The position numbers were made by a program, and so were the translations under genes. 38,967 nucleotides of DNA, from the NCBI GenBank assembly GCA_946415045.1, contig CAMKRB010000001.1, forward strand, positions 1 to 38,967, in the 5' to 3' direction. The number at the start of each line of letters is the position of its first letter. Positions within the stretch are counted from its first letter, which is position 1. The notes beneath the pieces were generated by a model that saw nothing but the letters and a program-made list of their open reading frames with translations, had not been told where the DNA came from and made no database searches. Source of the DNA: an uncultured Myxococcales bacterium (lineage in GTDB: Bacteria; Myxococcota_A; Bradymonadia; UBA4248). Below, in pieces: positions 1 to 38,967 of the stretch.

Positions 1-27
1 TATCTCACACGTATCGGGGTAACGCTA

Positions 28-50
28 TATCCACACTGGTTAAACATAGC
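28..50. repeat. 23-nt motif TATCCACACTGG(T/C)TAAACATAGC, copy 1 of 2 (the other is at 18571-18593)
   Basis: The two copies match at 22 of 23 positions. Both lie downstream of the stop codon of a minus-strand gene (korB here, glgP for the other copy). Confidence 0.6.
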
Positions 51-76
51 CAAAATATTATCGAAACTATGATGAT

Positions 77-1021
77 TTATACGATCGCGAATTTATCGAG
101 TTCGGCTTCGATTGCGGCGATTTTTTCTTCTTCGGATGTAATCAGGCCGCGTTGTGTGAATTCGTCGTAGCGGATGGCGCTTTCGTTGAGATAGATGAGG
201 CCGAGTGAAATTGGGGAATTTTCGCGGGCGATTCGCATGGCTTGCTCGAATTGTGTGGGATCGTGGGCGAGCGCTGGGTATGTGTCGGTGAGGGAACCAG
301 GATCGACGCCGCGAGCGTCGGTGAGGAGGCGGAGTTTTTGCGGGTCGTTCATGAAGTCGTCGAGATGACCTTTCATGAAGTGTGGGCAGCGCTGGCGGAT
401 GCGGATGAACGAGAGGCCGGGGTGTGCGTGTGCGCGCAGCAGCGTGTGATAGAGGTGTTCTGGGAGCCAGTCGACGCATTGTGCGATGAATGAGGCGTTT
501 GTCATCGAGATGGCGGTGGCGAGCGGATTGAGCGGATCGAGCGGCGCGCCGTTTGGATGTGTGTTTGTGCGAGTGTGCGCGGGGGTCGTGGGGGAGGTTT
601 GCTTTTTGGTGAGACCGTAGATGTTGTTGTCCATGAGGAGGACGGTCATTTTCATGTTGTAGCGCAGGGCGTGGAGCCAGTGTCCGGCGCCGATGGCGCA
701 GCAGTCGCCGTCACCGGTGACGACGAAGATGCTCAAATCGGGACGGCGAGCGCGAATGCCGCTGGCGACTGGAAGCGCGCGGCCGTGCAGACTGTGGAAT
801 CCGTAGGTGCCCATGTGGTGCGGCAGCCGCGAGGAACAGCCGATGCCGCTGACGACGACTGTTTTCTCGGGCGGCAGATTCAGCTCTTTACACAGTTTTT
901 GTAAGCATTTGAGCACCGTGTGGTTGCCGCACGACGGGCACCAGCGGGCGGCTGCGCCAAGGTAATCGTCCAGCTCGAATTCCCGCATGTGCGGCTCAAG
1001 CGTCCAGTCTGTCATATTCAT
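77..1021 (-). CDS. korB: 2-oxoacid (likely 2-oxoglutarate):ferredoxin oxidoreductase, beta/TPP-binding subunit
   Basis: 314-aa ORF with an ATG at 1021 preceded by AAGGA. Motifs CPSCGN, GIGCSSRLPHH and VVTGDGDCCAIG (GDG TPP/Mg site) are typical of OFOR beta subunits. It is adjacent to the alpha subunit gene. Confidence 0.9.
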   Translation of the reverse strand: MNMTDWTLEPHMREFELDDYLGAAARWCPSCGNHTVLKCLQKLCKELNLPPEKTVVVSGIGCSSRLPHHMGTYGFHSLHGRALPVASGIRARRPDLSIFVVTGDGDCCAIGAGHWLHALRYNMKMTVLLMDNNIYGLTKKQTSPTTPAHTRTNTHPNGAPLDPLNPLATAISMTNASFIAQCVDWLPEHLYHTLLRAHAHPGLSFIRIRQRCPHFMKGHLDDFMNDPQKLRLLTDARGVDPGSLTDTYPALAHDPTQFEQAMRIARENSPISLGLIYLNESAIRYDEFTQRGLITSEEEKIAAIEAELDKFAIV

Positions 1022-1038
1022 TTTATTTTCCTTTATCT

Positions 1039-1082
1039 CTGGGGCTCTGCCCCAGACCCCGCCAAAGGGCTAAGCCCTTTGG
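1039..1082. other. Two adjacent GC-rich hairpins with 3-nt loops inside the korA-korB spacer
   Basis: CTGGGGC-tct-GCCCCAG (1039-1055) has a 7-bp stem. CCAAAGGGC-taa-GCCCTTTGG (1062-1082) has a 9-bp stem. Both were read directly from the sequence. On the minus-strand transcript they sit just upstream of the korB RBS. Confidence 0.6.
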
Positions 1083-1350
1083 AATCCGCAATATTGTTTA
1101 TATTCTGCCATAGTCATAAATTCTGCCATGGCCTGCATTGGCTGAAATGGGGCCCCATCCCCATTTCTCCTGAACTTTACTGTTTGGACGGGTTTGCATA
1201 GGAAAGGCAATATTTAATCCAAGTATCAATGTGGTAATCTGAGGTTATTTCTGATCCCCCGGGATTACGCTATCGCTTAACCCCGGGCTGTACACTCTCC
1301 CTTTCAGGCTTCAGATCGAGCAAATATATAGATTATTGTTATTTAGGTGT

Positions 1351-3219
1351 TCAAAGCCTTGTTTTATCGACATGATCGAGAATGGCTTTTTCGATATCTT
1401 TTGGCGTGAGCGGGATGCCGGGTACGTGTGACCAGCAGTCGATATCGCAGAGGGTATGTGCGCGAAGGATGGTGCAGAGCTGTGAGTATCTGCGCGCGTC
1501 GCCGAAAGAAGCGGGATCGGAATAGTTCATTTCGATACAGAGGATGTGCTTGAATTTGCTGAAGATTTCCTTGAGCCCGGGTTCGAGTGGCGACAGGAAT
1601 TTGAGCGTGATGCTGGAGACATTGAGACCTGTGGCGCGCAGGGTATCGACGGCTTCTTCGATTGCGCCGCGAGGGGATCCCCAGCCGACGACGAGCAGTT
1701 CACCGCCATTGGGATCGCCGTGAATCACCGGTGGTTTGAGCGCATGCTGGAGAGTGGCGATTTTCTTGCTGCGGGCGGCCAGAGCCATTTCGTTGATGCG
1801 CGATTCGTAAGCCACATGGCCGAATTTGTCGTGTGCGAGTCCGGTGACGATGTAATTGCCGTTTTTCTGGCCGGGGACGGGACGCTGTGAGAGTCCAGTG
1901 GTTTCGTCCCAGTCGAATGGGGGCACATTTTCGTCCCAGTCGGACAAATCGATGGGGGGCGCGAACCAGGCTGGGTTGGGCTTTGGGCGTGGAATGGGCT
2001 GCTGGCCAGTTGCAAGATTCGCGTCCGATAGCACAATGACTGGCGTTCTAAAGGTTTCGGCCAGTTTTCGCGCTGTGATGATGTAGTGGAAGCATTCTTC
2101 GTGTGTCGAAGGTGCCATCACGATTTTTGGGGCATCGCCGGGTTGTGCATACAGCGCCGACAGCAAATCGCCTTGTTCCACGCGGGTTGGGAGACCGGTA
2201 GACGGACCGCCGCGTTGCACGACGACGACGACCAGCGGCAATTCGGCCATCACAGCAAGCGCCATGAATTCGTTTTTGAGCGCAAATCCTGGTCCGGATG
2301 TGATTGTAACCGGCGTTTTGCCCGCGAAACTGGCTCCAATCGCAAATCCAATGGCCGATATTTCGTCTTCGGCCTGGTGTACGACGCAGCCCATTCGCGG
2401 GAATGCATCGGCCAGATAATGCGAAATCGAGGTCGCAGGCGTGATGGGATACATCGAACAGACTTCGATACCGGCAGCCATAATGCCCAGCGCAATGGCG
2501 ATGTTTCCGTTGACGACGATTTGAGGTTCGGGTGCGCGATGCGCCGGTATTGAGTAGCGCAAATCCAGATTTTGTGCGGCCCAGTCGTATCCGGCATGCA
2601 AGAGTCTGAGATTGCTGTCGACCAATGCCTGTGATTTTTTGGCGAATTTTCGGGTGATTTCGAATTCAGCGAGTTTGAGATCGCGATCGTAGATGGCACA
2701 GACCATGCCGAGCGACCAGATGTTCTTGCCATGCCGTGGATCTGCAACAATTTTTTTTGTTTCGGCTTCGATGGGGACAAAGCGGATATCGGCACCGCGA
2801 TTGCGGAAATCTGCGACAGCATCGGCAAAGTCCTTGCGAATGGCGGGGTCGTCGACGGTTTCCCATTTGTTGTCGAGCAAAATGACGGTGCCATTGCGCA
2901 TGGCTCCGACATCGAACCGCGAATAGAGCACCTGTTCGTTAAATGCGACGACGAGATCTGCCTGATCACCGGCATTGGTGACGTTGCCGCTGCCGATGCG
3001 CACGCGGTTTCCCGAGGCGCCGGCTCGTGAACGGCGCGGCGGTTCGACTTCGGCCGGAATGATTTCGACGGTCCAGATGCCGTTGCCCATCTTGGCGCTT
3101 ACTGTCCCCAGGCATTGTCCTGCGGTTTGAGCGCCTTCGCCGGCATCCGAAACAAATTCAACGATGTGCTGAGATACAGTTTGCCGGGGCTTAGCCCCAT
3201 AGGCGGTTTGTTCTGCCAT
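1351..3219 (-). CDS. korA: 2-oxoacid (likely 2-oxoglutarate):ferredoxin oxidoreductase, alpha subunit (fused gamma-alpha type)
   Basis: 622-aa ORF with an ATG at 3219. It has an N-terminal gamma-like domain followed by the MYPITPATS motif characteristic of OFOR alpha subunits. It is paired with korB. Confidence 0.9.
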   Translation of the reverse strand: MAEQTAYGAKPRQTVSQHIVEFVSDAGEGAQTAGQCLGTVSAKMGNGIWTVEIIPAEVEPPRRSRAGASGNRVRIGSGNVTNAGDQADLVVAFNEQVLYSRFDVGAMRNGTVILLDNKWETVDDPAIRKDFADAVADFRNRGADIRFVPIEAETKKIVADPRHGKNIWSLGMVCAIYDRDLKLAEFEITRKFAKKSQALVDSNLRLLHAGYDWAAQNLDLRYSIPAHRAPEPQIVVNGNIAIALGIMAAGIEVCSMYPITPATSISHYLADAFPRMGCVVHQAEDEISAIGFAIGASFAGKTPVTITSGPGFALKNEFMALAVMAELPLVVVVVQRGGPSTGLPTRVEQGDLLSALYAQPGDAPKIVMAPSTHEECFHYIITARKLAETFRTPVIVLSDANLATGQQPIPRPKPNPAWFAPPIDLSDWDENVPPFDWDETTGLSQRPVPGQKNGNYIVTGLAHDKFGHVAYESRINEMALAARSKKIATLQHALKPPVIHGDPNGGELLVVGWGSPRGAIEEAVDTLRATGLNVSSITLKFLSPLEPGLKEIFSKFKHILCIEMNYSDPASFGDARRYSQLCTILRAHTLCDIDCWSHVPGIPLTPKDIEKAILDHVDKTRL

Positions 3220-3247
3220 TATGTCGCCTTTATGTCGCTCGAAATTC

Positions 3248-3275
3248 GATGTATCGATGAAAAATATGATACATC
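3248..3275. promoter_or_regulatory. Inverted repeat GATGTATC-N12-GATACATC upstream of korA (possible operator)
   Basis: Perfect 8-bp arms lie 29-56 nt upstream of the korA ATG. No regulator could be assigned. Confidence 0.3.
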
Positions 3276-3565
3276 TGCAACATCCTTTTAGCGCGATGCG
3301 TTCAAGGCGTCAAAGGAATAGCGTAAAAAGTGATGCTTTGTTATTGGCTCTGTTTAACGAACGTGGATAGGAAAAGGCACAGTCGCTTGCTTTATGGCCG
3401 AGGGCAGCGAGCGACGATCCGCGAGTGCGCATTGCCCCAACCCGATGCCCGGTGTTCAACGCTCTTGGCCTGTTTTGTATATGTATTTGGTATGAAAGCC
3501 ATGTCTATACAGATTAAACATCGCTTTGTGATTTGAGTGTAAAGCTGCCCCAGATGCAGGAGAAC

Positions 3566-5458
3566 TCAGAGTTTTAGCGAGCTTGATTTCTTATTGTTGG
3601 ACAATGCCTGCATGATGTAAGCGGATGCCGTGGCCATTTCGGCTTCGTTTGTGAGTTTGAGGAGTTTTCTTAGTGCATTGTCGGTCAGGAACCGATATTT
3701 AAGCAGCTCGATGAGTCTGGTTTCTGCGCGATTTTGAATGAGTGTTTCTGCCAGTTTTGCAGCGACGCGTCTGAGGTAATCCGCGCAGAAACATTTATCC
3801 CCCTGGCGATGATAGAGGTCCAATGCAAAGAGCTGCTTTTCTTCGGTATTCGTGATGCCTTCGAAGCATTCCTCATATTCGTCGAAATCGAATTCCGGCT
3901 GATTCCAGGCCATATCGATATGCATTCGTGACTCGGTGTTCAAGTTTTGCGGAATATCGATATATTCAATACTTCCGTTGATTCTGTTCATGGTGATATC
4001 GGAACCGAGCCAGAGCATATTGTTGTATATTGTGTTCATTTTATTGCTGGGAGGAATGGCTTCGATGGCGCATATCAATCCGCGGGCAGTCCCTTCGGTG
4101 GCGGTCACATGTTTTGTACCAGCGATGGCTCCGCGTCCGATCTGTATAACAGATGGGGGAAGTGTGCAGTGTTTCAGCATGGAATTCAAACCGTAGTTCA
4201 AATCCATGGTATAGCTGGCGAATGCATATTCACCGATATATTCGACGAAATCCGGAATGTTGATTTCTGAGAGATCGCATCCAAAGAAAGCGTAGCTGCC
4301 GATATGCCGCAGTTTGGGCGGAAACTGAATGTTATTGCCAAGTGCTTTGCAATTTTCGAAGACGCCTTCTTTAACGAAATCCGAGGTGCCTGGAATATCG
4401 GTGATGTTATTGGAAAAGCGGATAGTTTTGAGCTTTTTGCAATTATAGAATGATGCCTGTCCGAGTTTTCGTACAGAATCAGGCATGATGATTTCTTCGA
4501 GGCACGTACAGTTTTGGAATGCCGAGGTATGTATGGATTCGACGCCATCCGGGATGTGATAGAATTTGTCTGGTTTTCCGGCAGGGTAGAACAGGAGCTT
4601 TTTCATATCGGCCGAAAACAGGACGCCATTGACTGTGCAGTATTTGTTGCTTGAAGAACGCAGTTCAAAATATTCGAGTGCTTCGCAGGATCGAATCGTG
4701 GTGAGGTTGATCTTGTTCGGGGTTTTTAGAAGGATGTATCTGTGCAGTTGTTTGCTGAGTGAACTGATGCAGGACAGCGGGAGAGGACGCGGTGTAATGA
4801 TTTCTCTGAGATTCAGGCTTGTCATGGAAAAAGCGCTGCTATCGAATGCTTTGACATTATCAGGAATAGTGAGAGAGGGCTCGGGGGTATAGCTTCGATA
4901 CAGTGTGTTGCCAGCCAGCAGAAGCGGCACTTTCTGATTCATCCACATAGAGTCCTGAAACGCATACTTTTCTAAGGTTACATCCGGGTTTTCGAATATG
5001 ATTTCGAGGCAGAGGGAATTTTGGAATGCATAGTCACCGATCTTTTGAATTTCTTTTGGAATGGTGCACGATCGCATCATGCCTGCATTAAAAACATATT
5101 CAAGTGTGCCTTTTCGAATCAGCATCGAACCCATTGCCTGATAATATTTATTTTGGGGATCTACCAGAATTTCGCTGAGGTTTGGAAAAACGCAGTTGTT
5201 TGTCTGAATTCTTTGAACAAAGGCAGGAATATGCAAACGTTTCACGTTATAATGGAATTTATTCGGGTTGTTGTAGAAGTTTTCCGGAACCAGCTTTACC
5301 TCTGGTGTTATCAGAGAACCGGCATAATCCGGCGGAATCCACAGATCGTCAGCAACCGAGCGAAAACCAGTGATCGTATAGGTGGTATGATTCCTATTCC
5401 ATCCCCATTCATTGATACAAAAGATGGATCCCTTGTATTCGTATAAAATATCAGCCAT
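3566..5458 (-). CDS. Cytoplasmic leucine-rich-repeat protein (BspA-type LRR_5 repeats) with a C-terminal helical domain
   Basis: The ORF was trimmed to the ATG at 5458 (MADILYEY...). That start overlaps the upstream stop as ATGGCTGA, which suggests translational coupling. It carries repeated x-I-P-x-x-V-x-x-I-G-x-x-A-F-x-x-C units, e.g. IPDGVESIHTSAFQNCTCLEEI, MPDSVRKLGQASFYNCKKLKTI and IPDFVEYIGEYAFAS. There is no N-terminal hydrophobic signal. Confidence 0.8.
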   Translation of the reverse strand: MADILYEYKGSIFCINEWGWNRNHTTYTITGFRSVADDLWIPPDYAGSLITPEVKLVPENFYNNPNKFHYNVKRLHIPAFVQRIQTNNCVFPNLSEILVDPQNKYYQAMGSMLIRKGTLEYVFNAGMMRSCTIPKEIQKIGDYAFQNSLCLEIIFENPDVTLEKYAFQDSMWMNQKVPLLLAGNTLYRSYTPEPSLTIPDNVKAFDSSAFSMTSLNLREIITPRPLPLSCISSLSKQLHRYILLKTPNKINLTTIRSCEALEYFELRSSSNKYCTVNGVLFSADMKKLLFYPAGKPDKFYHIPDGVESIHTSAFQNCTCLEEIIMPDSVRKLGQASFYNCKKLKTIRFSNNITDIPGTSDFVKEGVFENCKALGNNIQFPPKLRHIGSYAFFGCDLSEINIPDFVEYIGEYAFASYTMDLNYGLNSMLKHCTLPPSVIQIGRGAIAGTKHVTATEGTARGLICAIEAIPPSNKMNTIYNNMLWLGSDITMNRINGSIEYIDIPQNLNTESRMHIDMAWNQPEFDFDEYEECFEGITNTEEKQLFALDLYHRQGDKCFCADYLRRVAAKLAETLIQNRAETRLIELLKYRFLTDNALRKLLKLTNEAEMATASAYIMQALSNNKKSSSLKL

Positions 5459-6947
5459 TGATGAGTGCCTCGATTTCCTGTTTGAGACTATGCTCCTGAT
5501 CGTAGACGAGCAATTCCTTATTGTACTGGTAGTAATCGTCGGAACCCCAGCGGGAGATGAATCCTGTTGCATAGAGATTCATGGTGAGTTCTGTGACGAA
5601 GAGTACCATTTCCTGTCCATTGTTCCAGCATTCCCGGATGAACCTGAATGTATTGGCCAGACAGGATGCAGCTGCATCGATTTGTGATTCGTGAGCTTTG
5701 GTGCGTTTTGCAAAATCGGTCTGAATGGATTTGAACTTGTTTTTGTTAATCTTACTGATGGATTCGGTGTATTCGGACAGCAACAGAATACACCCTGTGT
5801 CAATGCTTTTTTGTTCGCGGTCCAGATTGCCGGCTTCTTCGCGCTGATGAATGGCACAGGATATTTCCTCGATATTACCGGAGATCATCGAAAGCAGTGT
5901 ATCGTCGCTTGCATTTTTTTTGATTTTGCGCAGGATCTTTACTGTTTTCTGGAGGATTTCTTCGTCGAGAATACAATCCCGAAATCGCTCGCATAACAAA
6001 TCCCGGAACAGGGAAATCACCGAAATCCGTTCATCAAAGGATGCATCTTTTGCCTTTTGAACGGCATCTGCCTGTGGTTTACCGGCAAGGATATCCTCAA
6101 TGGCGTAGTTGTTGCGGTATTTCTGGAAAAGAGAATAGAAAGCGGCAAAGCGTCGTGCGACATCAGGGACAGTGATGTATTGCATGATGAGTGCAGAGGT
6201 GACTTCAAAGTTATGATTCTCATATCCTCGCAAAGCTGCAGACAGGTCTTCCCAACCTCGCGCGGTGATATATTGTTTTCCTTCTATCGTTGTTGAAATC
6301 TGGTAGAAGCAGGTTTCATTGAGATCGAGAAATGCAAGGATAGCAGGGTGCAGGGAGGCGGAAGATGCATATTGTTTCCAGACATGATAATTCTCTTCAA
6401 CAGTCATATACTTGAGTCGATCGAGCGTCACCACATCAAATTCCTTAACAGATTTATTGTATTGCGGTGGATTGCCGGCGGTGACGATGACCCAGCCCTG
6501 CGGCACCTGTTCATTTCCAAATCTTTTGTATTGCAGGAACAGGAGCATCGAAGGCGCGAGTGTTTCAGATACACAGTTGATTTCGTCGAGAAACAGAATG
6601 CCCTCGGATCTTCCAGATTTTTCCATCACTTCATATATCGATGCAATGATTTCACTCATGGTATATTCAGAGACAGTACATTTTCGACCGGCATATTCCT
6701 TTTCGGTCAGATAGGGGAGTCCGATGGCACTTTGGCGAGTGTGGTGTGTCATGGAATAGCTCACGAGCGCGATATCCATTTCGGCGGCGATTTGTTCCAT
6801 GATGGCGGTTTTGCCGATACCGGGGGCGCCGATCAGGAAAATGGGGCGCTGGCGTACAATCGGAATGATGTATTCGCCGGATTTGTCCTTTTCGAGATAC
6901 AGCTCGATCGTATGCTTGATTTCAGTTTTGGCTTCTCTGATGTTCAT
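5451..6947 (-). CDS. MoxR-like (AAA_5-type) AAA+ ATPase with a roughly 300-aa C-terminal helical extension
   Basis: 498 aa. Walker A is GAPGIGKT and Walker B is ILFLDEIN. The ATG at 6947 lies 3 nt after the stop of the VWA gene. Confidence 0.85.
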   Translation of the reverse strand: MNIREAKTEIKHTIELYLEKDKSGEYIIPIVRQRPIFLIGAPGIGKTAIMEQIAAEMDIALVSYSMTHHTRQSAIGLPYLTEKEYAGRKCTVSEYTMSEIIASIYEVMEKSGRSEGILFLDEINCVSETLAPSMLLFLQYKRFGNEQVPQGWVIVTAGNPPQYNKSVKEFDVVTLDRLKYMTVEENYHVWKQYASSASLHPAILAFLDLNETCFYQISTTIEGKQYITARGWEDLSAALRGYENHNFEVTSALIMQYITVPDVARRFAAFYSLFQKYRNNYAIEDILAGKPQADAVQKAKDASFDERISVISLFRDLLCERFRDCILDEEILQKTVKILRKIKKNASDDTLLSMISGNIEEISCAIHQREEAGNLDREQKSIDTGCILLLSEYTESISKINKNKFKSIQTDFAKRTKAHESQIDAAASCLANTFRFIRECWNNGQEMVLFVTELTMNLYATGFISRWGSDDYYQYNKELLVYDQEHSLKQEIEALING

Positions 6948-6950
6948 GGT

Positions 6951-8510
6951 TTATTCTTCTCTCCAGTAGGCTTTGAGAGCCCATGCAGGAACACGACATT
7001 CTTCGTATTTGTCGAGAAATACAAATGCGGTTTTGTAGTCTGTTGGATGATTCGGATAAGTTCCCCAGCCGTCTGTGAAGTAAATCAGACCGCAGAGATT
7101 CGAAAAAGCGCCTTCGGTTCTGAGTTTGTCGACATATCGGAAAACAGGGCGAAAATCTGTGCCGCCCTGACCTTTCACTTTGAAATCCTTTGCATATGCT
7201 TCGATGTCCTGGAGTGTACGGATGGCAATATCTTCCTGTATCGCAGCATCACACTGGATGATGTGTATATTGACCGCAGATGTAAACATTTCGGTCGATT
7301 TGAGAATACTATAGGTCTTGTTAAGAAATTTCTGCACGAGCTCGCCGCTGGTCGATCCGGAAGTATCAATGGCAATCACAAACTCACGTATTTGCATGAC
7401 TTCACGGTATTCGAGCGGTTCGATGAGCAATTTCCTGCGTCCCGGCAAACCGAGGCCATACGTATAATAGATGACGTCGAATTCGTCCGGATCGATCATC
7501 ATTCTTTCTTCCATGACGGCAAACTGCCGCAGAAAGTCTGAATAGTCCATATCATCGCGGGTGAGCCACGCGATATTTTTTTCGAGCAGTCCGCGTTCGC
7601 TGCCTTGACATGAAAAGGATTCCATATCGACCATAATTCTGCGGGCGGCATCTTTCCATTCTTCTGCTTTTGGGGTGTTCAGGCTCATATGGGGCAATCG
7701 ATGTATCGTGGATTGCCCGGATGTGCCGTTTCCCATCAGATCATTGTTTTCCGAATCGGATGCGCGTTGCGGATTCTGCTCGCTATGATCTTTTTCATCC
7801 TCTGATTCAGATGATTCGGATGAATGATCGCTGCCAGTTTCCTTTGGGGCGCTGAGATTTGAAGCACTTCCGTACAAATGATCATCAGCCTGTTGTTCGG
7901 TTTCTTCACTGCATTCTGAGTCGTTTTCGTTGTCGTCTTCGTTGTTCCCGTGATGATTGGATGATGTATCCGGCATTGCTATCCAAAGATGATCGTCGAA
8001 TTTAAACAGATTGTGCAGCTGATCGATATCGGTATCTGCCGCATGAATTCTGAGGTACTTGAGGACTTCAGGCAGCGTGAGCAAATCAACGGATTGTTGT
8101 ATTTTCTTTACAAACAGAATCCGTTCATTATCCAATGGTGTCGCAAAATCGCCGAATTGTGCGGAGATCGCCGCTTCGATGGTGATATCGCAAGCCAGTT
8201 CAGCGAGTTTGGGTTCGGCCGTTTGTGGAACAAACGGATGCAGATAGATGCAGTGAAACAGTGAATGCAGGTATCGGCGTATTTCAAGCGTCGAATCGTT
8301 ATGGAACCGCCGGAGCCAGTCTTTTGGATCGTAATACAGGCTGCATCCATCCGTGCCGAAAACCCCGGGAATCTCGTCGCATTCATTTGGAACGAGGCGA
8401 TAGATGGCGGGTTCGAGATAGCGGTATTGCAGGAACAGCCGGTTTCGGATGTGCCGAAGCAGTTTCCCGGCAAGTGCGCTGATTTCGCTATGAGCAGAGC
8501 TGACGTTCAA
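6951..8510 (-). CDS. DUF2201-like protein: N-terminal metallopeptidase-like domain, acidic low-complexity linker, C-terminal VWA domain
   Basis: 519 aa. The MIDAS-type motif is AIDTSGSTS (DxSxS). The N-terminal region resembles the putative metallopeptidase domain that accompanies this VWA family, but reads HSLFH instead of HExxH. The Ser/Glu/Asp-rich linker is SSESSESEDEKD. The only in-frame start is TTG at 8510, so the start is uncertain. Confidence 0.75.
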   Translation of the reverse strand: MNVSSAHSEISALAGKLLRHIRNRLFLQYRYLEPAIYRLVPNECDEIPGVFGTDGCSLYYDPKDWLRRFHNDSTLEIRRYLHSLFHCIYLHPFVPQTAEPKLAELACDITIEAAISAQFGDFATPLDNERILFVKKIQQSVDLLTLPEVLKYLRIHAADTDIDQLHNLFKFDDHLWIAMPDTSSNHHGNNEDDNENDSECSEETEQQADDHLYGSASNLSAPKETGSDHSSESSESEDEKDHSEQNPQRASDSENNDLMGNGTSGQSTIHRLPHMSLNTPKAEEWKDAARRIMVDMESFSCQGSERGLLEKNIAWLTRDDMDYSDFLRQFAVMEERMMIDPDEFDVIYYTYGLGLPGRRKLLIEPLEYREVMQIREFVIAIDTSGSTSGELVQKFLNKTYSILKSTEMFTSAVNIHIIQCDAAIQEDIAIRTLQDIEAYAKDFKVKGQGGTDFRPVFRYVDKLRTEGAFSNLCGLIYFTDGWGTYPNHPTDYKTAFVFLDKYEECRVPAWALKAYWREE

Positions 8511-8625
8511 TAATTACTAACCTGTTGATTCGTGTGGCAGGGATCCCATTTATCCCCCTTTCATGCCCACAATCACTCGCTTTGTGATGGCTGTCAATCA
8601 TTATTGATGTCTGGTATGATGATTG

Positions 8626-8651
8626 GCCGCCCTCAGTTCGGGGCGGCTTTT
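8626..8651. terminator. GC-rich hairpin with a T-tract between glnA and the cassette
   Basis: The structure is GCCGCCC-tcagttcg-GGGCGGC followed by TTTT on the plus strand. It lies 70-95 nt downstream of the glnA stop on the other strand. Its orientation is ambiguous, and it may act bidirectionally to insulate the cassette from glnA. Confidence 0.45.
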
Positions 8652-8720
8652 GGCTGAGCTTTACAACGCTTGCATCCTTAATCTCGTTTTAACCAATCAT
8701 CATGCGTTAATTCGCGATTT

Positions 8721-10148
8721 TTAAAAATCGGTCCACAGCGACTGATTGGTCACTTCGTGGTGGAATACGATTTCGCCGCGTTTGATGCGGGTGCCAAGGT
8801 CTTTGGGTGAACGATTGGCCACCATCTTTTTGAGCATCGCAAATTTGGCATGATTTTCCGGACCGAGGATGGTTTTCATGACATCGGATTGTTCGAAATC
8901 GGCGATGGCATCATAGATGTTGCTCGGCAGTTTGTGGTCTTCGCGGTTGCGTTCGTCGGGGCGAATGGCGGGATAGTCGTCGAGAGCCAGATGCAGCAGG
9001 GTATAGGTGAGCAGATAGGGATTGGCGTCGGGCCCAACGCTGCGCAGCTCGAAGCGCGATGTCTTTTCGTTGCCTTTGGGCAGGCGGATAATCGCTGTGC
9101 GGTCGTTGGTGGATACCCGAATGGTATTGGGCGCTTCGAAATTGGGATCGAGGCGGCGATAAGCATTGACCGAACTGTTGGCAACCAGACAGAAATCACG
9201 CGCGTGATACAGAATCTTATCGACGCATTTCCAGCCAAATTCCGACAGATGACCTGCGCCGCTTGAATTGAACATCAGGTTGCGCCCGTTGTGTGAAATC
9301 GACATGTTTGCATGCATGCCCGAGCCGTTGACCTTCATCATGGGTTTGGGCAAAAACGACGCTGTCATGCCGTTGATGCTGGCAATCTGGCGGGCGAGCA
9401 GCTTGTAGATCTGAACCTCATCACAGGCGGTGAGCGCTTCTGCACAGCGGAAATTCAGCTCGAACTGCGACGGCGCGACCTCTGGATGGTCTTTTTCATT
9501 CTCGAAACCCAATGCTCGCTGGGCCTCGGCAAAATGGTCGATGAAGAGTTTCAGCGGTGTATTGGGAAGCGTATGAAAATACCCGCCATCCGAAACGTAA
9601 TCAAACCCATGATCGGCCTGGAAATTCTGCTCGGCATCGATGCCTTTGAACAAAAATCCCTCGACCTCAAACGCAATCTTCGACTCATAACCGCTCTTGA
9701 AAAGCTCGGTATTGTATCGTTTGAGCAGACCACGGATATCACCGGAATACGGCTGATTGTTCACATCGCGAATCAGCCCGAAAACCATCACTTTGCCTGG
9801 TCCGAAAATGTCGCTGGGCAGCCACCGGAACGAACCCCAGTCAATTTCCAGGCACAAATCCGATTCGCGCTGACCCGAAAAACCGTGAATCGATGATCCG
9901 TCAAAAGTGAGCGCATCATAGGACTGCTCAAGGTATTTCTTGTCGTAGTCGAGCATGTGGAAGCGCCCCTCAAGGTCTGAAAAACACACGGTCACTGCCT
10001 TGAGTTGCTTTTCGTCATGCAGATAGCGCAGATATTTCTCCCTAAGCGTATCATCCGATACGTGATTCTGCACATCTTCCTTGGCCTCAAGATTGAGCGC
10101 TTCAAGCTCTTCGTAGGGTATTTCTTTGAAATTTCGAATTTTTAACAT
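8721..10148 (-). CDS. glnA: Glutamine synthetase (type I-like glutamate-ammonia ligase)
   Basis: The ORF was trimmed to the ATG at 10148 (MLKIRNF...), giving 475 aa. It has the KPMMKVNGSGMHANMS nucleotide/metal motif and a GS-like N-terminal beta-grasp (VTVCFSDLEGRFH). The 93 upstream codons of the raw ORF run through the intergenic repeat region and look non-coding. Confidence 0.9.
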   Translation of the reverse strand: MLKIRNFKEIPYEELEALNLEAKEDVQNHVSDDTLREKYLRYLHDEKQLKAVTVCFSDLEGRFHMLDYDKKYLEQSYDALTFDGSSIHGFSGQRESDLCLEIDWGSFRWLPSDIFGPGKVMVFGLIRDVNNQPYSGDIRGLLKRYNTELFKSGYESKIAFEVEGFLFKGIDAEQNFQADHGFDYVSDGGYFHTLPNTPLKLFIDHFAEAQRALGFENEKDHPEVAPSQFELNFRCAEALTACDEVQIYKLLARQIASINGMTASFLPKPMMKVNGSGMHANMSISHNGRNLMFNSSGAGHLSEFGWKCVDKILYHARDFCLVANSSVNAYRRLDPNFEAPNTIRVSTNDRTAIIRLPKGNEKTSRFELRSVGPDANPYLLTYTLLHLALDDYPAIRPDERNREDHKLPSNIYDAIADFEQSDVMKTILGPENHAKFAMLKKMVANRSPKDLGTRIKRGEIVFHHEVTNQSLWTDF

Positions 10149-10316
10149 ATTTTTTCCACTTGCACGGAATGTTCTGCCAACACTTGGCAGCTTGCAACAT
10201 TTTACACCTACATATCCCCCACTGTCATTAAGTTTTTGATGCGTCGGCATCATTGATGCTGAATCATCTGCGATGTGTGAGGAAACCGTTTGTGGTGGAT
10301 TTTGTGCAGGGTCGGC

Positions 10317-10425
10317 TATGGGCTGGCTGCGCCCGCCCATACGCCTTCCCGGCTCGCCTATGTGCTCGCCCGCGATGTGCCGCGTTTCACGCGACGCATC
10401 ACGGGCTGCGCGCATACGGCTCGCC
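10317..10425. repeat. Two REP-like TAT...ATA palindromic units in the glnA/lipoprotein divergent region
   Basis: Unit 1 (10317-10341) is TATGGGCTGGC-tgc-GCCCGCCCATA. Unit 2 (10359-10416) is TATGTGCTCGCCCGC...GGGCTGCGCGCATA with a nested hairpin. It is bracketed by the 9-nt direct repeat CGGCTCGCC at 10350-10358 and 10417-10425. Two 16-mers of unit 2 recur at 34009-34024 and 34032-34047. Confidence 0.7.
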
Positions 10426-10508
10426 AAAAGATTTCCGCAGTTCGCTTTGACTATGCACCAAAAAAATGGAAAAATGCAGTCCGTTGGTTTGTAACCTGGA
10501 GGTTTGCA

Positions 10509-12686
10509 ATGAAGCGAATTGGATTACTCTTGATTTTGGCGGGATTGCTTGCTGGATGTGATGAATCCAGCACACTTGAACTGATTCATAAGCCATCGAC
10601 GGGAAACAACGAGGACAACAAAACCGAGAAAATTCCCGCACCTGCAGTGATTTCGGAAAAATGCGATGGTGATGGAATCGCCTGCGACGGTGATATTCTG
10701 GTCAAATGCGTTTCGGAACAATGGACGATATCGCCGCAATCGAGATGTTCTCAGGAATCTGTGAACCTGTGTTCAGACAACACATTGATAAAAACCGCAT
10801 GCAAACACTGCCGGTTTGTGAATGGTGCGGCTCGCTGCATGGATTGTTCAGAGGGCAGTGAATGTGATTCGGGGGTATGTGAAGCCGGTGAATGCAAGAC
10901 GCAGACGGTGACGCCGTGCACAAACAGTTGCGTTCAGGGGGACAAGAAATGCGAGAACGGCAAATCCGTGATTTGCAAAGACAGCGATGGCGATGGCTGT
11001 CTGAACTGGGCAGACCCCGTGGATTGTCCGCAGGATACCGTATGCAAAGCCGGGGTTTGTGAATCCAGTTCGCAGCCAGCGACATGCACCGATGAATGCA
11101 GCGAACAAGGCGCTTTGCGCTGTTCGGACAACGGTTATCAGTCGTGCGGCAATACCGACGACGATTCGTGTCTTGAGTGGTCTGAGACGGTTCCATGCCA
11201 ACCGAATGAAACCTGTAACGGCGGGCATTGTGAATCGACCGGTCCGATCTGCACCAATAAATGCAATACCGGAGACAAGCAGTGTTCCGGAACTGCAGGG
11301 TATCAGATCTGCGAACTGAAAAGCGATGGATGCTATGACTGGTCGGAGGTGACGGCTTGCGGAACAGGCAAAGAATGCAAGAGTGGTTCATGCGAAAACA
11401 TCGCGGTGAATGCGCCGGTGCGTTATCTTGCTGATCGCATTCATTCGCCGATCACGCCCTATGTCGTATCGAAAATGCAGGAAATCAGTGCGAAAAATAC
11501 AGGTCGTGTCAGCAACCGGTTTATGAAAATCGGAGATTCACACATGGCGTTTGAGTCGGCATTTGTGAAGTGTTTTTCGACCGATTCAACGGTCAATCTC
11601 GATAGTCACACCGATATTTCGGCGGCAGTCAGCAGCTTCAAGAACGGATTTGACTGTTACGGCCGTAATTCTGCAACCACCAAGATTGGTGCGAACGCCA
11701 GCTATCCGTATGAATCGTATAATGGCAGCACGCGTCTGAAATCCGAGATATCCGATACCAATCCGCGGTTTGCCTTTTTTGGTTACGGCACCAATGATAT
11801 GGGGTTTTATGGATATAACAAAAAGAAAAGCGGCAACAATGCGGGTTATAGTGCCTCGATGCAGCTCTATTACCGCAATGTGCTCAAGAATGCGCGAGAC
11901 CTGATGAACAATGGCATTATTCCATTGTTTATTGGTGTGGGTGTGCGCACCGATTCGCCTTCGGTGAATTCGCCCGACGGGAAGCCTGGTTATTACGTCA
12001 CCACATTTAATGCGATTCAGCGCGGTGTTGCCGAAGCCTATCAGTTCCCATACATGAATCTTCAGAAAGTGCTTTTGGCGATTGGCAGTGCACATGGCTA
12101 TGGTTTGGCCGGAGACGGCATTCATACATCGAGCGGCGGCGGTTCGGCATGTACATTTACTTCATCGGCGCTCAGCCAGTATGGCATGAACAACCGAAAT
12201 CTGTATTCTATGGAAATGCTCAACCGTGCATGGGGTGCATTGTATAATGGCGGCCCTGTTCCCGATGCGTCGTCCGAAACATTCAAGGGCAGCGGCAGTC
12301 CGACAGATCCCTGGGAAATCACGAGCTTGCCGTTTACACATTCGGCAAATACAAAGAACAGTCCGCACAGTATTCTGTCGAACTATAGTTGTGGCAATGC
12401 AAACGAAGGCGGTCCTGAATATTATTACAAAATGGTTTTGACGGCACCAACCAAGATTCGTGCATTTGTCGTGAGTGATACCGGAGCAGATCTCGATATT
12501 CATATCAAAACATCGGCGTCGGACAGCAACTGTCTGGATCGCGATGATATCTGGTTTGAAAAGACGCTGGATGCCGGCACCTACTATTTTGTCATCGATA
12601 CTTTTGTAGATGGCGGGACGGCACAAAAAGGCGAGTATCTTTTTGGAGTGCATGCATGTGATGCGGATGATCCCTATTGCGGATAG
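10509..12686 (+). CDS. Secreted lipoprotein: Cys-rich tandem repeats, SGNH/GDSL hydrolase domain and a PPC-like C-terminal domain
   Basis: The ORF was trimmed to the ATG at 10509, which is preceded by GGAGG. The lipobox is LLAGC. Three repeats of about 52 aa have the form C-x3-C...C...DGDGC/DDDSC-x-W...C...G-x-C. SGNH blocks are present: KIGDSHM (I), GYGTNDMG (III) and GDGIH (V). The C-terminal beta-rich region (DAGTYYFVID) resembles a pre-peptidase C-terminal domain. Confidence 0.8.
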   Translation: MKRIGLLLILAGLLAGCDESSTLELIHKPSTGNNEDNKTEKIPAPAVISEKCDGDGIACDGDILVKCVSEQWTISPQSRCSQESVNLCSDNTLIKTACKHCRFVNGAARCMDCSEGSECDSGVCEAGECKTQTVTPCTNSCVQGDKKCENGKSVICKDSDGDGCLNWADPVDCPQDTVCKAGVCESSSQPATCTDECSEQGALRCSDNGYQSCGNTDDDSCLEWSETVPCQPNETCNGGHCESTGPICTNKCNTGDKQCSGTAGYQICELKSDGCYDWSEVTACGTGKECKSGSCENIAVNAPVRYLADRIHSPITPYVVSKMQEISAKNTGRVSNRFMKIGDSHMAFESAFVKCFSTDSTVNLDSHTDISAAVSSFKNGFDCYGRNSATTKIGANASYPYESYNGSTRLKSEISDTNPRFAFFGYGTNDMGFYGYNKKKSGNNAGYSASMQLYYRNVLKNARDLMNNGIIPLFIGVGVRTDSPSVNSPDGKPGYYVTTFNAIQRGVAEAYQFPYMNLQKVLLAIGSAHGYGLAGDGIHTSSGGGSACTFTSSALSQYGMNNRNLYSMEMLNRAWGALYNGGPVPDASSETFKGSGSPTDPWEITSLPFTHSANTKNSPHSILSNYSCGNANEGGPEYYYKMVLTAPTKIRAFVVSDTGADLDIHIKTSASDSNCLDRDDIWFEKTLDAGTYYFVIDTFVDGGTAQKGEYLFGVHACDADDPYCG

Positions 12687-12718
12687 TATCTTTTGGTTTT
12701 CTGAATCATAATATAAGC

Positions 12719-12818
12719 GTTCGCAGGCCGTATTGCCGCAGGCAATAGGCCGAAGCGCAGGCGTAACAAAGAAGCGGGGCGTGCGATGCACGTCCCGCTT
12801 CTTTGTTAGCCTGCGAAC
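12719..12818. terminator. Nested palindromic structure between convergent genes (probable bidirectional terminator or REP cluster)
   Basis: The outer 10-bp inverted repeat is GTTCGCAGGC (12719-12728) with GCCTGCGAAC (12809-12818). The REP unit TATTGCCGCAGGCAATA (12731-12747) is flanked by GGCCG on both sides. A 20-bp stem with one mismatch and a 3-nt loop spans 12765-12807. There is no clear U-tract. Confidence 0.55.
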
Positions 12819-12833
12819 ACACAAAAACCGCAA

Positions 12834-14519
12834 CTAATCGTCTTCTGCAATGACGATACAATTCACGAGCTGTGGATCGGGCAAATCCTCGGTTTCCGGC
12901 CAGTTTTCGTTGACAAGCGCCTGCAGCTGTGATGCGAAGCGTCTGAGTGCAATTTCGCTTGATTCGGGAATGTTCGATTTGAACAATGGCCGGATTTCGC
13001 TGAATTGTATGGCTTTTAATACATCTGCACGATGCGGAAGCGATTTGGTTGTAAATACATTCCAGGCGTCGTCGGCTTTGAGATATTTACGTGTTAAAAA
13101 GGTTACAGCGACATTATCGAAGTTGATATTTTCGACGCCCTGAATGACATCGTGTGTATAAGCCAGCAGTGAGATGTCGTCTTTTGTTTTATGCAATCCC
13201 TCGCCATAGAAGAGTTCGCGGGTGGCGACATCGGCAATGACTGCAGCACCTTCGCGGATATCGTCGGCGGAGATGAATGGCGTGAGCGTGGATTCGGCGG
13301 GTCTTGGCCGTTCCTGCAGCATACCGGCGATGGCGTCGCGCTGCGCATTGGTGAGCAGGCTGGTCTGGGAGTCTTCGATAATCGACAGATGACCGCGGGA
13401 AACGAGCAACTTCGCTTTATGCTGCAATTCAAGCGTGACGTTGTAACCGAGCGTGCAAAGGCGATGAAGCGGCACATGATGGAGAATTTGAATGGCCAAA
13501 GCGTCATCGCGTCCGGAGGCATACTCAAGACCGAGGTTAATGTTGGCCACGGCGAGGATCATGCTGTCGTCGAATCCTTCGGTCTCGTGGGGCTGGAAAC
13601 CGTCGAATGTGGCGATTTGCTGTGCGACGGCATAGAGCTGCACGCGGATCTGGTCGAGATTTGCGACGTGTTGCAGCATAGATTCGAAGTAGCATCCAGC
13701 GGTTTTGGATTCGTCGAGACGTGCTATTGCGGTATCGAGATGGGCGCTGGAAGGGTAGGGTTTGACGTAGAGATCTGCGTCGGTGAAATGACGGATTTCA
13801 TCGACTTCGCGGGAAACCGAGACTTTGGCAAAGATGGCGGCCGCTTCATCGCGGGGCATATAGCCGTATTCACGGATGCGTTCGGTGCGGAATCGATAGG
13901 CATTTTCTTCGAGATCGCTTTCCATTTCCCAGTGCATGCTTTCAAGGGTAGACCAGGCTTGTTCGACGCCGAGCACCGCATAAAGCCGGTCGATGAGCTG
14001 TCTCAGCAACTCGGCCTTGTCGGGATCTTCGGGATAGGCAACCCAGTAGCTGAAATCGGGGGTCTGGGCGACATTCTGGCCGGCATCTTCGGGGATATCG
14101 ACTTCATCATCCTTGTTTTCCGAGACATAGAGCTGCACATTGCGGTGCAGATACAGCGCCATAATTTCGGGATCGAGTTCGCGCCAGAATTCGGCAAATT
14201 TTTCGTCGGGCAGGGCGAGCATTTGTTCGACCCATGGGGCGATCTGGTCATCCTGCATCTGGTCGCCGCGCCAGATGTCGAGATCCAGACAGTTTTGAAC
14301 CTGTTCGGACGAAGCATAGGCCATGAGCACACCGGCATCACCTGGTCCAACGGCGTGATAGAGATCGTAGAAAGCCATTGGGGAGAGCGCCTGAACTGCA
14401 GCAGAAGTATCTTTGGCATCGAGCAGCGCTTCCATTTCTTTTTTTGGCTGGATGGCACGCGACTGCGCATCCGCGATGTGAAACAGTGCACTAAAAGACT
14501 GGTCGCCGGATTTAGGCAT
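12834..14519 (-). CDS. Conserved-looking hypothetical protein, acidic and helical (family not recognised with confidence)
   Basis: 561-aa ORF with natural amino-acid composition. The ATG at 14519 overlaps the cmk stop by 8 nt (ATGCCTAA). The 455-aa antisense ORF looks like an artefact. Confidence 0.7.
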   Translation of the reverse strand: MPKSGDQSFSALFHIADAQSRAIQPKKEMEALLDAKDTSAAVQALSPMAFYDLYHAVGPGDAGVLMAYASSEQVQNCLDLDIWRGDQMQDDQIAPWVEQMLALPDEKFAEFWRELDPEIMALYLHRNVQLYVSENKDDEVDIPEDAGQNVAQTPDFSYWVAYPEDPDKAELLRQLIDRLYAVLGVEQAWSTLESMHWEMESDLEENAYRFRTERIREYGYMPRDEAAAIFAKVSVSREVDEIRHFTDADLYVKPYPSSAHLDTAIARLDESKTAGCYFESMLQHVANLDQIRVQLYAVAQQIATFDGFQPHETEGFDDSMILAVANINLGLEYASGRDDALAIQILHHVPLHRLCTLGYNVTLELQHKAKLLVSRGHLSIIEDSQTSLLTNAQRDAIAGMLQERPRPAESTLTPFISADDIREGAAVIADVATRELFYGEGLHKTKDDISLLAYTHDVIQGVENINFDNVAVTFLTRKYLKADDAWNVFTTKSLPHRADVLKAIQFSEIRPLFKSNIPESSEIALRRFASQLQALVNENWPETEDLPDPQLVNCIVIAEDD

Positions 14520-15186
14520 GGCTGGACTCCAGGACTTTTTTCTGAATCAGGTCGATAAGCGCCTGACAGGATTGTTCGAAATCGAGGTTTGATGTGTCGA
14601 GCACGATCGCATCTTCGCACTGGATGAGCGGGGATTCTTTGCGCGTGAATTCGGTTTCATCGCGTTCTTTGATCTGTCGGACGACCTCATCGAAATTGAA
14701 TTTTTCGCCTTTGGCTTCGAATTCCTTCATGCGGCGCATTGCGCGGGCCTCGGCTGTTGCTGTGTAATAGACCTTGAGATCGGCGTCGGGAAAGACGACA
14801 GAACCGATATCGCGTCCTTCGACGATGACGTTGGCCGCATGGCCCAGACGGCGCTGAATGCCGAGCAGCTCACGGCGAACCTCGGCCATTGGCGCAATAC
14901 GGTTCACGCACTGGGTCGTTTCGAATGTGCGGATTTCTGTCGAAACATCGCGATCACCAATGAAGACTTTTTGGCCGGATTTTGAAGCGACAAAGCGGAT
15001 ATCCAGATTCTGTGCGATTTTTCCACATTCAACGGGGTTGTCGGCGACGCCCTTTTCCATCGCGATAAGCGCGACACAACGATAGATGGCACCTGTATCC
15101 AACAGGCTCCAGTTCAGGCGTTTCGCCGATTCGCGGCAAACTGTACTTTTTCCGGCCCCACTGGGGCCATCCACTGCGATAATCAT
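14512..15186 (-). CDS. cmk: Cytidylate kinase
   Basis: The ORF was trimmed to the ATG at 15186, which is preceded by GAGGAGAG. The P-loop is VDGPSGAGKST, followed by LLDTGAIYR. These and the roughly 224-aa length are typical of Cmk. Confidence 0.88.
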   Translation of the reverse strand: MIIAVDGPSGAGKSTVCRESAKRLNWSLLDTGAIYRCVALIAMEKGVADNPVECGKIAQNLDIRFVASKSGQKVFIGDRDVSTEIRTFETTQCVNRIAPMAEVRRELLGIQRRLGHAANVIVEGRDIGSVVFPDADLKVYYTATAEARAMRRMKEFEAKGEKFNFDEVVRQIKERDETEFTRKESPLIQCEDAIVLDTSNLDFEQSCQALIDLIQKKVLESSHA

Positions 15187-15247
15187 ATCGTTCTCTCCTC
15201 TCATGGCCTGTAAAACAGCCAAATCTCCAGTGCGATCCATACCACCG

Positions 15248-15293
15248 CAATCATCGCATTTTCAATATATATATTGACATTGAGCGATGATTG
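15248..15293. promoter_or_regulatory. Nested palindrome overlapping a TTGACA-N17-TTTAAG promoter-like element in the cmk/copA divergent region
   Basis: A perfect 10-bp inverted repeat, CAATCATCGC (15248-15257) with GCGATGATTG (15284-15293), encloses a perfect 16-nt palindrome TCAATATATATATTGA (15262-15277). TTGACA lies at 15274-15279. Confidence 0.4.
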
Positions 15294-15335
15294 AATTTTA
15301 AGGACGCGGGGGAATGAGGATTTTCAGGAGAAACC

Positions 15336-15902
15336 ATGTCACTGATCACCAGAAAATACCGCCTGAATACGAATCCGCTCTGGCATCCGGACATCAAACA
15401 GCCCGAAGTCACAGTGACCTGTACCAAGAATTTCGACGATCTCGAGTTTGTTTTTATGGTGGCTGAGCCTGAGGAATGCTTCAGACTGGCGTGCCGGAAT
15501 GACGGGGATCCATGCTGGCAGGATTCATGTGTTGAGGTTTTTATCCATTCGCCATCTCTCGGAGGCTATTTCAATTTCGAGACGAATGCTGCCGGAAAAA
15601 CGCTGGCAGAATTCGGAACTGGCCGACACAATCGCGTTCAGTTCCAGCCAGCAGAATACCATTCGCTGCATCGCAACATACTGATGCCGGTGTCTCAGCG
15701 TCCCGACGGGATGATGCAATGGGCCGTTCAAATCCGCGTTTCACTTGAGAAACTGCACCTGTCGCCAATCGAACCCGTTGTCGGTAATTTGTATAAATGT
15801 GGATCGGCTGCACAGATTCCTTCGTATTTATGCGCATTTCGCGTTGACACCCCTGCCCCCGATTTTCACAGACCCGAGTTTTTCAGGAATTTATTTTTGT
15901 AA
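15336..15902 (+). CDS. Small cytoplasmic protein resembling carbohydrate-binding family 9 / DOMON-like proteins
   Basis: 188 aa with an AGGAG RBS and no signal peptide. The product call rests only on remembered similarity (motif [10 protein letters not shown]...YFNFE.N). Its stop lies 2 nt before the copA ATG. Confidence 0.55.
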
Positions 15903-15904
15903 AA

Positions 15905-18409
15905 ATGAGACAATACAACATCACAGGTATGAGCTGCGCTGCATGCAGCGCGAGGATTGAAAAAGCGGTTCAAAGCGTTCCTGGGGTTACATCTTGTGCG
16001 GTCAACCTGCTGACGCACTCGATGGGTATCGAAGGTACTGCAACGGATACGGATATCATCAGGGCTGTCACGGATGCAGGATACGGCGCAGCGCCAGTAT
16101 CTGCAGACAAATCCGGTGACGCTGCGGACGCAGATGAACTCCGGGATCGCGAAACCCCGAAACTCCGAAAACGTCTGATTCTATCCGTCATTTTCTTATG
16201 CTTCCTGTTGTATATCACCATGGGAACGATGGCGGCACAGATGGGATGGATGCCAGTTGGCAACTGGCCGCTGCCCGGGTTTCTCAGTGATGATGTGTAT
16301 ATGGGGCTCACCCAGTGTCTGCTAGCGACTATCATCCTGATTATCAACCGCAAATTCTTTACGAATGGCATCAAAGGATTGATTCATCTTGCGCCGAATA
16401 TGGATACGCTGGTGTCGCTTGGCGCAGGAGCTGCCTATATTTACAGTATCTGGGTGCTTATTGCTGCAATCGGAGGATCCGGAGCTTTGCCGGGAACGGC
16501 ACCTGATTACTATTTCGAGTCGGCTGCGATGATTGTGACGCTCATCACCGTTGGCAAACTGCTTGAATCCCATGCAAAAGGCAAAACGACAGATGCCTTG
16601 AAAAGCCTGATGAAATTGCGCCCCAATACGGCCACCATTTTGGCCGGCAACAATGAAAAGCAGGTTGAAATTGCAGAAGTTCAAATCGGCGATATCGTGG
16701 TTGTGCGTCCCGGAGAGGCGATTCCGGTGGATGGCCGGGTGCGGAGCGGTGAAAGTGCGGTGAACGAATCTGCGATCACCGGAGAAAGCATTCCGGTCGA
16801 CAAAGCACCCGGCAGTCTCGTTGCGGCTGCGACGATCAATCAAACGGGATTGCTGCATATCGAAGTGACCAGGGTTGGAGAAGATACGACGCTGGGGCAG
16901 ATTATAAGGCTGGTGCGAGATGCGGCAGCGACAAAGGCGCCGGTGGCCAAAATCGCCGATAAAGTGGCCGGGGTCTTTGTTCCTGCGGTCATTGTCATCG
17001 CAATGGTGACTTTTGTTATATGGATGATTGTTGGTCAAACACTGAGTTTTTCGCTGGCCCGTGCAATATCGGTTTTGGTGATTAGCTGCCCGTGTGCACT
17101 TGGACTGGCGACACCTGTAGCCATTGTGGTTGGCAGCGGTCTTGGTGCGCGCAATGGTATTTTGTTCAAAACGGCAAGTGCGCTCGAAGCCGCGGGAAAA
17201 CTCAAAACAATAGCGCTCGACAAAACCGGCACGATCACTTCGGGGGAACCCAAAGTAACCGATATCCTGCCATCCGAAGGGTATTCCGAGTCTGAACTTG
17301 TTGCATTGGCTGCGTCGATCGAATCGGGGAGCGAGCATCCTCTTGCGCGGGCTATTGTTCAAAAGGCTGCAGAACAAGGCGTTTCCGCATTTGAGGTCAC
17401 GGGGTTCAGCGCGTTGCCGGGAAAAGGCGTGACAGCCAAAGCTGACGACAAAGCATTATATGGTGGCAATGCCGCTTTTATTGGGGAGCAGCTGGAGATA
17501 TCCAAGAATTACCTGGAACAGGCGGATGATTTGTCGAAATCCGGTAAAACGCCGTTACTGTTTGCCAGAGGCGATGATTTTATCGGAATGATTGCAGTTG
17601 CTGACACGCTGCGCAGTGACAGCCCCAAAGCCATCGATGCGCTTCGTGCGATGGGACATGATGTGGTGATGATCACCGGTGACAATGCAAAGACCGCAAA
17701 CAGCATTGCCAAACAAGCCGGAATTGATCGCGTGATCGCCGGGATGATGCCGGAGGAAAAAGCACACGCCATTGAGGAAATGGGCAAAAATGGCGCGACT
17801 GCGATGGTTGGTGATGGTATCAATGATGCGCCTGCGCTGACGACGGCAACTGTTGGCATTGCGATTTCCTCCGGGACAGATGTCGCCATGGATGCTGCGG
17901 ATATCGTGATTACCAAAAACAGCTTATGTGATGTGGCGGCTGCGATAAGACTGAGTCGCGCCACACTTCGCAATATTCATCAGAATCTGTTCTGGGCCTT
18001 TTTCTATAATATACTTTGTATTCCGCTGGCTGCGGGCGTGTTTATTCCAGTTACCGGCTGGGCGCTTCGTCCGGTTTTTGGTGCAGCAGCCATGGGACTT
18101 TCCAGCTTTTTTGTCGTTGCAAATGCGCTGCGGCTGAATCTGTTTGATATCTATAAAGCAGACAAGGACAGCAGTCAGGATACTATTCAAAACCATACAA
18201 ATTCTATCATTGTAAAAATCGACGGCATGCATTGTGAACATTGTGAAGCGACGGTGAAAAAGGCACTTGAGGCCGTTCCGGGAATCAAGGTCATCCGTGT
18301 CAGCCATAAGAAGAACAATGCGGAGCTTCAATCGGATTCGGATGTGTCTGAAGAAGCGATTCGGAAAGCCGTGGAAAGCGTACATTTTGTATTTGGCGGG
18401 ATACAATAG
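15905..18409 (+). CDS. copA: Cu(I)-translocating P1B-type ATPase with N-terminal and C-terminal HMA domains
   Basis: 834 aa. The N-terminal HMA motif is [12 protein letters not shown]. Other motifs are TGES, transmembrane CPC ([11 protein letters not shown]), [15 protein letters not shown] and M-x2-SS. A second HMA domain ([11 protein letters not shown]) sits at the C-terminus. Confidence 0.92.
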
Positions 18410-18570
18410 TATTCAACAGAATAAAAAAGGCTCTGTTTAATGATCGTGAATATGAAAATGCAAAGTCGTCTGATTCACTGCTTTTAGCTTATAGCTTATG
18501 GCACTTATAGTGCTCTTTAGCCAACTACAAGCTATAAGCCTGAACTTCCAGACATCGGGTGCGAAAGTTC

Positions 18571-18593
18571 TATCCACACTGGCTAAACATAGC
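18571..18593. repeat. 23-nt motif TATCCACACTGGCTAAACATAGC, copy 2 of 2 (see 28-50)
   Basis: It matches 28-50 at 22 of 23 positions. It lies in the copA/glgP convergent intergenic region. Confidence 0.6.
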
Positions 18594-18595
18594 AT

Positions 18596-18634
18596 AAAAA
18601 AAGCCGCGGCGTATCCCAACGGGATAGCCGCGGC
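18596..18634 (-). terminator. Rho-independent terminator of glgP
   Basis: The hairpin GCCGCGGCGTATCCC-aac-GGGATAGCCGCGGC (18603-18634) is followed on the minus strand by T7 (A7 at 18596-18602 on the plus strand). Confidence 0.75.
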
Positions 18635-18642
18635 AGCGAGCG

Positions 18643-18694
18643 TATTGGCCGTTAAGCGGCCAATAGCGAGCAGAGACGTTCCCCGGAACGTCTC
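18643..18694. repeat. REP-like unit plus a second hairpin immediately downstream of the glgP stop
   Basis: TATTGGCCG-ttaag-CGGCCAATA (18643-18665) has GCGAGC on both flanks. GAGACGTT-ccccgg-AACGTCTC spans 18673-18694. Confidence 0.6.
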
Positions 18695-18706
18695 CCCATA
18701 CAGAGA

Positions 18707-21202
18707 TTAAACCTTGATGGACTGAACGTTCCAGATTTCGTCGGCGTATTGACGGATGGTGCGATCGGACGAGAAGAAGCCCATGTTGGCGATGTTGATG
18801 ATGGCTTTTTTGGCCCACAGGTGTTTGTCGCGATAGACGGTTTCGGCTTCTTTCTGGCGGGCGATATAGCTGTCGAAATCGGCGCACAGCATATAGGGAT
18901 CGTCGTTTCGCAGCCAGTTGACGATGCCTTTGTAGCGGTTGCGGTCGTCGGGGCTGAAGAAACCGGTGTCGATCATATCGATGACGGCTTTGAGATTTTC
19001 GCTTTCATCGATGTAGGTTTGTGGGTCGTAGCCTTCGGATTTGAGTGTTTTGACTTCGGATTCGGTGAGTCCGAAGAGGAAGAAGTTGTCGGCGCCGACG
19101 TTTTCGCGGATTTCGATATTTGCGCCATCGAGCGTGCCCATGGTGAGTGCGCCGTTGAGGGAGAATTTCATGTTGCTTGTGCCGGAAGCTTCTTTACCGG
19201 CGGTCGAGATTTGTTCGGACAAATCGGCGGCCGGGATGATGACTTCGGCGAGGGAGACGCAGTAGTTGGGGCACATATAGACGCGGAGTTTGTTGGCGAT
19301 GGTGGGATCGTCGTTGATGATGCGCGCGACATCGTTGATGAATTTGATGTGCAGTTTGGCTGCGGCATAGCCGGGCGCGGCTTTTCCGCCGAACAGCACG
19401 AGACGCGGCACGCGATCGGCTTTGGGATTGGATTTGAGCTCGCGATAGAGGTGAATGACGTGCAGGACGTTGAGGAGCTGACGTTTGTACTCGTGGATAC
19501 GCTTGACCTGGACGTCGAACATCATATCTTCCGAGACTTTGAACGGCATGTACAGCTTGATGAAGTGCTTTTTATTGTCGCGTTTAATCTGGTTGATACG
19601 GTCCTGGACCTCGGGATCGTCGGCGAATTTTTCGAATTCCTTGAGTTTTTCGCTGTGTGTGACCCAATCGGGGCCGATTTTTTCGGTGATGAGTTTAGAG
19701 AGCTCCGGGTTGGAAGAGAGCATCCAGCGACGCGGTGTGACGCCGTTTGTCTTGTTGTTGAATTTCTCGGGGAAGAGCTTGACGAAATCGGGGAAGAGGT
19801 CGGTTTTGACGAGGTCAGAGTGGATTTTTGCCACGCCATTGACGGAGTGAGAGCCGATGACTGCGAGGTTTGCCATACGGACGAATTTTTCGCCGGTTTC
19901 ATCGATAATGGAGACGCGGCGCTGCATTTCGTAATCGCCGGGGAAAGCAATGTGTACGCGCAGCAGGAAGCGGCGATTGATCTCGTAGATGATTTCGAGA
20001 TGACGCGGGAGGAGGCGCTGGAAGAGCGGGAGCGGCCAACGTTCGAGGGCTTCGGGAAGAAGCGTATGGTTGGTGTAACCGAAGACGCTTTCGGTAATGT
20101 CCCAGGCTTGTTCCCACTTGAGTTTTTCGATATCGACGAGCACGCGCATGAGTTCGGCGACGGCGATGGCGGGATGCGTATCGTTGAGCTGAATCGCGAC
20201 TTTATCGGCGAATTCATCGAACGATTTGTGGCCTTTTTTGTAGCGTCGGATGATGTCGTGGATAGAGCAGCAGACGAAGAAATACTGCTGTTTGAGGCGC
20301 AGCTCGCGGCCTTCGGGGTTATTGTCGGCCGGATAGAGCACTTTTGAAATCGTCTCGGAAATGACCTTGTCTTCGACGGCTTTGCGGTAATCTCCGGCAT
20401 TAAAGATTTCGAGGTTGAAATCGTTGGTTGCCTGAGCGGACCAGAGGCGCAGGGAGTTTACGGTTTCGGTGCCATAGCCTGCGATTGGCATATCGTAAGG
20501 CACGCCGCGGACTTTGACGGTGTCGATCCAGTCGCATTGCAGATTGCCGTTTTCGTCGAGCCGGCGTTCGACGTGCCCACCAAACTGAACGGTAGTCGCG
20601 TGATCCGGTCGCGCAATTTCCCATGGATTGAGGCGTTCGAGCCATGGATCGCGGGTCTCCACCTGATAGCCGTCTTTGAAGGACTGACGGAAAATGCCGA
20701 ACTCATAGCGGATGCCATAGCCCATTGCGGGGTATCCCAGGGTTGCGAGTGAATCGAGGAAACAAGCTGCCAAACGGCCCAGACCGCCGTTGCCCAGACC
20801 GGGATCCGGCTCGCGCGCTTCGATGACATCGATGTCGAGATTGAAATCGGCAAGCAGGCGCTTTGCGGTATCATACAATCCCATGTTCATCAGGTTATTG
20901 CCCATCGAACGTCCGAGCAGGTATTCGGCCGACAGGTAGTAGACGCGCTTTGCGTCTTTCTCGTAATACCGCTTCATCGTTTTCATCCAGCGATGGATCA
21001 GGCGGTCGCGAATGGCGAGCGACATGGCCAGATATAAATCGTCAAACGATGCGTTTTTTTGGTTCTTTGCGAACGAATATCTCAGATGATCGACAACCGC
21101 AGTGACGAGTTCTTCGTCACTCATTCCAGTGCGTTCGTCCTGTTCATTAACGATCAAATTAGCGTGTTTATCCTGAACGAGATTGTTGATTCTATCTGTC
21201 AT
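18707..21202 (-). CDS. glgP: Glycogen/maltodextrin phosphorylase
   Basis: 831 aa. The PLP-lysine motif EASGTSNMKFSLNGALT is present, along with GNGGLGRLAACFLDS. The RBS AAGGAG precedes the ATG at 21202. Confidence 0.93.
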   Translation of the reverse strand: MTDRINNLVQDKHANLIVNEQDERTGMSDEELVTAVVDHLRYSFAKNQKNASFDDLYLAMSLAIRDRLIHRWMKTMKRYYEKDAKRVYYLSAEYLLGRSMGNNLMNMGLYDTAKRLLADFNLDIDVIEAREPDPGLGNGGLGRLAACFLDSLATLGYPAMGYGIRYEFGIFRQSFKDGYQVETRDPWLERLNPWEIARPDHATTVQFGGHVERRLDENGNLQCDWIDTVKVRGVPYDMPIAGYGTETVNSLRLWSAQATNDFNLEIFNAGDYRKAVEDKVISETISKVLYPADNNPEGRELRLKQQYFFVCCSIHDIIRRYKKGHKSFDEFADKVAIQLNDTHPAIAVAELMRVLVDIEKLKWEQAWDITESVFGYTNHTLLPEALERWPLPLFQRLLPRHLEIIYEINRRFLLRVHIAFPGDYEMQRRVSIIDETGEKFVRMANLAVIGSHSVNGVAKIHSDLVKTDLFPDFVKLFPEKFNNKTNGVTPRRWMLSSNPELSKLITEKIGPDWVTHSEKLKEFEKFADDPEVQDRINQIKRDNKKHFIKLYMPFKVSEDMMFDVQVKRIHEYKRQLLNVLHVIHLYRELKSNPKADRVPRLVLFGGKAAPGYAAAKLHIKFINDVARIINDDPTIANKLRVYMCPNYCVSLAEVIIPAADLSEQISTAGKEASGTSNMKFSLNGALTMGTLDGANIEIRENVGADNFFLFGLTESEVKTLKSEGYDPQTYIDESENLKAVIDMIDTGFFSPDDRNRYKGIVNWLRNDDPYMLCADFDSYIARQKEAETVYRDKHLWAKKAIINIANMGFFSSDRTIRQYADEIWNVQSIKV

Positions 21203-21300
21203 GCGAGCTCCTTTGTAAAAGAATCCAACGTCCCAACCGATGGGAGTGGCGCGAATCTACGAAATTGCTTGCAGATGTGCAAGGGATTTAAAGTATTTGT

Positions 21301-21368
21301 GAGGGGGAAGTGTCCCCCTGCGCCGCTATTTGGCGGCTGTGCCGCCAAATACGCGGACGACCCCCTCG
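21301..21368. repeat. 68-nt structured intergenic element, copy 1 (paralog at 33984-34061)
   Basis: The sequence reads GAGGGGGAAGTGTCCCCCTGCGC, then the TAT...ATA hairpin TATTTGGCGGC-tgt-GCCGCCAAATA (21327-21351), then ACCCCCTCG. The 5' and 3' modules are shared almost exactly with the copy at 33984-34061. Confidence 0.7.
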
Positions 21369-21379
21369 GTTTGGTGCAC

Positions 21380-21406
21380 AAAAAAAGGCCGTGATTTCTC
21401 ACGGCC
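21380..21406 (-). terminator. Rho-independent terminator after the 481-aa TPR lipoprotein gene
   Basis: GGCCGTGA-tttc-TCACGGCC (21387-21406) is followed on the minus strand by T7 (A7 at 21380-21386). It lies 8 nt downstream of the stop at 21414. Confidence 0.8.
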
Positions 21407-21413
21407 CCAACCA

Positions 21414-22859
21414 TTACTGATTCTGTTCTTCGAGCTGTTTCTGGAGTCTTTCCATTTCCTCCATTTTACGCTGCATTTCGGCTTGCTCCTGTTCGGCTTT
21501 GCGCTGAGCTTCCTTGTATTCGTCGATTTGCTTGATACGTTCTTTGGCTTCTTCAACTCGACCTGGGATTTTCTCGTTTGGTTCTTTAGCGGCAATGAAT
21601 TCGGTCCACATCTGACGTGCTTCGTCGATCTTGTTGTAATATTCCTGAACCAGAATGATATAATTGAACCATGCCTGAGGATACTCAGGATGTTTGTTCA
21701 TGATATCCTTATAGATTTTTTCGGCTTCATCGAGTTTGTCGAGACCACGGGCGGCGACGGCTTTGGAGAGATACACCGAGATGTTATCGGGCTGAAGTGC
21801 GAGCACCTTGTTATAGAGTTCGTATGCGAGCGGATAATCCTGAACGTTGACGGCGATTCCGGCGACGTTGAGCATAGCCGAGATGTTATTGGGATCGGCT
21901 TCGACGGCTTTTTTGAATTCGGAGTTGCCCATTGAAACCTCACCTTCGGCCAGATAGATGAGGCCGGAAGTGTTGTAGATTGCGGACAAATCCTTTGGTG
22001 TATAGGCTTTGCGTTCGAATTCATCGGGCGTGATACGACCGGCGTCGAGCTGTTTTTGCAGTTCTTCGTTGTATTCGTTGTATTTAATCATCGCCTGTTC
22101 GCAGACGAGTCGGGCGACCTCAAGGCTGTTCATCAGGTAGTAAACAGCGCTGAGATTCTCGTAACAATAGATGTTGTTGGAGTCACTGGCGAGTGCGCGA
22201 CGAACGTGGAAAACGGCCTTTGCGAACATTTCATAGGCTTCTTTGTTCTTGATCTCGCCTTTGTTTTCGGAGCCTTCCATATTGAATTTGGGCTCGGAAC
22301 CGCCGCGTTCCTTTTCGAGAATGGCTTCACCGCGGTGGCGATAAATCATCCCCATATTGAGGTTGGCTTCGGAATTGTAAGGATCGATGCCGGTTTTGTC
22401 GTCGATGACCTTGAGCAGAATTTTTTCTGCTTCTTCATCTTTGCCTTCATCGAGCAGCATTTTGGAGATATTGACATAGGGTTCGGCCATATCCGGGCGC
22501 ATCTGCGAGGCTTTTTCGTAAGCGCTGCGGGCGTCGGCGTAATTGCCCTGTCGCTGCTGAAGCAGACCGATGTTATAATAGGCTTCGGCGAAATTGTCCT
22601 GTTCACCGGCAGCTTTCTTAAATGTTGCAATTGCACCGTTGGGATCGTTTTTGGACTGTTTGATGCCCTGTTCGAAGGTTGCTACGGCACTTTCTTTAAC
22701 GACGGCGCGGGTTCCATCCGCAGTTATCGTGCCTGTAGCTGATTTTGGGGAATTGCTGCCGGAAGTGGAACTGCCGCCGCAGCCGACCATCGTCGACAAA
22801 GCCAGAGCAGCAATCGTCAAACCGGCGAAACGTAGCGTAGAGCGTCTGTTTATTTTCAT
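21414..22859 (-). CDS. TPR-repeat lipoprotein with a C-terminal coiled-coil
   Basis: 481 aa. The signal and lipobox read LALSTMVGC. It has multiple TPR-like A-x3-Y/F-x-x-A units. The charged C-terminus is EAQRKAEQEQAEMQRKMEEMERLQKQLEE. The RBS is GAGGA. Confidence 0.8.
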   Translation of the reverse strand: MKINRRSTLRFAGLTIAALALSTMVGCGGSSTSGSNSPKSATGTITADGTRAVVKESAVATFEQGIKQSKNDPNGAIATFKKAAGEQDNFAEAYYNIGLLQQRQGNYADARSAYEKASQMRPDMAEPYVNISKMLLDEGKDEEAEKILLKVIDDKTGIDPYNSEANLNMGMIYRHRGEAILEKERGGSEPKFNMEGSENKGEIKNKEAYEMFAKAVFHVRRALASDSNNIYCYENLSAVYYLMNSLEVARLVCEQAMIKYNEYNEELQKQLDAGRITPDEFERKAYTPKDLSAIYNTSGLIYLAEGEVSMGNSEFKKAVEADPNNISAMLNVAGIAVNVQDYPLAYELYNKVLALQPDNISVYLSKAVAARGLDKLDEAEKIYKDIMNKHPEYPQAWFNYIILVQEYYNKIDEARQMWTEFIAAKEPNEKIPGRVEEAKERIKQIDEYKEAQRKAEQEQAEMQRKMEEMERLQKQLEEQNQ

Positions 22860-22910
22860 AGTATCCTCGTATATATCGTTCTTCGTAATTTATCGTTGGA
22901 AACCTGAGGC

Positions 22911-22933
22911 GCAATCCGGCAGAGCCGGACTGC
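22911..22933. other. Intercistronic hairpin between the two TPR genes
   Basis: GCAATCCGGC-aga-GCCGGACTGC has a 10-bp stem with one mismatch and a 3-nt loop. It starts 2 nt after the stop of the 1153-aa gene and has no U-tract. Confidence 0.45.
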
Positions 22934-22935
22934 AT

Positions 22936-25900
22936 TTACTCTGCCTTTTCTCCGGCGGCTTTTGCCGCGTCTTCTTCACTCACTGCACCTTCATCGACGT
23001 GCGTGCGGTGTTCCTTAACGGTCTTGCCGCGGAGCATATCGAGATCGGTAAACAGCGCGCCGCTCTGATAGGTCGAAACCATCTGGTTGGGGGTTGCTTT
23101 GATTTCGGCGGCTGAACGGTACTGATCAGGTCTGAGGTCGAACAGACGTTTCTGTGCTTCGGTTGTATACTGGCTGAAGAAACCGGTTTCCGCTGCTCTC
23201 TTGACGGCGACTGCATAATAATTCACAGCCTGATCTTCGAACTGATTGGCGAAATCGACCAACTGGAGTTCGTATTCGATCAAGACTTCTTCGGGGAGTC
23301 CGGGAGGTGCAGGAGCATTTGTAATCTGCTGTCCAACGTCGTTGTACATCATGCCCAGACGTGTCATGGCCGCAAGACCCCACTTGGGCGAATTGTATTT
23401 CGTGATGACATCGTTGTAGATTGGCGCAGCTTCCTGCATCTTTTCGCTCTTTTTAACCAGCTGTGTTTGCAGGAATTTGTTGATCTGGCTGGCTTTCACA
23501 TTCGGATCCGAAAGCTTGATGTCGAGTGCTTCTCTAAAGAGTACCTCACCTCGCATGAATCGTGCTTCAGCTGCGGAATCGCGGGCCAGTGCTGAGGATG
23601 CAGCATCTGCTCCGGCGAGCCATTTCTGCGTGCCCTTGTCATTGAAAATGGCTTCGGCCTTTTCGAAGTTCTTGAGCGCTTCTTTGGTATTTCTGCGCTG
23701 CGTATAGATCTTGCCGATATAGGTATAGGCAGCAATCTGGCGATCGGCTGTACCGAATTTCGCATAATTCTTCAAAAAGTCGTTAAAGCGGTCCATCGCC
23801 TTGTCGTAGGTCTTCTGGTCGTAATAGATACGTCCGGTTGCGAACTTGAGGGCCGACATCTCGGCTTTGTCTTTCGGGAACATCTTGGCATAGAGATCGT
23901 AGTTCTCGACAGCTTTTTCATATTCACCCAGACCGGCGCGGAATGCAGCGGCATTCTGAAGTGCTGTTTTGGCGCATGGATCGGCGTTTTTGGCCGGTGT
24001 GACGCCGACAGGCAGGCAGGCTTCTTTATCGGATGGATACTGCTTGACGAACATTTCATAGAATCGGGCGGCTTCGGAATACACGGCGAGGCTGTGGTAA
24101 TTCAGGCCGATGGCATAAAGGGCGCGAGGAGCAAGGGCTGCCGTATGCGGATCATTCTCACCATTGCGCAGCAAGGCAACGCGTGCTTCGATGGCGCGCG
24201 CAATATTGGTGCCGCGTTCCCAGTCAACCGATGCATTCCATCGGGCTTTTGCGGCATCTTCGCTGCCCTTGTGGGTCTCTGCATAATTCTCAAAGCAGCG
24301 CGCGGCTTCTTCCCAGTCTTTCTTGGCTTCTTTTTCTTCGCAGAACTTATAGTCGAGGGCTTCTTCATATACCGACATCACTTCGCGCAATTCGCCTGCG
24401 TGTTCGGTATTGTTCGCCATAAATGCGCCGTTGCCCTTGAATTCATTAATCGCAACGGCCATATCGCTGAACTGCTGTCTCAGCTTGTAGATCTCGAGGA
24501 TATAGTTGGCGGAATAAACTGCTGCATCGGTGCCCGGGGCATCGCGGACGACTTCGCGGAACAAAGGCACGGCATCATCAAAGTGGTTGTAATCGTAGTA
24601 AATCAAAGCTGCTTTGTACTTCGAGTTCACTGCGAATTCTGCTGAAGTATCGACCTTTGCATAGCGCTTGCTCGCTTCGATGAACTTCAGGCGGCATTCC
24701 GCAATCGGATACTCCGGATATTCCTGAACCTCGCCGTCTTTGGCTTCGGGGGTCTTCGGAATATCGGGGCAGGCTTCCTTATTGGTATTGCTTTCGCCCA
24801 TCAGCTGATCGTAGGCGAGCACTGCACCGTGCGCAGCATCCTTGAGGATCTTGTCGTTGTCTTCGGTCTTGGGAACTTTGCCCTTATCGTTCAAATCGAG
24901 AACGCGTTCATACCCCTTGGCAGCTTCGGCATAATTCTGACGGAAATACGCCATATCTGCATAGTAGTACATGACTTCGAAATTGTCGTCGGCATTGGGG
25001 AAGTTCTCAAGATATGTCTTGTAGATTTCGAATGCCAGAGAATAGTAAAGAGGATTCTTGGTATTCTGATACGTCATGTGATACCATTTTGCGGTATCCG
25101 AGACGTAGGTTTCGAGGCTGTCGTTCTCTTTCTTTACAGCTTCGGGGGTCGCGCCTTCATATTTGCTGTCGCGGGCCAGAACGAACAATTTGACGGTACG
25201 GTCGATTTCTTCGGCCAGACGCGTCGGATCGCTCAGCGTCTCGACATTGAGCATGATTTCGTGCTGATACGAGACGATCTTGAACTTTTTGGGATTGGCG
25301 GCGATCAACTGGTTGTAGACGTAATTGGAATCGTCAATACGGCCATTTTCCTGATAGAAACGCGCGAGTCGTTCCATCATCGTATTGACTTCTTCATCGT
25401 CCTTGGCAAAGCCCTTGAAGTATTTGCGTGCATTGGCTGGTTTGGCGTCATCCCACATGCTGTATGCCTTGACGAGATCCTTGACGGCCTCTTTGCGCAT
25501 ATTTGACTTGCGTGCGGAATTGCTCTTGTCGGCTTCGCGGATAACGCTCTCGAACTGTGCCAGAGCTTTCTTGGGCTGACCGAGATTGAAGTAGCACCAT
25601 CCCATTTTATACATGGCGTACGATGCCGCCGAGCTGGACGGATCGATGCTCACGACTTTCTGATATTGCTGCAGCGCATTGGGCATGTCTTCTTCGATGG
25701 CAAACGTATACTCGGCCATGCCGAGGAAGGCTTCGGGCAGGTATTTGGAGTTGGAGTGTTCGCGTACGATGCCGCTGTACTGTTCATAAGCCTCGCCGGC
25801 ATAGCCCATCTCGGCCAGATTGAACGCCATGTAGTAGCGGATCTTGTCGAGCTGCGGATAATCCTGATGATACTTGATGATTTCGCGATACAGCTTGAGC

Positions 25901-26397
25901 ATTTCGTCACGCGATTCGCGGGCGGTTTTCTCATCGGCTGCTTTCTTGTTCATCAGGTCTGTTGCCTTGGCCGAATTGCCGGCATCGTTGGCTTCGTTGG
26001 CCTGGGCAAGGTATTCGTAGCTGCGCAGCTCATAGAAACGGGCTTTCTGCCAGAGCATGTCGCCCATACGTTCCATCAGTTCCGGCTTGGCAGGATCGTC
26101 ATCATCCGTCTGTTTGATACGCATCTGCAGTTTCTTGATGGCCTGCTGCTGCAGTTCAATCTTTTCGGCGGCAGCGGCTGCGGCTGCCATTTCGTCCGTT
26201 TCGAACGACACCTTCGGACCTGCGCCTTCTTCCTGTTCGATCGTCTTTCGTTCAGTCTTTTTGGGCTCTTTCGCACCCTTCAACTGGGCCTGCTGTTTTT
26301 GTTCGAATTCGACATTCTGTGCGACTGCAACACTTGACGACACTGCAAATGCCGCAATCATCGAGCCGATCACCAAGCGGAAAAATCCTTTGTTCAT
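22936..26397 (-). CDS. Large secreted TPR-repeat protein
   Basis: The ORF was trimmed to the ATG at 26397 (MNKGFFRLVIGSMIAAFAVSSSVAVAQ, a signal peptide; RBS GGAGAG), giving 1153 aa. TPR-like repeats run throughout (e.g. AxxYYxxGxxYxxxxxYxxA). Confidence 0.8.
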   Translation of the reverse strand: MNKGFFRLVIGSMIAAFAVSSSVAVAQNVEFEQKQQAQLKGAKEPKKTERKTIEQEEGAGPKVSFETDEMAAAAAAAEKIELQQQAIKKLQMRIKQTDDDDPAKPELMERMGDMLWQKARFYELRSYEYLAQANEANDAGNSAKATDLMNKKAADEKTARESRDEMLKLYREIIKYHQDYPQLDKIRYYMAFNLAEMGYAGEAYEQYSGIVREHSNSKYLPEAFLGMAEYTFAIEEDMPNALQQYQKVVSIDPSSSAASYAMYKMGWCYFNLGQPKKALAQFESVIREADKSNSARKSNMRKEAVKDLVKAYSMWDDAKPANARKYFKGFAKDDEEVNTMMERLARFYQENGRIDDSNYVYNQLIAANPKKFKIVSYQHEIMLNVETLSDPTRLAEEIDRTVKLFVLARDSKYEGATPEAVKKENDSLETYVSDTAKWYHMTYQNTKNPLYYSLAFEIYKTYLENFPNADDNFEVMYYYADMAYFRQNYAEAAKGYERVLDLNDKGKVPKTEDNDKILKDAAHGAVLAYDQLMGESNTNKEACPDIPKTPEAKDGEVQEYPEYPIAECRLKFIEASKRYAKVDTSAEFAVNSKYKAALIYYDYNHFDDAVPLFREVVRDAPGTDAAVYSANYILEIYKLRQQFSDMAVAINEFKGNGAFMANNTEHAGELREVMSVYEEALDYKFCEEKEAKKDWEEAARCFENYAETHKGSEDAAKARWNASVDWERGTNIARAIEARVALLRNGENDPHTAALAPRALYAIGLNYHSLAVYSEAARFYEMFVKQYPSDKEACLPVGVTPAKNADPCAKTALQNAAAFRAGLGEYEKAVENYDLYAKMFPKDKAEMSALKFATGRIYYDQKTYDKAMDRFNDFLKNYAKFGTADRQIAAYTYIGKIYTQRRNTKEALKNFEKAEAIFNDKGTQKWLAGADAASSALARDSAAEARFMRGEVLFREALDIKLSDPNVKASQINKFLQTQLVKKSEKMQEAAPIYNDVITKYNSPKWGLAAMTRLGMMYNDVGQQITNAPAPPGLPEEVLIEYELQLVDFANQFEDQAVNYYAVAVKRAAETGFFSQYTTEAQKRLFDLRPDQYRSAAEIKATPNQMVSTYQSGALFTDLDMLRGKTVKEHRTHVDEGAVSEEDAAKAAGEKAE

Positions 26398-26527
26398 TCC
26401 CTGTCTCTCCAGTATTGATAATGCATGCACCGCAAAAACGGCGGCCATGGATTCGTATAGATACGCCAAAGCCCATAAATGATACCATGCTTTCTGCAAA
26501 TTGGCAACGCATGTAATATTTTGTTCC

Positions 26528-26636
26528 GGCGCTATGCTCTGCATACGCGCCGGCGCGGCGCTATTTCCCTGCGGTCAATACGCGCCGCGTATGCAATAGC
26601 GGCGCGCTGACGCGCGTATTGCTCCGCAATAGCGCG
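26528..26636. repeat. Cluster of REP-like TAT...ATA / ATA...TAT mini-palindromes between the PCP and TPR genes
   Basis: The units are TATGC-tct-GCATA (26533-26545), ATACGC-gcc-GCGTAT (26578-26592) and TATTGC-tcc-GCAATA (26617-26631, flanked by GCGCG on both sides). TATTTCCCTGCGGTCAATA is the reverse-complement relative of the unit at 12731-12747. Confidence 0.65.
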
Positions 26637-26685
26637 GCCACAAAAAGCAAAACAAACGATGGATGCACCAAATACTGTGACTGCG

Positions 26686-28833
26686 CTAATCGTCGCTGTA
26701 GGATTTTTTGTAGTAGTAGTAACCGCCGTAATATCCGCCGGACCGGGACGTCACGCCATTGAGCACGCATCCCATAATCGGCGCGCTGACGCCTTCGAGC
26801 AGTTCGCGGGCGCGGACCAGCATGGGCAGCGGCGTTTTGTCGGCTCGGGCAACCAGAATCACGCCGTGGACGTGGCGCGAAATAATGAGTGCGTCGGTCA
26901 CCACGGTCACCGGCGGTGAATCGATGATGACGACGTCGAACATCGACCGCAGCTCGTTCAACATTTCCTCGAAACGTTTGGTTTCGAAGAGTTCGGCTGG
27001 ATTGGACGGAATCGATCCGCACGGCAGCAGCTTGAGCTGTTCGATTTCGGTATCCATCAGCGCCTCCGATACCGGCATCTGGTTGGCTATCACTGAGCTC
27101 AGACCTTTTTCGGATTTCAGGTTCAATGCCTCATAAATCCTGGGTCTGCGCATATCCGCCTCGATGAGGACGACGCGCTGGCCGCCCATGGCGGTCGCCA
27201 CGGCGAGGTTGATCGAGGTCATGGTTTTGCCTTCGAGAGGCTGGGCAGAGGTGATGAGCAGGACGTGTGAAGTGCCCGATTTGAGCTGGAAAGCGAGCGT
27301 TGTGCGCAGCGTCCGGATGCTCTCGACGACAGGCGAACGGGGATTCTCAAGCACAAACCGGTGGGCGCCGCGGCCTGAATAATTGCGGCTCCGGGGAATT
27401 TGGGGCACCGCGCCCAAAAACGGCAGACGGGCTCGCTCCTCGATATCGCTCTGAGTGCGCACGGATATATCCAACAGCTCGAGCAACAGGACAATCAGCA
27501 CTCCGGCTATCAGCGCGGCAAAAAGCGTGATCGCGCCGTTCAGAATCAGATTCGGGCTCACAGGTTTTTGCGGCGCAATTGCCATGTCCAGAATCCGGAT
27601 GTTGTTGACCTCGAGCAGCCGGTTCAGGCTCACCTCGTTCAGCTTCTTCTGCGACTGCTCAAACAGGCGTTCCTGCTCCTGTTTCTGGGATTCGACCTGT
27701 TCGTACAAGAGCCGAAGCTGGTCCAGTTCAAGGGCTTCCTTCTGAAGCGTCTGTATTTCGGACACGATTTCCTGGTTGAGCTTGATCAGCGCCTGATGTT
27801 TCGAGTTTAACCCCGTGACTGCATTCTTCATGCTCGCCAGCACGCCGTTGCGGCAGGTCGTGATCTGGTCGCGGATCGACGTCACCTGCGGCGATTTCTC
27901 AAGATAGGTCACCAGGAGCTTGTGTTCCTCGCGCTGCAGCGTTTTGCATTCGTTCATCGCGCTTTCGAATGAGGATGAACCGATCAGGATATCGTAGGCG
28001 CGGACATTATCGGTCGAGACCGGAATCGCCTTGAGCTCCGACAGAAGATAGCCGGCATTCTGGCGCTCTGTTTCGATTTCGACGCGTTTGTTGTTCAGGT
28101 AGTCCAGGCGCTGATTGGTAATCTTCTGCTGTTCCAGGGGATTGGAGTACAGAATCTTGTGATTCTCCTTGAACGCATTGATATCCTCGCGGGCGCGCGT
28201 GAGTTTTTCTTCGTTGTCTTTGTACTGTTTGTCGATGAACTCGAATGTGTTGTTCAGCGATGTGAGGCGTTGCTCGGCATTCTGTTCGGAATAGGCCTTG
28301 GCGATGGCGTTGGCCAGGGTTGCGGCCATCTGCGGATTCTTGTGACGGATGCGGATATTGACGAGCCGCGTGCCGTTCAGGGCTTCGACGCGAAGCATGC
28401 CAAGCAGCGCGGAAACTGCGTCAACCGAGGCCATCTTTTTGGCCAGGATATTGGGATCCTTGATTTCCGTGAGTCCCAGAAAGTCGATGTCGGTGGCCAG
28501 CCCGAGGTCGTCAATGACGCGCTGGGCGACGTTGCGCGACTGCATCACCTTGAGCTGCGTGTCGTAATAGGTGTCGCGGAAATACCACTGTTCCGCACCG
28601 TTTCCCGAATCGAGCGCATTGATCGTCGGGGGCTCGGGATTGATGATGACTGCGGTGACGGCTTCGTAAATCTTTGGCTGGTGCAGGGTGTACAATGCGC
28701 CCAGACAGCCTACGATGACAAAGGCAAATACAAACCCCCACCGACGGTGCAGAATGATATCGAGGTATTCGCGCATCGGAAAAATGGATGTGGAAGACTC
28801 GGCTGCTTCATGACTTGAGGGTGCATTAGCCAT
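26686..28833 (-). CDS. Polysaccharide co-polymerase / bacterial tyrosine autokinase (Wzc/GumC-like PCP-2a)
   Basis: 715 aa with two TM segments flanking a long coiled-coil periplasmic domain. The cytoplasmic P-loop kinase has Walker A SAQPLEGKT, Walker A' VVLIEADMRRP and Walker B VVIIDSPP. The C-terminal tyrosine cluster is GGYYGGYYYYKKSY. Confidence 0.88.
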   Translation of the reverse strand: MANAPSSHEAAESSTSIFPMREYLDIILHRRWGFVFAFVIVGCLGALYTLHQPKIYEAVTAVIINPEPPTINALDSGNGAEQWYFRDTYYDTQLKVMQSRNVAQRVIDDLGLATDIDFLGLTEIKDPNILAKKMASVDAVSALLGMLRVEALNGTRLVNIRIRHKNPQMAATLANAIAKAYSEQNAEQRLTSLNNTFEFIDKQYKDNEEKLTRAREDINAFKENHKILYSNPLEQQKITNQRLDYLNNKRVEIETERQNAGYLLSELKAIPVSTDNVRAYDILIGSSSFESAMNECKTLQREEHKLLVTYLEKSPQVTSIRDQITTCRNGVLASMKNAVTGLNSKHQALIKLNQEIVSEIQTLQKEALELDQLRLLYEQVESQKQEQERLFEQSQKKLNEVSLNRLLEVNNIRILDMAIAPQKPVSPNLILNGAITLFAALIAGVLIVLLLELLDISVRTQSDIEERARLPFLGAVPQIPRSRNYSGRGAHRFVLENPRSPVVESIRTLRTTLAFQLKSGTSHVLLITSAQPLEGKTMTSINLAVATAMGGQRVVLIEADMRRPRIYEALNLKSEKGLSSVIANQMPVSEALMDTEIEQLKLLPCGSIPSNPAELFETKRFEEMLNELRSMFDVVIIDSPPVTVVTDALIISRHVHGVILVARADKTPLPMLVRARELLEGVSAPIMGCVLNGVTSRSGGYYGGYYYYKKSYSDD

Positions 28834-28855
28834 AACAATTCATCAAATAGTGAAA

Positions 28856-29488
28856 TCAAAACATGGATTGCGGAACGTAGACCAGATCGGCGGGATGCAT
28901 GCAGACATTGGTTTCTTTGCCGAGCAGAATATCCTGATAGGGCACTGTGACGGATTCGGACTGGTTATCGTGCTTGCGGACGATGACGACGCCATTGATT
29001 TCGGCGCGCTGCGTTGGGCCGCCGGATTGCGCGATCACGTCGGTCAGCATCAGACCCGGACGGAATTCGACGATGCCGGGTTTCTGCACCTGGCCATCCA
29101 CGGTGACTGCGGTTTTCGACACTTCCTTATTGATGCAGACGACCGACGGGTCGCGCAGGTAAGCTTCCTGAAGCCCCTCGCGGACGATGATTTCCAAATC
29201 ATCGCAGCGTTTGCCCTCGACCTCCAGCTCTCCCAATATCGGGAACGATATGGTGCCTCGCGGTGATACTTCATATTCGCCGCTTAAATCGGGCTGTCCG
29301 AACACGCGGATTTCGATGCGATCCCACGGCCTGAACTGACCAAGTTCCTCACTCGTCGGACAGGTGCTCAGGCGCGACTGCCAGTCGCTGGATACCGTGG
29401 TCGCACAACCGCTGCAACACAGCGACATCCATAACAATGCCTGTGCAAAACGCCGTAACAGATGACCGTCTGAGATATCCCGCGCCAT
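28856..29488 (-). CDS. Short outer-membrane polysaccharide export (OPX, Wza-like) lipoprotein lacking the C-terminal OM-spanning region
   Basis: 210 aa. The lipobox is SLCCSGC. It has a Poly_export-like segment (GEYEVSPRGTISFPILGELEV) and one SLBB-like segment (VTVDGQVQKPGIVEF). This is far shorter than classical Wza (about 380 aa). Confidence 0.8.
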   Translation of the reverse strand: MARDISDGHLLRRFAQALLWMSLCCSGCATTVSSDWQSRLSTCPTSEELGQFRPWDRIEIRVFGQPDLSGEYEVSPRGTISFPILGELEVEGKRCDDLEIIVREGLQEAYLRDPSVVCINKEVSKTAVTVDGQVQKPGIVEFRPGLMLTDVIAQSGGPTQRAEINGVVIVRKHDNQSESVTVPYQDILLGKETNVCMHPADLVYVPQSMF

Positions 29489-29492
29489 AATC

Positions 29493-30707
29493 TTAATACT
29501 CGTACGTCAGGTTGAGCGTGACCAGATGGCGGGTATAGCCTGCCAAATCGACATCCGAGTTGTTGTAGCGCAGACGGTACTCCGCACCCAGGCTCAGACC
29601 GGGAAAGAAATAGTAGGCGATATTGGCCTGCGCTGTGAAATGATCATCGACGCGGGCTTCGCCTGCGAGCGCGTGGTAATCGAAGTGACCATAACCGAGT
29701 TCCAGCTTGGTTTCGAGATGATTGATCCAGAACCCATAGAACTTGGCTGTCACGCGGTGATATTTTTGATAGTCGCCATAGATGGCGTTATCGAAATCCT
29801 TTTTGTATTCGGCTGAAATGCTGATTTTATCGGTGAACTCGTATTTGAGTTTGGCGTCCATCACGAACATGTGTTCGGAATTATCGTTGGTGTAATACGC
29901 GAACGCATAGCCGGCTCCCAGACGATACGACAGTCTGGGCGTTAAAAGTCCCTGCAGGCTGTATTTGATGCGGAATGGCAGGGATGTGCTGTTTTCGGAC
30001 GTCGTCGGATCATTCCTGTCGCTGTTCTTGCGTTCATCTTCCAGATAGGTGACCGGCGTAAAGTCGATATTCAGCGACATGCTCGTATTGGGCAGGAAAT
30101 TCCAGCGCGTCACGGATTCGAGACGATGCTTGAAGTAAGTGATATCGCTGCGATCCTGATAGATGTGTGCGTGAAAGTTGTAGGCGATGCGCTCGGAAAA
30201 AATGGCACCTGCACCGGGCTGGATATAGAACGCTGCGCCGGCATTGATGCTGTGATTGACGTAATCCTGGCGCAGATATTCGTCTTCGGGTTCGTTGGTA
30301 AATGTATACGACAACGTCGGCGCGACCCGGAAAAAACGCGTCTTGAACAGATCTGCTGCACTGATGACGTGAACGTTTGCGCCGCCGTCGGGATTGCTGT
30401 CGCCAATGCCCCAGAACTGACGCCACTGAAACTTCACCTCATTATTCCAGACGTACTCCGATTCATCTTCCAGATGCGTCTTGACGTATGCACCGGCATC
30501 TATCAGGCCATCGCTCTTATCGGATATCGTGCTGTCATTCACATCTGCCGCGATATCCAGCGTTGCACCCGGATGAACCACAAAGCCACCCGAATGAATG
30601 CCGTTTGGTTCGGGCGCACCGCTCTCAGCGAGCGCCTGCTGGCCACCACTTATGGAAAGCAATAGGCAGACCAGCGGCATTCCTATCTGTAAAACTCTCT
30701 TCAACAT
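29493..30707 (-). CDS. Outer-membrane beta-barrel protein of the polysaccharide export module
   Basis: The ATG at 30707 gives a signal peptide (MLKRVLQIGMPLVCLLLS...ALA); the raw ORF begins at a GTG at 30746. It shows an alternating aromatic/polar beta-strand pattern and a C-terminal LNLTYEY with a terminal aromatic residue. The stop lies 4 nt before the OPX start. Confidence 0.7.
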   Translation of the reverse strand: MLKRVLQIGMPLVCLLLSISGGQQALAESGAPEPNGIHSGGFVVHPGATLDIAADVNDSTISDKSDGLIDAGAYVKTHLEDESEYVWNNEVKFQWRQFWGIGDSNPDGGANVHVISAADLFKTRFFRVAPTLSYTFTNEPEDEYLRQDYVNHSINAGAAFYIQPGAGAIFSERIAYNFHAHIYQDRSDITYFKHRLESVTRWNFLPNTSMSLNIDFTPVTYLEDERKNSDRNDPTTSENSTSLPFRIKYSLQGLLTPRLSYRLGAGYAFAYYTNDNSEHMFVMDAKLKYEFTDKISISAEYKKDFDNAIYGDYQKYHRVTAKFYGFWINHLETKLELGYGHFDYHALAGEARVDDHFTAQANIAYYFFPGLSLGAEYRLRYNNSDVDLAGYTRHLVTLNLTYEY

Positions 30708-30771
30708 ATTTCTATCTGGCGCAGCAATACGCCATTCCCTAATCACCCAATAATCTTGTCAATCATCTGCT

Positions 30772-31347
30772 CTACATGTAGGGAGATGCATCCGCCACAA
30801 ACGGATCGGTCAGCTTGTGCTGTTCATCTTCCAGCGGGTTTTCGGGATCATAATACTTTTCACCACCCAGGCACGGCTCGATCTTGCAATAACGCGTCGT
30901 CTCAGAATGGGTGCCGGTGATGTTGCCGACTTTGCCATTGCTGCATTCGGACATGCGAGCGGATATCGTTTCGGTCTTCGACACCGCCAGCTGGACCAGA
31001 CGATAATGATGCTCCTGCGCGGCTTTGTCGTTGCGGTTTACGGCATCCCGCAGATTCGATTCGCCATTCTGCACAACGTTGTAAAATCCACGCGCATTCA
31101 CCAGCTGCGCATTCAGACAATCCATGCGCATCACATCCGATTCCTTGCGCGCTTCTTCGAGCATCGTCTGGCCTTTGGATATCACCTGTTCTACCTTCCC
31201 TACGCCAATCGTTGCTGCATTCAGCATCTCGCCCGAGGTCATCGTCTCTGCAAGCTGCGCTGACGCGACTTCTGCCGCATCCTGTGCATAGGCCGGAAAG
31301 ACCATCATCATGCCCGCTACCATTAATGCTGCATTCAGTTTTCTCAT
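30772..31347 (-). CDS. Secreted hypothetical protein with four Cys residues
   Basis: The ATG at 31347 has an AAGGAG RBS 7 nt upstream; the raw ORF starts at a TTG at 31353. The signal peptide is MRKLNAALMVAGMMMVFPAYA. No family was recognised. Confidence 0.7.
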   Translation of the reverse strand: MRKLNAALMVAGMMMVFPAYAQDAAEVASAQLAETMTSGEMLNAATIGVGKVEQVISKGQTMLEEARKESDVMRMDCLNAQLVNARGFYNVVQNGESNLRDAVNRNDKAAQEHHYRLVQLAVSKTETISARMSECSNGKVGNITGTHSETTRYCKIEPCLGGEKYYDPENPLEDEQHKLTDPFVADASPYM

Positions 31348-31506
31348 ATCCAATCTCCTTTTTTATTCTTCCATCACTCACTTGAATTTCCATCTGCGCA
31401 GACATACGCATTTTACTAATAGTATTTTCTGCAACACACTTCAAGTATCAACGGCAACGCTTGCTCATAAATTCCCCGCTACATAGAGCAACTTCATTCA
31501 ATAAAA

Positions 31507-31522
31507 TGAAATATGCGTGCCA
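31507..31522 (-). promoter_or_regulatory. Candidate sigma54 (-24/-12) promoter for the export operon
   Basis: The minus strand reads TTGGCACGCATATTTCA against the consensus TGGCACG-N4-TTGC. The -24 element is perfect and the -12 element is TTTC, one mismatch. It lies about 155 nt upstream of the ATG at 31347 and 17 nt downstream of the preceding stop. A sigma54 activator gene lies 600 bp upstream. Confidence 0.5.
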
Positions 31523-31538
31523 ACCGAATTTAAAACAA

Positions 31539-32099
31539 TCACTTCGATGGACACACCCCCATAAACTGCAGCGTCCATTCGACCCATACTGCACGATTCT
31601 TGTCGGTCGTCTCAAACGGCTGGCTAAAATCCATCGATGAAAACAGCTGGTTTTGATGGGAAAATGGCGCATCCGATATCAGCACATAAAAATTGATCAT
31701 CTTCCCCTCGGCTATCGCTCCGGGATAGCTTTGGGCAAACTGGCATGCAGGGAAATTATAACTGATTTTGTCGCGGGCATCGGGCTGCTTGATCTTGGGC
31801 GCAATCGCATACACGGGATTATTCGTCTCACCCGCCAGACGCATGTCGATGACCTCGCGGTGATACAGTTCCTGTTCGGCATTGTCATCCCCGTATTTGG
31901 ATATCACAAACTCCTGGTTGCCACCCAGCGACAGGTTGATATTCACGAGTCCCATACTCGGATTCACGCCCGAGAGCACGTCGATGTACGGCATCTTGTC
32001 TTCGGGTTCCGGCTCCTCGTCGATGGGCGCAAGATAGACACACCCCGACATCCAGATGCCAAACCCCAACCATGCTGTCCAGACGTTCCTGATGCTCAT
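31539..32099 (-). CDS. Hypothetical lipoprotein
   Basis: 186 aa. The signal and lipobox read GFGIWMSGC. It starts 11 nt after the activator gene stop. No family was recognised. Confidence 0.65.
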   Translation of the reverse strand: MSIRNVWTAWLGFGIWMSGCVYLAPIDEEPEPEDKMPYIDVLSGVNPSMGLVNINLSLGGNQEFVISKYGDDNAEQELYHREVIDMRLAGETNNPVYAIAPKIKQPDARDKISYNFPACQFAQSYPGAIAEGKMINFYVLISDAPFSHQNQLFSSMDFSQPFETTDKNRAVWVEWTLQFMGVCPSK

Positions 32100-32109
32100 T
32101 TTCGATGCT

Positions 32110-33894
32110 CTATTTCTCGTTCAGCTTTTCGAGATGTCTGAAAATGGTGCGCGGATCGACACCCAGATCCCGGGCTGTCTTCGATCGGTTCCCATTATTC
32201 AGTTCCAACACTTCGTTGATGTAACGGCGCTGGAAATCTTCCTTGGCCTCGGCAAGCGACATCACCGATTTGAGCACCTCGGGAATCAAATCCAGATCCG
32301 CCGGCTGAATCTGCGGTTTCGCAGATAATATCAGGGCCTTTTTGATTCGGTTTTCAAGCTGCCTCACATTTCCTGGCCAATGGTATTTGCGGATCGCCAA
32401 AACTGCTTCCTGTGACAGCGGTTTGGCAGGCATGTTGAATTCTTTTGCGTACTTTTCGATAAGCCCGCGCGCGATCAGTATCACGTCATCCCCGCGTTCA
32501 CGAAGCGGCGGCAGCCTCAGCGTTATCACGTTCAGACGATAATACAAATCCTCCCTGAACCGTCCCTCCGCGATTTCCTGCTCGAGATCCTTGTTCGTCG
32601 CTGCAACGATGCGGATGTCTACTGGCTCGACCGTATTGCTGCCGACTTTCACGACGTATCGTTCCTGTAATACGCGCAGAATCTTTACCTGCAAATCCAT
32701 CGGCATTTCGCCGACTTCGTCCAGAAACAGCGTGCCGCCATTGGCCTGCTGAAACTTGCCGCTCTTTGTCTGAACCGCACCCGTAAATGCGCCGCGCACG
32801 TGACCAAACAGCTCGCTTTCCAGCAGATTCTCGGGTATCGCCCCGCAGTTGATCGCCACAAACGGACCTTTCGCTCGATTCGATTCGCGATGCAGTTCCT
32901 GCGCAATCAGCTCTTTTCCCGTCCCCGTCTCGCCCTGCACCAGCACCGTCACATCCGTCGCCGCTACCTTGCGAACCGTATTGAATACCTCTCGCATCGG
33001 AAGACATTCACCGATGATATTTCCAAACTTCAGATCCTCGATTTTGCGCGACAAAGACTCGTTTTCGAACGTCAAATCATCCACCAGCATCGCGTTGGCA
33101 AGAATGAGCGAAATCTGCGATGCAAACACGCGCAGCGCCTCCAGATGCTGCGGCTTGAACTGGCTCACGATGTTGTCGTTGCCCACATAAATCAGTCCGA
33201 TAATCGCCCCGCGATCCAGCAGCGGCAGACACATCACACTGCAAAAACGCATGTCGATCACGCTCTGAGACGTATTGAACTGCGTGTCGTTCAGCGCATC
33301 CCGGATGATTAGCGGTTTCTTGGTTTCGATCACTCGCTGCACTATCGAGTCCGAAAACAGGTTGTCATCTATCGATTCCTGGTTGTAGTTGCGCGACACC
33401 TGGCTTTGAATCCGCCCGTCACGAATCAGCAGCAAAAATCCTTTGTCCGCATTGACCAGCCCAATCACGTCGTCCATCACATGCGTCAGTATCGAGTGGA
33501 CACTGTATTCCTGCGACAAATCTTCGGCCAGATGCTGGAGCTTCTCGAAAACTGCTTCAAGTCCCGTTTCCGGTGCGGCTGCCTGTTCTTTGCCACGCGT
33601 CGTGTCGTACAGCGAAAAACGCGCATCCAGCGGCCCAATCTTCAGACTGTCCATGTGCGTAAATGCCGTTTTCTTCTTCACGCGCTTGCCGTTGATGCAA
33701 ATCTCCGCATGACGCGACGTCGGCTCGATTTCAAAACCGTCGTTCTCGAGGTAAATGATCGCATGCGTCGGTTCAATTCCCGCACCACTGCATACAATGT
33801 CGTTGTCGTCTGACGATCCGATGGTCGTCATTTTCTTGTAAATCTCGTGCGTTCTCGATTCTGTGACGAGATGATCAATTGAAAGAAATGGCAT
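32110..33894 (-). CDS. Sigma54-dependent transcriptional activator with FHA, GAF, AAA+ and Fis-type HTH domains
   Basis: The ATG at 33894 was chosen; the raw ORF begins at a TTG at 33900. The N-terminal FHA-like region reads TIGSSDDNDIV...INGKRV. The AAA+ domain has Walker A GETGTGKE, the GAFTGA loop (GHVRGAFTGA), ESELFGH and Walker B LFLDEVGEM. The C-terminal HTH is NRSKTARDLGVDPRTIFRHL. Confidence 0.9.
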   Translation of the reverse strand: MPFLSIDHLVTESRTHEIYKKMTTIGSSDDNDIVCSGAGIEPTHAIIYLENDGFEIEPTSRHAEICINGKRVKKKTAFTHMDSLKIGPLDARFSLYDTTRGKEQAAAPETGLEAVFEKLQHLAEDLSQEYSVHSILTHVMDDVIGLVNADKGFLLLIRDGRIQSQVSRNYNQESIDDNLFSDSIVQRVIETKKPLIIRDALNDTQFNTSQSVIDMRFCSVMCLPLLDRGAIIGLIYVGNDNIVSQFKPQHLEALRVFASQISLILANAMLVDDLTFENESLSRKIEDLKFGNIIGECLPMREVFNTVRKVAATDVTVLVQGETGTGKELIAQELHRESNRAKGPFVAINCGAIPENLLESELFGHVRGAFTGAVQTKSGKFQQANGGTLFLDEVGEMPMDLQVKILRVLQERYVVKVGSNTVEPVDIRIVAATNKDLEQEIAEGRFREDLYYRLNVITLRLPPLRERGDDVILIARGLIEKYAKEFNMPAKPLSQEAVLAIRKYHWPGNVRQLENRIKKALILSAKPQIQPADLDLIPEVLKSVMSLAEAKEDFQRRYINEVLELNNGNRSKTARDLGVDPRTIFRHLEKLNEK

Positions 33895-33983
33895 TGTCAA
33901 TCATTCCTTGCTGCTGCAACACGTTACATGCCGCATACTCACTGCATTTCAGCCACATGCTGTGTCTGATTGTTTTTGTCTGG

Positions 33984-34061
33984 GAGGGGGAAGTCTCCCC
34001 CTGCGCGTCTATGTGCTCGCCCGCATGCTGCGGGCTGCGCGCATACGACGCTACCCCCTCG
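33984..34061. repeat. 78-nt structured intergenic element, copy 2 (paralog of 21301-21368)
   Basis: The sequence reads GAGGGGGAAGTCTCCCCCTGCGC, then the TAT...ATA hairpin TATGTGCTCGCCCGC-atgct-GCGGGCTGCGCGCATA, then ACCCCCTCG. The central arms are shared with 10359-10416. Confidence 0.7.
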
Positions 34062-34083
34062 AAATGCAGACCATAGCAGATAC

Positions 34084-34108
34084 GCCTAAAAATATCATAT
34101 TTTTAGGC
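34084..34108. promoter_or_regulatory. Perfect 25-nt AT-rich palindrome GCCTAAAAATAT-C-ATATTTTTAGGC
   Basis: It has 12-nt perfect arms around a single central base. It lies about 190 nt upstream of the activator gene start and about 105 nt downstream of the UDG-like gene stop. Confidence 0.45.
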
Positions 34109-34212
34109 TCTGTAAAATTTCCACTCGCACCGGACACAGGGCTGCCGCTTTTATATCTGGATTACAGATTGCTTATTCTATGCAGACTCGCCAAAATAGC
34201 TCGGAACACCGC

Positions 34213-35190
34213 CTAGCGGTTCATGATTTCTCCGAGCTTGCCTGCTGCGGCCTGCAAATCGTCCCACACCCGCCCCTTGAGTTTGGGGTTTCTGAGCATC
34301 TCAAGCGGATGGTGCGTCGCAATCGCGGGCACACCCTCGAAAACCTGCCATACGCCACGGGACTGGCTGATATTCATATCACCGCCAAACATGGCTTTCA
34401 AGGCCAGTTCGCCCCAGATCACGATGACCTTTGGCGAAACGATACGAACTTCCTGCCGCAGAATTGCAAGACAGCTGCGGGCGACATCCATGCTTTTGTT
34501 TCGTGGCGGTACGGCGGCGCATTTAATGACATTGGTCATATAGATGCGATCCGCTGCGGCTTCGGGATTGAGGGTCGCCATCGCAGCCACGATTTTGTCC
34601 AGCAGTGCAGCCGCATCGTCGGTCATCAGGCGCCCCTTGTCGAGTTCCCGTGGATTACCGCCAGCAGCAACGAACATCATCGAAGCATCGGACGGCCCAT
34701 AACCGCATAAAACCCCGCGTCTCGAATTGCCGAGCACACATTGTCTGCAGGAACTCAGCCGTGCATTCAGTGTGTTCAGACCCAGCTGACGTTCCTGCGG
34801 TGTATTGTAACGGTTTTGCGGTACGGAGCTGCGCATCGCGCGAAAAGACTGCATGCTGCCCATCAGCCCGGTGGATGGCGGCTTTGCTGTATTCTGTGCA
34901 GGAGCCGGTTCTGCAGCTGCGACAGGCTGCGGTGGCTGTGATGCAGGCTGTTCGGGCCTGGATTTCACCGCTGCATTGACAGAAATCTCTGAAACCGGTG
35001 TGGTGACTGCATTTCGTGCAATTACCGGGGCGGCTGCCTGCGGCTGCCAGCGCCCGTCATCCATCGGCAGTTCCTGCGCTCCCAGTTCGCGCTGGCTGTC
35101 CAGCCACAGCGACAGCTCTTTGCAGACACTCTGGGTCAATCCAGTCAAAATGGATGATATTTCAACAGAATTCAGCGTCTCTTCAGCCAT
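34213..35190 (-). CDS. Uracil-DNA glycosylase superfamily (family 4-like) protein with a divergent active-site motif and a Pro/Ala/Gln-rich N-terminal extension
   Basis: 325 aa. UDG4-like landmarks are C-x2-C (SCRQC), NVIKC...PP.NK and THHPLEMLRNP. The position of the GE(A/G)PG motif reads FVAAGGNP. Confidence 0.65.
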   Translation of the reverse strand: MAEETLNSVEISSILTGLTQSVCKELSLWLDSQRELGAQELPMDDGRWQPQAAAPVIARNAVTTPVSEISVNAAVKSRPEQPASQPPQPVAAAEPAPAQNTAKPPSTGLMGSMQSFRAMRSSVPQNRYNTPQERQLGLNTLNARLSSCRQCVLGNSRRGVLCGYGPSDASMMFVAAGGNPRELDKGRLMTDDAAALLDKIVAAMATLNPEAAADRIYMTNVIKCAAVPPRNKSMDVARSCLAILRQEVRIVSPKVIVIWGELALKAMFGGDMNISQSRGVWQVFEGVPAIATHHPLEMLRNPKLKGRVWDDLQAAAGKLGEIMNR

Positions 35191-35222
35191 TTCTCACCCC
35201 GGTGGCGTTGTACTGTCGCGGT

Positions 35223-36386
35223 TTACGCGCGCGATTTGGTCAGCAGACGGGAGATATTCTTTTCGAGCGCTTCGTCGGTTCCGCCGCCAATGCTCAGCAG
35301 TACCGCATCACGGTGCAGCCTCGATACCGGATAGGCATTGCTGTAACCGTTCGCCCCGAGCGCCTGAATGGCACAGCGGCTGATTTCTTCGGCTGCATGC
35401 GCACAAAACAGCTTTGTTGCATCGGCATTCAGCGAAGCATCCGGCGCGCCCTCGATCATTGACCATACTGTATCATAAAGCATCGAACGCATGGCATGAT
35501 ATTCGGCATAACAGCGAGCAATCATGTGCTGAATCTGGCCAAACTCGGCTATCGGACGGCCAAAGGCTGTGCGCTGCTGCACATAATCCCGCATCACGCT
35601 GACGCATCGTCCGGCAATGCCCACGCTCTGGGCTGCAAGACCAAGACGTTCGGCCGCCAGATTGCGGATCATCGGTTTGACGCCTTCGTGCAGTTTGCCT
35701 ACCAGGGCATCCGCCGGAATATGACAGTTCACAAACGTCAGAATGCCCGTTTCGCTCGACCGCATGCCCATTTTTTCGGCGCACGATGAACGCACAAATC
35801 CCTCGCGATCGGCTTCGACCAAAAAAAGACTCAAATCCCTGCGATTGTCACCCGTACGCGCATAAACCAAAAAATACCGGCCGTTTGTGCCATTGGTGAT
35901 CCACTGCTTCACGCCGTTGAGCACGAATCCGTCACTGTCCTCTGATGCTCTCGTTTTCATTCCAAAAACATCTGTACCGGCATCGGGTTCGGTCATGGCC
36001 ATGCCCGCCAGCGACTTTTGGCGCAGAATATCGCCGTGTCGTCCGGGCATCCTACCGATTCCCTCGTTCAGCCATGTGAAATAAAGCTGATGCGAAAACA
36101 GCAGTTCCTGCGAAAGATAGCTCATGGCCATGCCTGGATCACAGGCGCTCAGCGATTCGATCGAAATCACAGTTGCCGCCAGATCAAGGCCGGAACCGCC
36201 ATAAGCCTCGGGCAGCGTGATGTTCATCAGGCCAAGCTCGGTGTCGAGCTGACGGTACAGTTCCGCGTCGAAACGATGGTTTTCGTCGCGTTCTGCGGCT
36301 CCGGGCTCCAGAAATGCTTTTGCCCATCCATCGACCGATTCCCGCAATGCACAATGGATATCATCAAATTCAAGGCGCGAAGACAT
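35223..36386 (-). CDS. Acyl-CoA dehydrogenase, isovaleryl-CoA dehydrogenase-like
   Basis: The ORF was trimmed to the ATG at 36386 (RBS GGAGA), which overlaps the upstream gene by 17 nt. It has ACAD-fold motifs. The C-terminal IGGGTDE replaces YEGT, and an AAERL glutamate sits on the middle helix as in IVD-type enzymes. Confidence 0.8.
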   Translation of the reverse strand: MSSRLEFDDIHCALRESVDGWAKAFLEPGAAERDENHRFDAELYRQLDTELGLMNITLPEAYGGSGLDLAATVISIESLSACDPGMAMSYLSQELLFSHQLYFTWLNEGIGRMPGRHGDILRQKSLAGMAMTEPDAGTDVFGMKTRASEDSDGFVLNGVKQWITNGTNGRYFLVYARTGDNRRDLSLFLVEADREGFVRSSCAEKMGMRSSETGILTFVNCHIPADALVGKLHEGVKPMIRNLAAERLGLAAQSVGIAGRCVSVMRDYVQQRTAFGRPIAEFGQIQHMIARCYAEYHAMRSMLYDTVWSMIEGAPDASLNADATKLFCAHAAEEISRCAIQALGANGYSNAYPVSRLHRDAVLLSIGGGTDEALEKNISRLLTKSRA

Positions 36387-37143
36387 CGATTTCTCCGGTG
36401 TTGTAACGCACAAAGACGCCCTCTGCGATCGAGACGGCCATCTTCTGCTGTGCAGACCGCATATCATCCGTTGCAAGAATCGTCACCTTGCCAGGTTCTG
36501 TGCAGATGAGCCGAACCAGCGTGACATCTTCATTTTCGGCATGAAGCAGTGCCGTCTTATTTTCGTATTTTCCTGTCGCCGTCACGGAAATGGATCGTTT
36601 GGAATCCCGCCATACGAGATTGATTCGGGTGTCGGGCATTTCATAGATTTCAAGTGTCCGGCCATCTTCTGCATGGTAATAGCCGCCAATCTCACCGGGT
36701 AAATCGACGAGGAGTGCCCATGATGTATGCAGCGAAATCCAGTCGGCTCTTTCGGCTGCTGTTCTGCCAAATGCGTCCGCTGCCGGGACACCTTCGGCAA
36801 CAAGCCGGTTAATTTCTGTGCCACGCAGATGATTGGTCCAGTTTTGCTGCGACTGCTGGAGTGCCTGCCAAGAAGATTCCGAAAGCAGGTCGTGGGCTTC
36901 AGACATGGCCTGCGCAATGGCTGCATCGCCGTCTTTGGTTTGCCGGATGCGATCAAGAATGGCACGGCGTGCAGCAATCTGGCGCTCTTTTTCTGCAGGG
37001 GACAGCGAATCATCCAGTTCAAGCGCAACGAGTTCGTCGTCCGACATGCTGCCGATATCTTTTTTGTTTTTGCAGGCCCCCAGCTGCAAAACCAGCATGC
37101 ACAACGCCAGCGTCAGGCATATTCTGATTCTGAGCATCTGCAT
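36370..37143 (-). CDS. Hypothetical lipoprotein
   Basis: 257 aa. The lipobox is LQLGAC. It starts 1 nt after the PP2C gene stop. No confident family assignment was possible. Confidence 0.65.
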   Translation of the reverse strand: MQMLRIRICLTLALCMLVLQLGACKNKKDIGSMSDDELVALELDDSLSPAEKERQIAARRAILDRIRQTKDGDAAIAQAMSEAHDLLSESSWQALQQSQQNWTNHLRGTEINRLVAEGVPAADAFGRTAAERADWISLHTSWALLVDLPGEIGGYYHAEDGRTLEIYEMPDTRINLVWRDSKRSISVTATGKYENKTALLHAENEDVTLVRLICTEPGKVTILATDDMRSAQQKMAVSIAEGVFVRYNTGEIDVFAP

Positions 37144-37144
37144 T

Positions 37145-38967
37145 TTACCACTTATGCGTAAAATCAGGCCGGCTCATCTGGCGGGTGACTTCATCGTCGT
37201 CATCATCTGAACTGTTGCCAAAATCGCCGCCGATTTCGATGCTGTCACCATCATCGAACGCATCCTTGGGTGGCGTAATGGCTTCGCGGGGTGCTACATA
37301 ACCGCGGCGAACGGCTTTTACTGCCGCAGATCCCGACGATTCAGGCTCGCTGGTCTCAGCTGCATCTGCCAATTCCTCAATCCCCCCCGAAACCTGTTCT
37401 TTACGGGATGAGACTGGGGATGGCGGGGGAAGATTCGGTGATTTGGGGGCACTTTCCGGAGCACCAAGAAGCAGCGGAAATCCTGAGACTTTGCGCACAG
37501 TTGTGGGCTCGTCATCATCGTCGTCGGAGAAGGATTCGTCCGAGGACAAGCCGATAATGGCTGCGGATGCAGCCTTATCGATTGAGGGTTGGGCGTTGGC
37601 GAGTTTTGAAGGCAATCCCGGCAGCTTCTGCTGTGAAGGCGTGGAACCGACTTTGGGATTGGATCCCGACGACGTGGGCATGACTTTGGTCTTTTCGTCA
37701 GATTCCAGACTGCTGAGAGGCTGGGTATTCATGCGTGGTGGCACTGCATTCTCGTCTGCTTTTGCAGATGCAGGATCCGATACCACGGGGAATTCGACCA
37801 GTGTCGGTTTGCTGTTATCATCCAAATCTGCAGATTCGGTCTCTGCATCCGCCGATGCCTGGCTGGGAGGCTCCATCAGCAGCAGCTCCGTTTCGGGAAG
37901 CTGCGATTTTTCTTCTTCGGAGAGCGACGATTTTTCGAGCAGTTTTGGAGATTCGACCGTTGCCATCGGCACTTTTTCGACGACCGTATCTTCGCGCGAT
38001 ACGATTTCGGACTCGTCATCCAGCGGTTCCTGTGCGGGTTTTTGGCAGTTTGGAAGAATGGCGGGCATCGTGGTCACAGAAGAAGCGCGTCCTGCGGGAC
38101 CGATCGGTTTGGGCATGGGGCGTGGCGCTGGTGCAGCAGACTTGATCTCGACGATCTCTCGCACTGAATGCATGCGCTGCGGCCGCTGCTGTTGATTCGG
38201 CATCGCCGGCATCCCGGCGGGCTGTGGCTGTGGCACCAAGCGTCCCATTGGCATAGGCATCATGCCCGGATGTTGTGCAACCGGCGGCATTGCACCATAG
38301 CTGCCATTCATACCGCGGCTCACATTCTGCATCTGAGCCATGTTCATGTTTTGCGGCATCATGCCCGGAGCCATGGGCTGTCCCATCGCCATGTTGGGAG
38401 GCATGGGCTGTCCCATCGCCATGTTGGGAGGCATGGGCTGTCCCATAGGCATGGGCTGTCCCATTGCCATGTTGGGAGGCATTGGCTGTCCCATGGGCAT
38501 GGGCTGTCCCATTGCCATATTTGGCGGCATCGGCTGACCCATCGCCATGTTGGGCGGCATCGGCTGACCAGCAACCATGCCGGGTTTCTGTCCCATTGCC
38601 ATGTTTCCCGGCATCTGCATCGCCTGTGACTGGTTCATACGGCGCGAAGCCGCGGGCTGGGCCTGGGAACTGTCATCCTTCTGAATGCTCACGCAAACGA
38701 CAGTGACATTATCCTTTCCGCCGGCCTGAAGCGCGAGCGAAATCAGCTCGGCGCAAGCCGCATTCATATCCGGTGCGTTTGTAATCGCGTTCAGAATTTT
38801 GGCATCCGAAACGATATCGCTCAAACCGTCGGAACACATCATGTAGACGTCACCGACCTCGCGAGGCACTTCGTGCACTTCGACATCGACATAATCCTTC
38901 AGACCGATGGCCCTCAGAATCACGTTTTTGTTGGCAAAATGCGAGGCGTCTTCGGGTTTGATTTCAC
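37145..38967 (-). CDS. PP2C-family Ser/Thr phosphatase (5'-truncated by the window edge) with a roughly 500-aa disordered C-terminal tail
   Basis: The frame stays open to the window edge. The C-terminal PP2C motifs are YMMCSDGLSD and GGKDNVTVVCV. The rest is low-complexity Met/Pro/Gly/Gln repeats and acidic/Ser-rich sequence. Confidence 0.85.
   Translation of the reverse strand, partial: EIKPEDASHFANKNVILRAIGLKDYVDVEVHEVPREVGDVYMMCSDGLSDIVSDAKILNAITNAPDMNAACAELISLALQAGGKDNVTVVCVSIQKDDSSQAQPAASRRMNQSQAMQMPGNMAMGQKPGMVAGQPMPPNMAMGQPMPPNMAMGQPMPMGQPMPPNMAMGQPMPMGQPMPPNMAMGQPMPPNMAMGQPMAPGMMPQNMNMAQMQNVSRGMNGSYGAMPPVAQHPGMMPMPMGRLVPQPQPAGMPAMPNQQQRPQRMHSVREIVEIKSAAPAPRPMPKPIGPAGRASSVTTMPAILPNCQKPAQEPLDDESEIVSREDTVVEKVPMATVESPKLLEKSSLSEEEKSQLPETELLLMEPPSQASADAETESADLDDNSKPTLVEFPVVSDPASAKADENAVPPRMNTQPLSSLESDEKTKVMPTSSGSNPKVGSTPSQQKLPGLPSKLANAQPSIDKAASAAIIGLSSDESFSDDDDDEPTTVRKVSGFPLLLGAPESAPKSPNLPPPSPVSSRKEQVSGGIEELADAAETSEPESSGSAAVKAVRRGYVAPREAITPPKDAFDDGDSIEIGGDFGNSSDDDDDEVTRQMSRPDFTHKW
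38372..38557 (-). repeat. In-frame tandem repeat (30-nt units interleaved with 18-nt short units) encoding (MGQPMPPNMA)n
   Basis: The units are CATGGGCTGTCCCATCGCCATGTTGGGAGG at 38372-38401 and 38402-38431 (identical), 38450-38479, 38498-38527 and 38528-38557. The 18-nt units lie at 38432-38449 and 38480-38497. Degenerate copies extend to about 38340-38630. Confidence 0.9.

Follow-up and report, generated by a model that had tools for sequence, protein, structure and literature searches.

A VWA protein, an AAA+ ATPase and an LRR protein form a conserved three-gene module in Clostridia-type genomes

Why should genes for a VWA protein, an AAA+ ATPase and an LRR protein be packed together between kor, identified by its POR/TPP domains, and glnA? 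Could they form a defence or conflict system, as the original prediction for this locus proposed, or do the three proteins cooperate in another task? We addressed these questions for the cassette in the window, by which we mean the whole 38,967-nt stretch of DNA analysed here, and for its relatives in other genomes. The literature yielded no description of this combination.

Results

The cassette consists of three minus-strand ORFs (Table 1), and their tight packing is as predicted: the TAA stop of the VWA gene is followed by 'acc' and then by the ATG of the AAA+ gene, a gap of 3 nt, while the ATG of the LRR gene overlaps the TGA stop of the AAA+ gene as ATGGCTGA (5458-5451). The TTG start of the VWA gene is also kept in the orthologous locus L175. 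None of the three window proteins has a signal peptide or membrane segment (maximal 19-residue Kyte-Doolittle mean, 0.8-1.26).

Table 1. Coordinates of the cassette, its protein features and the flanking direct repeats.
Feature	Position	Strand	Details
Gene 1, VWA-like	6951..8510	-	519 aa; TTG start; Pfam DUF2201 46.1 bits, DUF2201_N 29.5 bits
Degenerate zincin motif H82-S-L-F-H86-C-I-Y-L-H91	8238..8267	-	three His kept, HExxH Glu replaced
Acidic Ser-rich low-complexity linker	7626..7985	-	about aa 176-295; 119 aa, net charge -19
VWA domain	6981..7379	-	Pfam DUF2201 over aa 378-510; intact MIDAS
Gene 2, AAA+ ATPase (AAA_5 type)	5451..6947	-	498 aa; Pfam AAA_5 34.5 bits, AAA 33.4 bits
Helix-rich C-terminal extension of AAA protein	5454..6389	-	aa 187-498; all-helical from about aa 229 (AF2)
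Gene 3, BspA-type LRR protein	3566..5458	-	630 aa; Pfam LRR_5 166 bits
C-terminal 'handle'	3599..4093	-	aa 456-620; EGTARGL motif at start, beta-hairpin 486-502, helical bundle 508-620 (AF2)
Flexible C-terminal tail ...NNKKSSSLKL-COOH	3569..3598	-	terminal motif K-K-x-[ST]-[FL]-[RK]-L
Upstream copy of 12-nt direct repeat ATCACAAAGCGA	8577..8588	-	within block conserved in L175 (CAAAGCGAGTGATTGTG, adjoining TTGACAG)
Downstream copy of 12-nt direct repeat ATCACAAAGCGA	3521..3532	-	34 nt past LRR stop codon

Do the three genes belong together? The trio recurs in hundreds of gut Clostridia species. We surveyed 80 species-level GTDB loci carrying a relative of the AAA+ gene; besides this gene (80 of 80), an adjoining DUF2201-type VWA gene was detected at 74 and an adjoining LRR_5-type partner at 70. 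Several of the ten loci without a detected LRR partner are truncated contigs. Six independent look-ups returned the trio in the orders VWA-AAA-LRR and LRR-VWA-AAA and in unrelated contexts. The suspected tie between the LRR gene and the AAA/VWA pair is therefore real: the trio is not fixed at kor-glnA, the LRR gene is linked to the pair elsewhere, and its product carries no export signal. Across the 80 loci no fourth conserved gene was found. In Clostridia-type genomes the trio is inherited together, as one conserved module. All three are under purifying selection (dN/dS 0.09 for AAA, 0.19 for LRR and 0.20 for VWA), and the LRR partner diverges fastest, with 62% identity against 78% for VWA and 83.5% for AAA; multiple LRR paralogues occur at several Oscillospiraceae loci.

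Could the LRR gene nevertheless adjoin the pair by chance, LRR_5 genes being abundant in these genomes? Gut Firmicutes are indeed rich in LRR_5 (4145 matches at E<=1e-20, mostly long surface proteins), but no family other than those of the trio is common to more than 12 of the 80 loci. Moreover, the partners are a subfamily of their own, marked by a handle that occurs solely at the C-terminus of LRR_5 proteins, and the genes of the window are translationally coupled through overlapping stop and start codons. Chance adjacency is thus extremely improbable; the 70/80 linkage and the confinement of the handle to LRR_5 C-termini effectively refute it.

Is the cassette instead a recent horizontal island at kor-glnA, bounded by 12-nt repeats and little informative on host biology? 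The AT-rich block of the original prediction does exist, but the dip is only modest: GC is 0.461 for the trio against 0.527 for the remaining window (LRR 0.447, AAA 0.461 and VWA 0.478; korA 0.561, korB 0.589 and glnA 0.519), and trio GC3, at 0.51-0.53, lies slightly under the minimum among the other window genes examined (P-type ATPase 0.525, GDSL 0.533). The nearest relatives L175, L001 and L003 share the dip, which could speak for an island; elsewhere, in other genomes, GC is equal in the pair and its flanks. Low GC is a trait of the window lineage, not of the system.

Two further observations would fit an island. Both copies of the exact 12-nt repeat ATCACAAAGCGA fall in intergenic DNA flanking the cassette, and contig L174 is 96.7% identical to the window over kor and diverges from position 3320. 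Upstream of kor, however, L174 carries a ClpB-like gene, a permease and other housekeeping genes, with no empty kor-glnA junction, so that rearrangement is a better explanation than a clean insertion or deletion, and the L174 breakpoint at 3320 does not coincide with the repeat at 3521. The repeats are also poorly conserved in L175, although L175 holds the complete glnA-trio-kor arrangement at 85-92% nucleotide identity: the upstream copy is partly conserved there, and the downstream copy lies in a region without detectable similarity to L175. About one 12-mer repeat pair per 5.6 kb is expected by chance, and eleven further families of short repeats were detected. Neither integrase, transposase nor tRNA was found near the cassette, and the purifying selection on all three genes likewise argues against this explanation. 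We consider a recent island quite unlikely, and the contigs compared do not bear out an island between kor and glnA. The outer limits given to the locus in the original prediction, 3521 and 8588, are the exact outer ends of the repeat pair.

The VWA protein, which matches PHROG 1314 (E 1.4e-28), begins with a zincin-like N-domain (DUF2201_N) and ends in a VWA domain (DUF2201), and an acidic disordered linker joins the two. The DTSGS MIDAS motif recognised earlier, D382-T-S384-G-S386 (nt 7353-7367), is completed by T451 and D480, and none of the MIDAS residues varies in any of the 80 relatives. The zincin-like domain keeps its three metal-ligand histidines, H82, H86 and H91, in all 78 of the 80 aligned sequences that cover these positions, but in the same 78 position 83 is I/T/M/S/V and never E. 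DUF2201 proteins of phages retain HE[VI][ML]HCxxxH; judged from these alignments, the catalytic Glu appears to have been lost only in the clostridial clade, whereas the phage relatives keep HExxH. Linker length varies from 21 to 114 aa among the tabulated relatives, and blastn found no similarity to L175 for the linker stretch 7672-7983.

The second protein is an AAA+ ATPase as predicted, with Walker A (G40-APGIGKT47, nt 6807-6830) and Walker B (I117-LFLDE122, nt 6582-6599) invariant across 24 relatives, but its membership of the MoxR group is weak: it scores 24.5 bits with Pfam bpMoxR, under the 27-bit cut-off, and Foldseek returned generic AAA+ matches (E>=4e-4), with NorQ first at ranks 19-21 (AF2 model, pLDDT 80.4). 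The family comprises more than 8000 clusters (90% identity) at E<1e-10. PHROG 1297 matches residues 33-293 only (E 2.2e-38), and PHROG 249, 'porphyrin biosynthesis', matches weakly. The shorter phage ATPases of this family lack a counterpart of the C-terminal extension, which has no Pfam match at E<=0.01; DUF7945 is the sole match at E<=0.1 (E 0.039, under its cut-off).

The LRR protein was modelled with a pLDDT of 89.7 and a pTM of 0.78 (AF2), and the best Foldseek matches are the BspA-type LRR structures 4gt6, 4cp6 and 4h09. It also partially matches the NCBIfam adhesin model HupY/LrrG. The absence of a signal peptide, correctly noted before, and of any hydrophobic segment indicates a cytoplasmic protein. 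Among the 99 partners at the 80 loci, just 2 have a signal-like N-terminal segment. The number of repeats ranges from 2 to more than 10, and even the short partners (about 300 aa) are true LRR_5 proteins (41-86 bits against a 27.7-bit cut-off).

Beyond the repeats, a helical C-terminal domain of roughly 170 aa had been proposed. The non-LRR part is indeed about 175 aa long (residues 456-630), but just about 115 aa of it, residues 508-620, are helical in the AF2 model, followed by the flexible tail. No Pfam family matches the handle at E<=0.1. A phmmer search of 1.84 billion representatives gave 99 matches, almost every one of them at the C-terminus of the protein concerned, and the tested handle proteins contained LRR families alone (74/74), which suggests that the handle is always C-terminal and restricted to LRR_5 proteins. 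Between long-type and short-type handles hhalign gave E 0.061, too weak to establish their homology. In the tail, the last 10 residues have a pLDDT of 56. A hydrophobic-x-hydrophobic end is found in 71 of 74 handle-family representatives, 61 of the 74 having a final L, and in 51 of the 99 partners at the 80 loci against 53 of 381 neighbouring genes. Charge complementarity between partner tail and VWA linker gave rho -0.24 (p 0.054, by statistics that ignore phylogeny).

Is the module a strict anti-phage or anti-mobile-element defence, with the LRR protein as sensor of an invader protein and the AAA+/VWA pair as converter of that signal into an immune output, as in vWA-MoxR ternary systems? The rapid evolution of the LRR partner, its paralogues at some Oscillospiraceae loci and the variable genomic context would suit this role, as would the GC of the cassette, which in the window clade is below that of its flanks, and the near-identical kor locus without the trio beside kor. 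One locus is flanked by BrxA/BrxB and GmrSD, and Cas1, BrxP, IetA and Uma2 occur sporadically among the neighbours. Yet the 121 nearest-neighbour genes at 38 sampled loci are a housekeeping mix without a recurrent defence family. PADLOC gave nothing beyond a weak IetA match (22 bits) confined to the generic P-loop region. The proteins carry no effector domain, be it a nuclease, protease, TIR, pore or another kind, and the sole effector candidate, the zincin-like domain, is without its catalytic Glu. A search of plasmids gave no match, and among 2.9 million viral contigs just 4 had the module. The trio shows none of the traits by which the known ternary systems are defined, and in other genomes the GC of pair and flanks does not differ. 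These results do not demonstrate the proposed defence or conflict role, and we regard it as somewhat unlikely.

Discussion

What, then, could the module do? We propose that the trio is probably a self-contained three-component AAA+/VWA remodelling machine, with the LRR protein as exchangeable adaptor or client. This proposal draws on analogy. In NorQD, a VWA finger lies inside the AAA+ pore, and the linker between the N-terminal part and the VWA domain of NorD is the remodelled element (PMC13036017, PMC9976466). By analogy with NorQ/NorD and CbbQ/CbbO, the AAA+ ring would grip the VWA domain, and ATP hydrolysis would pull or twist the long acidic linker that precedes this domain. The LRR protein may dock via its conserved handle and tail, for which the MIDAS, the peptide groove of the dead zincin or the helical extension that sets this clade's ATPase apart are candidate sites. 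Its variable LRR surface would be an exchangeable target-recognition element, making it an adaptor like F-box-LRR proteins or the LRRs of NLRs. Because the LRR partner evolves fast, with diversification and copy-number expansions, we lean towards recognition of variable proteins.

Alternatively, the LRR protein itself may be what is remodelled. The AAA+/VWA pair would then be a chaperone dedicated to LRR_5 proteins, acting in their maturation, assembly or disassembly, with the tail as recognition tag for the ATPase; such a chaperone might serve to deliver them by a non-classical route to the cell surface, the usual site of BspA-type LRR proteins. The tail is basic and hydrophobic, and we take it to resemble the C-terminal recognition tags of AAA+ unfoldases. 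LRR_5 proteins are otherwise found on the surface, consistent with the adhesin match and with the cell-surface LRR proteins among the nearest structures. Furthermore, MoxR/VWA pairs are typically chaperones devoted to a single client, of which NorB, Rubisco and LdcI are examples (PMC9976466; see also PMC4660213 and PMC6987120). Against this stand the lack of a signal peptide, sortase motif, S-layer or cell-wall-binding domain in the LRR protein and of a transporter gene within the conserved neighbourhood. In addition, the handle is constant while the LRR part varies in repeat number, which is better explained by a docking module that carries a changeable recognition surface than by a client of fixed fold. 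We judge it unlikely that the LRR protein is a client rather than an adaptor.

In the Mg- and Co-chelatases BchI-BchD-BchH and CobS-CobT-CobN, an AAA+ motor is joined to a large target-binding third subunit by a bridging subunit that combines an acidic linker with a MIDAS-VWA domain. The trio shares the plan of motor, bridging VWA subunit and third subunit, and its ATPase has the weak PHROG 249 match, but it is without a chelatase substrate subunit or tetrapyrrole context, and its third subunit is an LRR solenoid. With the BspA-type LRR_5 surface proteins PcpA (4cp6), FAEPRAA2165_01021 (4gt6) and TpLRR (6mlx) the third protein shares repeat type and solenoid fold (Foldseek E 4e-12 to 1e-5). 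Unlike them, the window protein has no signal peptide, anchoring or Ig-like domains, and it has a unique C-terminal handle and tail as well as the AAA/VWA linkage.

Like the MoxR-type pairs NorQ/NorD, CbbQ/CbbO and RavA/ViaA, the trio has an AAA_5-type AAA+ gene beside a gene for a VWA protein with intact MIDAS, the genes are translationally coupled, and the VWA protein is NorD-like, with N-terminal domain, flexible linker and C-terminal VWA. In contrast to these pairs, the 498-aa ATPase has a helical C-terminal extension of roughly 300 aa and falls below the MoxR-specific Pfam cut-off, the VWA protein has a Glu-less zincin as its N-domain, and the third gene encodes a cytoplasmic LRR protein rather than a metalloenzyme client.

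The vWA-MoxR ternary conflict systems (Kaur et al. 2020, PMC7159879; Kaur et al. 2021, PMC8195603) likewise combine an ATPase, a vWA protein and a system-specific third component, and there, too, the third and vWA components outpace the ATPase in evolution. As originally suspected, the trio is absent from those described, whose third components are VMAP, iSTAND, iSTAND2, TERNS3, FtsH or a beta-propeller; here the third component is LRR_5 plus a novel handle. The trio also differs in having no effector domains fused C-terminal to the vWA, no fixed gene order, and gut Clostridia rather than multicellular actinobacteria or cyanobacteria as hosts. About 30 residues precede the AAA+ core of its ATPase, which, judged by length, is too short for the extended N-terminal region with WxhapG and PsWRxa.

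Also related are the phage and bacterial pairs of DUF2201 protein and ATPase, which are adjacent, homologous to the trio proteins through PHROG 1314 and PHROG 1297, and have the same MIDAS and His spacing (H-x3-H-x4-H); the cyanophage ATPases of PHROG 1297 are annotated 'MoxR-like ATPase'. The phage pairs differ in keeping the catalytic HExxH, in the smaller size of their two proteins (about 380-430 aa and about 300-360 aa) and in having no LRR partner. From this comparison of sequences, the clostridial clade appears to have lost the Glu and gained the linker, the C-terminal extension of the ATPase and the LRR gene.

Organization of the locus

The cassette consists of three minus-strand genes packed as one unit. 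The VWA gene ends in TAA and is separated from the ATG of the ATPase gene by the three nucleotides acc, and the ATPase stop overlaps the LRR start as ATGGCTGA. By domain content, the flanking genes are housekeeping: 2-oxoacid:ferredoxin oxidoreductase subunits (kor) and glutamine synthetase (glnA). The GC content of the LRR, ATPase and VWA genes is 0.447, 0.461 and 0.478, versus 0.56–0.59 for kor, 0.52 for glnA and 0.527 for the window without the trio. No stretch in any of the three proteins is hydrophobic enough for a signal peptide or a membrane helix. The original prediction of a packed, AT-rich cassette set between housekeeping genes, with an LRR protein devoid of a signal peptide, is confirmed, since ORFs, packing, Pfam domains, flanks, GC content and the lack of a hydrophobic segment all check. 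Rfam and tRNA scans of the window returned no matches. Elsewhere in the window, a full-length DUF6178 protein (12834-14519, 265 bits) is encoded beside cytidylate kinase and is kept in the relative's contig.

Features of the trio and its flanks (window coordinates, forward strand)
Feature	Position	Strand	Remarks
VWA gene	6951-8510	-	DUF2201_N + DUF2201 (VWA-like) by Pfam
ATPase gene	5451-6947	-	AAA_5 + AAA by Pfam
LRR gene	3566-5458	-	LRR_5 by Pfam, 166 bits
12-nt direct repeat ATCACAAAGCGA	3521-3532 and 8577-8588		exact copies in both intergenic flanks of the trio
Conserved upstream block GACATCAA..TTGACAG..CAAAGCGAGTGATTGTG	8560-8612		before the VWA start; aligned to L175:4812-4870
10-codon mini-ORF MGSLPHESTG	8516-8548	-	after a strong AAAGGGGGA Shine-Dalgarno; ends 8 nt before the VWA TTG start

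What do relatives carry at this site? The locus of a syntenic relative, L175 (85–92% nucleotide identity), retains the complete glnA-trio-kor order. A second locus, L174, is 96.7% identical to the window over korAB, and similarity stops at window position 3320. Upstream of korA (L174:1-9900), the trio and glnA are replaced by genes for a ClpB-like protein (998 aa), an amino-acid permease, a PNP-family nucleoside phosphorylase and a methyltransferase. Gene content at the kor boundary differs, and therefore synteny there varies among very close relatives; L174 shows a synteny change, not an empty kor-glnA junction. The syntenic relative GCA_016648615.1 carries an additional gene for a 152-aa SLT (lytic transglycosylase) protein between glnA and the VWA gene, which the window lacks.

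The two copies of the 12-nt repeat coincide exactly with the outer limits of the region singled out in the original prediction. Chance alone would give about one such exact pair in 5.6 kb, and a third copy with one mismatch lies within the AAA gene (5677-5688). We considered the repeats as an insertion scar and rejected this idea, because they lie away from the L174 breakpoint and are poorly kept in L175, where the upstream copy is partly conserved and the downstream copy falls in unalignable sequence. The conserved upstream block is possibly a promoter or operator of the trio. A generic sigma-70 scan called no site on the strand of this block, and the scan for sigma-70 promoters and terminators yielded fewer sites than in shuffled sequence. 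The mini-ORF was rejected as a leader ORF: it is not conserved in L175 and thus probably non-functional.

Linkage and distribution of the three genes

Is the LRR gene a genuine member of the unit? Relatives of the ATPase, proteins of roughly 500 aa, are very numerous and form more than 8000 clusters at 90% identity (E<1e-10). In six of six inspected relatives, ranging from 88% to 52% identity, a DUF2201 gene and an LRR_5 gene adjoin the ATPase gene, in the order VWA-AAA-LRR or LRR-VWA-AAA. The 88% relative occupies the kor-glnA context, the others five unrelated contexts.

A scan of species-representative genomes returned at least 514 matching stretches, and 80 loci were analysed, almost all labelled Lachnospiraceae, Oscillospiraceae, Acutalibacteraceae, Eubacterium, Clostridium and similar. 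When all ORFs up to 6 kb from the ATPase gene were clustered, only three families proved common to these loci: AAA (80/80), VWA (74/80) and an LRR-type partner (70/80; 99 genes). The next real family occurs in at most 12 of the 80. Gene order is shuffled, with VWA-AAA-LRR the commonest arrangement (41), followed by LRR-VWA-AAA (7), VWA-LRR-AAA (4) and others. With a partner in 70 of 80 species-level loci, in shuffled orders and unrelated contexts, the LRR gene is truly part of the unit, as the original prediction expected; chance adjacency is excluded. We conclude that the trio is a real, conserved and widespread unit. The GC dip recurs in the nearest relatives (L175, L001 and L003) and is missing from Lachnospiraceae versions, in which the AAA/VWA pair averages 1.4 points above its flanks.

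Some Oscillospiraceae loci contain LRR gene arrays around the AAA/VWA pair. In five loci from Oscillospiraceae/Clostridia MAGs (L023, L025, L044, L084, L092), 3–8 LRR_5 genes surround the pair. In many of them a YAKENNIPF-like motif stands at the C-terminal end in place of the hydrophobic-x-Leu tail described below. Two have signal-like N-terminal segments, and they may for that reason be ordinary surface LRR proteins.

The ATPase

Across 24 relatives, Walker A (GAPGIGKT, aa 40-47) and Walker B (ILFLDE, aa 117-122) do not vary, and neither does the long stretch S63-P78, which the AlphaFold2 (AF2) model places in a putative helix-2 insert. Hairpins at aa 81-92 and about 142-150 lie where the helix-2 insert and the pre-sensor-1 beta-hairpin are expected, but in low-pLDDT segments of the model. 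Residues 229-498 are modelled as helical throughout, and no Pfam family reaches its cut-off there. This helical extension is absent from the shorter phage ATPases of the family, and PHROG 1297 aligns to residues 33-293 only.

Is this a MoxR protein, as originally proposed? The AAA+ core, with its Walker motifs, and the VWA pairing both hold, since 74 of the 80 loci have a MIDAS-bearing VWA gene next to the ATPase gene. The MoxR label itself is only weakly supported, because AAA_5 (34.5 bits) passes its cut-off but bpMoxR (24.5 bits) falls under its 27-bit gathering cut-off and the Foldseek neighbours are generic AAA+ proteins (dynein, FtsH, Vps4, ClpX), with NorQ at ranks 19–21 and all E>=4e-4. 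Foldseek with this model does not discriminate AAA+ clades. A sequence search of the PDB with the ATPase returned Midasin and YjoB only, both weak, and PDB sequence searches gave nothing useful. In one locus, a second, different ATPase gene of the AAA_5/DUF815 type (496 aa) lies convergent and directly after the trio ATPase gene (L006:9522-11012, minus strand).

The VWA protein and its zincin-like N-domain

Both Pfam domains of this family (PF13203 plus PF09967) score above threshold: DUF2201 reaches 46.1 bits against a gathering cut-off of 26.4, and DUF2201_N 29.5 bits against 23.2. The MIDAS residues D382, S384, S386, T451 and D480 are invariant in all 80 sequences. The N-domain carries the motif H82-x3-H86-x4-H91, and its three histidines are likewise invariant. 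The position of the HExxH glutamate, in contrast, is I, T, M, S or V and never Glu in 78 of 78 clade members with the residue; the window protein reads HSLFH. DUF2201 proteins encoded beside MoxR-like ATPases on phage contigs retain HE[VI][ML]HCxxxH, which marks the loss of Glu as derived in the LRR-linked clade. The N-domain and the VWA domain are connected by a linker of 119 aa that is acidic (net charge -19) and rich in Ser; its length varies widely among relatives. The VWA domain itself spans aa 378-510 of 519 and ends 9 residues before the stop. PHROG 1314, a full-length match of the 6951-8510 protein, is labelled 'HNH endonuclease'; its phage-contig members carry HExxH and a DxSxS MIDAS, and the label looks like a mislabel.

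A constant handle and tail on a variable LRR protein

The AF2 model of the LRR protein is confident (pLDDT 89.7, pTM 0.78). Its beta solenoid runs to about residue 455 and is followed by a conserved EGTARGL junction and a hairpin; five helices then form a bundle (508-620), and the chain ends in a flexible tail. The structural reading of the trio in the original prediction is correct. Foldseek with the full model retrieved BspA-type LRR solenoids only and was uninformative on the C-terminal helical region, or handle. This 175-aa region matches no Pfam family. A word-indexed search with the handle alone found one protein only and was replaced by an alignment query and exhaustive phmmer. The latter, over 1.84 billion representatives, identified 99 proteins with the region, nearly always at the C-terminus and most of them 570–660 aa long. 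LRR families are the sole Pfam content of all 74 handle proteins scanned. The tail closes with a hydrophobic-x-hydrophobic end in 71 of these 74 and with Leu in 61, with the consensus K-K-x-[ST]-[FL]-[RK]-L-COOH. In two proteins, P0123 (1029 aa) and P0140 (716 aa, truncated where its contig stops), the LRR-plus-handle unit is tandemly duplicated, giving two EGTA.GL / AWN / handle segments.

Lachnospiraceae loci are dominated by short partners of about 300 aa with two or three LRR_5 repeats (41–86 bits). Their helical domain looks different, and their tail is acidic-aromatic but likewise ends in hydrophobic-x-Leu (e.g. FFAGLSL, AFSAFEL, FDFSL); hhalign of long-type against short-type handles gave an E-value of 0.061. 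Among all partners, 51 of 99 have the hydrophobic-x-hydrophobic end, versus 53 of 381 neighbouring genes. Compared for complementarity, tail charge against linker charge gave rho -0.24 (p 0.054, raw across related loci).

Between the window and L175, dN/dS rises from 0.01–0.03 in kor and 0.04 in glnA to 0.09 in the ATPase gene, 0.19 in the LRR gene and 0.20 in the VWA gene. These values indicate that all three trio genes are maintained by selection, with LRR and VWA evolving fast. In locus pairs with 83.5% ATPase identity, VWA proteins are 78% and LRR partners 62% identical; at 64% ATPase identity, LRR partners drop to 38%. Variation falls on the LRR region, in both repeat number and sequence, and the handle and tail are constant.

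Does the trio serve in defence?

The original prediction saw in the trio a defence or conflict module. PADLOC-DB v2 contains no meaningful match: IetA reaches 22 bits over the P-loop region of the ATPase, and the VWA and LRR proteins hit nothing. In 38 loci we inspected the two nearest genes per side. The resulting 121 neighbours form a mix of housekeeping genes (RNase R, iPGM, HisRS, alcohol dehydrogenase, CarD, ABC transporters, sigma factors), and no family recurs among them. By raw count, about 5–8 of the 121 match defence models, and isolated Cas1, BrxP, IetA and Uma2 genes occur. The only clear defence-island context seen is L095. On this IMG/VR contig (53-1253, 15392-17122), the module has two LRR genes and is flanked by brxA/brxB (BREX) on one side and by a GmrSD-type restriction gene on the other. 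AAA-ATPase_like/PDDEXK_9 genes were seen a few kb from the trio in three of five non-syntenic contexts (L003:19152-20705; L006:2381-4099 and 12846-14564; L011:10328-11734), and L006 and L011 also have a HipA toxin gene and IS605 TnpB genes near the trio.

A plasmid search with the ATPase gave no match. Of 2.9 million IMG/VR contigs, only 4 carry a full-length relative; seven further contigs with one, short and unannotated and named 'Bacteriophage sp.', come from a human faecal virome. We consider a defence role unlikely, because only the fast evolution of the LRR protein and the variable context speak for it, and the lack of an effector, the housekeeping neighbours and the absence from mobile elements speak against it.

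Discussion

How might the three proteins work together? In NorQ/NorD, one VWA protein per AAA+ hexamer closes the pore with a finger of its VWA domain and touches the ring with its C-terminus; when ATP is hydrolysed, the linker between the VWA domain and the rest of NorD is twisted and stretched, and the bound target is remodelled (PMC13036017, PMC9976466). The window VWA protein is built likewise, with the N-domain joined through a long linker to a VWA domain at the C-terminus, and we therefore infer a NorQ/NorD-like mode of action. By this analogy, the ATPase ring would grip the VWA domain, the acidic linker would carry force to the Glu-less zincin domain, and the LRR protein would dock by its invariant handle and terminal tail. 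Candidate docking sites are the MIDAS, with a carboxylate as ligand, the peptide groove of the dead zincin with its metal ligands, and the clade-specific helical extension of the ATPase. The original prediction cast the LRR protein as sensor or client. We tentatively favour an adaptor over a client, because a docking part that stays constant, combined with an LRR surface that varies strongly, is how a substrate receptor is built. The conserved tail, the dead zincin with its metal ligands and the invariant MIDAS offer mutable sites for testing assembly of the machine.

Lachnospiraceae, Oscillospiraceae and their relatives dominate the mammalian gut. The module is common in these groups, and its abundance would therefore give context to thousands of 'hypothetical' genes. 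One may speculate that gut Clostridia have a widespread cytoplasmic surveillance system, in which rapidly diversifying BspA-type LRR receptors recognise foreign or aberrant proteins and pass them, via handle and tail, to the pseudo-protease/VWA adaptor and to the AAA+ motor, which dismantles or sequesters them. We regard this scenario as a long shot. If true, it would represent a bacterial family of LRR innate-immune receptors with an ATP-driven, effector-less output.

How does the trio relate to known systems? AAA+/VWA pairs are dedicated remodellers and also form the cores of some predicted conflict systems. The trio resembles MoxR/VWA remodellers in the pairing of an ATPase with a MIDAS-bearing VWA protein and, we propose, in its working. 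It is homologous to a DUF2201/ATPase family common in phages (PHROG 1314, 1297). What sets it apart from the phage members is the loss of the catalytic Glu together with three additions: the linker, the LRR gene and the extension of the ATPase. Its LRR protein shares the repeat class of BspA/LRR_5 adhesins, as its Pfam score and structural matches attest, but lacks their export signal and anchoring or Ig-like domains.

The closest parallel in three-gene logic is provided by the vWA-MoxR ternary systems (Kaur et al., PMC7159879, PMC8195603). Their third component is VMAP, iSTAND, iSTAND2, TERNS3, FtsH or a beta-propeller, whereas that of the trio is LRR_5, its only Pfam family, with no VMAP or STAND match. 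Ternary systems fuse variable effectors C-terminally to the vWA domain, and the VWA protein of the trio has no such fusion. They follow a strict order of third component-MoxR-vWA, in contrast to VWA-AAA-LRR in the window and varying orders across loci, and their reported host range differs from ours. Among the defining traits tested, the only one that the trio shares with them is that the vWA protein and the third component outpace the ATPase in evolution. Full-text literature searches returned no account of an AAA+/VWA/LRR_5 combination, and nothing relevant on DUF2201, COG3864, PF09967, or BspA with AAA and VWA; we found no earlier description of an AAA+/VWA machine with a fixed cytoplasmic BspA-type LRR third partner. 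As far as we have found, the trio is an apparently undescribed variant of the AAA+/VWA ternary theme, and one that would give an intracellular role to a class of LRR proteins until now regarded as surface adhesins.
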